Below are positions 1-64,000 of a stretch of 64,000 nt of DNA, one piece after another. Source of the stretch: Lepidodermella squamata (Eukaryota; Animalia; Gastrotricha); the NCBI GenBank assembly GCA_047495785.1, contig JBLDXI010000055.1, positions 1,054,001 to 1,118,000 of the forward strand, given 5' to 3'. Under the pieces are notes generated by a model that saw only the letters and a list, made by a program, of their open reading frames with translations, made no database searches and was not told the DNA's origin. The position numbers and the translations under genes were made by a program. Each line of letters starts with the position of its first letter. Within the stretch, counting starts at the first letter, position 1.

Positions 1-949
1 TGGCTGTTCCAACATGGCCTATCCTAAACTAGTCATGGAGCTGATGCCGTGTGGCCTTCGTGGCCTCATGGTCGCAGTAATGTTAGCCGCTCTCATCACC
101 GATTTAACATCAATCTACAACAGCGCCTCCTCCCTATTTACGGTAGACATATACCCATTGTTCCGGGCAAAGGCATCGAACAAAGAGCTCATGATCGTCA
201 GTCGACTGTTTATCGTCTTCATGACCGTTATTTCAATCATTTGGGTGCCGATTTTGAAGAGCGTGCAAGGTGGTCAGCTCTTTATGTACATCCAAGCCGT
301 TCAAGCTTTCCTCGGGCCACCAATTGCCGCTGTATTCCTTATGGCTATCTTATGGCCTCGAGCAAATGAACAGGGGGCGTTTTGGTCTCTGATGGCTGGC
401 TTAGTTACGGGCGGTATTCGGATGGCGCTTGACTTCAGCTACAGTGAACCGCAATGTGGCGAGCCGGATCTTAGGCCGGCCATTATCCGAGATGTTCATT
501 ACATGTACTTCGCGCTGATTCTTTTTGTGCAGAGCGTGGTCGTAATTATCGTTGTAAGTAGGTTTACAACGCCTCTACCTCATTGGCGAATTATTCGAAC
601 GATATTTCTACGCCGATATGACACGACTCTCAGACCTGATGAAATGCCAACGGAAACTATTGAACATCTCCTGGGCCACGATGAGGCGGGGTCTATTAAG
701 GAAGAAAGCTCAAGCTGGTTCAAGCAGGCATTTGCTTGGTGGTGTGGTCTCGAAAGTGATAGCAAACATGCGAAGAAAGAGACAGAAGAGTCCGCCCAAA
801 GAAACGTTGACAGACTTGTGTCGTTGTTGAGACAAGAATCGAGAACTTCCACTGTGTTGGCCGCGAACTTGATAATTATTTTGGTTGTAACAGTCGTTAT
901 CTATGTTGTCTTTTCCTTACCGCCTAGTTGGCTAGGCTTTCGAATTTGA
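1..949 (+). CDS. Sodium:solute symporter SLC5A (SGLT/SMIT-like), 3' part; 5' end lies outside the window
   Basis: AYPKLVMELMPxGLRGLMVAVMLAAL..LTSIYNSASSLFTVDIY, GGQLFMYIQAV, RANEQGAFW and VHYMYFA are SLC5A1/3/9-family motifs; terminal TM helix present. Confidence 0.92.
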   Translation, partial: GCSNMAYPKLVMELMPCGLRGLMVAVMLAALITDLTSIYNSASSLFTVDIYPLFRAKASNKELMIVSRLFIVFMTVISIIWVPILKSVQGGQLFMYIQAVQAFLGPPIAAVFLMAILWPRANEQGAFWSLMAGLVTGGIRMALDFSYSEPQCGEPDLRPAIIRDVHYMYFALILFVQSVVVIIVVSRFTTPLPHWRIIRTIFLRRYDTTLRPDEMPTETIEHLLGHDEAGSIKEESSSWFKQAFAWWCGLESDSKHAKKETEESAQRNVDRLVSLLRQESRTSTVLAANLIIILVVTVVIYVVFSLPPSWLGFRI

Positions 950-1111
950 AGAGTAAAACGAAAAAATTGTCATTCATATTTGAGTTTTGACAAAAAACAA
1001 GCACACGCCAACCCAAGCTAAGCTCGCGCCCTTCTTGCGGTGTTACATCACTGATCAAAAAAATTAAAATAAATTTATTTTTTCATTTTAATAAAATTAA
1101 TATTTTTGAAA

Positions 1112-1808
1112 ATGTGGCACCCAGGTCTTAACTATCCGACCGTCCCCGGCTCTACGCCAACCGCATGGACTCACCCTGGTTGGGGTACCATTACCCCGAG
1201 CCCGAGTCCGATGACTCCGTTGGCGCAAGTCGACAAGACGCTGAAGGCCATCGATCATGACCTGCATGGCATGAAGCTAGCAATTGATACCTCTCTCAGT
1301 ACTTTCGATAAGACACTCAACGCCTTCGAAAATGCCTTCTCATCGGAACTTAACGAGCAGCCGTCGCGCCCAGCTAACTTGATTGAGCACTATTCGTTGA
1401 TGAACCCGATCCGCATCGATGCTGATGGCAATCGCTGGCTCAACTTCTACTTCGACCTGCGCTCGTTCAAGCCAGAGGAGATCAGCGTCACCCTGAACTC
1501 GAAAGAGCGCTCGCTGAACGTCGAAGCTGCTCACGAGATCAAGGACTCGAAGGAGCACTACATTAAACGATCTTACTCACGCAAAGTCTTCATCCCGGAG
1601 AACCTGGCGATTGATTTGGCCAAAGCTGACATCAAATCTTGTCTCACGAACGAGGGATTGCTCTGCGTCGAGTCACCTCTACCTAGGGTATACTATTCAA
1701 TATTGCGCTTTTATGAGTTAATTTCAGTTTAATTTTATTTAGGAAGCCGGGAACACTTCGACCTCTACTTCAAACCTCATTTTCCCAGTTGCTGTCAAGA
1801 CCATCTAA
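1112..1808 (+). CDS. Small heat-shock protein (alpha-crystallin/HSP20 domain), paralog 1; intron 1688-1742
   Basis: FDLRSFKPEEISV...HEIK...KRSYSRKVFIP...SCLTNEGLLCVESPLP is an alpha-crystallin domain. A 55-nt GT-AG intron leads to the tail EAGNTSTSTSNLIFPVAVKTI* with an IxI/V-type motif. Confidence 0.9.
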
Positions 1809-2926
1809 ATATGAAACTTGAAATATAAGATATAACCGATTTATGATTTTGGAATCCGATCAAAACTTCTGGAACTGATAATAAAATAGCCGCGAAAATT
1901 TCATTTTTTTCATACAAATTTCCTAATCGGAATACACTCGAATACACTTAAAACGCTGTGTTTTGTTGTCAAATTCATCGAAACCGTGCGATGACGACAT
2001 CAGTTAATGTAACGATCAGGATGCTAATTCGATCAAACTCGGCGCTATTTTTTGCGCGATTGTTTACGTCAAATGTACGCGGGTGATGAGTAGGGAGCAA
2101 ATAATAAACATCACAGGTCACATATTCTCGACTGGCTGTGTGATGTTTTGTAATCGATACACACTCGATCATATATTTCGATCTAATTATACCTGTTTTT
2201 GCTTTCTACTAGCCTCGCACGCGCAGGTGGAAAAGTAGCGATATTAAGTTTCGAGGGCGGCGACACTGCTAAGTGGATTGTCATCGTAAACAGGAGAAAA
2301 AGAACACGGCATATCGTCCGTTGAACCAGCATATCATAGTTCTGTGCGCAAGAGCTGCCCGAAGAACACGGCAAGCTGTGACGCTAGTGCGGATGTTCGC
2401 GGCGAGGTGAGGCAGTGTAGAGCCGAGATAGAAAAGGGAACATATTAGTTGCCACTATTATATAGACCGTGTGTGTTTAAAATTGTGTACACATAAAATT
2501 GCTCGCCATATTATGCGCTCTCTTCGAGATTTAATCCGATTAAACGCGTGCGGCTGGAAATAAAGGCGTGCGTCACATTTTGTTTAGCGCACGTGCTGCT
2601 TCACGATCAAACGAATGAATGACTGTTTTCTTCGTTCGCGCGCTGCCTTTTCTTTTTCTCTTCCTGTAATCGACGTTGGATATTCAGGTGGGTGATGATG
2701 CTTGTGTTTGGCCGATAACACGGCCATCCCTAATAGGCCCTGTCTGATTGATAATTTGACACTTCTGATGCGCCGTTGCTGACGTCATTGTCACCTGCTA
2801 TCCCCCGACTTTGTCTCGTCTAATTTTAGAAGATCCCTTTTATTCTGCGACATAGTGCTATTTTTTCTCAGATTTTAGGGAAGCTAAGAATTTTTAAATC
2901 TATTTATTTCCAGGTGACGACTGGTG

Positions 2927-4175
2927 ATGGATCCTGGTATGTATTTACCGGATGTTGACCATGATCGATTGGCTTCAATTGTCAATTTTTTTCATAGCCA
3001 AACAGGCGGCCCATCACGGCGCGCCGCCACCGAGTTGTACAGAAATGCTGAAACGAATAGAAAGTTTGGCTAATCAGCTACAACACAACTGCTCTGGTAC
3101 TTGGACTTGATTTACTGGAATTTATCAAATATTAACGATGAGCTTTGTCTCGTCTAGAAATTCAAGATACGGCCTGGCAACCGGGCGTGCCCGAACTTGC
3201 CGAGCAGATGGGAAATACGGTCGGAACCCTCCAGGCTGAAGTCGCGAAGCTACGCGATGAACTCACCGCCATGGATGGCCGTCATCAGAAAGTCATTCTC
3301 GAAAACGATCGTCTTAGACAAATAGGTAATCAAGTCGCAAACGCCACTGTAATTTCCTCTTTCACCAAGTTATGGGGACTTTCCTTTTAGGTTATTTATA
3401 AACCGAATTATCCCCAATTTTCGTTGAGGGACTCCGAGTTGAAAGCTGACACCCCTGCTTAGTTTTCAAAAAACAAGGGAATGGAAAAAATTCACGAAAT
3501 CGGAACTCTAAACTAAGAAATTGTGTTCGAGTCATGATAATGCCATCGGGAAGGTGAAAAATCAATTGGAAATGTACCTCTTCTCTATTCAATATTCTCT
3601 ACTCTTATGGCATAAAGGATATCGCAGATCTAGGTTTTAGCTTTTGGGGTTTTTGATGATTTTTTCAGGTGCAAAATCAATAATTTACAGTCTTAAGTAA
3701 ATTGTGCTTCTTCACTTTCGCTTTCGGCCACCCATACCGATGATTTTTTTATTTGTTTCATTTTCTCAAAGTAGCGTCATCCGGTGCCATGGGAATGTCC
3801 TCTCCTCCCCGCGTCAACGTTTCGGTAAACGAAACCATGTCACCTCCCGGCCCGAGCGCCGCCGTCAGCAGTGCCGCTGCCCGCGTCGCCTCCGCATCGG
3901 TCGTCGCCTCGGCCGCTCAGACGGGCGGGGCGCCGGGTCCTGCGCCGACGAGTGCGCCCAGCTCGGGGCGGCTAAGTTCGGGCTCCTCGAACGACCTACC
4001 AACCGGTAACGTGTGCGATGTTTGCATGGCGAGCTTTAAAAGCCGGCAAACGCTGCTACAGCACCGCCACATCCACGACCCGTCGCCGCGCTTCTGCTGC
4101 CAGCTGTGCGGCAACAAATTTCGCCAGCAGAGCGGCCTCTACCAGCACATGCGAGTGGTACATCGCAAGCAATGA
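2927..4175 (+). CDS. Coiled-coil plus two C-terminal C2H2 zinc fingers; exons ~2927-2936, 2998-3096, 3158-3325, 3772/3775-4175
   Basis: Fingers CDVC..F..RQTLLQHRHIH and CQLCGNKF.QQSGLYQHMRVVH. Phase-compatible GT-AG introns (61, 61, ~447 nt) join a heptad segment LQAEVAKLRDEL. Confidence 0.75.
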
Positions 4176-5610
4176 CGCCCCTCAACACCATACCTGTGTC
4201 GGATTCGAATCCCGTCCCTGCAGCTGCTATAATTGTTCATCTCGTCATCATCGACGTCGTCACACTGTGGTTTTTGTTTTTTTTTGAGAAAAATTATAGA
4301 AAACAACCGGCTATGCATTTCATCATTAATTGACGACGGCGATATAAGCTCAGCATTTTTACAAGCATCGATATTATTATTATTATTATACGTGTCTGCT
4401 GTCACACTTTCTCTGCGAATAACCTGGCCGATGCTTCTGTCTCTTGCCAAATTTGTGTCGCGTACATTTTAGATTCTTCTCAATTTTTCTGTGTGAAATT
4501 TCGCAAAAAAACTATCGGAAACAAAACTGGTTTGATAAAAAATGTAATAATAAAACTGCCAATAATTTTTACGTCATCAAGTATACAGTCACCAGGGTAT
4601 CATTTTCAGCCCTTCAACGGTATATTGAAACTCGCTTACCGTTTCTCGGAAGCGCTTTGTTGTACCCAAAAAGAATAAACAAATTCGACGCGAGCCGATT
4701 TTGGCCTGGCATATCGAAGATAGAGCTTCATGAAGACATTCGTTATATCGTTCGAAAGCTGGTAGAAAAAATTTACATTTCGATCACACCTGGTTTGTTG
4801 AGCCGTATCACTGTAATTTCGCTAAAATTTCTTACTTCGAGGAAATTTCAGCTGCAATTTACCATCAACTAGTGAAACACACTCTCATGCCTGGAAAGCT
4901 GTTTCCTTTGCTGTTCCTCGGCTTTTGAACGATATCCCACTCGTGATATACGCCAGATATGGTGTAAACCTCAAACGAAAGGAACTAAATGCAACTTAAG
5001 CCGTATTGTGAATTGAGGTCAAATGACACTGAATTAAGACAAGACTGCCAAGATAGGATAATAATAGAATGTTTTCTCTCCCTATCCCAACCCCTGTCGG
5101 AGAAAAATTACGCGATTCGAGAATTTCGCGATCCCATGATTTAATAATATGTCAATTGAGCTTGTTCTAATTAAATTTTCATGTTTACGTTTCGTGAATT
5201 AAATTTTAATTGCCGGATGTAGCCAACCCCAGACCCTCCTGAATGGCCCACGCGGCAGGGAAGACATGTGTCAACACAACTACCAATCAATTTATCTTAG
5301 CATTCTCGCAAATGCTAGTTGTATTTTTCGAACTGCGCAGGCGAATCAACACGCGCCTATGTGTCACTGTTTCATCTAATTTTTTTATTGAATCTTTGTG
5401 ACGAGCCTGGTGTGGTCGACCACGCCTCCGAATTTATTCAAAAGGATGTGGACGCGTGATTCGACATGCGCGTTAACGACCTGGCTATTGTTAAATTGCG
5501 TAACACTTATTCGCGGAAGGCTTTAAAATAGCCGAAATATTTCGAATCGAGCATTCGCTATCAATTGCTAATTGCTATATATATTTTCGAGTTAAATCTG
5601 CTTCGAGAAA

Positions 5611-6421
5611 ATGAACACTTCTGGAAAGACCACTTGCCCGATGACTACGACTACGCCGTTCCCGACAATGAACACTACTACCCCTTACACCGGTGGCCAT
5701 GAGTTCTCTGGCATGTTCCCCTGGGGCAACGACTACATGCCGCACATGATGAATAACCCTGGTATGTTCGGCGGAAGCATGATGACCCCATCATTCTCTG
5801 GCATGCCCTTCGGTTCTGGTGCCAACTTCGGCGGTATGCCGTTCGGTCACCCGATGATGCGCATGATGATGGAAAACATGAACCGCAACTACACCAACGA
5901 GCTCAGCCACATGCCATCCCGCCCGGCCAGCATGATGGAGAACTACACCCTGACGAACCCGATTCGCACGGATGCTGAGGGCAACCGCTCGCTCTACTGC
6001 TGCTTCGACATGCGCTCGTACAAGCCGGAGGAGATCAACGTCACCTTCAACTCTAAGGAACGTTGCCTGTGCATCGAAGCTACCCATGAGGTCAAGGACT
6101 CGAAGGACCACTACATCAAGCGCCACGTACATTGTCTTATGATCTAGTTTTTTACGATGGCTAATCTCTTTACTTTTTAGTACTCGCGCAAGTTCTACAT
6201 TCCTGAGTCGATGTGCAAGGACGATATGTCGAAGCTCGAACTCAAGTCGTGCTTGACCAGCGACGGCATGCTCGCCATCGAAGCTCCCCTCCCAAGGGTA
6301 ATTATTAGTTGAAGAATTTTAACCATAATTTATATCGATTTCTAAATAGATGATGATGACCACTGGCAGCACGACTGGCAACACCTCTTGCGTCACCCCT
6401 ATCAACGTCAAGATCATGTAA
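5611..6421 (+). CDS. Small heat-shock protein paralog 2 with Met/Gly/Pro-rich N-terminus; introns 6127-6180 and 6298-6349
   Basis: FDMRSYKPEEINV...HEVKDSKDHYIKRH|YSRKFYIP...SCLTSDGMLAIEAPLPR| with tail ending PINVKIM*. Closely similar to the gene at 1112. Confidence 0.9.
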
Positions 6422-7287
6422 ACTCATCGAACGATTATTGATGAAGCATTTGCTTTGTGCGTCAAGTTATTGATGATTCATGAAATAAAATGAATGCTGA
6501 AAATGAATTTTTTATCTTATTTTTCGCTCTCATTTTCAAACGAAGCATTGAAATTTTTTTGTTCTGCAGCTATTAAACCTGCTAATTGATAGTGAAAAAC
6601 GTCTCCCAAAACATTTAAAGTCCTTCGTTATGCCAAGGATAGTTATTTAAAACCAATACGCCGGGATAATTTTGTTTAAACACCTTCCGCTTAGGCTGAC
6701 ATTTCTTCGGAATTGAGTAAACCACCAAGTACCAAAACCAGCTGCGTCTCCGGATACTAATCAAACACTGACGGCATGAAAAAAATACAAACCAATATGT
6801 TCATATATAATTTATTTTCATCGCATCCCAACAATGCCAACGTGAAAAAATCGTGTTTTCTCAAATGTTTTCTGGATAATAAATATTGACTGGCGATATT
6901 GGAAAATCGAATCTCAGTCGCGCGGTTCAATCGCGAATCTTATTGCTCACTGTTCAAATGTTGCTTTTTCTCAATAACAGAAAAATCACAAAGCCACAAG
7001 TGCATAAACTCACCGAGAAAAGAAATTCGAATATACAAAGAAGTATTATTTAATTTTGTTCAATGAAGAGAACGGTTAACAACACACAATCGGTAGGGTA
7101 GCCAAAATATACAACCAATGATTTTCATAGAATTGATCCTTGTAAAACTAACCAAATGCATGCTGATAGCCATTTGTAAATGAAGAGATATCTCATTTGT
7201 CAATGTATATAGAAAAATCAGACGAGGCAGTGGTTGAAATTATTAACGGCGATTATAGCTATGAGCACTCGGAAGATTTGTTCAGCA

Positions 7288-9548
7288 TTATGCATGTACG
7301 TCCTCAGATTTTTTTCCTGACGAGGTCTTAAGCCCATCAGCAGTCGAAGATTGACATTTGCAAGATCTTTTAATACTCTGCGATGCGAATGCCCTCCGGA
7401 TGTACGTCGGGCCAATAAGAACAAACGAGCTGCACATCATCGTGAGGCCAGTTACGGCAAATGTCATATCATACGACGGCAATAGAGCGAGAAGAGGCGG
7501 GCCGATTAGCAAGGCAATGCCATCGACTAAAATCAGTACAGAAAAGGCATGAGATAGTTCAGATAAAGGCACCATGTCGGCCAGTATTGGAGTTAACAAC
7601 GTTTGAGATGTGCCAGCGAAAAAACCGAATTGAAACACAGAGAAGGCCAAGAAATAGAAATTGGCAAGCAAAGGTGTCAACGCTGTGAATGCGCCAGCCA
7701 CGCCAACCATCATGGCGAATAAAGGAATGCGGTGATTAGCCCATTTGTCAGCTGACAGAGCCAGTAGAGGGCGGCCAATGATGTTGCCAAATCCTATCAA
7801 AGACAGCAAGAGTGTTGTTTTTTCGCTTGATATTCCCAGCTGATTTCCCCAATGAACAATGAAAACAGACGGTGTGTAGTAAACCAGACACAGCATGAAG
7901 TTTGAGGCGACGAATGCACTGAAATCCGTACTTCGGAAATGCCGGAAAAACGGCATAACTGCGCGATGAAATACATTCTGCTTTCTCTCAGTTCGCTCGG
8001 TTGCGAAAGACGACGATGGACTGACTTCGTTTGACTCGATATACTCAGGTTTTTCCGTTTCCTTCTCGAATTCGCAGCATTTAGATTGACTCGGTATGCT
8101 AGCAAGTGGAACAGATAAATTGGCATTTTCATCGCTTTTTATTTTAGCGAATAATGCCTCGGGAGCAAACGACGGGTCGAAAATAGGTATGCTTAAAATT
8201 GATGAGCTGACTGCGCTGTGAAAACTTGCTAATCTGCCAACAGGAGCCGGCCGAGCGTGGTTCGCACTTTTGATATAGTGCTTCTCGCCTACAGGAGTAA
8301 CCGGACTAGTGACAGCGCCGCCATTAACGCTCAGCAGCTTCTTTTCTAATGCTGGTACTGAATTTTGTCGTTTCTTACTGTAGGAATTAGATGAGACTAT
8401 TGATGATTGAATTCTCTCCGAAAGTTGCCGAGCGAATGACTGCGGTCGAGGTAAAGTGGGGTGCTTTGGCATACTTGACGCGCTTCCCGTTGAGTCCAAT
8501 CGTTGAGTCGCAAGACCTCGAACAGCGGCAGTTTCATTGATAATTGCGTCAAAACGATCGGTTTCTTCCACTGATAAGAGCTTAGTTTCAGGACTGGGCT
8601 CGCGAACAGAATTTTTATCGTCGGATTTATCAGGCTGCTGTTGACAGCCCCTTATATTTTCAGAAATAAAATTTTCCAATTGTTGACTGCAAATAGAAGC
8701 AAATAAGACGAAATATAATTCAAATTTCAGCGCCAACCTAGCATCAATTTTCTCAGATTCCTCAATCACAATTTTTGGATTTGCTGTCTTCTTTTGATTG
8801 ACCGGCCTCAAGAATATAGCCATAGCCAAAGAATTCAATACGAGACCACCTAAACAGAATAATCAGTTTTGCTTTTTATTTACACGTTTTTCAATTTACC
8901 AAGGATCAGCATAGCACCTCTCCAGTCGTAAATTGAAACCAGGAAGCGAATAAGATACGGATATGTGAAAGACCCAACAGGGGAGCCAAGCTGTGCTAGG
9001 GCTGTAGCCAAACTCCGTCGCCGGTGGAAGTAGAAAGATATTAGAACAACCAATGGCAAATACACGATAGCTATTCCAATCCCTGAATTATCATTCAAAG
9101 TAAATTAAGACGAACTGCTGCTATGCATCACTTACCACCCAAAACGCCTATAGTTGCATGAAGAACCAAAACATTTGGCGCTAATGCAGATGAAATCAAT
9201 GAAATGAAGACAAGAATTACACCAGCCACAGTGACATTCCTAATCGCGTATCTCTGGGTCAAGATGCTGACAACGGGGCCGAGAAAGCATTGCAGGCTGA
9301 ACGCAATGCTAGCGATCATGCTTATTTCTGACGCTGAGCAACCGAACTCATCAATGAGAAGATCGAAAAATATCCCGATTGAGTAATACGTTCCAAAGCT
9401 AAGAAGTGTAATGAAGAAAACAGCAACAACGATCACCCAGCCCCAACCTATACAACAACAAAAAAGAATAAAGATATACGCGTTTCTTTCGTGCAGAGTA
9501 CAATAATCAATAAATACCTCCATCGGGCGGTTCCTCGGAATCAGCCAT
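7288..9548 (-). CDS. Monocarboxylate transporter (SLC16/MCT family) with a large central loop; 4 exons
   Basis: Spliced N-terminus MADSEEPPDG|GWGWVIV gives the canonical PPDGGWGW motif; also YFHRRRSLA, DWRGAMLILG and LLIGPPL; 12-TM pattern. Confidence 0.9.
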
Positions 9549-10309
9549 CGATGTGAAACTAAATATTTACATCGCGGTAAGAGTTTCAATGTCTCCAAAG
9601 CATGCCTCTATTTTAAGTAACATGATTCAAGCCTAAAATATCAACAGTTGAAAATTAAACAAGAGAACTGAGAATTATGCACATAGAATATCTCAAACTC
9701 GGAACGCTTTCGAGAAGAAAAACTTCAAAAACACGATTATTGCAAAGGAATCATGGATAAGATACAACCATAATGTGTTGCTGCGAAATGGATGCTAATG
9801 AAATGCAAAGGATTTGATCGAAACTTGAAATTTGCAATCAAATCATGGCTTTAACGACTACGAACTATCAGGACTGCATTAGTCTACCGGCAGTTCAAAG
9901 TTCAAAGGTCGGAACTCGGAACTTTGACAACCGGCTACTCTCAGGTGAGATCCACACCCACAAACGGAAAAAACCACGAAGTTGTTGAAAAACTGAAGAA
10001 ATTTAGTTATCACGTTTGTTATTTACATGTTGTTGAATTCAGCTTTATTAACACAATTTATACGACACTTGATCCACAAACACTAAATCATAAAAAATAT
10101 AATCTGATGAATCGGGGGTTAGTAAGTGCCATAGGGTATGGTTGAACAAAATTTTTTGAGAAACCGACAGCCGAGTTCCAACCTGTTTCGGTTTCGTACA
10201 CAGGACGCGGCGATCAGCAGTTGATCCAAGATCCAAGAAGGGCTCCTTACCTTTTCGCAACTCTTCAACTCGCACAATTTTCTAACTATTAAGGTCACAT
10301 TCCGGCGTT

Positions 10310-10534
10310 TAGCCTCCTCCAATTTCGTTGGTAGAAGCGCCCTCTCAGAGGGCGTCGCTCTCAGAGGGCGTCGCTCTCAGAGGGCTCCCTTTCAGATGGC
10401 TCAGAGGGCGCCCCACCCCTAACCTAACTCTAAACCTAACCTTAACCTTAATCTTGAGCGTCTGAGAACGATCCCTCTGAGAGCGACGCCGTCTGAGTGG
10501 GCACTTGTACCAACGAAATTGGAAACGGTGGCTG
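10310..10534. mobile_element. Non-autonomous TIR element (MITE, possibly hAT-type) with internal telomere-like repeats
   Basis: A ~50-nt inverted repeat (tccaatttcgttggtagaagcgccctctcagagggcgtcgctctcagaggg at 10318, with its near-perfect reverse complement ending at 10523). Three copies of a 16-nt unit, a degenerate (cctaa/ccctaa)n core, and flanking near-duplicates ccggcgtt/gcggcgtt. Confidence 0.8.
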
Positions 10535-11150
10535 GCGGCGTTTATGCCACCATCAACCCATGTGCATCAACCATCAACTCTGAATCTGCCACTTTGTTGC
10601 GAATACTATGGTGTTGATATATTTTAGTTTTCTAGTTTGGTTGCGTTGAGGCGCTAAAAGAGACTCAACGATTTAGAAATTCCTTGCATATGAATAAGTA
10701 TACTGCCCTCTGCCCTGCTCTGATTCACCATTCACCTAGTTCCCCGTTACCCAGAATTCCATCCGCTTTTACTTGGATGATGGATGAGGGGGCCGACAAT
10801 TTTTGCTATAGTATGTCTAAGGTCAGAAAATGCGATTCGGCTGTGCATTTTGTGGTAAATACTTAGTCAGCAGTGAGTCGTGAAGTCTTTTGTATCCATA
10901 AGGTTCCAGGTTCCAATCTGGCATTGTTTCAAATTCTAGGGTTCGATAGGAAAGGTCCGATTGTTTGGTTTATCTTTATTAGTTTATGACTAAGCTGAAT
11001 TCGAGCCTCAGGGAATATGGCAGGGTTTGCAGTTTGTTGTTGCTAGCAGAACCTGAGGCCCGTGGATGCCAATTCATGCCTGGAAAACTTTATTATTCCT
11101 TGAGAAAATAAACTTCATTCTTTCTTGTAGCTTTTTGATTGGATGCACAG

Positions 11151-11378
11151 ATGCCTTTAAGGCCAGGCCTTTTTCAGCGCGCTGCCGCCTATATTCGATA
11201 CGGCTACGAAACCCGACCTGACTTAGTTTTGGTCTGGGGATTACTTGTTCCTGCAAGCGCGACAGTTCTTGCTTACCGAACTCTCCAGCACATCCGCCAT
11301 CCTGAGAACTATCCTCGCTACTTGTGGCATCCAATCGTTGTTCGAGCCGAAGACGTCACGCCACCGAATCGCAAATAA
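11151..11378 (+). CDS. Small single-TM protein, probable complex I accessory subunit NDUFA3-like
   Basis: 75 aa. The pattern ..RPDLVLVWG-TM-..PRY..IVVRAED resembles invertebrate NDUFA3-type proteins (PD.V-TM-RY...VV.R.D). Confidence 0.55.
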   Translation: MPLRPGLFQRAAAYIRYGYETRPDLVLVWGLLVPASATVLAYRTLQHIRHPENYPRYLWHPIVVRAEDVTPPNRK

Positions 11379-11423
11379 AATCTGTTGATTAATCTAAACC
11401 AAATTGTTATTATTAGAGTAGTA

Positions 11424-12807
11424 ATGTCAACAATAGCGATTTTGATTCGTTCTGGCTCTTTGTCACGTAGCGTTGCCTCTCGATACCTCCGTCCTCATGT
11501 AATTTCATACAATGGTCTTCGTTTTAATTCATCCTCGAAAGCTCCAGCTGCTGCATCAGGGCAGTATATCCCGGAACCTCCCACTCCAGGAGCACCGCAA
11601 ATTAGTTCACCGGTTTGTGTTTCTGCGCTTTGCGAATTTTTTGACAATATCATGCTTTTTCAGATTGAGTTATTCCAACCCGATCAGTTGAATGCGCTGG
11701 GCGAGCCTACGATTAGCAGCTTGGGTCTTGGAAGCTATTACACCCCTTGGGGCCTTTTCCAAAATGTTTTCGAGGCAATGCACGTTAATCTTCACCTGCC
11801 ATGGCTCGCATGCATCTCAGTTACAGCGATGGTCGTTCGTCTTGCAATTTTCCCATTTCTGATCAAGCAGCAACAGCGCAATGCGGAAATGGCTCGGTTA
11901 ATGCCTATTATGCAGGAAATTCAGGAAAAACTAAGCGAGATTAAGGCAACACGTAATATCACCAAAATGTCCACGGCGTTCCAACCCCATCACATTGCTG
12001 CTGTCGAGGTTTGATTTTACATTTAACGCCATGTCTATATTCAATTCGATGATCGTCTGCAGGAATATAAACGTGTCGGTGGAGTTTTTCGCAACTTGAA
12101 AGTTCCCCTGATTCAACTGCCTTTTGTTGTGACAATTTTCGTCAGTCTCCGTCAAATGGCCAATTTACCGGTTCCGTCTTTCAGAGATGCGGGTCTTTTT
12201 TGGTTCCCTGACTTGACGATGGCCGATCCTTATTACATTCTACCTGTCGCAACCTCCGTCCTATTCTGGCTGTCACTTGAATTCGGCTCGGAAGGCATGG
12301 CCTCGTCGGCTCTACCGGGGAATCGTGGGAAACTGCTGACACGAATCATCCCTCTCGCAATGTTACCATTTATGGTGATGTTTCCATCGGCTCTTTGTTG
12401 GTATTGGGCGTCTTCCAGTGCTCTTGGTCTTGCACAGGTAATTTAACAGAAAAATCCTGCTCGAAACAATTTTAATCTAATTTTATTCCGGCTAGCTTGG
12501 TGTAATGCGGATTCCTGGCGTTCGTGCTAAGTTTGGTTTGCCCGACAAAATTGACGCATCTGTGGCGAAAACAGCTGCAAAGGCTAATAATCTAGTTGCG
12601 GTGAAAGCTCCAGCCTCCAGTGATTCATGGTCTATCTCAAGCTGGTGGCAAGGCGTGAAAGAAAAACGCGACCGCGACCGAGCTCTTCGCGAAAGCGAAA
12701 ATATGGGTCGGTCAGACTACGAGAATTTCGTCAAAGCCGGCCAAGGCAAGATTCCGCGCACCTTCGAATACAACCCCAAGGACAAAAACCGACGAGTTTC
12801 CCAATAA
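11424..12807 (+). CDS. OXA1L: Mitochondrial inner-membrane insertase OXA1L; introns ~11613-11663, 12009-12062, 12438-12495
   Basis: Arg/Ser-rich presequence; LGLGSYYTPWG, LHLPW..I, LRQMANLPVPS..GLFWFPDLT.ADPYYILP, and a C-terminal TFEYNP. Confidence 0.92.
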
Positions 12808-13004
12808 ATAGCAACGTGCCGCCGCCTGCTTGTGTTTTTTAGTCAAATACCGTTCGTGTCCCTCGAATGCTTTCTCCATCAGAGTCAGCGCTACGTCACA
12901 AATAAAATTTATTGATAAAACTAGACTTAGCGAAGCTGTTGAGGACTTCAATCAAGAGACAGAAGGAAATAATAAAAATCGAAATTTTTACTTCTTCGTT
13001 GTTG

Positions 13005-14222
13005 ATTCATTCAACTTTCCCAATGCAAGCTTCCCAATGCAAGTTTACCAATGTGTAAAACTCACTCCAGGTGAGCTATTATTACGCGTAAACAAGCGCG
13101 TTCACGTCTTAGAGAGAACAACACGCGACAAACAGGGCGCGCGGGAGGTCGGAAAGCTGATTAACTTACTTATCATCGCCCTATAAAACTTGAAAACAGT
13201 TAACACCTCATACTTATGACCCTGACGTAGAGCATCCCGCTCTGAATTCTACTATTTTTGGGTTTTTCACACTTTGCCAACCACGTGAAATTGTAGAAAA
13301 TATCCGGCAAATACAGAATTATAGAGTAGTTTTGGGCTATCGAATTGACCTGGGTCATCGCTAGACTGAGAAACTGACGATTTTTTATGCCAAATTTGTC
13401 CAGGAAGCATATTTAGATGTGTCGAATAAGAACCCAGAAGTGCCGGAGTTGGGTCGCAGCGGCCGAACATAGGACGTTGCCGAATTAGGGCATCTTATAG
13501 CAAATCAGGAATTGAACAGAACTACTGCGCGAAGTGCGAGCGCGAATTCGGCGATGGCCGCGTCATAGCCCAACACAAATGTATCAAAAACTGCAAGCCG
13601 AAGTCGGCCGAAATGCGACGCAATTAGGTTAACACTGAGATTTTACCAAGACAGCGTTTACGGACGTTGTTCACGCGAACAACGGCGTGGAGGGCAATAA
13701 CAGCCGCTACAACCGTTCCGCGCGTTGTTGTCACCTTGCCTTTTGGCGGTTTTGTCACCTTATCATCACCATCGAAGACCATACAGATAGCGATTTGCTA
13801 CTGCAAGAGGCCGGTCAGCAGATCAAGAAGCATACAGCGAGATACCGCCGAATCGACGCCGCTATCAAGAAAATTACGGCGAAATACTCGAAGAAGCGCG
13901 CGGCTCTTATTAACGACGATGATGGCTGTTAAAAAATTAGCATTGAAAACGCTTATTCGTTTTGACATGAATCGCCTAGTATAATCGCCATAAAAGTGCG
14001 CGCAAGGTTAATGAATAGCGCAATAAAATGACACGATGCAAGCTTCCCCAATAATAAGCAATTTTGTTACTAATGGTTCTGGGTAAACTTGAATAAAATC
14101 TGCAGATTGGGAAGCGGATTAGAAGGAAATGCGTGCGTAACGGCTCAATTGCATTTTGGAGTGAGTTTTACACATTGGTAAACTTGCATTGGGAAACTTG
14201 CATTGGGAAAGTTGAAGACACC
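13005..14222. mobile_element. ~1.2 kb DNA transposon derivative with ~60-nt TIRs and decayed internal coding sequence
   Basis: ttcaactttcccaatgcaagcttcccaatgcaagtttaccaatgtgtaaaactcactcca (from 13010) is inverted at 14157-14216 with 1 mismatch. Direct repeat tcgttgttg at 12996-13004 and 14223-14231 is a candidate TSD. Confidence 0.85.
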
Positions 14223-14524
14223 TCGTTGTTGTTGTTTATAAATAGAAAATATTTTACAAAGCCCCGAGTGACAATTTATTTTTCATGATCTTGAGTTATT
14301 TTCTCATTTTTCACGGCTGGGTTTCTATAAAGTAAGATTAATAAGTATAATGATGCGCACTGTTACGCCAAACAAACGTCGCTGCACACTCAATTTATCG
14401 CAAAATACCAAAGTACAGTACGCAATTAAATATATATCAGCATATTGATAGCAAGAGAGGGGTACATAACACTGATGGAGGTTCAATCATTCGATCAAAT
14501 TTCTCGAGCTGACGACGCGGCTTG

Positions 14525-15178
14525 TCACGGCTTGTCGCGCAACCGGGGTGACTCATCGCTCGGCATTGCCCGGCCGTTTTCGAAGTCCCAACCGAACTCG
14601 GCTGTACAGAACGAGTTGTCGCTGAGCACGCTTGAAGAGGCGTTGTTGAAAGAATCGTCCATAAAACTGTTGTCTTTGAACAGAGCCACTCTCCGCAAAT
14701 ACCTGAAACAGATTAAGGGGGATTTCAGCTTTTTTATCAATTTTCCTACTAGTATTTCTAGAACTTACTTTGATTCAACGGTAGGGGGTGTGGATGAAAT
14801 TGCGAGCTTAGCCCACTCGTGGGGCGAGTAGACACCGTCGAGACCGGGAACAAAGTATAGCGTATCTTCTTCTTCGTCATGGCTGTCATTCTCGTCGTCG
14901 TTGATCGCTCGTGGCGCCGTCGGCCAGACAGCGCCGTTCGTTGACAACTGCTCACAGGCTGGGGCTTTTCGTATCCGCGGCATATCCCCCGGCATTTCTT
15001 TGCCAGAAACAAACTTCGGCGGCACTGAAATTGTGTTGACCAGCCGATCGCGGTCTTTTATGTAAGTTGTAAGTGGCGAGCCGTAGAAAGTCGGAGGCGA
15101 GAAGTCGTCATCGTCGTAGCTACCCGCAGTTGTGTTCATAACCAACTTGGGCGGCGTCGAAGTTGTCGGGAACTGCAT
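14525..15178 (-). CDS. Small disordered protein, 2 exons (intron ~14704-14769); possible C-terminal CIP/KIP-like motif
   Basis: ATG at 15178; a strong gtaagt donor and tttcag acceptor join the frames. S/T-P rich, with C-terminal RRVALF...EFGWDFENGRAMP. Confidence 0.55.
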
Positions 15179-15538
15179 GCCAACAAAAAAAAATCGGTTC
15201 ACACGTACTAGAGAACAAGATGAACAAGAAGCGGTAAATAACCACGTGGCGAATGGCTTTTTTTTAGGGTAATTGAGCTATTTTGAACAAAACAGCTGTG
15301 CTCGATTATCGGCGTGTGTGCGTGTGGTTCTGTGTTGCGATTGTGACTAATAACTGAACAAAACGAGTCAGAAATTACGTTCGCCCGAAACTAAGACGAA
15401 CTGCGTCATCGCTTCGCACGTGGCTGATTGCGCAATCGTGACACGCGACTCGTTTCGACATCAGGAATAAATAGAAGAGTCATGATAAAACCGCAAAAAA
15501 ACGCAATGCAGGAAAAAAATCAAGCGAAACAAGTTTTT

Positions 15539-18500
15539 TTATTTTAAATGCAAAGCGATAATAACAATCAGAACAAACACACCTATTGCAACACCCACGG
15601 CGGAGCCTATGATGGCATTTGTCGTCGAAGCGGTGATTTCTTCGCCAACAATATCAGAAAAGGCATTCGACGCAAACTCGAATTCTCTGATGAATTTCGA
15701 AGTTGTGTTGAAATGATCGTTACCGAAATTCAGCGTAACAGAATGCTTCAAGCGTCTCGCATCGCTAAATAACGGGGCTGATGGTGTCCCTAAGAAGTCG
15801 ATGGGCAACGGATTGCCATCCTCGACAAATGCTGCCCAAATAGGAATTATTTGAACGACGTAATAATCAGCTGGAAGTTTCAGGCAAGGCGTGATTGATT
15901 CGAAAAATAACCCCTGATGATTAGGAAGATTCAATTTTTCGTAAAACAGCTCCGTCGCTTTTTCGATGTAAAAATGAGGAAAGTCGGCAATGAGTGTTGC
16001 AAGTTTAACGGCGCCTTTCAATTGGTATTCACCGGACAAGACACTATCAACAGGGGTCGCTATAATCTCGTACGAATGAAGGACCAACCCTGAAACACGT
16101 GTTTTCGCCATCGACCAAGAAATGTTCCAGGCTATCATATCTCCTTTAACCGTTTCTTCCAAATGAAGATTCGACGGCCTGAACGTTTCTGAAATCAGAA
16201 ATTAAATATTGCAAGGGCAACAGCGTAAAAATTACCTATAGCATCGTGGTCTTTGTGCACAGTTATCGCACCCACAATGCCTGCGGATGAAACGTCCGAA
16301 AATTCCGCCGCTAGGAAATGAAAATCGGCTGACATGACAATCTGCAAGCTTTCAACATGACTGTCCAATCCTTCGATTTCAGCGTAATGAGAGGTGGGCG
16401 AAACGCTTGATGTAATTGAAGTTTTGAGGCGGTGGCAGCCCAGACAAGCCAGAAATTTCGACTTCTCGGCGGTGGCAATTTCTGAGGGTAATTTCGCTGA
16501 TGCGGGGCATTGATAAAAGCAGAATGAAACGCTAAAATCGTATCGGCTCAAATCATTTGTAGACCAATGAAGTAAAATTTTCGATTTCGACACCAAAAGC
16601 CATGTAAAGTCGGTCGCTTTGAAAATAGGCGGCACCATTTTAGAGGCCTAAAAACCCATCAAATGAATTAGCAGACGAGGTTAAGCATTCAACAGACCAG
16701 TTCGACATCAGCACAGCTGAGTCCAATTTCATGGCCGTCATCAATTCGATCGAGATCCGCGAAATTAACTCGACCAGCGCACTTGTCGATAGGTTCTTTT
16801 CGAATAATCGCTTTCGAATTATCGACGAGAAATTTGAGAGAAGCGTGGCATTCACTTGAAGTGGCGGCAAAATTACGGCACATCGGCAGTTGCCATGCGA
16901 CTACTAAATTGCGACCCTCTCGCTCAGCTATGATGACAGCCGAGCTTTCAGGGGTTCGGTAGCTGTAGCAATCGGATGCTATCTAAACGAAAAATTACGA
17001 TACAGTGAGAAATCGAGCAACGCTATCAGTTACCATTAAGCAGTGATCAGTTGCTGGCATCAGTTTGGCAAATGCGAGAGGAAGTTGGGTGATTTCTCCG
17101 GTTACTAATCCGATCGAATCGTTACTAAATTGTGGGTCGAGGCAGTTGCAAGACGGATGAATCACTACCTTGTTGTCGGTTCCGATAAATTCAGGAATTT
17201 CCTCATGGGGAAATAAGCGATCGGAAGTGACTTCGGTGTAAAATTCTGACGCGCTGCTAGACTGAAGGCATACGAACGTTGAACCTGATTTCTGTTCGTT
17301 AACTTCTAAGCTGGGATGTCCAGATGTGCTATCGTCAAAGTACGGCAAATCAGCGAGTTCGGAAGTTGCCGTGATATCGTGATCATCAGCCAGCGATTTA
17401 ACAAACACCGAGTACGAAATCGAAGTGCGACAGAGCAGCTGATCTGTTATGAAAAAATCTGGCAGATCTCTGAACGCGGCCGTTAAAATCCCTTCGCCAG
17501 ATTGGGTGACGAGAAAGGCCCCTAAAAAGTGAGTAGTCGCGCCGGGTCCCAAATCGCCCAGGCAATGCCGACCTTCAGACTCAGAATGAGACACTTCTCG
17601 GTGTCGGATTATTCCAACGGCGATTTTCCGCACAGGTATATCGACAGCCTGCTCCGAGCCAGGTGCCACTAGGGTTAGAACAGGCGACGAGAATGTAACT
17701 TGCACCCACTTATCTTGAATTGCAACTTCAGTGATTTCACCTGGCGTAAGGCTTACATCAGCATTCGACGTCGTTGACACCACGTTTAGATAAATGATGC
17801 TCGATGCAGGCGAATACTCGCCATTTGGAAAACACTGGTAGTAACCGCCATTTCTTGCGTTGGCGTGGTAAATTGTTAAATTCGACCAAACAAGAAATTC
17901 GTCCACAATGCGTCGGTCCACGTTGTAATCCCCGTTAGCACCCCCGTCGCTTTCATTCAAGGCGAGAGGCGAGCCGTTGAAATACCATTTTGAAGCAAAC
18001 GCCCTGGGACTGGTTCTATTCCTGGCGATACTTAGACATGGCAATGTGGCATGTGTCAACGCAGGTATTTCAAAGTCCTGAATAATCGAAACCGATATAT
18101 CATCGTTGCTTATTATTTCTGCCTCATCATTGAGGCAATAATCTAAAAATGAAAGCTTTTAAAATAAATAGGTCTCGCAGGCAAATCATCGAACTCAAAC
18201 CTTGCCCAAGCAATATCACTGCTGTCTTTGACCTGATTGTCCCAGTTGAGTTAGAACTCAGCAAGCACCATACGTGAAATTCACAAGTTCCCTCGCAAGT
18301 TAATTCCAGGGAAGATTGTACTGACCCATTAACAGCAACATGGAACAAATTCGCGATATTTTTTCCAGGTTCACCGCGGCTAACATGCCAATCGATAACA
18401 TCGTCGCTGTTTTCAGCTGCATCGCAATTAAGCTGATGATTTTTCAGGTGAGAACAGAAACTGGATGGTTCTTTAATAAACCCAAAACTTGAATTACTGG

Positions 18501-18621
18501 CGGTTGAATTCGAATCATCGATGATACATTTTGCGTGAGTAGCGGGAAAAAACCCGAGTAAGATCGCAGCGAGAAGAACCCAATGAGAGTAACATGCTTT
18601 CTTAGCTGTTTGCCAACGCAT
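15539..18621 (-). CDS. Type I membrane protein: signal peptide, Ig-like domains, FN3-like repeats, TM, virtually no cytoplasmic tail (paralog A)
   Basis: Signal peptide WVLLAAILLGFFPATHA; Ig motif ATLPC..KWYFNG..SNLTI..GYYQC; FN3-like LLHWS and YVVQIIPIW; TM AIIGSAVGVAIGVFVLIVIIAL followed by HLK*. Several short introns. Confidence 0.75.
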
Positions 18622-20046
18622 GGCGACGATGACAATTTGCTGTCTTTCGATCAATCGGAAGGAAGAAAAAAATTGTTTGAATTTACGCCAATATAAAAAC
18701 GCTAATTCGAACCAGACGACCCCGCTGTCCGCACTTTCACTGCCCGGTCTCATTCCGTCAACGACCGCGCAGTAGCAATAAAAACACACCGCCTTGACAT
18801 GTTCAATAGCCGCGCACCCGGTCAAATTATGCCACTACTCGTGACCCAATTGCGAGTATAAAACAACCGGCGATTTAAAATTCCGTCCATCTTTTATTTC
18901 AAGTCCGTGATAATTCAGCATTTTATCCGCGATAAAAAAGTAAACAGATGCGCTCAGAGCAGCGAAAAATACGCCAATTACAAATAGAAGTCACACGAAA
19001 GAATTTTAGAATTTCCACACGCACACACATTTACAAAGTTTTTCCTCGTTAACGTCATCCTCCGTCATCATCAACGCTTCCCTCCAATCAGGCGAATAAC
19101 CGGAGTACATCTGCCGTGTGAACACAGCGGATAAACACTTTGGCGCTTGAATCATGTTCCCTCTCAAAAATAAGGTTTAAACGCTTCTCAAAAATAAGCG
19201 GATAGAGTTTACACAATAATAAAAATAGCTGAAAGTGAGCAAGAATTCATCAATACGTATTAGCTGTGATATTTCACAATTATTATTATTATTTTTGGAC
19301 AAAAAATAGATGAATGAAGAGTGTTTTCAGAAGAATCTGATCACGATAGATAGGTATATATCATAAATAGTAAAGCTTATATTGCAAAGAAAATAAGCAC
19401 AGTATATCAAGAAGTTTTCAAATTACACGCATCCTCGCATTGTATGAATATTTGTGACAACAGGGTTAAAATGAATGTTTCAAGGTCGTGCTGCAACAAA
19501 CAATTCTAGGCGATTTATTACAAAATTTATAGGTGTCAACAACAATTTTTTTATATTTTAGTGTGGTAAAGATTTCAACAGCATTTTTCAGGTGTCATCA
19601 TTTGTCAGGTATGTTTATAGTTCACATTTTATATACTTAACTATGTTTTTAAAGCAATAAGTTGACACGCTAAATTGCATCATAATAATCAGCTTTTTTT
19701 AACAGCATCATGTAAGGTCAAAAATAGGTGTTTTATCAACTCTTTGGAAATTGCGGCAATAAGAACTTGCGTCAAAATTGGCGAAAAAAAATCAACACGA
19801 TGAGCGAGAATTCTAAAGCATAGTTAAAAACACAGCGCGCCAATATGAAAAACTGGCACCAGGTATTGAAGTCAATAAACGCATCATAGTGATCAGATTT
19901 AAGATAAAATAAAAAACTACGCACCGTTATAGGCTCAGTACGGCGCGGGTGAAATACCGAGGTAGAGACGACACAGTAACAACGTAGGAAACAAAAAATC
20001 AGCAATTTTCTTTTCTAAGGAAAGGAGCTAGAATTGTGAAATCATG

Positions 20047-23000
20047 TCAAGCTTCAACGCAGTTTACAGAGGTGAGAAGGGGCGCTGACCGGTTATTAGT
20101 GACACCTGGGGTGCGCGACTCGGCAGTTAGGAACGCACTACCTTCCTGTGGGTCCTGCTGCTCGGTTTCGGTGGACCGGGGTGACAGCGAATCTGAGTAT
20201 TTTACAACATAGCGCCGCACCTGGCACCGGTATACGAGGTACATTGCCGCGAGTAGAAGGGTCAAGAACACGACACACGTGATAACGATAGGTAGAGGCA
20301 GTAGGGACGCGAGAAAGTCGCTTGAACCCGCCGATTTATTATCATCCTGCTGCTGGCCCAGTGTTCGCAACAGATCATCGTGAGACAGCGCGCGTTCCCT
20401 TAGCCTCGACAACTTCGCTTCAGAATTAAGGCGGAACATGAAGGGTTCTGACGGCGCTCCGTCAATAATTATAGTCGCGTTATCCACCTCGCGCGCTTGT
20501 TTCCACGACCAAACCGGCGTGACCTGAACGATGTAGGAGCTGGCAAGAGCTCGTGAACATGCCTCGACACGCCACAGCAGCTCGTTTGTTGCGTTGCTAA
20601 TGACATAGCTGTTCTGCCCAGGTGCAACAACACGCACAAGCCCGGGTTCATCACCGGCGAAAACTGGCAGCACTTGGACGGTGTACGAGACAAGGGTCAA
20701 TGCAGAGTCATTCGAAGGCCCTTTCCAAGTAACGGTCCAATCGGCATTCTGACTAGCTGACATTGAGACCTTCGTCGGACGGTGGCGATCTGAAATACAG
20801 GAAAATACACACTTATTTCTACGTATATGTATTGCTTTAGTGCTTTGTATATTATTGTCTTTTTAATTATATTTTTATGCTTAGAATTAAAGAATTAATT
20901 TTGGCATCACACGCATTGACATGAACAACGCGTCCGTTGACTCATTAAATTACTGCAGCAACTAATTTGCTGGTATACGTGTCATCATTAATAGTTCAGA
21001 TTCAAGGAAAATGTTGAAGTAAACAGCTAGCACAATTAAGGGAAGAGACAAGTATAGCCTTAACCACGTCAAAATAACATGATGAGACAGCTAAATCTGG
21101 AAAAAATTATCCCATGCGTTCCACTCAATGCTGATAAGTTTAACGAGTGCATTTAGAAAATTGAGGGCAAATTCGAACAAACCTATCTGTTCATCGACCA
21201 CCGACACGTTGATACGACCGACAATACCAACAGGCACCATTTCATGTAGTTGCGGAGTTTCATAATCTTGCATAGCCACGTAATCTTTCCCTAAAAAGTC
21301 AACAGGTGAGACAGTGAATGTGATGTAAGAACTAAATGTACCTGAGTCAATATATAGGGTAACATCGGCCCATACTACAAATTGAAGATTCGAAGCGTTC
21401 TCGTCGAATCCGTTGAGTTCGGCGTGCATTTCATCGCCAGGGCTGACGGAAATAGCTGAGACGCGACAAACAAAACGACAGCCGAGGCATTCCAGCTGCC
21501 GTTTGTCTATCGAATGGCCATCAGGCGGCAATTGCGTCGACGGTAAACACGCGTAAATCGAAAAACTGATCTCAGTCACTAGATGATTTTCCGCTGGATC
21601 GTCGACAAATCCGGCTACAGTCCACGAAAGCACAATTCGCGATCGAGATACGACAAAGGCACCGAGGTTTTTTATGCTGAATAAGGCAGGGACAGCCAGC
21701 GAACTCTGAAATCAATTCGAAAATTATACAAATTATACGAATTGATTGAGCTACCAAGTCCTGAGATTTGTCGTAGGACAGCGCGATGTCATGCCGTGAA
21801 GTGAAATGCTCGACATTTTCGAACTCAACTCGCCCCGAGCAGTTGGTAACCGGAATCGCCGAGCGAGTTTCTCGGTACTGAAGGGCGATGGTCCAGTTGT
21901 AAGACTTCGCCAGTTGCCGGTGGCAATGCGCCATGTACCAAGATACGGCAATTCTACGATCGGCCATCCTTTCGTATGACAACGGGTGTTGGGGCAGGTG
22001 CTTCGCCGAGCCTTGAGCGTCAGTCTTTAGAACCCCAGGCGCGAAGTAATCAGTGCATTGAGCAACACCTGCAGACTTGTACTGTGAATCAAAGAGTTAA
22101 TCAATTACCTAGTAATCATTATTTCAATTCTCTTACCGAAAAACAGTGGCTGGTATTGGGGGTTAACCCGGTAGTAGCATATGAGACATGAGATATTGTG
22201 ATTTCTCGAGATAACGGGTTGTTCGTGTTGATCAAATACGAATGGTTTTCCTCGTCTGAATCACAGGGACAGGTGCAATACGGCGTTACGACAACACGCT
22301 CGGGTCGTTCGAGTTCGGTTGGAGAGCTGACTTGATTCGGCTCTCTAGCAGCCATTAGCGACCCTCTTGATTTCGAGCCAATACAGGCAAAGTGGGCAGA
22401 TCTAGGCACGTCAACATAAAACCGCAGCTTTTCATCCTTAAGCGGGCGATTTTCGAATGTGAAAGGAAACAGCCGTGAATGCGCGGTGGCATTCATTGGA
22501 AATGAGAAAAATTTGATGAATAAATGATAGGAGAAATAGTTAGAGCAGCTTGGAAGAAAATGTGAAGGAATTTGCAGTTCTGCCGTGTCGACCAAAGGCT
22601 CCGCGGTGAACATCTCACTAAACCACGTTTCAGCACTCGGGACATTCAGACCAGTCAAGCAATCGAATTCACGCATGTCCAATAGCTTCAAAACTTGTTT
22701 ACGCTGACGGACGATGCCGATCTGGTAATTAAGCGGTGTTTTGAGGTAAATGCTTGGCACCAAAGTGTCGCTTTTCTCCGATGAAATTTCAGAGCTGTTG
22801 AATGTCACTTTCAATTCGCGGTTGGCAGAGAGAGATGCGCCGCGTATTTCAGGTTGAGTCAAAATGGCTTGTTTGGCTGAAGATCCGACTACTTCAAGGT
22901 AGATAATGTTGAAATCTGAGGGTTGAAATTCGCCTCCGATGAAGCATTGGTAGTAACCCGTATGACTTGAGTTAGCATTGTATATCGTCAGATTGCTCCA

Positions 23001-23639
23001 CAGAAAATAGTCGTCTTTCATGCGACGCTCAACGTTGTACGTACCATCTGCTTCCAAGTCGCCGTCGAATAACCGCAAGCCATTTTTGTACCAATTCGTC
23101 GAAAAATAGTAACTCGACTGGCTTTCCGCGTGCTTCGGAGCTAGGGTCATGCAAGGTAGAGTGGCATTTGACATATGGGGCACCTTGATAGACAGATACC
23201 GCGGCTCTGGGCTCTGTAAGCTGTAACTTTCAAATTCTGTACACCGGCCGAATTCGACGAAAGCGACCCGGCTAAGCACGGTCAATGATTTAGACACGTA
23301 AATACTGCATTGCACCTTCAGCTGACAATTTTGACCACAAGTTACCGTTATAGTTCCATTGCTACCGGTTTTGTAGGGGTATTTTTTACCCGAATCGATC
23401 GATATAACACGCCATTTCACCTCGAGATTTCTCGATTTCAGGAGATAGGCCGCCGAACACTGGGCCTGGTAGACGCCCGACTCGGATAAACACGCCGAGA
23501 TGGGTTGATTCAAGAACGCGATCAAATTTTCATCGCCAGATTCGTGAAGGCAGGGACGATCGGACAGTAGCGGGCTAATCGAGTTCACGGGGCCGATTTT
23601 CAGACAAAATATTAGCAGAAACGTCCAATATATTAACAT
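20047..23639 (-). CDS. Type I membrane protein: signal peptide, Ig-like domains, FN3-like repeats, TM, ~65-aa tail (paralog B)
   Basis: Signal MLIYWTFLLIFCLKIG; Ig motif ATLPC..NWYKNG..WSNLTI..GYYQC; FN3-like VTWKGP, YTVQV and YIVQVTPVW; TM LPLPIVITCVVFLTLLLAAMYLVY. Confidence 0.78.
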
Positions 23640-23774
23640 CACATGCTGCTGGCTTGAAATTAGCGTGAAACTATCCCTCCGTCACATTAGTTCGTAAAAG
23701 TATCTACAAATAGGAGTAAGCGCTATTAATTAAGGTGGGGATTTTCATATCGTCATTGAGCAATCAAAACAAGA

Positions 23775-24984
23775 TTAAAACGGTTTAAATTTTCTCTGCT
23801 GGCGCAGCAAAGCAATACGTTGCTTATCTTCCTCGAATCGTTTGCGCAGCTCGGCGATTTCTGTATAAAAGAAAATTAAATGAACGCACTGATCAACGTT
23901 ATCACACCTGGTTGATTGGCATCATAATTGAATATTTTGTTCGCGCGCGTGGCAGGCAGCGGCTAAGTGTGAGTGGTAAAATTCAACGCCAAAACTTACT
24001 TTCTCGCCGTGACTCTCGCAGTTGGAATCGATAAAAGTGAACTAGCTCCTGCTCTTCTTTTCGCTTCTTCTCCTTCCGGTGTTGATGCTGTTGTTCAGCT
24101 TCCGTAAATTTCGCTCCACGCTTTTTCGACACTTTAACCCAACCCTCATCGTCCTCCAGTTCTTCTTTTTTAAGCTGGATTTCTTCCTCTTTCTTTCGTT
24201 TATCATAGCTAGCCATATACGCCTCGATTTCTTGTTCCAAGGCCGATAAATCGAGATCAACAGTCGATTGTCGGTATTCACTGCACCATTTCTCGACGCC
24301 TGTTTTGAATTCCGTTTTCTCTCCCTTGAAAACAAGTGGCGAGTCATGAGGCAACTTTAAAGCATTCTCAACGCCGGAGGGTGAACGAAACACCACATAA
24401 GCGACTTTGAAAGCCTAGTGGGTGAAAAAACAACAGCATTGGGCATGAAAATTCGTTCACGTCATATCTTAATCTTATCTTACATGTTGACAGCTGTCTA
24501 AACTCGGGAAAAAATGTGTGTGATCTTCACAATTTTGACCTTCATCAATTTCGGGTTTTAGATGAAGGAACACCCGGAACACCGGACCGCAATTTGCAGC
24601 CTCGAATATCTCCTTCACCGCATCCTGTTAAAATTAGCGTTTAAAAAATGAAAATGACACAAATTTTCGTTAAAAGCTCACCTCATTCATATAAGGCGGT
24701 ACGTTACAAACAAAGAGTGTTCTCTTCTGTGGCTTTGAAGAATGGTGTTTTTTGACGACGTGCTCTTTCAGATAGAGGCAATGATGTCCGGTTTCATTCG
24801 ACTCGTTACCAGCAACAGAGAGCCGCACAACTAAGAGGTAAAAAGGCAAAAAATTGTCCATCAAAGTAAACAAGCGGCAGATAAAAAATCGAACCACATC
24901 GATTTCTCAAAAGCAGAACTCAGGAGCTTAAAATATAACATACGTACCTGTAAAACCGTTGATTTTCAATGCGTCATTCAACAT
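23775..24984 (-). CDS. RRP7A: Ribosomal RNA-processing protein 7 homolog A
   Basis: LYLKEH...RTLFVCNVPPY, FKVAYVVF, DDEGWVKV, FYRFQLRESR, and C-terminal KFKPF*. Confidence 0.92.
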
Positions 24985-25259
24985 TTTCTTTAATAAAACT
25001 ATAGTTGAGTAAATAAATGCAGTTATAGTATAATGTACTCAGAGAATCAAAACAATATATGTAGATGAGTAATTGGCAAAACAATGGCACCGGGTGAGTG
25101 GCAATATTTAGCAAATGGAGCAAAGGTAATAAAATCTGTTTAATAAGAGAAGCGCTGAAAATTGAGCAAATTATCTGCTTCCTACGCATGAAGAGTTTGA
25201 AATACGAGAATCAATCAATGAGGAGTCATACGAAAAATCTCAATTTTTGCGGGAACGGG

Positions 25260-27098
25260 TCACCAGAATGTACCCCAGCTAGGTGTTCCACTCTTTTCAG
25301 GCTCTTTCGGCACCGTGTTAGCGAAAGAACCGCTGAAGTCCAAGAAAGAAGGCACGCTGCTAGGAGATACAGGAGCTGCCGGTACGGGAGAGGTGAAAGA
25401 AAAGTCGAAACTTGATGCAGGAAAAACTACTGGCACTTGAGTGTTAAATGCAGCTGCCTCAGCATTGATCGAGGTAAGCATCTGTTCTGCACGGGTTTCC
25501 AGCTGCGCGTCAATAAAAAGCATAATAAAATTAAGAGAGAGAATCCACTGCGCGAAGTGACAACTAGTTAGAGCAAGGAAAGAACGCCCGCGCTATGCAC
25601 AAAAAATTCACACATCAAATTACCTCCACACGTGTTGCCGCTTGTACGGCACCAGCGTTGACACAATTCGTGCCAGTGGTGACACCAAGGGTGATTGCAG
25701 AGGGTTCATCAGGTGTCGCACTATCGCGCTGGCGTTTATTAACTGAAGCTGGGCTAATGTGAAGCAACGGAGGACCTGGACGAGGCACGGCTTGCGGCTT
25801 TTTGAAAATTCCATCGTCACTATTAGCAGGAACCGGTTTCTTAGGCGTGATGGCAGGACGTGTGGGTTCCGAAGTAACAGGCGCCGGCGCGTTGACAGTC
25901 TTCCTCTCAGCTACTTTATCCGGTGATATTTTCGTCAGAGAGATACTCGGTATTGACGAGAATGACAGGCGGTTAGTGATAGGTTTAGTAGGCGTTGGTT
26001 TCAATTGAGCGATTTTCAGAGGTGAGGAAGCGACGGGTGGTGTTTCTAAAATCTTGGACCCACTCTCGGAACTGACAGCGTCCTTTTCAGCAGTCGCGCG
26101 GTGTTGTTCAGGAAGCGTTGGCGTAGCCACAGGAGTCGAATTATCGCTGGCGGAAGGATTCATTCGAATAGAGTCCGGTGAAATAATCTGCTCATTAGCT
26201 GACTTTTTCCGCGGCTCAGATTTCTTCGTCAAGATTTTCCGATAGCATTCAGCCCTAATTTGCACAAAATTAAATCAATTAGCTCAGAAAATCATTCAAA
26301 AGCCACGTACATCAAGAGGTAAATTTGGCGAGGTTCATTCGTTAGGAACATGTTAGCGTCTGAAGAATAAAATAAAGAAATCCAACGTAAAATGTATGAA
26401 CAAAATAACACAAACTTGGGGATTTGATGTGTTTCAGCATTTCCAGAACAGACAGTTGAAGAGCCAAAATTGCGTTGGCCTTCTCCTCCTCTCGCTTCAG
26501 GTCGTCCACAGGTTTGGAATGCTGATGTAGCATGGCGCCTTTTTCGTTTTGCGACCAATATTCATCAACTCTAGCCTGCTTCACAACCAGCTGTTCGCGA
26601 GCAGTTTTTATCTTATCGCTTAATTTACCAATATTGAATATCTGATAAGGCCAATAAGCCAGAAAATGAACTTACCTGAATTCATGACGTTTACCAACAG
26701 CTCGCTTCAAATCAGAATTTAACGAGTGTTTACATCGCGATAACAGCTCAAAACTTCGCCTTTCCCTTGATGATTAATATTTCATAGATAAAACATTTAT
26801 TCAATACTGAATATATTTTAAAGTCACACCCGTGCAAAATTGTCTCCAAGGACTCCACCTCACGCCTCAAACGGTCGTTCTCGCTCGATATTCGAGCTCC
26901 GTCAGCGCTTAGGCGTTCAGTTTCCTTTAAAACAGCCGCTCGTTTCTGCGCCACCTCTGTTTAAGAAAATCAACTCATCGTTGCCAACAAACATGAACAC
27001 AATTGGTTACCAGCCAGAAATTGTTCTTCGCGTTTCAAATCAGCGTGAGCCTCGCTGATTTTTACACTGATGCATGTCAACTGAGAAACCTCCACCAT
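25260..27098 (-). CDS. Uncharacterised protein: N-terminal coiled coil, S/T/P-rich middle, Phe-rich C-terminus; multi-exon
   Basis: Consecutive ORF pieces separated by ~55-nt GT-AG introns; heptad segments (ENDRLRREVESLE); many TP/SP sites; ends ...SWGTFW*. Confidence 0.6.
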
Positions 27099-27435
27099 TT
27101 CGAACAAGTTATAACACCTAATAAAGCAAAAACGCTTCATGATTGACAGTTTTTGTTTGTATTCAATTTCACACTTTCAAGCGAGGTATATAGACAAAAA
27201 TTATGGCATAACTATAAGCGCTACAGGCGCTGCAAACATATGCAACACGATACCGGCAAAAGTGCACAGATTATAAATATGCGAATTCCAAGCCAAGCGA
27301 CGATACAATCAACAATAATTAATTCGATTTTATTCATCGACTTATTTAAATGAGTGCTTTCACGACCGATGAAAGCGATCAATTCTTCAGAAAGTTTAAT
27401 ATAAAACATCACAGATTCGCCAGGGTTGTGTTCCT

Positions 27436-29075
27436 CTAAGATTGATAGTAATTCTTCGGATTGATGGCTTGCTTTGAACAGTAGAACATGGCTTCCAGAA
27501 GCCGAGTGAAACCAGTATCTTTAGGTCGTTCTAAGCCTCGCATTAAGCGACGTTTCATTACGCCGATGAACTCTCGAGGCGACAAGCTCCCGTCGTTGTT
27601 TTCGTCAAAAATGGCAAACATGACGTCCAGAACTCGGTCGGAAAGAGGGAACCCGACAATCACTCGAGCAACACGTGCGAGAGTATCGCGGTCAACTCTT
27701 GAGCCCGAAACGCTGTGAAGCTGAAGAGCGGCATCGACGTCCATAATCAAATGTAAAAATTTGCAGAAATTATGATATTCGTCCCATGAGATTCCGGTTG
27801 GTCCTTCCGAAGCTTTTGAAACTTTTTTAGCAACGGTTGCAAGAGGCAAATCTGAATCCGATGACTCGTCGACTTTTTTAGCAGAAAATTGCCTACGCAC
27901 TCGCTTCATAACGAGCCGCTTCTTCTTATCCGAAAATCCAGCAAACGCAATAGCCCAGTCAGCAAAATCTATCTCTGAAATACGCCCATTAACAGGCTCA
28001 TATCTCTCGAATTCCATGCGCTGGATATCATTATGAAACGCCTTTCTGAATTGCAGAAACGTTTCGTGCGTTAGTTTTCCCTTCAGGTCTTTGCCGAAGA
28101 AGTATGATGATAGCGCACTGCTAACTGGTGAACGGATAACATTCCCTGTCGATGTATGATCGCGGTGTCGCAATCCTACTGGAGTTTGAGATCTCAAAAC
28201 CATTTGTACCCGTTCAAATTCTTCCACATCGACGGAGCCATCGCCGTTCAAATCAAACATCCGAAATGCTATCTCAAAATAACGCCACGGTGTGCAGAGA
28301 AGCGTCAGTAAAAACATGTAATCCGAGAATGAAATGAGCCCATTTTCGCCGATTTTGTAGAATATCGAATCGGTGGGAACAGATAGCTCCAGTGACTCCT
28401 TTTCTGGATCGAACTTTTTAAACTGATCCAAACCCAAGGTTTCAGGTTGCTTCTGGCCAGGTGTAATCGAGCGCAAGAAGTCATCAGGGGTCATGTAAAT
28501 CTCGTAATCATTGTCAGCTGAATTAAATACCTATAAAATAAAGTCATATATCATCAATTCTCGGTGTTATTCAAGTTAACCTTCAAGGTCGCAAAATATC
28601 GAAATACTTTGTCTGGAGTGCTGTAAATGCGGATCCGATTTTCATATTCAATGATTTTACGATCCCTAAATCCGACTCTTGCTTTGGTATGTTCGTCTTT
28701 CTCCTCGTGCTCTTGTTGATCCGTTTCAGAGGCGGACTGCTTGTTGCGCTTTTTTTTATCGTCGTCCAACTCTGTCATAGCAGCGCTTGGTCCCTCGTCG
28801 AGTATTGCAGGAAGCACGAATGCCGCCATGACAAGCAGTGTTGCGGCAAAGATTGTGCGAAGAATTTGGGAAATTCTCTGCTCTTCCGGGCGATCAAATC
28901 CGACATAAACTGTAGGTCTTCGCTTATGTCTATTTCGTTCATGAGTCGTCGAGGTCGGTGCGACTGGCAAAAGGGGACGATGAGAAGTAAGGGAGGAGAT
29001 CGACGACAACTGAAGTTTTGAAGTGAAATATGGACGAATGCTCACAAATGGTAATAATCTTCGAATAGCGCGCAT
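27436..29075 (-). CDS. MICU1: Mitochondrial calcium uptake protein 1 (EF-hand)
   Basis: [47 protein letters not shown] hands DLNGDGSVD and DENNDGSLS, and [11 protein letters not shown]. Confidence 0.96.
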
Positions 29076-30867
29076 CTAAAAATATTAGAAAGGAAAATTT
29101 GCGGCATATTAACTTACACTGACCGTTGAGTTAGAAGCAGTACGAACATGTAAATCGACATATGATTTAGGAAACTTTGCAATCAAAAAGACATGCATGG
29201 GCAAGAAAATTTCACATTTCATAAATTAATTATCGATTCTGACCTCTCATCCGTAACGTGACCGTTTGGTGTTCTTATTCCTTACTCTATGTCATACTTT
29301 GAAGAATTTAAAGTGCACTGTGGTCGCCATTTTCAGTAATGTATATGGGCGCGTTGACCACAAGGAGAATTAGCGCTGGAATCCAAATCTGAATTAATCG
29401 CCTAGAACGAAAGATTTCCCGGATTCTTTACCCTAGTGAAAGTAAAGTTCTCGGCCCAAATTGTGGGTTTTTAGATTATACCTGCTGAATGCTAAAATAT
29501 CCTCGATGGCAGCGCAAGATAAAGCTCTTCTCACCTTCTCATCTAACCTTCTGCACATCAGAATAGGTTTCTAGAATCTCTTCTCAAAGATCTTAAATCC
29601 TGCTACAGATTTTCAGATTTGGCATTCTTCATGAGGATTGCAGATTGCAGATCCGCAAAAAAATGCACAGAAGAACACTCGCCGGAATAGCGAGGACAAG
29701 GCCGATCCTTGGAATAAGCTTGCGTCGGGCAAATTGCTAGTCAACAACAGTGAAACTAATAAGTCAAAGTTGTGCGTAGCAACGAAGACGAAGCTCGAGG
29801 AATAAAAGGAACTTGGCAGCCCGCTCCCTCTGAGATTCCAAATTCCAAATGAAGGCGGTTCTATCAACGCAATTGAAAACGGCCACTAGTAGCGCTCCAA
29901 ATTATCAATACAGCAAAGCCAATAACTACAGCGTTAATGGGATCTTCGACCCCAACTTCCCCAGCTCATCACCCTGGCCCCTTGCCCATCCTTGAAGAAA
30001 AAATAATGCAATGAAGACGACATTACATGGTAGTTAACGGCAAGTGGTCAACGGAAACTTCGAGTCGGTCATATCTGGAAGTCATATCTGCAGTAGTACG
30101 AAATGCTAACATGGTGCTATTGGCCCAAACAGGTCCCACAGGGTCCCAAAAAAGAAAACGTATCACGATGAGAAACAACAACAACGCGTGATTGCGCCCA
30201 TACTTGGGCCTTTTCGACCACCGGAAATCGCATGCGGAAAAATCTAGAATGTAGGATGATGTTCACGAAAAAGCGTGCTGAATGGCAAAACAAAAATTAA
30301 ATTAATTATATACGTGAAAAACAAGCGCTTATTGCGCGGGAAAATTGTGACTGTCCCGACAAACCGGGCCGCATGCGCGCCGGTGTGTGCGATTTGCACA
30401 TCTTCGAAGCTCTTAAAAATTGACCGATTTTTTAGTTGTAATTTTCTCCAACGCCCAGATTTCATTTTTGGTCGCGCGGATCGACAGGGTCAGCTGCTCT
30501 GTCCTATATGAGATATTAACGATAGGAGTTTGAAACCACAAAATCTGTCAGTATCATAAAATCAGAGTGTCGCGTTTCGCCTTTCAGATCGATTACTCGA
30601 TGTCCGAATGAGCTCCGAATTTGAATTTGAACAACTTTCCGCGCTTTTAAAGTTATTTCAGGGCTTCGCATACATTTTAAGCAGAAAAAACTGGCGAAAT
30701 TTAGGCAGAAAACATTTTTCCATATCTTTCAGTCGATGCCGGATTCCATCATCCATCTACTTACCTTCTACCTTATAAGTACTGTTTTCGGTGATCCTGA
30801 GAACCAAGTGTAAAACCTTTCTCGAAGCTATAACTAATTATTTTCATTTTATAGGCTATTTTTTTAA

Positions 30868-31949
30868 ATGCCTCGGCGTCCAGAATGCTACCCATCTCCT
30901 CAGCAACTAATGTATTCATCTTGTGCTGGGGCGCTGCTGACGTCTTTTGCGGTGACACCTCTTGACGTGGTCAAAATCCGGCTACAGGCTCAAGCCAAAC
31001 CGACGCATTTCTCCAAAGGCCACCATTTCTTTTATTGTAACGGTCTGATGGATCACTTATGTGTCTGTTTAAATGGCAAAAAGAATGTACCGTGGTACCG
31101 GAAGCCTGGGCATTTCTCCGGCACTATCGACGCATTTGCGAAAATAATTCGCAACGAGGGAGTTCTATCATTATGGAGTGGATTATCACCAACTTTGGTG
31201 ATGGCGATTCCAGCTACAGCGATTTATTTCACAACATACGATAATCTAAAATATATGTTGGGCTATCAAGAAAGGAATCCGTCTTCTGTTTATCGAGCAT
31301 CAATTGCCGCATGTTTCGCTCGAGGTTTTGCTGCGACTGTCATCAGCCCCTTGGAACTCTTTCGAACCCGCTTGCAGGCTCAGCAAATGAGGTTCGAATC
31401 GTGCCTTTCAGTATCAAAACTGTTATAATTTATTGTTGATTTAGCTACGGTGCTCTGTGCACATCGGTCGCGGGTACAGTTCGAAGTGAAGGTATTTCGT
31501 CACTATGGCGAGGTTTGGGTCCAACTCTGCTTCGAGATGTACCTTTTTCGGCCATTTATTGGTTCGTTTACGAGTCACTCAAATCGCGATATCTCCTCCC
31601 AGCAGTCTCGAATCTTTCATCGCAGAATTATGGCGACAGCGTCCTGCCGTTCTGGCTCTCGTTCGGCTGCGGAGCTACAGCTGGCGCAGTCGCTGGTGTG
31701 GTGACGCTTCCTTTCGACGTCATCAAAACTCACCGTCAAATTGAAGTAACAAGTGGTTCCCTCGTAAACCGTCAATCGACCTTCCGTTCTTTGATAACTT
31801 TATATAAATCGAATGGGGTTTCCAGCCTCTTTGCCGGTTTAGTCCCCAGACTGGTGAAAATTGTTCCTGCGTGTGCTATAATGATTTCTAGCTTTGAGTT
31901 GGGCAAAAGTTATTTTCAGGCCCGTAACAAACGGAACGGTCTGTGTTGA
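30868..31949 (+). CDS. SLC25A40: Mitochondrial carrier SLC25A39/40 (glutathione import type); intron 31392-31444
   Basis: [14 protein letters not shown], Cys-containing loop [38 protein letters not shown] and [11 protein letters not shown]. Confidence 0.92.
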
Positions 31950-32305
31950 TAGTCAACTGAAAACATATATTTGTTTTTCATCAATTGCCTTTCGCTCAAA
32001 TTTGTTAGTTTCTTCCTGATTTTTACTTCGCCGATATGTATCATCGATACCAGTGATTGCTTATTGATAAAAAGAGAATTATACTTTTCCTGCTTTTGTT
32101 TTTGATGGTGTTTCGTTAAGGTGTTGATAAAAGATGCAAGCCTGGCTTATTTTTCACCGTGAAACCAGTCAGAAAACAATTCGAGACATATTTATTTTGT
32201 TGCTCAAGAGAAAAATAAATTTGACTGAAAGGCTTCTAAAATAATTTCTCTTGCGTCATCGAGGCCGCTGTTGAAAAATAGCATGGAAAATCAAACAGTT
32301 GGTGG

Positions 32306-33839
32306 TTAAACATCGGTCTGATATTGGTTCGATTGTTCGTCAAGCAATTTAGCTGTGTGGCTACTCTTCTGCTTCGACCGTTCATTACTTAATTCACTTG
32401 CAATTTTGCGTATCGAATCAGTAGCAGCCAACAGTTGTTGCCTAAGATCGATGACTTGGCTCTCGAGTTTCATTATTTGCAGCTGATTTTGACGCCGAAG
32501 TTCCTTCATTTCATTTTCCAAGCATTTACATTTTTCTGACACGGCAGCGAGCTCAGTCGCGAGATGCAGCTCGTTCTTTGAGCTGGGCATTGCGCTGACT
32601 TCTTTAGAGGCCAGGACTGGCTCGATAAAAACACCTATCAGCAATTAATTATTCACACGGAAATCAACGGATAAGGTCATACCCTTGAACGGCGTCTCTC
32701 TCTCGAAATGACTTGCGTACTCCGGTTTTATAGCCTCGGGTTTTGAGCCACGTCTTGCAGGCATCTCAGAGCTTTCTGGGTTAGCTGGTTGTACAGCAGC
32801 TCCTATAAGATAAACCGAAAAAATTGTCAAACATAGTTATTGCAGATTAAGGCAAACCTCTTTTCAATATGACTGTGCTGTTTCTTTTCTCAGCTTCATG
32901 CAGTAAAAATGGCGGTTTCCAATTAACTGATTTCACAGGGTCCTGCTTTGAAGGCGGAATCGTAAATTGACCGTTAGCATCAATCGCCGGTTTCGATTCC
33001 CCAATCGGAATGCTTGGCAATGTTGCTTGTTGTCCCAGCTTGTCGGTGGTTGAACTATTTTGATCTCGCAAGAGAGACTGATTATCAGAGGTGACGATTG
33101 GGGATACTGGAAGATCTAGCATCGCCGAATCTACGTAACGAGCTTGACGTTTTTCCTGCACGGGTCGAATGATGGCGGCGGGATTTGTAGACTCAAATGT
33201 CTCAACAAGGGAACCTTCAGAAAAATGGCTTTGCTCGACTTCGTTACGATGAGTGGACGGAGCCGCCATATGATTTGGTTGTTTACGATAAGGCTTCGGC
33301 CGAGTTTTTGTGGGATGGGCAAGTATGGGGAGTGAAGATGCTTCAACAGCTATATTCTCAGGAGAAGCTTTGTTTTTCGTTCGGCTGCTGCTAGTTCCAC
33401 CCGGTCGGGAACCTTCTAATTTCGAATTAATAAACATTTCCAAATGAATTAAAGTTAGGTAGCTACCTTCTGATAGCTGGTTATTGTTTTTAGCGATTTG
33501 CGGCATCGCCAGACTTCTAAATTCTGCCTTTGTAGGCAGGGAATTCATCAAAGAACCGTCAAGGAGTGCTTTTGGTGGCTTGGGTTTCGGTGCTACTGGT
33601 GGTGGCTTCGGCTTTGAAACAGGTGGGTTTTCCCTGCCCGCAACTTGTGAGGAGTTTTGCGGCTCAGTGTTCAACGAATCAACAGATGTGTTTCTCGCTC
33701 CAGCGAATCGCATTTTGAACTCGCTATCGAACAGCTTGCCAAAGCCTACTCCTAAAATCGGCTTTGGCTTTCGGGGTGGCTCGACGGCATCAAAGCTGTC
33801 ACTCCGTAGCCGATGAGGTTGATCGTCTGCTATAATCAT
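32306..33839 (-). CDS. CD2AP/CIN85-like scaffold (Pro-rich, CPI motif, C-terminal coiled coil); no SH3 domain visible
   Basis: GVGFGKLF motif, PxxPxK tracts, capping-protein-interaction motif LAHPTKTRPK, and a C-terminal coiled coil; short introns link the ORF pieces. Confidence 0.6.
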
Positions 33840-36066
33840 CGTTATTTTAACAGCGGCGCGGGTCTTGCTGATATATCATATAATTTTGCAAGTCTTACAG
33901 CTTCAAACGATTAAGAGCTTTCGTTATTTTACATACAAAATGTGATTAATCAGAGTGTGATGTGTTTGCTGATAAAAAACCATTTTATCGCAGTCATAAA
34001 TTGTTGCCGACGCAGCGTACTCTCCTTCCACTACTACTATTATTTATTTATGCATGATGTATGATGTTGGAAGAATTAGTCGTCCTGTATAGGTAATGCC
34101 CAATATTTTCTCTCGCGTCTATAGCACACTCGATATATCCGCCGGGCCAAGTCCATCTTGTCGGCATTAAATATTTTCGCTTTGCCGGAAGTAATAATTC
34201 ATGCACGTCACGACATCGTATCATGTAAATTCTATAATGATGGCACTTCGTTCAGACGTGTATGGCACTCTTCTGCCCCTCCCTAAACAAAACCTTTGTT
34301 GTTTCTGCGGGTGTGTCAAAACAAGAGGCTTTTGCTATTTTGTCAATAAAGGTACATACGCGCATTTATTCTCCACATCAACATCTTCTTTCAAGAAAGT
34401 AATATTGAATAAGTGACATTTCCACACAAGCAACTCTCAGTTACACAATATGTTTATTCCGGGAATCAGCCGATTATCGATAATTAATAATAGGATTATC
34501 GGCTATTCGGGCAAAAATTATCATTTTTGTCGTAATATTATAATCTCTCAAATTACTCGTTAACCGTTGTTATTTTGGATTCGAATCCCGGGGATATCTA
34601 TGATTTTGAGATTAATTGTTATAGAAAAACAAGATTTTTAATTTCAAATAATGCTGGAAAGTATCTTGAGTTGAGATTTTTGGTATCATGAGGCCTAATG
34701 AGTGGGAAATACTATTGAGCTTGTGTGGATTCAAACGAATCAAACAGCAGAGGTATCACAAAAATGTAGGTGTTCACATTACCCATTGTAAGCGTATGTT
34801 TTCTGGCAGGCTAATTCGTACAATATCCCGGACAAATATAGTACAAGAAAAGTTATTACATGGACTTTCAAAAATAACGCTGAACAAGTACATTCATTCC
34901 TCCCACTCATAATATCAAATTGACCAATTTAAAGATCCTGCCTAATAAGTGGCAGCATCCTTGGCTACGAGAGCAATTAAAATCTATATTGGAATGTGTT
35001 AATACAAATAACAAATATACCCAAGGCACCGGGGATCATGCAGGAGTGAAGAAAAGTTAGGCATAATATTGATTTTCTAGAACCAGGAATTGCACTATAA
35101 AAGAAATATATGATTCGATAAGAATATAATCATTTCTCACATCTGCACATGTACAATCAGTGGTTATATTCATTGCTTTGCAATAACAATAGAAATTCTG
35201 ATTGGCCAATTTAACCGCATTAATCTCTGACATACGAAAAAAAACAATAAAAAGATCACATTGAAATGGAACAAGCACAACTGCTTTACGACCGGTAATT
35301 TACCATCACAATAAACATGAAAGTAACATTATATGACTCAATTTGACTCAATCTTCGTCAGGTTTCGAGGTAACCAGACATATTACACACAAAAAACAAT
35401 CATTCACAGTATTAAATAATATGATATCAAGTTCACAAATTACTGAATTGTGAGGCGGAAGGGTCAGGAGGAAGCAGAAGAAACAAGACTTCAGAAGCCC
35501 ACTGAAGGGAACACATCTGGAGACCACGGTAGTCGAGCGAAGGCAACTAGCAACAATCACTTTTCACGTAATAAGGGCGGTAATTACAATGATTCGAATA
35601 ATAGTGGAAGTAATAACGTTAATAGTAGTAATCGAATTGATAATAATGTGGCGAGATGTTAAGACGTTGGTACAAGCCTCAAGGCGACAATTCGTGCAAA
35701 AGTATGAATGTGAGAGCGTTAGAGAGACCATCTGAATACCTTAAATTGTTATATAATGATCGCTGTCGGTGGCAATGTCCATAGAAAGTGTCTGCGAGTC
35801 TCATATTTTTGTGCAAATCATCCGAACACAAACAAATTCTGGCGCTGTGATTGATCACTTACGCTCGAGGCAAAACAAAGGTATTGCATCACTTGCGTTT
35901 CACACAAAACGCAATAGTGGTCATTTCAAATTTTAGAATAATATGTATGATCATTCACATGATTGGAGAATTTATAATTCGTCATGATAATATATATATT
36001 TATATATGTATAGATATATTTTAATATTATACCAAGCAACAAGTTCATTTTAGTCCATATTCATTT

Positions 36067-38365
36067 CTAGAAGCCATCTGCTTCCAGAAGGGCACAATCG
36101 GTTGCGGCTGATGAAGAGGACTGCGACGATTTCGGTTCTGAGATTTCAGCCCCAGAGGCATCATCCAAGTCATCGGGCAGCCAACGTGGGCTCGAAGCGC
36201 CTTGGTTGGAGTTATAGTTGAACGAATCAAGCCCATTAGCCGCGTTATTGCTTTTACAGCCGAAGTCAAAGTCGTCCTAGATATTGACGGAAAAGTTTTG
36301 GCTATGATATTCTTGTTATCGATGGTTTTATACCTCAAATTCACTTGACTCCTCTTCATTTGATGTGCCATTAGTTGAGACTGAGAAGGCCTCTCCTTGA
36401 GCTTCGCTATTTGGGTTAGCAAGCATTTCTTCAGGAAATACACGGAGATCACAAATGTTCGGCTTAGTCTTATGTTGATCGAGGGCAAGTGGTGACTGAG
36501 CATAACTGTAGCCATTGGACGACATATAGCCGCTCTGCCCCGAATTGGCATCGCGCCAAGATTCCATGAAAGCATTCGCACTGGATGACATGTTTACCGC
36601 AAAATCGTTAGCATGATCGTTGCTCATATCAGGCACAACAAAGCCATTCGCATGGTTATTGCCAATGCTATTTCCAGAATAGTAAGGCTAAAAAAATACG
36701 ATAATGATTCACACTTGAGTTAGCAAATAATAAATACCGAATGATTTGGGTCATAGCCCGTTTGGCCCGAACTCGAGCAATCCCATGCTGCATAAGTGTT
36801 GTCATCTCGATTCATATCGCTGTTCTGACTACTAACGCGGTCATCGGTTTCGTTAGACTGCGAACTAGCCGAAAACACAAATCGCTGCGTGGCATAACCA
36901 TTGTTTGAAAAATGGTTCAATGGAAAGGCAGCTGAATACTGATTTTGACTTGAGCTGAAAGCTGAATCATTTTGAGGATGATGAAAACTTGACTGCGATG
37001 AATCTGTGCTAAACGGTGGCGATGAAACACTCGAAGTGCTCCCGGCGTTGGAAGGTGGGGGCGTCAAGATTGAATTTCCACCGTTCATAGCCGAAGAGCT
37101 AGATTCCCCAGTTAAACATGAGCGCAAGGAATCTGAGCGTGAAATAGATCCCAGTCCGTTAGCATGAAAGGTGAAATTTTGCAATCCAGATCGGCTGTCG
37201 GGCATGAACATCGGAAACTGAGGAGTGAATCCGGCCAATCCCATCTGCGTTGGAATCCACGATGCAGGAACGTGTATACTGCTACCTTCGTTCCAAGGAA
37301 TCGCCCGCACCGTGTTAGAAGCAGAATGAGCAGGGTTAGGACTAGCAATGGCCCTTCCATCGCTAATCATGGGTTTACTAGCAGCCGCAACAAAGTTAGC
37401 ATAGTCGACCTGGCCGTTAGCCCTGATTTACAATTATATGTCAATTTATCAAAGTAATAAGCATCTACTCACAGGAATTGCTGATAAATCTGAGCAAACG
37501 TGTTGCCGCTGTCGCCCGTCATTGCATTACTCAATGATTCCGTATTCGGTACTGGCAGTCGCATCAAGTTCGCCAGCGCCAATTGAGTTGGTACCTTGCC
37601 ACGAGAACGCCGATTGGTGTTGTTGCGAGGAGCGCTCGGCTCGATGCTAGGGTTCATAGAAATGTGGCCATTGGCACTAAGCGATTGAACCTGCTGTAAA
37701 TCAATGAACCCTTGCGCTATTGCAGGGCCAGACATAGATGGGTTGAGATTATTCGTCAGCAACTGCTGCGGATTTCCAAACATAGCCGTCCCATTTGTAG
37801 CTTTGTTAACTGACTTGTTGATTTTTTCAGGCGCGTTTGGCCCTCTCCCACGAGGACGGTAATGATAATCAGGATATTTTCGCCTACGAAATTTCAAAAT
37901 AAGCTGGGTCAGTAAAGTATTATAAAATAATTGTAATAGGTAACCGATGATCTTCGCTGGCTAGCTTAGCTTTCCGGTAATAAACATCTTGCTCCTCTTT
38001 GTTGAGCTTACGCCACACAGCGCCTAAACGTTTGCTCAGCTCCTTGTTCTGAAGTAGGGGAAACCGTTTGCGCATTTCAGTCCGATTTTCGTTGGAAAAT
38101 ATCATGAACGCGTTCATCGGGCGGGGAATACGCTTGGGCGAAGCCGCTTTCTTGGAAGGAGCGCATCGTGGAGCAGGCGTCGAAGCTTCGGTAAGAAGAA
38201 CACTATAGCTGTAAGCCAAGCGAAAGAAAAAATATTCAAACCAGACTGTTGATCAGATAAGTTTGTTCCGATATGAAATGCAGGTCCAGCAAAAGCAAGG
38301 GGCTGAAAACGCTTGACATCGCAATGTCCAATGTCATTAATAACACCTGCTTTTGTCTCTTCCAT
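36067..38365 (-). CDS. Sox-type HMG-box transcription factor, multi-exon, with a long Ser/Asn-rich C-terminus
   Basis: RIPRPMNAFMIFS..R......P...NKELSKRLGAVWRKL....Y...A.....HR|RKYPDYHYRPR; downstream exons are joined by short introns. Confidence 0.85.
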
Positions 38366-40313
38366 AGTGACAAAATCAAAATCAAACGCACTAGCATAAA
38401 TTGAAACTAATTATATGCCAGCATAATTCCCAGAAGTTATGCGTGCGAGTTACGCGTTAGCTTTACAGATCTACTGCAACATAGTTAACCATCTTGACGC
38501 TCTAAAAAACAGTTTTGATGTAAACTCAAGCGGAATGTTATACTTCTGTGAAACCATCGAGGTTAAAGTTATAAGCTCCAAATCTCGTTCATTTTTCTCA
38601 GCTTCAAAACCTTATAAAGTAAACGGAAGATGAGAAGCTGGGTGACACCTTAATAATAGTTCACTGAGTGAGAATTTTTAGATAAAAGGTATTCGATATA
38701 TTCGAAATAATTAACCGTGCTTGTGTTGATTCAAGATTGTTTGTCTCGATCACTCAGATTCGATTAAAGGTAATAGGTAACAGAAACTGTGAGCACACAT
38801 TATTTATTATCAGATAACTTGCAGATGATCAATTTTCAATTATGATTGACGGTACCGTGCCCTTCTCACACCTCATGCGCAGATGTTCACGATACACAAT
38901 TAATTGCTGGAGAGGAGATGATCATGATCTATCGACACGCGAAACGGATGACGGATGTACCTACAGCAGGTGCTAAGAATGTAGACTTAGCTTGTCGTAT
39001 GATTAGAGATCGGTGGCTCGGGGGCGAGCAAATAACATCATCCCCTCTTCTCACACAAGAAGAGTGCACAAGCCGTACATGAGAAAGGGACCCACGAAAC
39101 TTGACGTCCGCAGCAACCGCAACCCAAAGCCAGCGTTTTTTTGGCCCGCGCAAAATTTGGATTTTTTGTATCAAAAAATTTGTTTTTAATTATGAAATTT
39201 GTCTTTGATGATAAACATTATTTTACATTTTTTATATTTGAAGGAATTTTGTAATGTGACATACCACGTGACTTCAATACCGTCTTCTCTTCGCCAAAAA
39301 GAGGTGCAACTCACCACCACCTCACCTTGGCGCGCCTATCTGTGCCCGTAGGCTTGTCGAAGGCTTGTATCGAGCCTGTAGCATAATCGCCATCATCGTA
39401 ATCTTTATTTCACTTGTAGTATTGTAGAGTTCATGGCCTTTTCAGGTTGCGCCCTCCAGCCGTATCGCAAAGAATCTAAAAGTACACGTACACTCAGGCT
39501 TTCGAAAGGCTGAACAGGTGAAACGTACTTCCTGTTCGGTTTTAAGGTTTTGCTATATTTGAAAGAATTAGGTACTATTCGATTTGTTCCTTGCACTGGT
39601 CTTTTTTCTAATACGATTCCGTGATCCTTCTGGCTCTTAGGTCATTAGTCATGCTGTTTTTGTGTTGTTTCACTTATTTGCAATATTGCTTCAGAGTCAG
39701 ATAAGTCTTTTCGAAAATCTTGCCAATATTTTTCCATCATGATTAGGTTTGTTTCTATTGAAGTGATTAAATAGTCTATATTCAACAGTCAACCGCTTTC
39801 GGCAGCAATGTTTTCTTGCCAAATTGTTTAGTCTTCCGTCTTCTGGAGAACTTTTTCATATTTACAATGTTTCTCAATTAGGGTGGGTGTTATCAGGAGT
39901 TGATCTTAACGTGAGTATCGCATATTCCTCGTATGCCTATAAGCTATAACCAGTTTTCTGAAAAGTGGTGCTATTTGTATTGCTTCGAGGCCCGAGGCCG
40001 TCCGAAAATGTAGAAGTAGGTAAACGAAGAGTTCACAAAACCGAAAAGAATATTAGTAACTGATTCAAATCGCTCATCGTAAGAAGCTGTTCTGTCGCAT
40101 TTTCAACATTATTAACTTGGGTCGCAAAACCGAGTATTGGGAGCACCGTACTCTGTTCAGAGTCCGGATAACAGAAAAGTATTCATCAATTCGCTTGGTG
40201 TTGGTTTATGCGTCAATTTAACTCTTCGTTTGCTAGGAAATGGTTTTAGTGGATATTTTCTTGAATTTCGCTGTAATCACATAGGTTATACTTATCATTT
40301 GAGCTTAGTTGGC

Positions 40314-41035
40314 ATGGCGTCTGGACCACAGAGGTTAGCTATTTCTGTCTCTATGATTACATTATATATTTTTTGTTTCGTAAAAGGAGAGACATGCTGG
40401 AAAAAAACCGGAAAAAGAAAAGGAGAGAGCTTGCTGAGGAAGAGAAACAAGAAATTCGCGAAGCTTTTGAATTGTTTGACACTGACAAAGATAATTTTCT
40501 TGACTACCATGAATTCAAAGTTGCTTTGCGAGCCCTGGGATTTGAAGTGAAGAAAGCGGATGTGCTCAAAATTTTGCACGACTATGATCGAGATGAGTCT
40601 GGAAAAATCAACTTTGATGACTTCAACGAAGTTTGTAAGTTGAGTATCCCGTGGCTGTTTATCGCTTATGCCAAAATGCTTTGTGATCCTAGTAACTGAC
40701 ATGATTTTGGATCGCAACCCGGAGGAGGAAATTGTCAAAGCATTTAAACTTTTTGACGACGACGGCACTGGCAGGATCAGTTTGAATAATTTACGTCGCG
40801 TAGCCAAGTAAGTTTATTGAATAGCTTTGAAATTCAGCTAATAGGCTAGCAATTTTCAGGGAACTAGGCGAAAATCTGAGCACGGAAGAACTGCGAAGTA
40901 TGCTCGATGAATTCGACAAAGACGGCGATGGAGAAAGTATGACCCTTATGATTAAATAAGAATGGTTTTGACAAATATGTTTTTGCAGTTAGTCAAGAAG
41001 AATTCATCTCGATAATGACTGGCGAGAGTTGGTAG
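40314..41035 (+). CDS. CETN3: Centrin-3 (EF-hand), 5 exons
   Basis: [56 protein letters not shown] is the centrin-3/Cdc31 signature; also [10 protein letters not shown]. Confidence 0.93.
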
Positions 41036-41220
41036 CGATCCCATCCATCAAACAACTCTCAGGCTTTCCACATAATTCCAGTCGATTTTAATCACTGACT
41101 CGTTCTGATCTTTTGCACTAAGAATGCACTCTCCGATCTTTCGTTTCAGTTTTCAGCTCATTTTTGTTACGAAGAAATGTGTTTTCATTAATTCTTTCAT
41201 TTATTCTAGATACAATTTAA

Positions 41221-42081
41221 ATGAGTTCTATAGAAGAGCTGACCAAGTTAGATTTGTATCAACTCCTTGGGGTAACACCAGATGCTTCGGACAAGGATAT
41301 CACTAGAGCTTATAGGAAAGCCGCATTGAAATGCCATCCGGACAAAAACCCCGATAAAAAAGCTCACGAAGAATTCCAGCGTCTTGGAAAAATTTTGGAT
41401 CTTCTTTGCGATCCAGCGAAGAGAACGGCTTATGATCAAACATGGAAGGCGAAAAAAGCGGCAGCTGAAAGAGTAAGGCAGTTAGATTCTAAGCGCCGCA
41501 AACTTCGGGATGATTTGGAGGAAAGGGAGAGAGCTGCGGCCGATAAACTTAATGGAAAAACTTCGTCGGGAACGCTTTCGGAGAAAGAGCGAATCGAACT
41601 TCTGCGGGAAGAAAGTCGTAGGTTATTGGAAGCTGAAAGGATGGCGAGTTTGAACAAGCACATCGCACTCAATCGTCATGTCAAGGCAAAATGGAATGCT
41701 AGTCATGCAGAGCACGCCAGCTACAGCGAGGCCGAGCTGTCCAAAATGTTCAGTAAATATGGTCATATTGTGAGAATAAAGTTGGTCGGTCGGTCGTCAG
41801 CAATCATCGAGTTCGCGTCTAGAGACTCTGCATTGCATAGCATGCGCGAGTTGGGTCATGTTGAGAACCCTTTGGATCTAGATCTCCTGGACGACATCGA
41901 CGATAATTCGGAAATTTCTGAGCCAGCGGAGAAAAAAGACCCGATTTCAACTCAAAAGCGACCCCTGCAACATACTACTACCCCTGCCCCAACACAGTCT
42001 TTTTCGGATTTCGAGGCTGAAACTCTGCAGCGGTTAATGGCAGCTGCTGCTGCGAAAAAGAAAGCAGATGCGGCTACGTGA
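41221..42081 (+). CDS. DNAJC17: DnaJ homolog subfamily C member 17 (J domain plus RRM), intronless
   Basis: KAALKCHPDKNPD J domain, LDSKRRKLRDDLEERER, and an RRM with VKAKW...FSKYG...SAIIEF. Confidence 0.93.
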   Translation: MSSIEELTKLDLYQLLGVTPDASDKDITRAYRKAALKCHPDKNPDKKAHEEFQRLGKILDLLCDPAKRTAYDQTWKAKKAAAERVRQLDSKRRKLRDDLEERERAAADKLNGKTSSGTLSEKERIELLREESRRLLEAERMASLNKHIALNRHVKAKWNASHAEHASYSEAELSKMFSKYGHIVRIKLVGRSSAIIEFASRDSALHSMRELGHVENPLDLDLLDDIDDNSEISEPAEKKDPISTQKRPLQHTTTPAPTQSFSDFEAETLQRLMAAAAAKKKADAAT

Positions 42082-42226
42082 TAATCAAGTCAGGAAATAT
42101 TTGTTTGTTTTTTTACAACTTTGGTTTTCCACTGAATCTACCGGTTTTCTTTCAATAAATTGTTCGCTCTCCTAATTCTAGTTTTGCTCCAAAAAACCTA
42201 TAACTCGTGTGTAGAACAAGTCCAAA

Positions 42227-42700
42227 ATGAGGAGTAACTGTAATTTGATTTTTTCGGAAGGTTTTATCTTTTAATTGCTCAATCGTGGCTTCAGCTGCTT
42301 TCCGGAAGGAAGTTTTGGCCGCCTACGCGCGTCTGAACCGAGTTTCTCGGCAGGTTTTTGGTGAAGACAAAGAAACTTACAATTGTATGGCTTCATTCTT
42401 GATTATTTTAACTTGTCCAAATGGTGATATTCTAGTTTTCAGGAAGAAGCTCGGACAGGATTTCAGAGCTAACAAGGAGAAGAAATTGACGGAAAAGGAA
42501 GCTAACGACGTGAGTAAATTTTTTTTCCATCTTTCCATAATTTCAACTGAAATTATTTTTAGCTATTGAAAGCCGCTCGGGAAATTGAGACGATCATCAA
42601 GGCATATATTATTCCAGTGAAAGCTACCGAGCGCGGGACGTATAAACTGAACATTAAGCCGGATCATCTTCGAGGCGAAAATCCTCCACTATCGGATTGA
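42227..42700 (+). CDS. LYRM7: Complex III assembly factor LYRM7 (LYR motif); exons 42227-42233/42239, 42295-42384, 42436-42509, 42563-42700
   Basis: Spliced product EVLAAYARLNRVSRQVFGED...DFRANKE...LLKAAREIETIIKAYIIP..T..GTYKLNIKPDHL.ENPP matches the LYRM7/Mzm1 pattern; ~102-104 aa; introns 51-61 nt. Confidence 0.85.
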
Positions 42701-42705
42701 TTGCA

Positions 42706-43407
42706 ATGCTAACTTCTATTCAAAGTCGACTGGGCGAGTTCCAGTTTGTCCTGGCTAGTGCGTCACCTCGCCGCTTGAAACTTCTCGAAGAGTTAGCTGG
42801 CTTTAAAGACAATATAATTGTGATACCCTCAAAATTCAGCGAAAATTTGGATCAGAAATCATTTGCAAACAGTGCAGACTATGCAATCGCAACTTCGCTA
42901 GAAAAGGCACTGGAAGTTGCGGGAAGATCGTCACCCGAGTTATCTGTTCGTCACATCATTATTTCGGCCGATACGGTTGTTGAGTGCGATGGCAAGATTT
43001 TGGAAAAACCGGCAAATTCAGCAGAGTCTCACGCTATGATAAAAATGTTGAGCGGCCGAAGCCATTTCGTCCACACCGGTGTTACCCTCGGATTTTTCGA
43101 CCCCTCATTTCTAGAAAATTACGACGGAAAGGGAGCGGTGAGAGCCGTTGAATTACGGGGACAGAACAACCGGCTGCTGCATACGCTTACTTTCAGCGTT
43201 ACGACACGGGTTGAATTTTGTCAGCTCAGTGACGATATAATTTCTGGCTATGTCGCAACTGGCGAGGGATTAGACAAAGCTGGCAGCTACGGCATTCAGG
43301 GCGTTGGCAGCACGCTGATAGATTCTATTCAAGGCGATTTTTATAACGTTGTCGGCTTACCTTTGACTCGTTTGTGCCAAGAGATTTATCGCACGCTTCG
43401 AAAATAA
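42706..43407 (+). CDS. Maf-family nucleotide pyrophosphatase (ASMTL N-terminal-like dTTP/UTP pyrophosphatase), intronless
   Basis: VLASASPRR..LL, ISADTVV.DGKILEKP, LSGRSHFVHTGV, DKAGSYGIQG and GDFYNVVGLP. Confidence 0.93.
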   Translation: MLTSIQSRLGEFQFVLASASPRRLKLLEELAGFKDNIIVIPSKFSENLDQKSFANSADYAIATSLEKALEVAGRSSPELSVRHIIISADTVVECDGKILEKPANSAESHAMIKMLSGRSHFVHTGVTLGFFDPSFLENYDGKGAVRAVELRGQNNRLLHTLTFSVTTRVEFCQLSDDIISGYVATGEGLDKAGSYGIQGVGSTLIDSIQGDFYNVVGLPLTRLCQEIYRTLRK

Positions 43408-44013
43408 AATAAATTGTTCATTCGAGTTTTCTTCCGTTTTATTTCCGTTTCATCTTTCCGCAGTAAAACAAAGATAAGGGCACTTGGTAGCCAATTTTAT
43501 ATAAGGAATTTAAAATTTAGTAGGTTACTTCATTTTTTTTCATGTTATAATGAAGCTATATTAACAACAGTTTTGTCAGATCATTCGTCTTCCTTGCGAT
43601 TGATAGTGAAAAAAGTAATTCCATTTGCTCTGAGCTAGGCAATAACAACGGTTATATTATAGCGTTATAGTGCATTTAGCGTAGATTTTGCTGTGCTTTC
43701 GGACTACAATCAGGTTCATGCGAGAAACTGAAAAGATTTCATCAACATATTATAAGCTAACGCGTTCATGGTACGATTTGGCTTGACAGCTCAGCTTTTA
43801 CCTTTATAATGTTTTAGAATTTAGTGTCAAAATAATTATCGAGCAACCATTTGCTTTGTCATGTCTTTACAAAAGTTGCAATAAAAATTATGTACAGCCT
43901 CTCAAGGATGACTGAGTCGGTCGATAAAAAAATTAGAAAAATCTTTGATTTTCATAGCAAAGCATGTTCGCTGGCAAAATTACAAGGACTGAAAACAGGA
44001 TATGTATTAAATG

Positions 44014-47000
44014 CTATTGAAACCATCTAACTGATAGACGAGGAGTGTAGGTGTAGTTTCGATTGGGGGCGTTGTTCGGCAGCGAACCAGCACCGGCCTG
44101 CGATCCAACAGAGGCAGATCCTAACGAAGACGTCATGGTTTGTTGCTGCGATAAAAACGGCTGTTGCTGTTGCTGTTGATGCGACGAGTAACCATGATGC
44201 GATTGCTGCGCCTGTGATGGCACCAGCAACGGCCGGTTGGCTTGCATGGCAGTTGCTGAGGCCGGAGCGGCGTACAAGGACGGGTTGAGAACGCCAGGGG
44301 GTGGCGCCACCGTCGTTTGAGCACACATCGCCGCCATTGCTTGCATCGACTGTTGCTGCTGTGATTGGCCGTGATGGCCGTGTTGAACGCCATTCGACGT
44401 CACAGCAGTGGATTGAAGGGCAGCGGCTAACATTCGTTGTTGTTGCTGCTGTTGTTGCTGTTGAGTAGGCTGTTGCTGCTGGGTAGGCTGCTGTTGGGGG
44501 TCCTGCTGAACACCCGACGTTGGTCGCGTTGGTGGGTTGTTCGTTGTCTGAGAGGCGGTCGATCGAACGAGTACGGCCGGTCGACCTGCGAACATTTCGC
44601 ATTGCAGCCCCACAGACCGCCTGGGTGGGTGATAACGAGCGGCGCGAAGCCTACATGACAGCCGGATGAGCAAGACAGCCGCACCCAGCAGCAGACCAAC
44701 GCAGACGCCTAAAGCGGCAGTCGCGATAACAGGGTACGGATTCCCTAAAACAGAAAAACATGTTATTAGATTTCAATTACCGATCAATTTTAGGCTTCAG
44801 CTAAATCAAAGCTTCTAAAGGATCGACGATTCTTCCGCCTTAGTGTTTGAATATTATTATTTGAACGTCCAGATTTATCTAAAATTAAAAACGAACTTTG
44901 GATGTAGTCGAGTGCGAATAGCCAATCAGAGAATAATCGGAAGACGGATGACGGCTGATCGATGACCGACGACGACAACACTTGACTGGGCGGCGGTGGC
45001 GACGACGTTGGCGATGACGGTGATCGTGACGAACGTGAAGTTGTTGTCGGCTGGCGACGCTGCGAACCCCCGCCCGATGCGACTGCAGTGATAATCGACG
45101 AAGTAGGAACGGACGATGGCGAAGCACGGCCGTTGCTTACCGACTTCGTGGACGCCCGGTTCGGCTGAACGGGCGGAAAAGAGTTAAATGGCTGTTCGGC
45201 CGACGACTCTTCGTCCGGCTCTTCGTCGTCTTCGTCTACAACAAAAAAACAATAATTGAAATGAAGATTATTCAAAATTACAGAATATCGTGAATGAACA
45301 TGTGTGGCAAAGTACTAAGCAGGCGCGTAAAGGGAATTTTCAGTCAAATAACTGACAGGACTAGCCCCGTTGTCGTTAGCTGGCCGTGTTCGCTGGCGAT
45401 GACAGCCGGCCGCTAATGAAGACGCGCTGCGTGATGAAGTTACTAATAGCCTCATGATCGCCAGTCGACTAGCCGACGCGCGCGCTACTAAAGTGGCCGT
45501 GAGTTAGAGACCAAATAATCGTGAAATTTGGCAACTACGAGCACGAATCAACACACCAGCTTTTGGCATCAAGTTATTACATGCGCAATACATGAAAATA
45601 TCGATGAGCAACGAAGACGGCGAGAGGACGAGGGAGAGAAGTTAAATTAAATTGTGCGGGACGGATGATAACGAAACAGTGAGAATAGAAGTTGAGGCAT
45701 CAAAATCGATAGTGAGGCATTGTTGAAGGCGTTTGAACGCTGCCTCTCGAGTATCATCAAAACTAAGGCGCCACATTGTCGCCGCGCATTTTATTCTTGG
45801 CGCATGTAATGATGAGCGCGCGAATTCGATTTATTGCCAGCGCGCCAATATACTACTTCATCGCGCTGAACAACAATAATAACAGGAGCGATGAAATGTT
45901 TTCTTCATCCTGGAGCCGTAAACAAAAATGCTACGAAAAATACTTGTAGAGCAGCTTTATTGCGCGCTTCGATTGCCACTAGACGGCAATGAAATCTTAG
46001 CAGCGGCCACACGTTGCCAGGCTGTAAAAGTTTCCACTTCTCTAGTGCATGAGAAAAGCGCACCCGGCGTGATAATGTGGGAAAGTGATAACATGATGGT
46101 GATATAGCCGAAAACACGTGTAATAGATACGTCTGCTTGTATATTGTAAATTTTCGATGCGCTTCAATTGTTTATCATAGGCAACGGGCGGCTCGTACCA
46201 TACCAAACTTTAGTATTGCTAAAGGTGTTCTACAGCTATTTTGCGATTTATATACCTGGGTAAACATAAATCGCAAGATGAAGATCGGTTATTAATCGCG
46301 CGATCAGGAGACGGGCTATACAATGAAGCGAGGGAGAACGGAATAATAACGCGATTCTAGTAAATCAAAATAATAGTTACTATATAATCAGAAAGTCTGA
46401 TGAACATATTTTACGAAGTAATAGCAAAAGCCGCAAAAACAAAAACAATCATTCTGTTCTACGGCCGAGTTGGCTAAACAAAAAAGATGCGTACTGCGCT
46501 ATAAGCGGAAAGGCACTCGCCGTCTCGTAAACTTGGCCCAGAATTGCCTACGACAGGAGCGGAAATGAGGCACAAATTTCTATCGCGCTACGTAGAATAA
46601 TGCCAAAACAATGAGGTCAGATTTGGCTATTTTCGATCTGGTAAGATATTTTCGAATACTACACGCGAAAGAAATGTCCCTATTAGACGTGATAGGGAAG
46701 ATAAAATACGCTAGGGGAGGTGACGGAAAAGCGTTGGTATAGAGACAATGCATCGCCCGGCATTTTCGATTCATAACATTTCCAGACGAGACAATATAAT
46801 GCAGTTCTTTAATGTTTTTACTGTAAAACATATATTTTGGGAGCGGCGAACATATTTTCACGCTATGCTATTATTATCCTCATAGAATAGTAGTGACAAA
46901 ATCCTCTTCATCGCCGACCATCGCCCATTACTATAATTTATCGGCAGAGCTTCGAGCATTAAACACAACAAAAACAACACGGCCCCACAAAACATTGACG

Positions 47001-50000
47001 ACGGCGCGCCTAACGGGCTTATAAGAGATTCTTTACGAAAGAATGGCCGAGCTCGCATATGGCGTTGTGCTAGATCGCGCTTTACAGTTGAATTGCCGAT
47101 CAACACGTGGGCACATTTTAATAAGTGGCGTCTTTTGCTGGAGAAAAAGCGTATATTATTATAAGAGCGATGTCCCTACACATTCTCTTATGCTAGGCTA
47201 TATAGCCGCTGGTATAGTAGCGCGTTGTCGTCAAAGCCGAAAAATCAATGTTCTACTCATAGAGATTACTTAGGCGTCAGATCAGTAGTTTCGATCAGAG
47301 AATTAACAAGAATTAACAATTTATGGGATAGAAACATGCCGTTTTTAGCCATCAGATAAGGAAAATAATATCATTATTTTATGACTACATTGATCCGCTC
47401 ATAGATTCAGAGGGCTACATACCAGGGTCTCGGTTCTCGGTAACAAAACAATTTAGCGCGACCATATGGTATTGGGTTTTATCAAATGGGCAAATTCACC
47501 AGATATAACTGAAATCGCTCCAACTATTAGCTGTACATATTTTCAGCTTATTGATTTCGAGTCAGACACGCGGGGTTATTAGCCGTAATTTCCCAAAGGA
47601 AAATAAGGCATTTTAAAATATCCTAGAAGATTCGAACAAGTTATGATGCTACTTTTAGGGATTTCGACGAGAAATTTGTCAGTATCAAACCAAAGCTTCG
47701 ACTTGCTTTTGAAATACTTCGATTAAGATTCGGTTAGATTCGGCAAGGGTTTCAAGCCTTAGGACTAGTGATCAGACATCAAATATTAGCTTCTTTTAGT
47801 TGGAAACTCAACATTTTTATGTGAAGTCAAGGTATGGTAAATATTGTCCCAATTTAGTCAAATTATTCTGCATCATTATATGCGATAGAATTGTAAAGGG
47901 CTGCTACCATTGTTGTAGAATAGGAAAATGTGTTTCTGGCATCACGTACCTGGCGAGGAAGTAACCTGCGGCGATGGTTGTCGGGTATTGTCACTTATTG
48001 ACGATGCGGGCAATTGTTGTTGTTTGTTGCCAACTGGCTGTACTGCTGTCGAGCCACTTTCGCTAGCACTTGCTACCGGTAGTGAAGATCGCGGATGAGG
48101 TGATAAAATTATCTTCGGCACTGAAAATTTACAACAGCGCAATTATTATAATCCTCGATTATCCGGGTTTTTACAGAACGTGACGCAAATAAGAAGCCGG
48201 TTAATCACGCGTAAATACATCGTGTAACATGCTACTTACCGCACATGAAATAAACGTATAGCGCAAAATTGTCGGCACTTGGGCACTGCGCCGTCGCGTC
48301 CGCGTCCACGTTGCCTGTCGATTGGGCCGGCGTGTTTGACATAGCTTTGTTGGCCGGTTGAGCAGCGGCAAGTGAAGACCTGCCGTAGATGGTACCAAAC
48401 GTTGTTTCGTTGATGAACAGCTTGCAAGAACGCTTCCGTTCACATTGATTGCGTATCACCGTTTGCGTTTGAGGTGCGTAGCAGTAAACTTGAAAGAAAA
48501 AATTGTCAACTCTCATAAAATCGACTCAAGACTGGTAATTAACCATTTCGCTTAGCAGTGGAACACGTTTTATCGCCAGCGGGAGGCCTGAAGTCATAGA
48601 CTGCTGTCGTTATCACCAACCAATCTTGCTTTTCTGGGCATGTCAGTCGCATAACGTCATTTGTACAAAACCGAAGGTATTGCGGCAAATTTTTCACTGA
48701 AAAAAACATGCACAAATATATAACTCGTCACATTGATTTTCTTGGCCTTCAGTCATCAGGGAATGATAATGTTGGCGAGTTTCAGATACACAACGGGCGA
48801 AGCAAAAAAATGGCGCGCCCGATCGCTTTAGTTTCCGAAAAACTATAACCGCATCTAACCTTTTAAGACCCGCGGGACCTTTCGGAAAGATCAAGTTAAC
48901 TAGTCCGGAAACCAAAAATCAGCCCACCTCCCCGATACGTTTGCCAAGCATTGCGTTGTACCAATAAAATGATAGTGGTCCAGCAAAATGACCTCATACA
49001 TTTGAATCTATTTTGAATTCCTACGATTGCGATTAATTAATTAATTTCCCAGAATCCGCTGAAAAGCATAATTTTCAAGTATTGCATTAATCATTGTTCA
49101 TTATTGGCATCACAGAAACCTTTGCAGCCATACCCGAATCGGGCGACCCTAATGTTTCAAAATTTTCGGAAGCACTTGAGGATTACAGGCTACGCAGGTT
49201 TCAAACCTTGGTTGTGGACTGAAGCGGCCTGAAAACTGCAGGCTTTTTGCGGAAACTCGGACCGAATTTTCGGGCTTTTGAGCCGCCAAATGATAGCCTG
49301 GGCCTCATTATTATGTGCGTGTGTAATATAACCCAAGTCATCGAAGATGGACCATGTTGAAGGCGAAAGTCGTATCACTTGTGATTTTTCCATTCATTGG
49401 ATCAAAACTTCCTGCTCCATAAATTCTCAATTGCAGTCGCGGAACCAACCTGCGTTGTGTCCCCAACCACAATGAAGCCATGCATCTTGATCAACCACTT
49501 GATCAACTTTTGATCTTGACGGCCAGATAATTGTGATTAAATTGCTATGACTTGAGCATCGATATACCCTTATCGTGGTACTTCGGCTCTTTTGAAGTAT
49601 AGAGCAAAAACGTATTTAGGGCAAATGCCGAAAATGTAGATCTTTGGGTCACGGGCGGTCAACATATCGTGGGTCTCCATGGGTTGAGGGTCCATCATTT
49701 TGGCCCATTCAAATTTCTGGACACACATACACGGAGCATTTCTAGCTCAGTCAATCCTTTGGGGACCTGGGAAGATTTCAGCATCAGTGAAAGAGTATTT
49801 CTGGCCTGTAATTTGTTTTCCTCTCGCATTTTATGAGAGTCAATCGGTGAGGGCAGTACATTACGGTTTATAGGCGGGCTTAATTTCAATCTTTTTTGTC
49901 TCGGTGGGAACATTAAGTCATGTTAGTTTTGGCTTCATTGCAATTTGTTGTCTCACTTGGAACTTTCGCTCATGGTAATAGTTTTCAAATAAATTACTTT

Positions 50001-53000
50001 TAGGAGATGGATGACACTGGTAGGACGCGATGACGGTACACGGGCGTTGAACACTGCTCGTATAATCGAAGAGATCAGCAACGCGCACAGTACATGACGA
50101 CGTTGTTTTGCACCGGCTTCGAATTGTTTGAACATTGTTCTGAAACAGAAACAAAAATATCAACGGTTTTACAAAAGCGACAGTAATTTCTTTTAATTTT
50201 CAACTCTGCATCCACGCCGGAAATGCGGTCGTGTTTATCAGTCGGAAATTCGATTTCTCTGTATTAGCCAATAAATAAACCAACAACTAACAGCTGTTCG
50301 ATTGAATTCGGGCGCGTTCCAGCGTTCATTGATGAGTTATCGTTATGTCGCAATTTCCCGAATTGACGCCAATTTGTTAGAGGCGCGTTTGCGAATTAAC
50401 AAATTACCGGCAATAACTGTACATAATCAACACTGGACCAGGTTGGCGTCTATAGCGCCGCGCATCTAATTCGCCGCCATTCACTCAAATTATGCCAAGT
50501 CGCGAGATGGTGCTGATCGGCGAGCGGAACTAAAGATTCCGAAAGCAGACGCGCGCATGTGCAACTAATAAAAATTATGATATGCCAAGCTTATTTCACT
50601 GTTTCAATATTCCTCATCATTACCAGCGCTCTGTGGCGCCGACAGCGCCGGAAACGCGCAAGATGGTAAGGTCACGCAAGATCGACAAATAACGCTTGCA
50701 TATGTTAGGGAATTTTCAGGTCAAAGCGTGGAGTACGCGGTAAATAATTACCGGGAAGGTGTCAACGCCGAGGTGCTCATCGGAATTCATATCATTTCAT
50801 TCCGTATGGAAGCACTCTTATCGCCGTGGAATTTGCATTTTCTAGCAGACGGACGCTACCGGTTTTGCACCGTGTGTCGTGTTTTTTATTTGAGCTGCAA
50901 CAATTTTCGGAAAGTATTCGGGGTAAACAAAATATTCCCAGCAGTGGCAGCGACGATGATTGATGATTGAGTATTAATTTCCTCATTTTTGCATTTAAAC
51001 AAATATTGTCACCGATATACTATATGTTATATATAAATATAACAAGGGCCGCTATATTTGTCAACTCGGTTTTTCCGGCTGCTTTTCATCCGCATTACAA
51101 CGACAAGCCACGTCAAAACAACAAATCGAATTTGGCGATAAGTGACACAAGTCTGGTATATTGTTTACACCGGCTTTGTCGCTAGTACTCATGTGAAGGC
51201 GAATTTGCAGCGGGTGGGTTTGGCTAAAAAGGCACAATCTAGGAAAACAACTTCACCTGTGCGATCGATGTGCGCAAGCTGAGAGGTGCGCGAATGAAAG
51301 TGAATTCGTGATGAGGTGAGCGCGTGCGCAGAAAATGAGCCGGTAGCGCGTCGCTCGCGCGCCAGCCGACGGTTCAGCAGCCCGCCCGCGGCTATTTATT
51401 CTCGCTAGCAATATCGAACATTTATGAGCTGTTTAAAACCCGCCGTCGTCGCCCCTTAATAGAGGTGTCGCCGGCTCTGGCGATTAACAGATACTAATAT
51501 TTGAGTGATAGCAAAGTCTCGGTGAGATGCAACGTTTGCGAGGTGAGATTACCGCCTGCAGAGCAAAGTTGTTGCTGCCTCAATTATTTATTGCGCTAGT
51601 CGGATTGAAAGTTCATTCAAATATGCCCAACCTTCTTTGATGATTCAATCCCTCGATTTTTGGACGCGGAAAAAGAATCAGAGCGCCCGGCTGAAATAAG
51701 AATGTGACACCTATGGCGGGCCAAAAATATATTGCGCGAGGAAATGAAGCGCGAGCTGACATACAAATTGCTACAACTGGCTCAGCATCACGTTTTGTCG
51801 CGCTGTCAAGTGCCGCAGACGCGAACCAAGTCGCTCATATCAACCGCGAAATTCTGGTCTATATTAAACTGCGCGCAGGCGAGCGGCAGAAGTGGTGCAG
51901 TCTTGATAATTTAATTGCTGCCTTATTCGCCCTGATTAATGGCAGCTAGAATCACTATGTCTGCATTGTTTCATATTTAACAAATTTGGCACGAAAAGTG
52001 TTAAAAACAGCGTCATTTTCGACATCTGTTTTGGGAACGGTTTTATGATATCGTTAAAATAGTCACAAAATGAAACGCGACAAGAATAAAACAATATAAA
52101 CGTCTGTATATGTGAAGAAATACACCTGAAAAATTCTTACCTTGAAATATTGACAAGAAAGATCGATTGGCGAGCTGGTAGAATGAAGCAGTCCGGAGGG
52201 CGATGACGAAGGAACAACACATGCGCTCGGATCTCGGACAGCTTCATCGTTATTAGGCAGCGGATACAAAGATAGCAGAAAAACGGTCGAATCAGCGTTT
52301 GGACAAGTTAAAGTTAACACATCGTTCGAGCAGGCAGTAAATTCTCGATACACAGAAACGTCATCGAGAGCTGAAAAATGACAAAAATGCATGAAATATA
52401 GGTATTTACAAATGTTGTTGTAGAAGGGTCGCAACAAATCAAAGAAAATCCCAACAATTCGCTAATCAGTTAAATTTTTGAAATGCATTTTACCCAAACT
52501 TCCCAAACTCTACATCCCGGATCAGTTACGAAAACTTTTTGAAATTTGAAACATGATCTATAGAGAGTTAAGCCTTTAAGACCATTCGCTTTGATATTGA
52601 GAAATTTAGGGAAAATATTGAAAATTAGGAACTTACAGGTGCGTAAGAATGAAGCAGCTCTACTGCGTAAGAAAGGATTAACTTTCTCGAAAGGATGCTG
52701 ATGCTGATGTTGATAGCTGTAATGCCGATAAAACGAATTTAAGCCGCGAGAATCGTTGTTGCTTCCCGAATCGTAGTAGGTGTTGTACGAGTAAGCGGCG
52801 TAAGCCGGCGACGCATCGGCATCGTCAGCCGTCATAACGATGACTTGGCAGAGGAAAAATGCAGCGCTTTGAACTAAAAACAGTTTGAAAGCTATTTGTT
52901 GAGCCGTTGTTGCGATTGTCCGACAGGGTTGTGATCTGTGTTTTTTCGCCGAGCCATCACTCGCGAAGTGTCGATTTGACGCGGCCCCGGCGTTAGCAAC

Positions 53001-53036
53001 TGCCGAGCTAATGAAAGCTAGACCGCGTCTAACCAT
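44014..53036 (-). CDS. EVA1C: EVA1C/eva-1-like receptor: two SUEL (rhamnose/galactose-binding) lectin domains, TM, Q-rich tail
   Basis: Lectin exons AC.NDVLTLTCP, IRSRCKTTSSC.V, FCTNDVMRLTCP and IRNQCERKRSC. The juxtamembrane/TM segment SDWLFALDYIQ|GNP...GVCVGLLLGAAVLLIRLSC matches the EVA1 domain. Introns reach ~2.7 kb. Confidence 0.82.
44434..44510 (-). repeat. CAA/CAG poly-glutamine tract in the EVA1C cytoplasmic tail
   Basis: Encodes QQDPQQQPTQQQQPTQQQQQQQQQ. Confidence 0.85.
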
Positions 53037-56000
53037 GGTCCATGAGTCGGCGATCTAATAAATTCATGACAGCCATAACGACACCTTGAACTGCATGTTT
53101 ACGTCGCGTGACCAACAGTAGCTGCAGCCCAGTTATAGCCGAAAAATCGCATATAAAAAGAAAAACGACTCGATATATCGGCGTGATCCAATGGAGGCCG
53201 ACGACAGCAGGTAAATTTTAATTATTCAAAGCTCAACATTGAAGACTATCACAGGAGAATAATAAATTTTTGATGCTATTAAACCTCCTATATCAGTTGC
53301 TAGTATAAAAGAAAAAATCATTGCATTATTTTATAAAAATGTTGGCAAATCGAAGTTTTATATGGGTGCCTGAAACTGGTGACCGTAATTTTACGACCTT
53401 ACCCTCAAGCAAGTATTTGACACCTTTGTTCATGCGCGAGGACAAATCTAAGAAGATGGCACACTTTTATTAGCTTCCGGGGTCCACGATACAATGATGT
53501 AAATCTCGAGTGCGCGATAAAAGCGCGAAATGTTAAACTGGCACCGGTTCCGTGTTGCAGTACATGGAAAGTCTTTACGCAAAGCGTGCGCCATAGGTGC
53601 GGTATATTAAAGATAATATGCAATTCTGGAGAGCCACGTGCGTTTAGAGTAACAACTAGACGCGCAACAAAATGTTTCTCGTGTAGCATTGATATCATAT
53701 ACTCCGATGTTATTGTTGCCAAAAGAAGAAACACAGAAAATTAAGCGCAAAAAGGCAGCGAAGACGATGCTAATGATGAGAAAGGACCCGCAGGATATTT
53801 TCACGCTTCTCTATCTCTCGCATATTATCGCGTAAAATACATTATTCATTTGTACACAAATCTTACTGATAATGCAATAATAATAATGGAGGTAAATTCA
53901 CAGATCCACGATGAGCGCGTGTGTACAAAGTCTCAACTGTAATAACATGAATTAATATTGTAAGAGATCGACTTCTTAGAGTTATTTTCGTACATTTTAC
54001 TACTAACCAAGATATAATGTGGAGCTTTGATAATGTGTTTCATCTTAGCGGCCGAATTTCAGTTTTCGCATGCATTTTTAGATTGTTGGTGCACTTAACA
54101 TGATTACCTGAAGAGGGTGGAGAGCATACTAAACCTCAGGATCCCGGATATTGTAGTATGTGTATGAAGAGGAGCTCTCAAATTCGGCTCAGGCTTTATG
54201 ACGAGAGGTTTATAGATTAAAGCCGTCTGCTTGTAGCCTTTCCTCGCTTCTGAAGACATCAGCGAGAGACGTGGGAGGGTCAGCCGAGGCAAATTGTGGT
54301 ATTAATCAGAGGACTGCATTAGCAAAAACACCGAGCAATGCTATATGGCCATTATATGTTATCATTAGCGGCAAGTATCAGATACGAAGACGAAGATGCG
54401 GTGAACTTTACTATCAGTTTATCTGACGCATCAGAGGCGTGGAAAGAATTTGGGCGAACAGGTAGCAGTGTTTCCGGGCTACGTGCGCAAAATCTTACCA
54501 GACGGCGCTCAATTATAGCGATCATAAATCGCAACATTTGGCCATCGGTCACGCGCCATTATTTGCCGAGAGGAAGAGCATTCCAAGTCGTAGCGCTTAT
54601 GTTGCGAATGCAAGTTGATGGGCGAAATGGTGACAATACTATACCGAAACCTAGTACAGTAATTTGCCGGTGTGGGAAAAACATGTGGGCAGCATGCAAA
54701 AAATTATCCCGAATAGCCGACCATCAATCTCAATCATATTATTTTCGGACAATTGAGTTATCGCATGGCTAAATTATGGCGACCACTTATGCGCCGTGGA
54801 CACAAGTGATCCGCACGAATAAAAAGTCCTAAAAATATTATTATGGTAATGATTTTATCACTCTGAGTGGATGAGTTCGTTGCCGATATGTCTCACTGCC
54901 GCGTGGTTGTTTTGAATTCAAGATAACCAGTGATCGCTAGGAGAGATGATAACGAAATCGTGAGAAAAGAAGAAGACGAGCATGCTAATGTTGTTTTACT
55001 GCTTTTTTATAAGATTATGTAATGAGGTAATGCATTTATATTGAAAGTTGCGCGGAACTTAATGGCGTTATAATACCTCTACTCTATTACGCCTTATAAA
55101 CAAGACTGAAGAACAAGTTGTTTCTTTTTTGGCGCGCCGCGCTGTCGCCGCCGACATGGCATAATCGCAATCGCCAATCGCGCGGAACTGCGAAGACTTG
55201 TATAATGAAGAACACCGATATTATTATATCGTTCGACATCTTATTATAATATTACTTTTGTCGTTTTGGCGATGTTTATTGCCGGCAGCAGCTGACAGGC
55301 GAGCAAAATTCGCGTAATCTTATTCACAATTTACTGCAATTGTACATATATATTTATTAATATAAAACACAGCAAATAATAACAATAACAACAACATGAT
55401 CGAACAATATAATTTGCCTACGGCGGTGTGTGCCTTAGACTCTGCGCCTGTTTTGCTATTAAAATACTGCGTGGACCGCGCCACTGACGCCTCTCGCTCT
55501 CTCGCTGCATCCAAAATAAACTGCAGCCATTTCGAGCAAGTGAAAAGCGCATATTCATGAGCCACGCGCTTGCCGTAAATTACAGACCAGGAAGACGTCG
55601 CGTAGATGGTTGGCACGTGGCTTTGCGACTTGAGGCAAAATTACTTACCACTTATATAGCAAGGTATAGTCGGCTAAAAAACACTTATTTCGCACCTGTA
55701 TGAAGTTGATTATCGAAAATACAGTCAACAATGGGCTGTATTTTGCTGTTATAAATGCGCCAATACTGATGAACCTCAATATTTCGTACCCTATTTAATG
55801 CGAGCGATACTGGCCAAGACAAAATTTACGAGGATTCATAAAGTTTCAATATCAAGTTGACAAACATTTTCAGCAAGAGTGCGCAAATGCTAAACATTGA
55901 TTTTTTCGAATTTATATTACTACAAGAATGTGATTATTGTACAGAGTATTTATGCTACTTTATTTGTCAAATAGCTGCTTTATTGGGGATATATAACTCA

Positions 56001-58135
56001 GACGCACAATGATGGGCGTATATTCTAAGCGCAGTCTGTTATCTTGCACCACACAGCTGGCTGCTTGCGTGGATTTGGGCTGTAGGAAACATTTGTGCCG
56101 TAAAATATTCGCGGCCGCTGTCCGAAAAACGCAAGTATTGAATGAGTCTACTCTCTGCTTCTAATTTCATGCACAATCTTTACCGCTTATTTTCTCGAGA
56201 AAAAATATTTCGAAGGTGAGCGATAAACGCAAGAATAATCTCAAACTAATTTGGCAAATATTTGCAGTGCAGTGCTCTCATCTTATCGCAGAAAGTGCGG
56301 AAAAATCCACGATAAGATGACCGTGAAAATAATATACCTAGCTAGCTTTTCGTTTCAGACTTGATCCAATGGCGGAGAGTCATTGTGTCAGTATCTGAAG
56401 CAATCTAGCTTACCCAAGCAGAAAGTGCTGGCTGAGGCAGAATGAATGCACAAAAGGCCACAGGCCATATTGACTAACATTTCGAGAAAATTCATGGAAT
56501 GAAACGAGGTTCAGCTACCAGCTAACATTCGATTGGCGAGCAGCTATCAGCAAACCCATCATATTCGAATTTCACGTCGCATATTCATGCGATTAGTCGC
56601 TACTCCATGCGTGACAATCAATATTCTCCAAGGTAAAGAGCAATAATCGCAATGATTGTGTGGACTACACCAAAATTACCAAAATGTAAAATATTGGCTA
56701 AAAAGAGCTTTTGCGTTCATTAGTTTGAATTGCGGTCTCTATATTGTGCGGCCTCTCCATGAAAAGTGGATATGCGCTATGGTTTATTAGGTTCCCCTCT
56801 TCCCACAGCCCAGAGACCAGTCAAGAGTCATGTCAAGTTCGATCTCCTCCTTTATACAAATTGTGTTGGCTGCGATTGTGCAGGATCCCGTTTTCCCCTT
56901 TTGGCAGGAGGTGACGTGAGGGAGTGAGGCGTGCCTGCATCTAAGAGGAGCTCGAAGTCGTTTCGCCGCTTAAGTCCGCTAGTTAAACAGCATCGGTAGC
57001 AAGATCCATGGTCTGCATGTGGTGGTTGATTACCAAAAATTACTATCCCAATAACCGAATTCATGCTCGGAAGCAAACTGCAGAAAAAATGCCAACCCAT
57101 GCCAACCGAAACGATCATTTTGCATGATGAAACCGTGGTAAAATTGTACCAATTTTTGCAAGCTGCTCACTAATCCTATATTGTCTAGATTTAATTTTAG
57201 AATGTGTAAAAAAATGAATGAACATTTGTTGAAGACGCCCCACGAAACTGGAACCCCGAGAATTCGACCATTTTAGCAGATTTTGATGCGGCAAATTAAA
57301 ACAATTAATGGGCATATTTTATTATTAAATTACTCATCATAATAAAAGAGCAATTTAAATATTTTTTATGATAAACAACTGTGAAAAGTAAATTATCGCA
57401 AAAATATTGGAAGGGACGTGCGAGACGACGAGAGAGAGCCGAGACGAGAAGCCCGACGAGAAGACACGAAGTATGCTGGAGTTTGGTGGTTGGTGGTTGG
57501 TGGCTGGTTTTTTGTTTCTTTCGACGTTCGACGAAACAAAGAATGCCGCCTCAGTAGGCTCACTGTTGCGCATTTGCAAGCCGTTAGGCTGTTGCGCAAA
57601 TCTCCAACTTGAGCCTAATACGCGAAATCATTAACAGTTTCCTCACGCAGTAACGACTGGCATGTCATCGGGTTTCATTTTGATGTAGGGTTTTACTTGC
57701 TTGTTGTAGTAGTTCTGTACTATGCCCATCATTATGGGAATCGGCGTATCGAAAATTTGGCGAAAAACTAGCCACAGAAGCCCATCCCTTGCACGATTGC
57801 CTCCTGAGAACCTGTATTCGTGAATTCTTATTGAAAGGTCCGATATGCACAACCGTTGCCTCTGGGTTCGAGCTTCCCCAAATGTTATCTCCTATTTCCT
57901 ATATCGAAATCAAATTGCAATTTGCAGTTTGCTGTAGTGCACTGAATTGATAAGTAATACCTAATACATCCAACATCTTGAGTCCCAGTTGTTGGATGAA
58001 TGCTTGAGGCTTGATTGGCACTAGCTGCATCAGCGATAATGCCCTATTAACTTATCGATTTATTTTTGTTTAGATGTCTTAAATGTAGCTTGCTATCGAC
58101 TATCGATAATAAACTCGATTCACGGCGCTTCTCAA

Positions 58136-61001
58136 ATGACTGAGTCTTCATCAGATAAGAGCGATGCCTTGCTCATTGTTCGAAAGCTTGAACTTGAGGC
58201 TTACAGTAGTTTAATTACTGCTCTCAGAGCGCATGGTGATTTAACCGAACGAGGGAAAGCCTTGATTGATGAGCTGCGAGATATGTTTGGGTAATTTATA
58301 TTTCTTTGGATTCTCTGATTTTTCAAGATATTCACAATATAGCGTTTCTGAGGAACGCCACAAAGCAGAAATGCGGAGAGCGGCCTACGACGAGGATTTA
58401 GATGCAATAGCTAGAAGGTTTGCTAATTATTTGGTTGATCTCTCAACTGATGATTGAATTTTTGACTGTATCCATAGAGCCAATGGATGTGTCACTCGTG
58501 AAAATTGGCTTCTTGAAGGAAAAAGAATAATGCCACCGATACCTCGAGTAGATCCGGAGACTGCTTACACTCGTTTAGCGAACCAAGCCTCCAAAAAGCA
58601 TGTGAAAGCAGAAATGGCCAAGTTTTTCGAAGCTAAAGACCTTTTGGAGCGTGCTATTAGAAAGCAGGAAGATGTTAAAACATCATTGATGGAATCTGAT
58701 CGTTTGGATACGAAACGTCGCTTGGCGGAATTGGCTCCTCTTCCAGATTTACCTTCCACGTCTTCTGTGGTTGCTGACGAACCTAAAACGATAAAGGCTC
58801 TTAGTAGTAATACTCATCGCAAGCGGGTTCGCGTGTGCTCTCCTCAACCCTCTCCTGGAGTCGAAGCGGACCTTGCTGCAGCCAATGCAGCAGCAGAAAC
58901 TGCTGCACATGTCAAGGTTAAAAAAGGCAAAGAACCCAAGGAACCTGGAGCTAAGAAGCAGCGTCTTCGGCTGTCGCCCTCTGGTAATAGCAGTGTGCAA
59001 GAAAACGTTCCTGCCGATGAGCCTGGAGGCTCTTTGCCTCCCTCTTCACTAGCCGTGACCTCGCCTGTGAAAGCAGTGCCTGAGGCGATCGATTCCATTT
59101 CACCACTTGCTACCCCGGGTCAATTAGTTCGGAATATTGATCTGTTCGCCAATCAGCACGATCATGCTCACAATTCAATTGGAGAGTTAGCCTCCTCGAA
59201 TGATAGGTTGCATAAATCCCCGGCAAAGTCGCCGCCGAAAGCTGTGAAGGAGAAGAAGCCTAAACAGGCGAAAAAAGTTATTAAACCTAACATCGCTCCG
59301 ATTGCGACCTTTGGTCCTTTAAAAGCGGACTTGGCGAGTGAAAACACTACACAGGCGACACAAAATATCTCGAGTCCTCAAGCATTCGCTACTTCTCCAT
59401 CTATCGGCCTTTCAGGCGTCAGTGCCCAGCCTCGAACTTCGCATCATAATACCCTCATTCAACAGCAAGCAGCTGCGGTTGCAGCAGCCGCCGCTGCTCA
59501 ATCTAATAATCACCATCCTCCTCTCCAGCAAACAAATTCTCATAGCCAAGTTGCACAACAACACGCATCTGCTATTGCTGTCTCTTCATCTCATGGCCAA
59601 ATTGTTGTTTCCTCTCCATCTACTCAGGTGAGCATATTAGACTTAAATTTCTCAGGTTTTTACATTTATTTTGTGCTATTTCAGGGTAATCTCGTACAGG
59701 CTTCGCCTGGTAAAGTTGCTCAAACATCGTATCACAATTATGCCCCGCCCCTGGCTCCGCTATCAATAAACCCCATGCGTTTGGTCGGGAGAGCGGGGCC
59801 TGGTGTGGCAATATCCACGGCAGCGGCATCACCCCCCACAATTTCGGTGAACACCCTAAGGCCTCATGATCCATCTTCGGCTCCTCTCATCAGACTGACC
59901 CCATCAAATGCACAAACATCTTCAGGGCAGAAACCGCCCCTGATTCTAGCGACATCCGGAGCTCGTCCGACCGCAATCTTGACCCCGGCAGCTCCAGGTG
60001 TGGCTGGTGTATTGACAATCAGGTCTCAGCGGCCCACGCTGACACCTGTTGCATCAACGCCCGGATCAACCGGTGTTCGACCGTCATTAGTGATTCATCA
60101 AAACGCGCCTTCCTCTACAAGCGGGCAACCCTCGGTTGTAATGCGAAGAGTAGGTCCTGCTGGCACTGTTTTGACGTCACCCGGCATGTCGTCGACCAAT
60201 ATCCCTACCGTAAACTCAACTATCCCGACTACGGCCATAGCCCCACCTCTGCCTAGTTCGATTGCTAATCGGCATCTTGTAATCTCGTCGAATTCTGGTG
60301 CTAACGGCAGCGTACTTGTTTTCAATAAGCAGCAAATACAACATTCGCAACAAAATCACCAGCCGTCTGGTAGACCTACGATTCTAACCGTTCCCACGCC
60401 GCCTCCGCCTGTGTTACCGGTGCATAATTCGCATTCACAGCAACAAACTGCTAATCTTCAAAGCGTAAAATCCAACTCGGTTGGAAATTACTCTTATGCT
60501 TCTCATTTCCAGGTAAGGCATAAATTCAGCTCTCATATATGACGTGACATTTTTCTTTTCTTCAAGGCCACCAAGCCATCGAGCGATTTGTTCAACGCTG
60601 AATGTGAGTTGTCCTCTCCGCCAGCAGTAGGTGCCGAATCAGTTGTGGAAACTAGTCACGAGATGATGGCTAACGGTGGCAATAACAGCTTCGACGGCGC
60701 TGTGAACAACAATGCCGGACTGGATCTGTTGCAGCAAGCCGCCGAGGCCATCGGCGACTCGCCGACCGACCATAACGCTGTTGAGTTGGGGAGTTACATG
60801 GTTGACAAAGATCTCGCTGTCCACGGTTTAGGACACTTTGAAGACGTGGCCGCGGGAGGTCCTAACGCTTATCACGCGACGAGCGCCAACATGCCTGGAA
60901 CTACATCGAATGACTCTGAGTTATATAACGAAGATCTAATGATGGCGATTATGAATAGTAGCACCTCAAATGGCCAGCATCGGCAAAGTCAGACCTCATA
61001 G
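58136..61001 (+). CDS. EMSY: EMSY-like transcriptional repressor (N-terminal ENT domain, long low-complexity region)
   Basis: VRKLELEAYSSLITALRAHGDLT...LIDEL.., SEERHKAEMRRA..DEDL..IA and W..EGKRIMP.IPR..PETAYT.LA form the ENT domain. Confidence 0.88.
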
Positions 61002-62075
61002 GTACAGACTTGGTGACATTTGTTTAGATTAACTTGGATTAGCATGCATTATTTTCAATAGGTTGATGATCCTGAACAAATGGCTTTCTTTGTATTGAAC
61101 TCATCATGTCATCGATCAGATTGCAGATGAACCTACTTTTATATGTATGTCTATATCAATATATTTCGACGGGAGTTCACAAATAAACCTCTCGTTGCCA
61201 GTCAGCGAATAATTTTTCTTCCGCGTTTCTGTATCTTTCGTGTCCAGAGCAATTTTATTTGCTTTTTTGTTTCGATATGTTGGCGCGGCGTTCCTTCGCA
61301 CTTTTTGCCGTCCGTATGATCTTTCTTTTCATGTTCGTAACAGTAAAGTAAGACGCACGTATCAACATTCCGCATTGTCGCAGCAAAACCGAACTTGTAA
61401 GTCGTTTCGAGAGGCATTTTACCAGAGCGAATAAGGGTTGGCTAAATTCGAGTTACTTTGCATGTTTCCGATTCTAAACTTTGAACTCGCTACTTTTTCA
61501 CATTCAGTTCTTTCTAAAATACAATTGTATGTAAAAGAAAATTGACATGATAGATAAACGAAAAGATGTTATATTGAAATTATATCTAATTTTGTTTCCA
61601 ACTTTGCTATAATCAAGTGTCACATCAGATTATCGGAGGCGCGTAAAACTGGTGTGATTGATTAGCTTTTTGTATATACCCGTATTTTCGAAGACCAGAT
61701 TGCTACTAATAATGCTGAGAAAATCGATATTGTGGTTACTAATCTTATTAACTGGCACTCTGCTGTCTTATTACTTCGTTCGCTTTTCCCAAGCGTCGAC
61801 GGTCAACAGCAAACAAAACAAAACAGAGACGATGAGCAATTCTTGTATTAATGTCGAAATCAGAATTAAAACTTCTTGTGTTTTCTTTTTCGTTCATTTG
61901 CTATTTTAAACTGATTTGATGATGATGGTAATGATAATAATGATCGTACATCTATACTGCTCGAGTGATTATTATTAGTCCGAAATGTGCGAATAAAAAT
62001 TCGCAAAACCACATGAAACATCAGACTGATTTTTCCTGTCTTTTAGGGAATGATTAAAGTATAACCTGAACAGTT

Positions 62076-62501
62076 ATGGAAGATGGTATCTTGGCCACTG
62101 CGGTTTTGACGGGATACGAAACCTCTATAAAAAATTTGGAGGAAATAATGTGAGTCGAATGCTCATTTTCGTCAAACGGGTTACGTCATGTTTTTAATCA
62201 CAGCCGAAGTCAGGAAATACTCATCGAGTCTATGCAAAATGGCATATTGAGATTGCCTCGATTAGATGCTGTTCAAGATTTGGGAAAAATGGCCCAGCGT
62301 TGTGAGCTGTACACTCTGAAACTCAATACACTCCGCTCTCAAATGGCGCAATTAGGCGATCGAGTCGCAAAGTTGAAAATACGCGCCGATAAGCTTAGGA
62401 AACAACGCGAAGAATCAGTCAAAAAAGCGCTGATGAAACAGCAACGAATAGCCGATATCGAACGCCAACTTGCTGATGCGCGGCAGCGTAACAATCCGTG
62501 A
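62076..62501 (+). CDS. BLOC1S6: BLOC-1 subunit 6 (pallidin)-like; intron 62150-62203
   Basis: L.EI.RSQEILIESMQ...Y.LKLNTLRSQM..L.DRVAKLK.RA.KLRKQR...ERQL.A matches pallidin. Confidence 0.7.
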
Positions 62502-62632
62502 TTTTATTTTCAAGTTAACGCTATTATTTGTATCAATAATTCATTCCAACGATCAATTCGGTGCTTATCTAGTAAATTTTTTCATCATGAAAATTTGGTT
62601 CTTCGATAGAATTTTATTTATTTGGTTGGAAA

Positions 62633-63657
62633 ATGGTGGCCACCGAACGGAATGAGGGTGTACCGTACGACCCGTCTTGGTTTTCAGATTACCGCATCAA
62701 CACTTCTGCCGTTAATCGGAGGGCCGGAGATTATAGTGCGAAGAGATCTGTGAAAAAGCAATGGCAGGTAAAATTTAATTTTTACTAAAATCTTTCGACT
62801 ACTACTACCTACTATTTGGATAGGCCGCGTGGCTGCTTAAAGCTGTCACATGCATCGACTTGACGACCCTAAGTGGCGACGATACTTTTTCGAACGTTCA
62901 ACGGCTTTGCTACAAGGCAGCTCACCCTGTTCGTTCAGATTTGATTGACGCTCTCGGCTTCGCTAAAGAAAATTTGACCACGGGAGCTGTTTGCGTGTAT
63001 CCGAACCGTGTTCCAGACTGCGTTGAGGCGCTCAAGCAGATTAAAAACGGCAACTTGGTGCCGATCGCCAGTGTTGCTACTGGTTTCCCGGCAGGTCAAA
63101 CGCCCCTTGAAACTCGGTTGAGGGAAATCGAATGGACTGTTGCCCATGGCGCCACCGAGATTGATGTTGTGATTAATCGAGAACTGGCATTGAACTCGGA
63201 TTGGAAGGGTGTATACGACGAAGTCAAGGCTATGCGCAAAGCTTGCGGTCCCGCTCATATGAAAACCATTTTAGCTGTCGGTGAACTTGGTTCGTTACGC
63301 AATGTTTATATCGCGTCGATGGTGTCCATGATGGCCGGGTCCGATTTCATAAAAACGTCGACAGGCAAAGAGGGTGTAAATGCCACGTTCCCAGTCGGCA
63401 TAACCATGTGCCGAGCGATTCGCGACTATAAAGAGCGAACTGGCGTGAAAGTTGGGTTTAAGGCAGCTGGAGGCATTCGATCGGCTAAAGACGCCGTGAA
63501 TTGGTTGATTCTGGTCAAAGAAGAACTTGGCGATGCCTGGCTTGATCCAACACTATTCCGTATTGGTGCTAGCGCTGTGTTGGTCGACATTGAGCGACAA
63601 TTATTCCACCACGTCTACGGCCGATACGCCGCAGCTCATGAATTCCCACTGGCCTAA
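62633..63657 (+). CDS. DERA: Deoxyribose-phosphate aldolase; intron 62768-62823
   Basis: RSVKKQWQ|AAWLLKAVTCIDLTTLSGDDT, VATGFPAGQ, DFIKTSTGKE, GFKAAGGIR and LFRIGAS. Confidence 0.97.
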
Positions 63658-63830
63658 TTATAACTGATAAAACTAACAACCGGTTGATTCACTGCCACTA
63701 ATCACTGTTGAAGGCGCTAAAATAATTTTTGTGATTTTCGGATGACTTTGATTGAATATTGTACTAAAAAATGAATGATTAACTGACTATGATTTGTGTT
63801 TCTTAGATGTGTTAACCTAACATTGTTGCC

Positions 63831-64000
63831 ATGGCTCAACCGCCTCAGCAACAACAGGTCCCACCTGCCGGCAGCAGGCCACCTTTTTTGCAGGTCGCCT
63901 TCAATACACCACCGCCGGGCTTTCCACCCCCAGGTTTCATGGCCATCCCGCCTCATCTCCTGCAACCGCAACAGAATTCGACTGCTGCCGCCGCTGCGGC
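63831..64000 (+). CDS. 5' part of a Pro/Gln-rich protein running off the window
   Basis: Open frame MAQPPQQQQVPPAGSRPPFLQVAFNTPPPGF... to the window end; acceptor-like tcttag 25 nt upstream of the ATG. Confidence 0.55.
   Translation, partial: MAQPPQQQQVPPAGSRPPFLQVAFNTPPPGFPPPGFMAIPPHLLQPQQNSTAAAAA

Follow-up and report, generated by a model that had tools for sequence, protein, structure and literature searches.

A conserved LYR–Maf gene pair in the gastrotrich Lepidodermella squamata as a candidate leaky-scanning bicistron

Background

How might two proteins be made from two open reading frames (ORFs) that abut so closely on one strand of an animal genome that five nucleotides separate the stop codon of the first from the start codon of the second? 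The question is raised by a locus of Lepidodermella squamata within a stretch of 64,000 nt (contig JBLDXI010000055.1, forward strand; hereafter the window), where an ORF for a small LYR-type protein is followed by one for a Maf-type pyrophosphatase. An earlier note on this DNA had proposed that both are translated from one bicistronic mRNA, and had named as an alternative the addition of a spliced leader at the acceptor of the last LYR intron.

Arrangements of this kind are known from several groups. The mammalian MIEF1 mRNA carries the ORF of a small mitochondrial LYR-type protein ahead of a main ORF unrelated to it; that upstream ORF starts at an AUG and lies within a conventional 5′ UTR, and both its LYR subfamily and its downstream gene differ from those considered here. 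Green algae possess bicistronic loci translated by leaky scanning, with a weak start for ORF1 and ATG depletion before ORF2 (Duenas et al. 2024, PMC11291117), and the cistrons of green-algal bicistronic loci encode LYR-motif proteins more often than expected (Gallaher et al. 2021, PMC7896298). For Drosophila, a count of at least 168 dicistronic loci is cited (Crosby et al. 2015, PMC4528330, as cited in PMC7896298).

Results

The genes of the locus lie on the forward strand in the order centrin, DnaJC17-like, LYR and Maf. The centrin gene has its poly(A) site behind 41191, and 18 nt past that site RNA run X1 reveals a splice acceptor (ttctag/ATACAAT, 41209/41210), 11 nt 5′ of the DnaJC17 ATG, to which a 17-nt non-genomic leader is joined in the RNA (loose end before 41208). 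This acceptor likely marks the 5′ end of the transcription-unit context. Searches for a leader RNA gene found the 17 nt neither in the window nor in the literature searched, and a metagenome scan returned chance 17-mer matches only. The DnaJC17-like gene (41221–42081), directly upstream of LYR, encodes a J domain and an RRM (Pfam DnaJ, 5e-22; RRM_1, 9e-7) and also matches named DNAJC17 proteins, the closest of which come from molluscs and annelids at 35–45% identity; the host is not an insect.

At the other end of the locus, the Maf ORF (42706–43407, forward strand, TAA at 43405–43407) encodes a 233-residue nucleoside triphosphate pyrophosphatase of the Maf/ASMTL type, which matches Pfam Maf (PF02545) over profile positions 1–184 of 187 at 8e-50 and 169.5 bits, the curated cut-off being 27 bits, and the Maf domain of human ASMTL (2p5x) at 2e-42. 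In the alignment with 2p5x, the blocks SASPRR, ADT, LEKP and DKAG-YGIQ are identical or near-identical; we take these to be the active-site blocks that hold the catalytic residues of published Maf work. Two overlapping AATAAA hexamers (43403 and 43408, together 43403–43413) lie at the Maf stop codon, and loose ends of 23 A in run X1 place a poly(A) addition site at 43533/43534 on the forward strand; in run X3, one contig terminates at 43426.

The two ORFs meet as the earlier note had described: the LYR stop codon TGA (42698–42700) is followed by the spacer TTGCA (42701–42705) and by the Maf ATG at 42706 in another frame, a reading that held on rechecking. Assembly error at the junction was ruled out, because an independent DNA run covers 42556–43784 as a single contig. 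The spacer is too short for a promoter and contains neither AG nor AATAAA and hence, in this species, no acceptor or poly(A) signal. The only AATAAA hexamers are those at the Maf stop and one at 42154 in the DnaJC17 3′ UTR, before the LYR ORF. With none between 42154 and 43403, the poly(A) signal and AG that mark a spliced-leader operon joint are both lacking between the ORFs.

The LYR cistron, all on the forward strand, has coding exons of 100 nt (42285–42384, counted from a GTG; the exon 2 proposed earlier begins at 42295), 74 nt (42436–42509, present in an RNA contig) and 138 nt (42563–42700). They are separated by intron 2 (42385–42435, 51 nt, holding two ATGs) and intron 3 (42510–42562, 53 nt), both of which are confirmed by an RNA contig as the GT..AG joints 42384>42436 and 42509>42563. 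The coordinates of the spliced LYR-type ORF proposed earlier were also right: joined from 42227–42239, 42295–42384, 42436–42509 and 42563–42700, it gives 104 residues; its first exon is taken up below.

Read from the GTG, the LYR product has 103 residues, a mass of 11.9 kDa and a basic pI of 9.7. Members of the LYR-motif superfamily (Pfam clan Complex1_LYR-like) are small and basic, and carry an L-Y-R-like tripeptide near the N terminus, basic residues and, further on, a conserved phenylalanine (Angerer 2015, PMC4381221). The product is likewise small, basic and LYR-like, with the motif L-A-A-Y-A-R-L-N-R invariant in the two species compared below and D-F-R some 28 residues further on, the tripeptide itself being degenerate (A-Y-A-R). 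Pfam and PDB searches with LYR exon fragments, a word-based homologue search with a read-through LYR fragment and an Atlas search with LYR exon 4 all returned no matches. By language-model features a 71-residue LYR fragment lies nearest to LYR clusters, yet with a similarity of just 0.80–0.81, which makes this a weak lead. The upstream product may resemble human LYRM7, of the LYRM7/Mzm1 subfamily of complex III Rieske chaperones, and LYRM7, the name used in the earlier note, is a tentative label.

Both adjacency and AUG depletion, which the earlier note had suggested looking for in related genomes, are kept in a distant relative, represented by metagenome contigs of one lineage with two haplotypes, in which the order centrin, DnaJC17, LYR, Maf recurs. 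Protein identity to this relative is 60% for DnaJC17, 50% for Maf and 65% for LYR (74% in its last exon). LYR exon lengths (100/74/138 nt) and phases are identical, intron lengths differ by just 1–3 nt, the stop-to-ATG spacer is again 5 nt (ATACA), and a pair of AATAAA hexamers again lies at the Maf stop. Nucleotide identity in LYR by codon position is 0.63/0.80/0.36, a second population differs at four sites, all of them synonymous, and the relative's two haplotypes show no differences within LYR. Judged by these comparisons, the LYR ORF is under clear coding constraint, and both ORFs are real conserved coding genes. Beyond this one distant lineage, no further relative with the pair was found in the sequence collections searched: LYR was absent near Maf at the Bicyclus and Sarcoptes Maf loci and at four more loci from metagenome or other assemblies, one of them GC-rich, and another DnaJC17 contig contained neither LYR nor Maf. 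The best further Maf matches were to a choanoflagellate and a sponge.

Where LYR translation begins is the point on which the earlier model found no support. That model started LYR at an ATG in a 13-nt exon (42227–42239) followed by a 55-nt GT..AG intron 1 (42240–42294), both on the forward strand. The sole RNA contig there (42108–42384) runs unspliced through the putative intron, and depth arithmetic leaves no alternative contig. A 1-nt indel polymorphism at 42249, within the putative intron, shifts the frame of ATG 42227. In the relative the exon has no counterpart: no GT/AG combination yields an in-frame ATG, and none is present in frame or spliceable. From the DnaJC17 stop to the Maf ATG, the mature RNA contains just one other ATG, that at 42227. 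In the unspliced form it opens an out-of-frame upstream ORF (uORF) of 15 codons that stops at TAA 42272–42274; were intron 1 retained in mature RNA, this uORF would compete with a GUG start. An in-frame GTG at 42285–42287 (forward strand), with A at −3 and G at +4, is a better candidate for a weak LYR start. GTG GCT TCA and these context bases are kept in both species (aatcGTGg and aacgGTGg), and the protein similarity between them begins exactly at this codon, so that the conserved GTG is likely to be the start; GUG initiation is proposed from two sequences only. A GUG start would be weak by nature, whereas the alternative AUG at 42227, with A at −3, is not weak.

Three other ideas about the start were rejected. 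A leader-supplied AUG is disfavored on reasoning, since the leader, as far as its 3′ end is known, holds no ATG and would bring an in-frame stop at an acceptor at 42294/42295; a conserved uORF ending just 5′ of the GTG has its frame shifted by indels in the relative's second haplotype and in run X2; and an initiation-boosting hairpin 3′ of the GTG, judged on two sequences, reaches a mere −6.9 kcal/mol and is unconvincing.

As had been noticed earlier, neither the spliced upstream coding sequence after its start nor the spacer contains an ATG in any frame, and the Maf ATG is therefore the first after 42227 in the mature RNA. Dinucleotide shuffles of the spliced LYR coding sequence contain a mean of 2.8 ATGs (P of none, 0.03; codon shuffles, 0.048). 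In the 317-nt mature LYR stretch, ATG is the sole trinucleotide absent in both species, where composition predicts 5.5–5.7 and none is observed in either. For this stretch, dinucleotide shuffling gives P = 0.010 in this species and 0.0035 in the relative, and codon resampling gives probabilities of no ATG of 0.14 and 0.01, respectively. The depletion in this species alone is therefore modest, with P between 0.01 and 0.14 depending on the null. The LYR introns do contain ATGs, unlike the mature stretch, and in both species LYR lacks ATG throughout its first 174 nt. A second ATG-free pair occurs within the window, at 11154–11423.

The RNA itself comes from a single run, X1, whose contigs cannot show single molecules. 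They stop at 42693 and resume at 42749, leaving a 55-nt hole (42694–42748) over the LYR/Maf junction. True RNA ends at these positions were rejected as an explanation, as they would delete the LYR stop and Maf start codons; the hole may instead stem from polymorphism, graph pruning or a filter. Neither a poly(A) tail nor a foreign leader was found at the junction in the RNA contigs, even though these do show loose ends of this kind at 41191, 41208 and 43533. Further upstream, contigs 41991–42137 and 42108–42384 overlap by k−1, and coverage is thus unbroken from the DnaJC17 3′ UTR into LYR. This, together with the lack of a DnaJC17 poly(A) end, means that the transcript may exceed two cistrons.

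Discussion

On balance, we think it slightly more likely than not that the LYR and Maf genes constitute a conserved unit of two cistrons, which share one mature mRNA and are translated by leaky scanning. The ORFs, their 5-nt abutment and the conserved ATG-free state all stand as evidence for the bicistron that the earlier note proposed, and they fit leaky scanning; because the hole in RNA coverage falls exactly on the junction, we infer the single mRNA across it, and likewise which codon starts LYR and that ribosomes reach Maf by scanning. In this model, the 103-codon LYR ORF would have a weak start, most probably the conserved GUG at 42285, which in this species might be replaced or supplemented by AUG 42227 through an optional 55-nt intron. 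Mature LYR has stayed free of AUG in all frames, and a 40S subunit bypassing the start of LYR would consequently meet the Maf AUG at 42706 first. The unit belongs to an operon-like series of genes (centrin, DnaJC17, LYR, Maf) in an animal with leader trans-splicing, and the 5′ end of the unit is probably a leader acceptor located after DnaJC17 and before the GUG, perhaps 42260/42261.

The most serious competitor, which we nevertheless regard as rather unlikely, is operon-type processing, in which the leader is joined inside the end of LYR to give a separate Maf mRNA with a short AUG-free leader alongside an overlapping LYR mRNA. The host does trans-splice, as the 17-nt leader at 41209/41210 demonstrates, and in run X3, which has low depth, Maf is covered whereas LYR is missing. 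Candidate acceptors would be AG 42673–42674 or the intron-3 acceptor 42562/42563 here. In the relative, the TAG that stops LYR could itself serve, since its context, TAG/ATACAATG, closely resembles the acceptor 41209/41210 that RNA supports; judging from this resemblance, trans-splicing there could yield a separate Maf mRNA. In L. squamata, however, the spacer lacks an AG, the nearest one (42673–42674) has a poor pyrimidine tract, and no leader loose end occurs at 42563 or near the junction. The spliced leader suggested earlier for 42562/42563 thus finds no support, the contig being cis-spliced at that position, and would at most be a minor form. Absent leader ends are weak evidence in themselves, because short dead-end leader branches can drop out of assembled contigs. 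Two further points weigh against operon-type processing: it requires ATG depletion only 3′ of the acceptor, whereas the first 174 nt are depleted as well in both species, and an mRNA for LYR would have to be polyadenylated from a signal within Maf, where there is no AATAAA.

Improbable, in our view, is a single bicistronic mRNA from which Maf is made mainly by termination–reinitiation, with ribosomes that have passed the TGA restarting at the AUG 5 nt on. The equal stop-to-start distance in two distant species speaks for it, but the unchanged spacer is no strong signal of constraint, because it is flanked by coding sequence and even the introns have shifted by only 1–3 nt. After an ORF of 103 codons, reinitiation is as a rule inefficient unless an element tethers the ribosome, and a TGGGA-type motif is absent in both species, so that the short stop–start distance is the only feature of a TURBS present. 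Nor does reinitiation need an ATG-free upstream ORF, the strongest signal at the locus.

To a long DnaJC17–LYR–Maf RNA, either mature and with internal ribosome entry or a mere precursor whose mature forms went unsampled, we assign a similarly small probability. Run X1 contigs are unbroken from DnaJC17 into LYR at similar depths (116, 113, 85 and 132), no poly(A) loose end occurs near the AATAAA at 42154, and in the relative the 92 nt from the DnaJC17 stop to the GTG contain no AATAAA. The DnaJC17 ORF holds 18 ATGs, however, so scanning from its 5′ end cannot reach LYR or Maf; with internal entry the strict ATG depletion of LYR would be purposeless, and the contigs cannot reveal single molecules. 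That the LYR ORF does not encode a protein and instead serves Maf as a long regulatory leader or uORF is highly improbable: it lacks an in-frame AUG unless spliced and its fragments have no Pfam match, but the codon-position conservation, a protein identity above that of Maf, the identical exon phases and lengths, the exclusively synonymous population differences and a basic 11.9-kDa product with LYR-like features all speak against it.

The leaky-scanning bicistron can be set beside several known systems. With the green-algal loci the LYR–Maf pair shares a small upstream ORF, the under-representation of ATG before ORF2, the conservation of both ORFs and the keeping of pairs between species. 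It differs in that the algal ORF1 starts at a weak-context AUG, whereas LYR may start at GUG; in the distance between the ORFs, 5 nt as against green-algal medians of ~200–260 nt (PMC7896298, PMC11291117); and in its host, an animal that also trans-splices a leader and in which the single mRNA is deduced. The Drosophila dicistronic genes resemble the proposed LYR–Maf unit in being mature animal mRNAs with two unrelated conserved ORFs, the first often small, but the arthropod Maf loci examined (Bicyclus and Sarcoptes) have no adjoining LYR. Nematode and tunicate spliced-leader operons likewise consist of same-strand housekeeping clusters with very short gaps, and the centrin/DnaJC17 joint behaves like one, with its poly(A) site at 41191, its acceptor at 41209/41210 and the leader in the RNA. 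Between LYR and Maf, by contrast, there is no intercistronic region and neither a poly(A) signal nor an acceptor, so that in this species a spliced leader cannot resolve the joint in that way. Termination–reinitiation of the calicivirus type shares the placement of stop and restart codons within a few bases, but here there is no 18S-complementary TGGGA motif, and LYR is ATG-depleted, which reinitiation does not need.

Conclusions

If one mRNA gives both proteins, the LYR–Maf pair would be a clean, conserved animal case of leaky-scanning bicistrony with an unusually sharp signature, in which ATG is the sole missing trinucleotide in two species and the first start is probably not an AUG. It would then also demonstrate that two kinds of polycistrony coexist in compact spliced-leader genomes. 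As the mechanism is already known, its value would lie in the wider range and in a testable GUG start rather than in a new principle. The pair also bears on annotation, because the LYR gene is uncalled in the relative's contigs, and it adds to a recurring pattern in which LYR-type mitochondrial assembly factors travel on shared messengers, as in green algae and the upstream ORF of mammalian MIEF1. More tentatively, and with some doubt, we suggest that such units may form a second layer of polycistrony atop spliced-leader operons, a genome-wide strategy in which the leakiness of a GUG-started, AUG-free LYR cistron would set the LYR:Maf ratio. If true, genome-wide leaky bicistrony would be a phenomenon not yet described in animals outside insects.

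Results

The earlier note had proposed that two forward-strand ORFs, a small upstream one called LYRM7 (here LYR) and a downstream Maf pyrophosphatase, share a true bicistronic mRNA. Reading 41700-43900 and listing its ORFs reproduced the layout: LYR as built there (42227-42239, 42295-42384, 42436-42509 and 42563-42700; 104 aa) ends with TGA at 42698-42700, and a 5-nt spacer, TTGCA, leads to ATG 42706 of the Maf ORF (42706-43407; 233 aa) in a different frame. The immediate upstream neighbour of LYR is a DnaJC17-like gene (41221-42081, forward strand), which is preceded by a centrin gene. Abutment through misassembly is ruled out by a single contig over 42556-43784 in X2, a DNA run from a closely related population.

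The Maf protein has a complete Maf domain (Pfam, 8e-50) and, among solved structures, comes closest to human ASMTL's Maf domain (2p5x, 2e-42); the SASPRR, ADT, LEKP and DKAG-YGIQ blocks are kept in the alignment to 2p5x. The LYR product is basic (11.9 kDa, pI 9.7) and carries an N-terminal L-A-A-Y-A-R-L-N-R with D-F-R further downstream, which fits the LYR motif as described (PMC4381221). Pfam and PDB searches with LYR exon fragments gave no match, and in a language-model search a 71-aa fragment fell nearest LYR clusters with a score of only 0.80-0.81. Classification as a LYR-type protein is thus reasonably grounded, with LYRM7 a putative assignment.

Maf-based searches returned a best match of about 43% identity, with no LYR beside Maf in the other loci examined. 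A DnaJC17 query, in turn, identified a single protein of 60% identity among ENA metagenome assemblies, from a distant relative present as two haplotypes (L008/L009 and L010/L011). The order there is centrin, DnaJC17, an uncalled gap of ~515 nt and Maf, and tblastn with the spliced LYR protein recovered all LYR exons in the gap. Gene order is thus shared although the proteins are only 50-65% identical. Both species, counting from a shared GTG, have LYR exons of 100, 74 and 138 nt, with introns of 51/53 nt in the window vs 50/56 nt in the relative, where five nucleotides, ATACA, again separate the LYR stop from the Maf ATG. Identity is 74% for LYR exon 4, 65% for the whole LYR protein and 50% for Maf; nucleotide identity in LYR by codon position is 0.63/0.80/0.36. 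Within LYR, X2 shows four differences from the window, every one synonymous, and the two haplotypes of the relative are identical there. The codon-position pattern, the protein identity and the synonymous-only X2 differences indicate that LYR is a constrained protein-coding gene, better conserved than Maf. No additional relative lineage emerged when Maf was the query in an exhaustive profile-free search. The gene finder missed LYR altogether on the relative's contigs (L008 8326-11272; also L009, L010 and L011). Maf carries a ~20-residue insertion at about residues 130-165 (43093-43200) compared with human ASMTL and bacterial Maf; that of the relative has one at the matching place, different in sequence.

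X1, an RNA run, yielded spliced contigs with poly(A) tails. One of 482 nt spans 42108-42384, 42436-42509 and 42563-42693 and, because it joins 42384 to 42436 and 42509 to 42563, introns 2 and 3 of LYR are real GT..AG introns. It overlaps DnaJC17 3' UTR contigs by k-1 bases, and RNA coverage is therefore unbroken from that UTR into LYR (41991-42384); no DnaJC17 poly(A) loose end was recovered in X1 contigs, including near the AATAAA at 42154. Further downstream, 42749-43533 is represented by another contig, and loose ends of 23 A follow both 43533 and 43534. Between the two, at 42694-42748, exactly the LYR/Maf junction, depth is zero with no loose letters, flanked by depths of 85 and 132. We treat this hole as technical and uninformative, proving nothing by itself, because it deletes the LYR stop and the Maf start, a loss that no intact-ORF model predicts. 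In X1 contigs the edges of the hole bear neither poly(A) nor a foreign leader; both kinds of end were recovered elsewhere. As to the single mRNA of the earlier note, introns 2 and 3 and the poly(A) site at 43533 are present in RNA, but contigs stop at 42693 and restart at 42749, and continuity across the junction is what we infer. Maf has two apparent 3' ends, since a contig of a further run, X3, ends at 43426, just past the AATAAA pair at the stop; no canonical signal precedes 43533/43534, and the centrin site at 41191 likewise has no AATAAA.

The X1 RNA also shows that the organism trans-splices a leader, because a 17-nt non-genomic sequence ending ...GTGTCTA(AG) is joined to the acceptor ttctag/ATACAAT at 41209/41210, 11 nt before the DnaJC17 ATG (41221). 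With the centrin poly(A) tail behind 41191, the centrin/DnaJC17 joint (41191-41221) looks like a trans-spliced operon joint with a gap of 18 nt.

The start of LYR had been placed at ATG 42227, upstream of a first intron (42240-42294). This assignment is not supported: the X1 contig retains the intron, depth arithmetic leaves no alternative contig there, and the exon has no counterpart in the relative. There, the only ATG between the DnaJC17 stop and Maf lies 6 nt past that stop, out of frame, and no GT/AG pair brings it in frame with LYR; in the second haplotype, two indels alter the frame and end of its uORF. One X2 haplotype has four SNPs and lacks one nucleotide of the T-run at 42249 (42189-42249), a deletion that sets ATG 42227 in frame with LYR, with no splicing and 19 added residues, and in the other, as in the window, this ATG opens a 15-codon uORF. 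Because indels shift them in both lineages, the upstream-ATG frames are not constrained, which fits a location within an intron, or within an outron that trans-splicing takes away.

Protein similarity to the relative begins exactly at GTG 42285; the two species share GTG GCT TCA there, as well as A at -3 and G at +4. GUG 42285 is plausibly the ancestral, weak LYR start; AUG 42227, with its 55-nt intron, may serve as an alternative in this species only, or be irrelevant. Both species have, 22-24 nt ahead of the GTG, an AG that follows a T-run (42259-42260; L008 10130-10131) and could be a leader acceptor. No leader was seen at 42260 in the X1 contig, but contig assembly readily prunes short dead-end branches. 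A hairpin downstream of the GTG is weak and was judged unconvincing.

The claim that LYR is ATG-free in any frame was confirmed: the spliced window CDS has zero ATG after its start (dinucleotide shuffles, mean 2.8, P(0)=0.03; codon shuffles, P(0)=0.048), a depletion that is by itself suggestive but short of compelling. Adjacency and depletion both recur in the relative. Over 317 nt of mature sequence, from the GTG to the base preceding the Maf ATG, ATG is the sole trinucleotide missing from both species and, in the relative, the only absentee among 64, with 5.5-5.7 expected from base composition. Dinucleotide shuffles gave P=0.010 and 0.0035 (window and relative), and resampling synonymous codons with own-species usage gave P(0)=0.14 and 0.01; the two species' values are near-independent because third positions are saturated. 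The LYR introns do carry ATGs, two per species. The first 174 nt of LYR are as ATG-free as the last exon in both species, and this whole-ORF cleanliness speaks for scanning through the entire LYR rather than for entry confined to its last part. Elsewhere in the window (11139-11426), an NDUFA3-like small ORF (ATG 11151, stop 11376-11378) lies 45 nt ahead of an OXA1L-like ATG at 11424, with 270 nt between the two starts lacking ATG, the same signature.

Discussion

The observation in the earlier note holds, and conservation makes the case for it much stronger. On balance we lean towards LYR-Maf being a leaky-scanning bicistron, in which a weak or non-AUG LYR start would let ribosomes scan past and the AUG-free LYR would let them reach the Maf AUG in good context (gcaATGc in the window, acaATGt in the relative). 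Experiments in green algae have shown that the combination of a first start that is weak or not AUG, an upstream cistron free of AUG and a second AUG in good context gives leaky-scanning bicistrons (PMC11291117; PMC7896298). LYR-motif proteins are notably frequent among green-algal bicistronic cistrons (PMC7896298).

Termination-reinitiation could contribute to Maf translation, in keeping with the conserved 5-nt stop-to-start gap, but there is no TGGGA-type tether and the ATG depletion would be left unexplained. DnaJC17, LYR and Maf may also be joined in a tricistronic precursor RNA, alternative processing also being possible: besides the unbroken X1 coverage without a DnaJC17 poly(A) end, no more than 92 nt, free of AATAAA, lie between the DnaJC17 stop and the LYR GTG of the relative (L008 10063-10153). 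Scanning from the DnaJC17 5' end is excluded by the 18 ATGs of that gene. Less probably, Maf could have a leader-spliced mRNA of its own. The relative's LYR stop reads TAG/ATACAATG, resembling the proven acceptor at 41209/41210; in the window, the spacer lacks AG, and the tract of the closest one, at 42673-42674, is poor.

Mature mRNAs with two cistrons have been described in Drosophila, green algae, fungi and mammals. We found no literature that describes a bicistron of LYRM7 or of LYR with Maf, nor any bicistronic mature mRNA in animals that trans-splice a leader. LYR-Maf would add to this known class a case in which the first cistron has a plausible GUG start.
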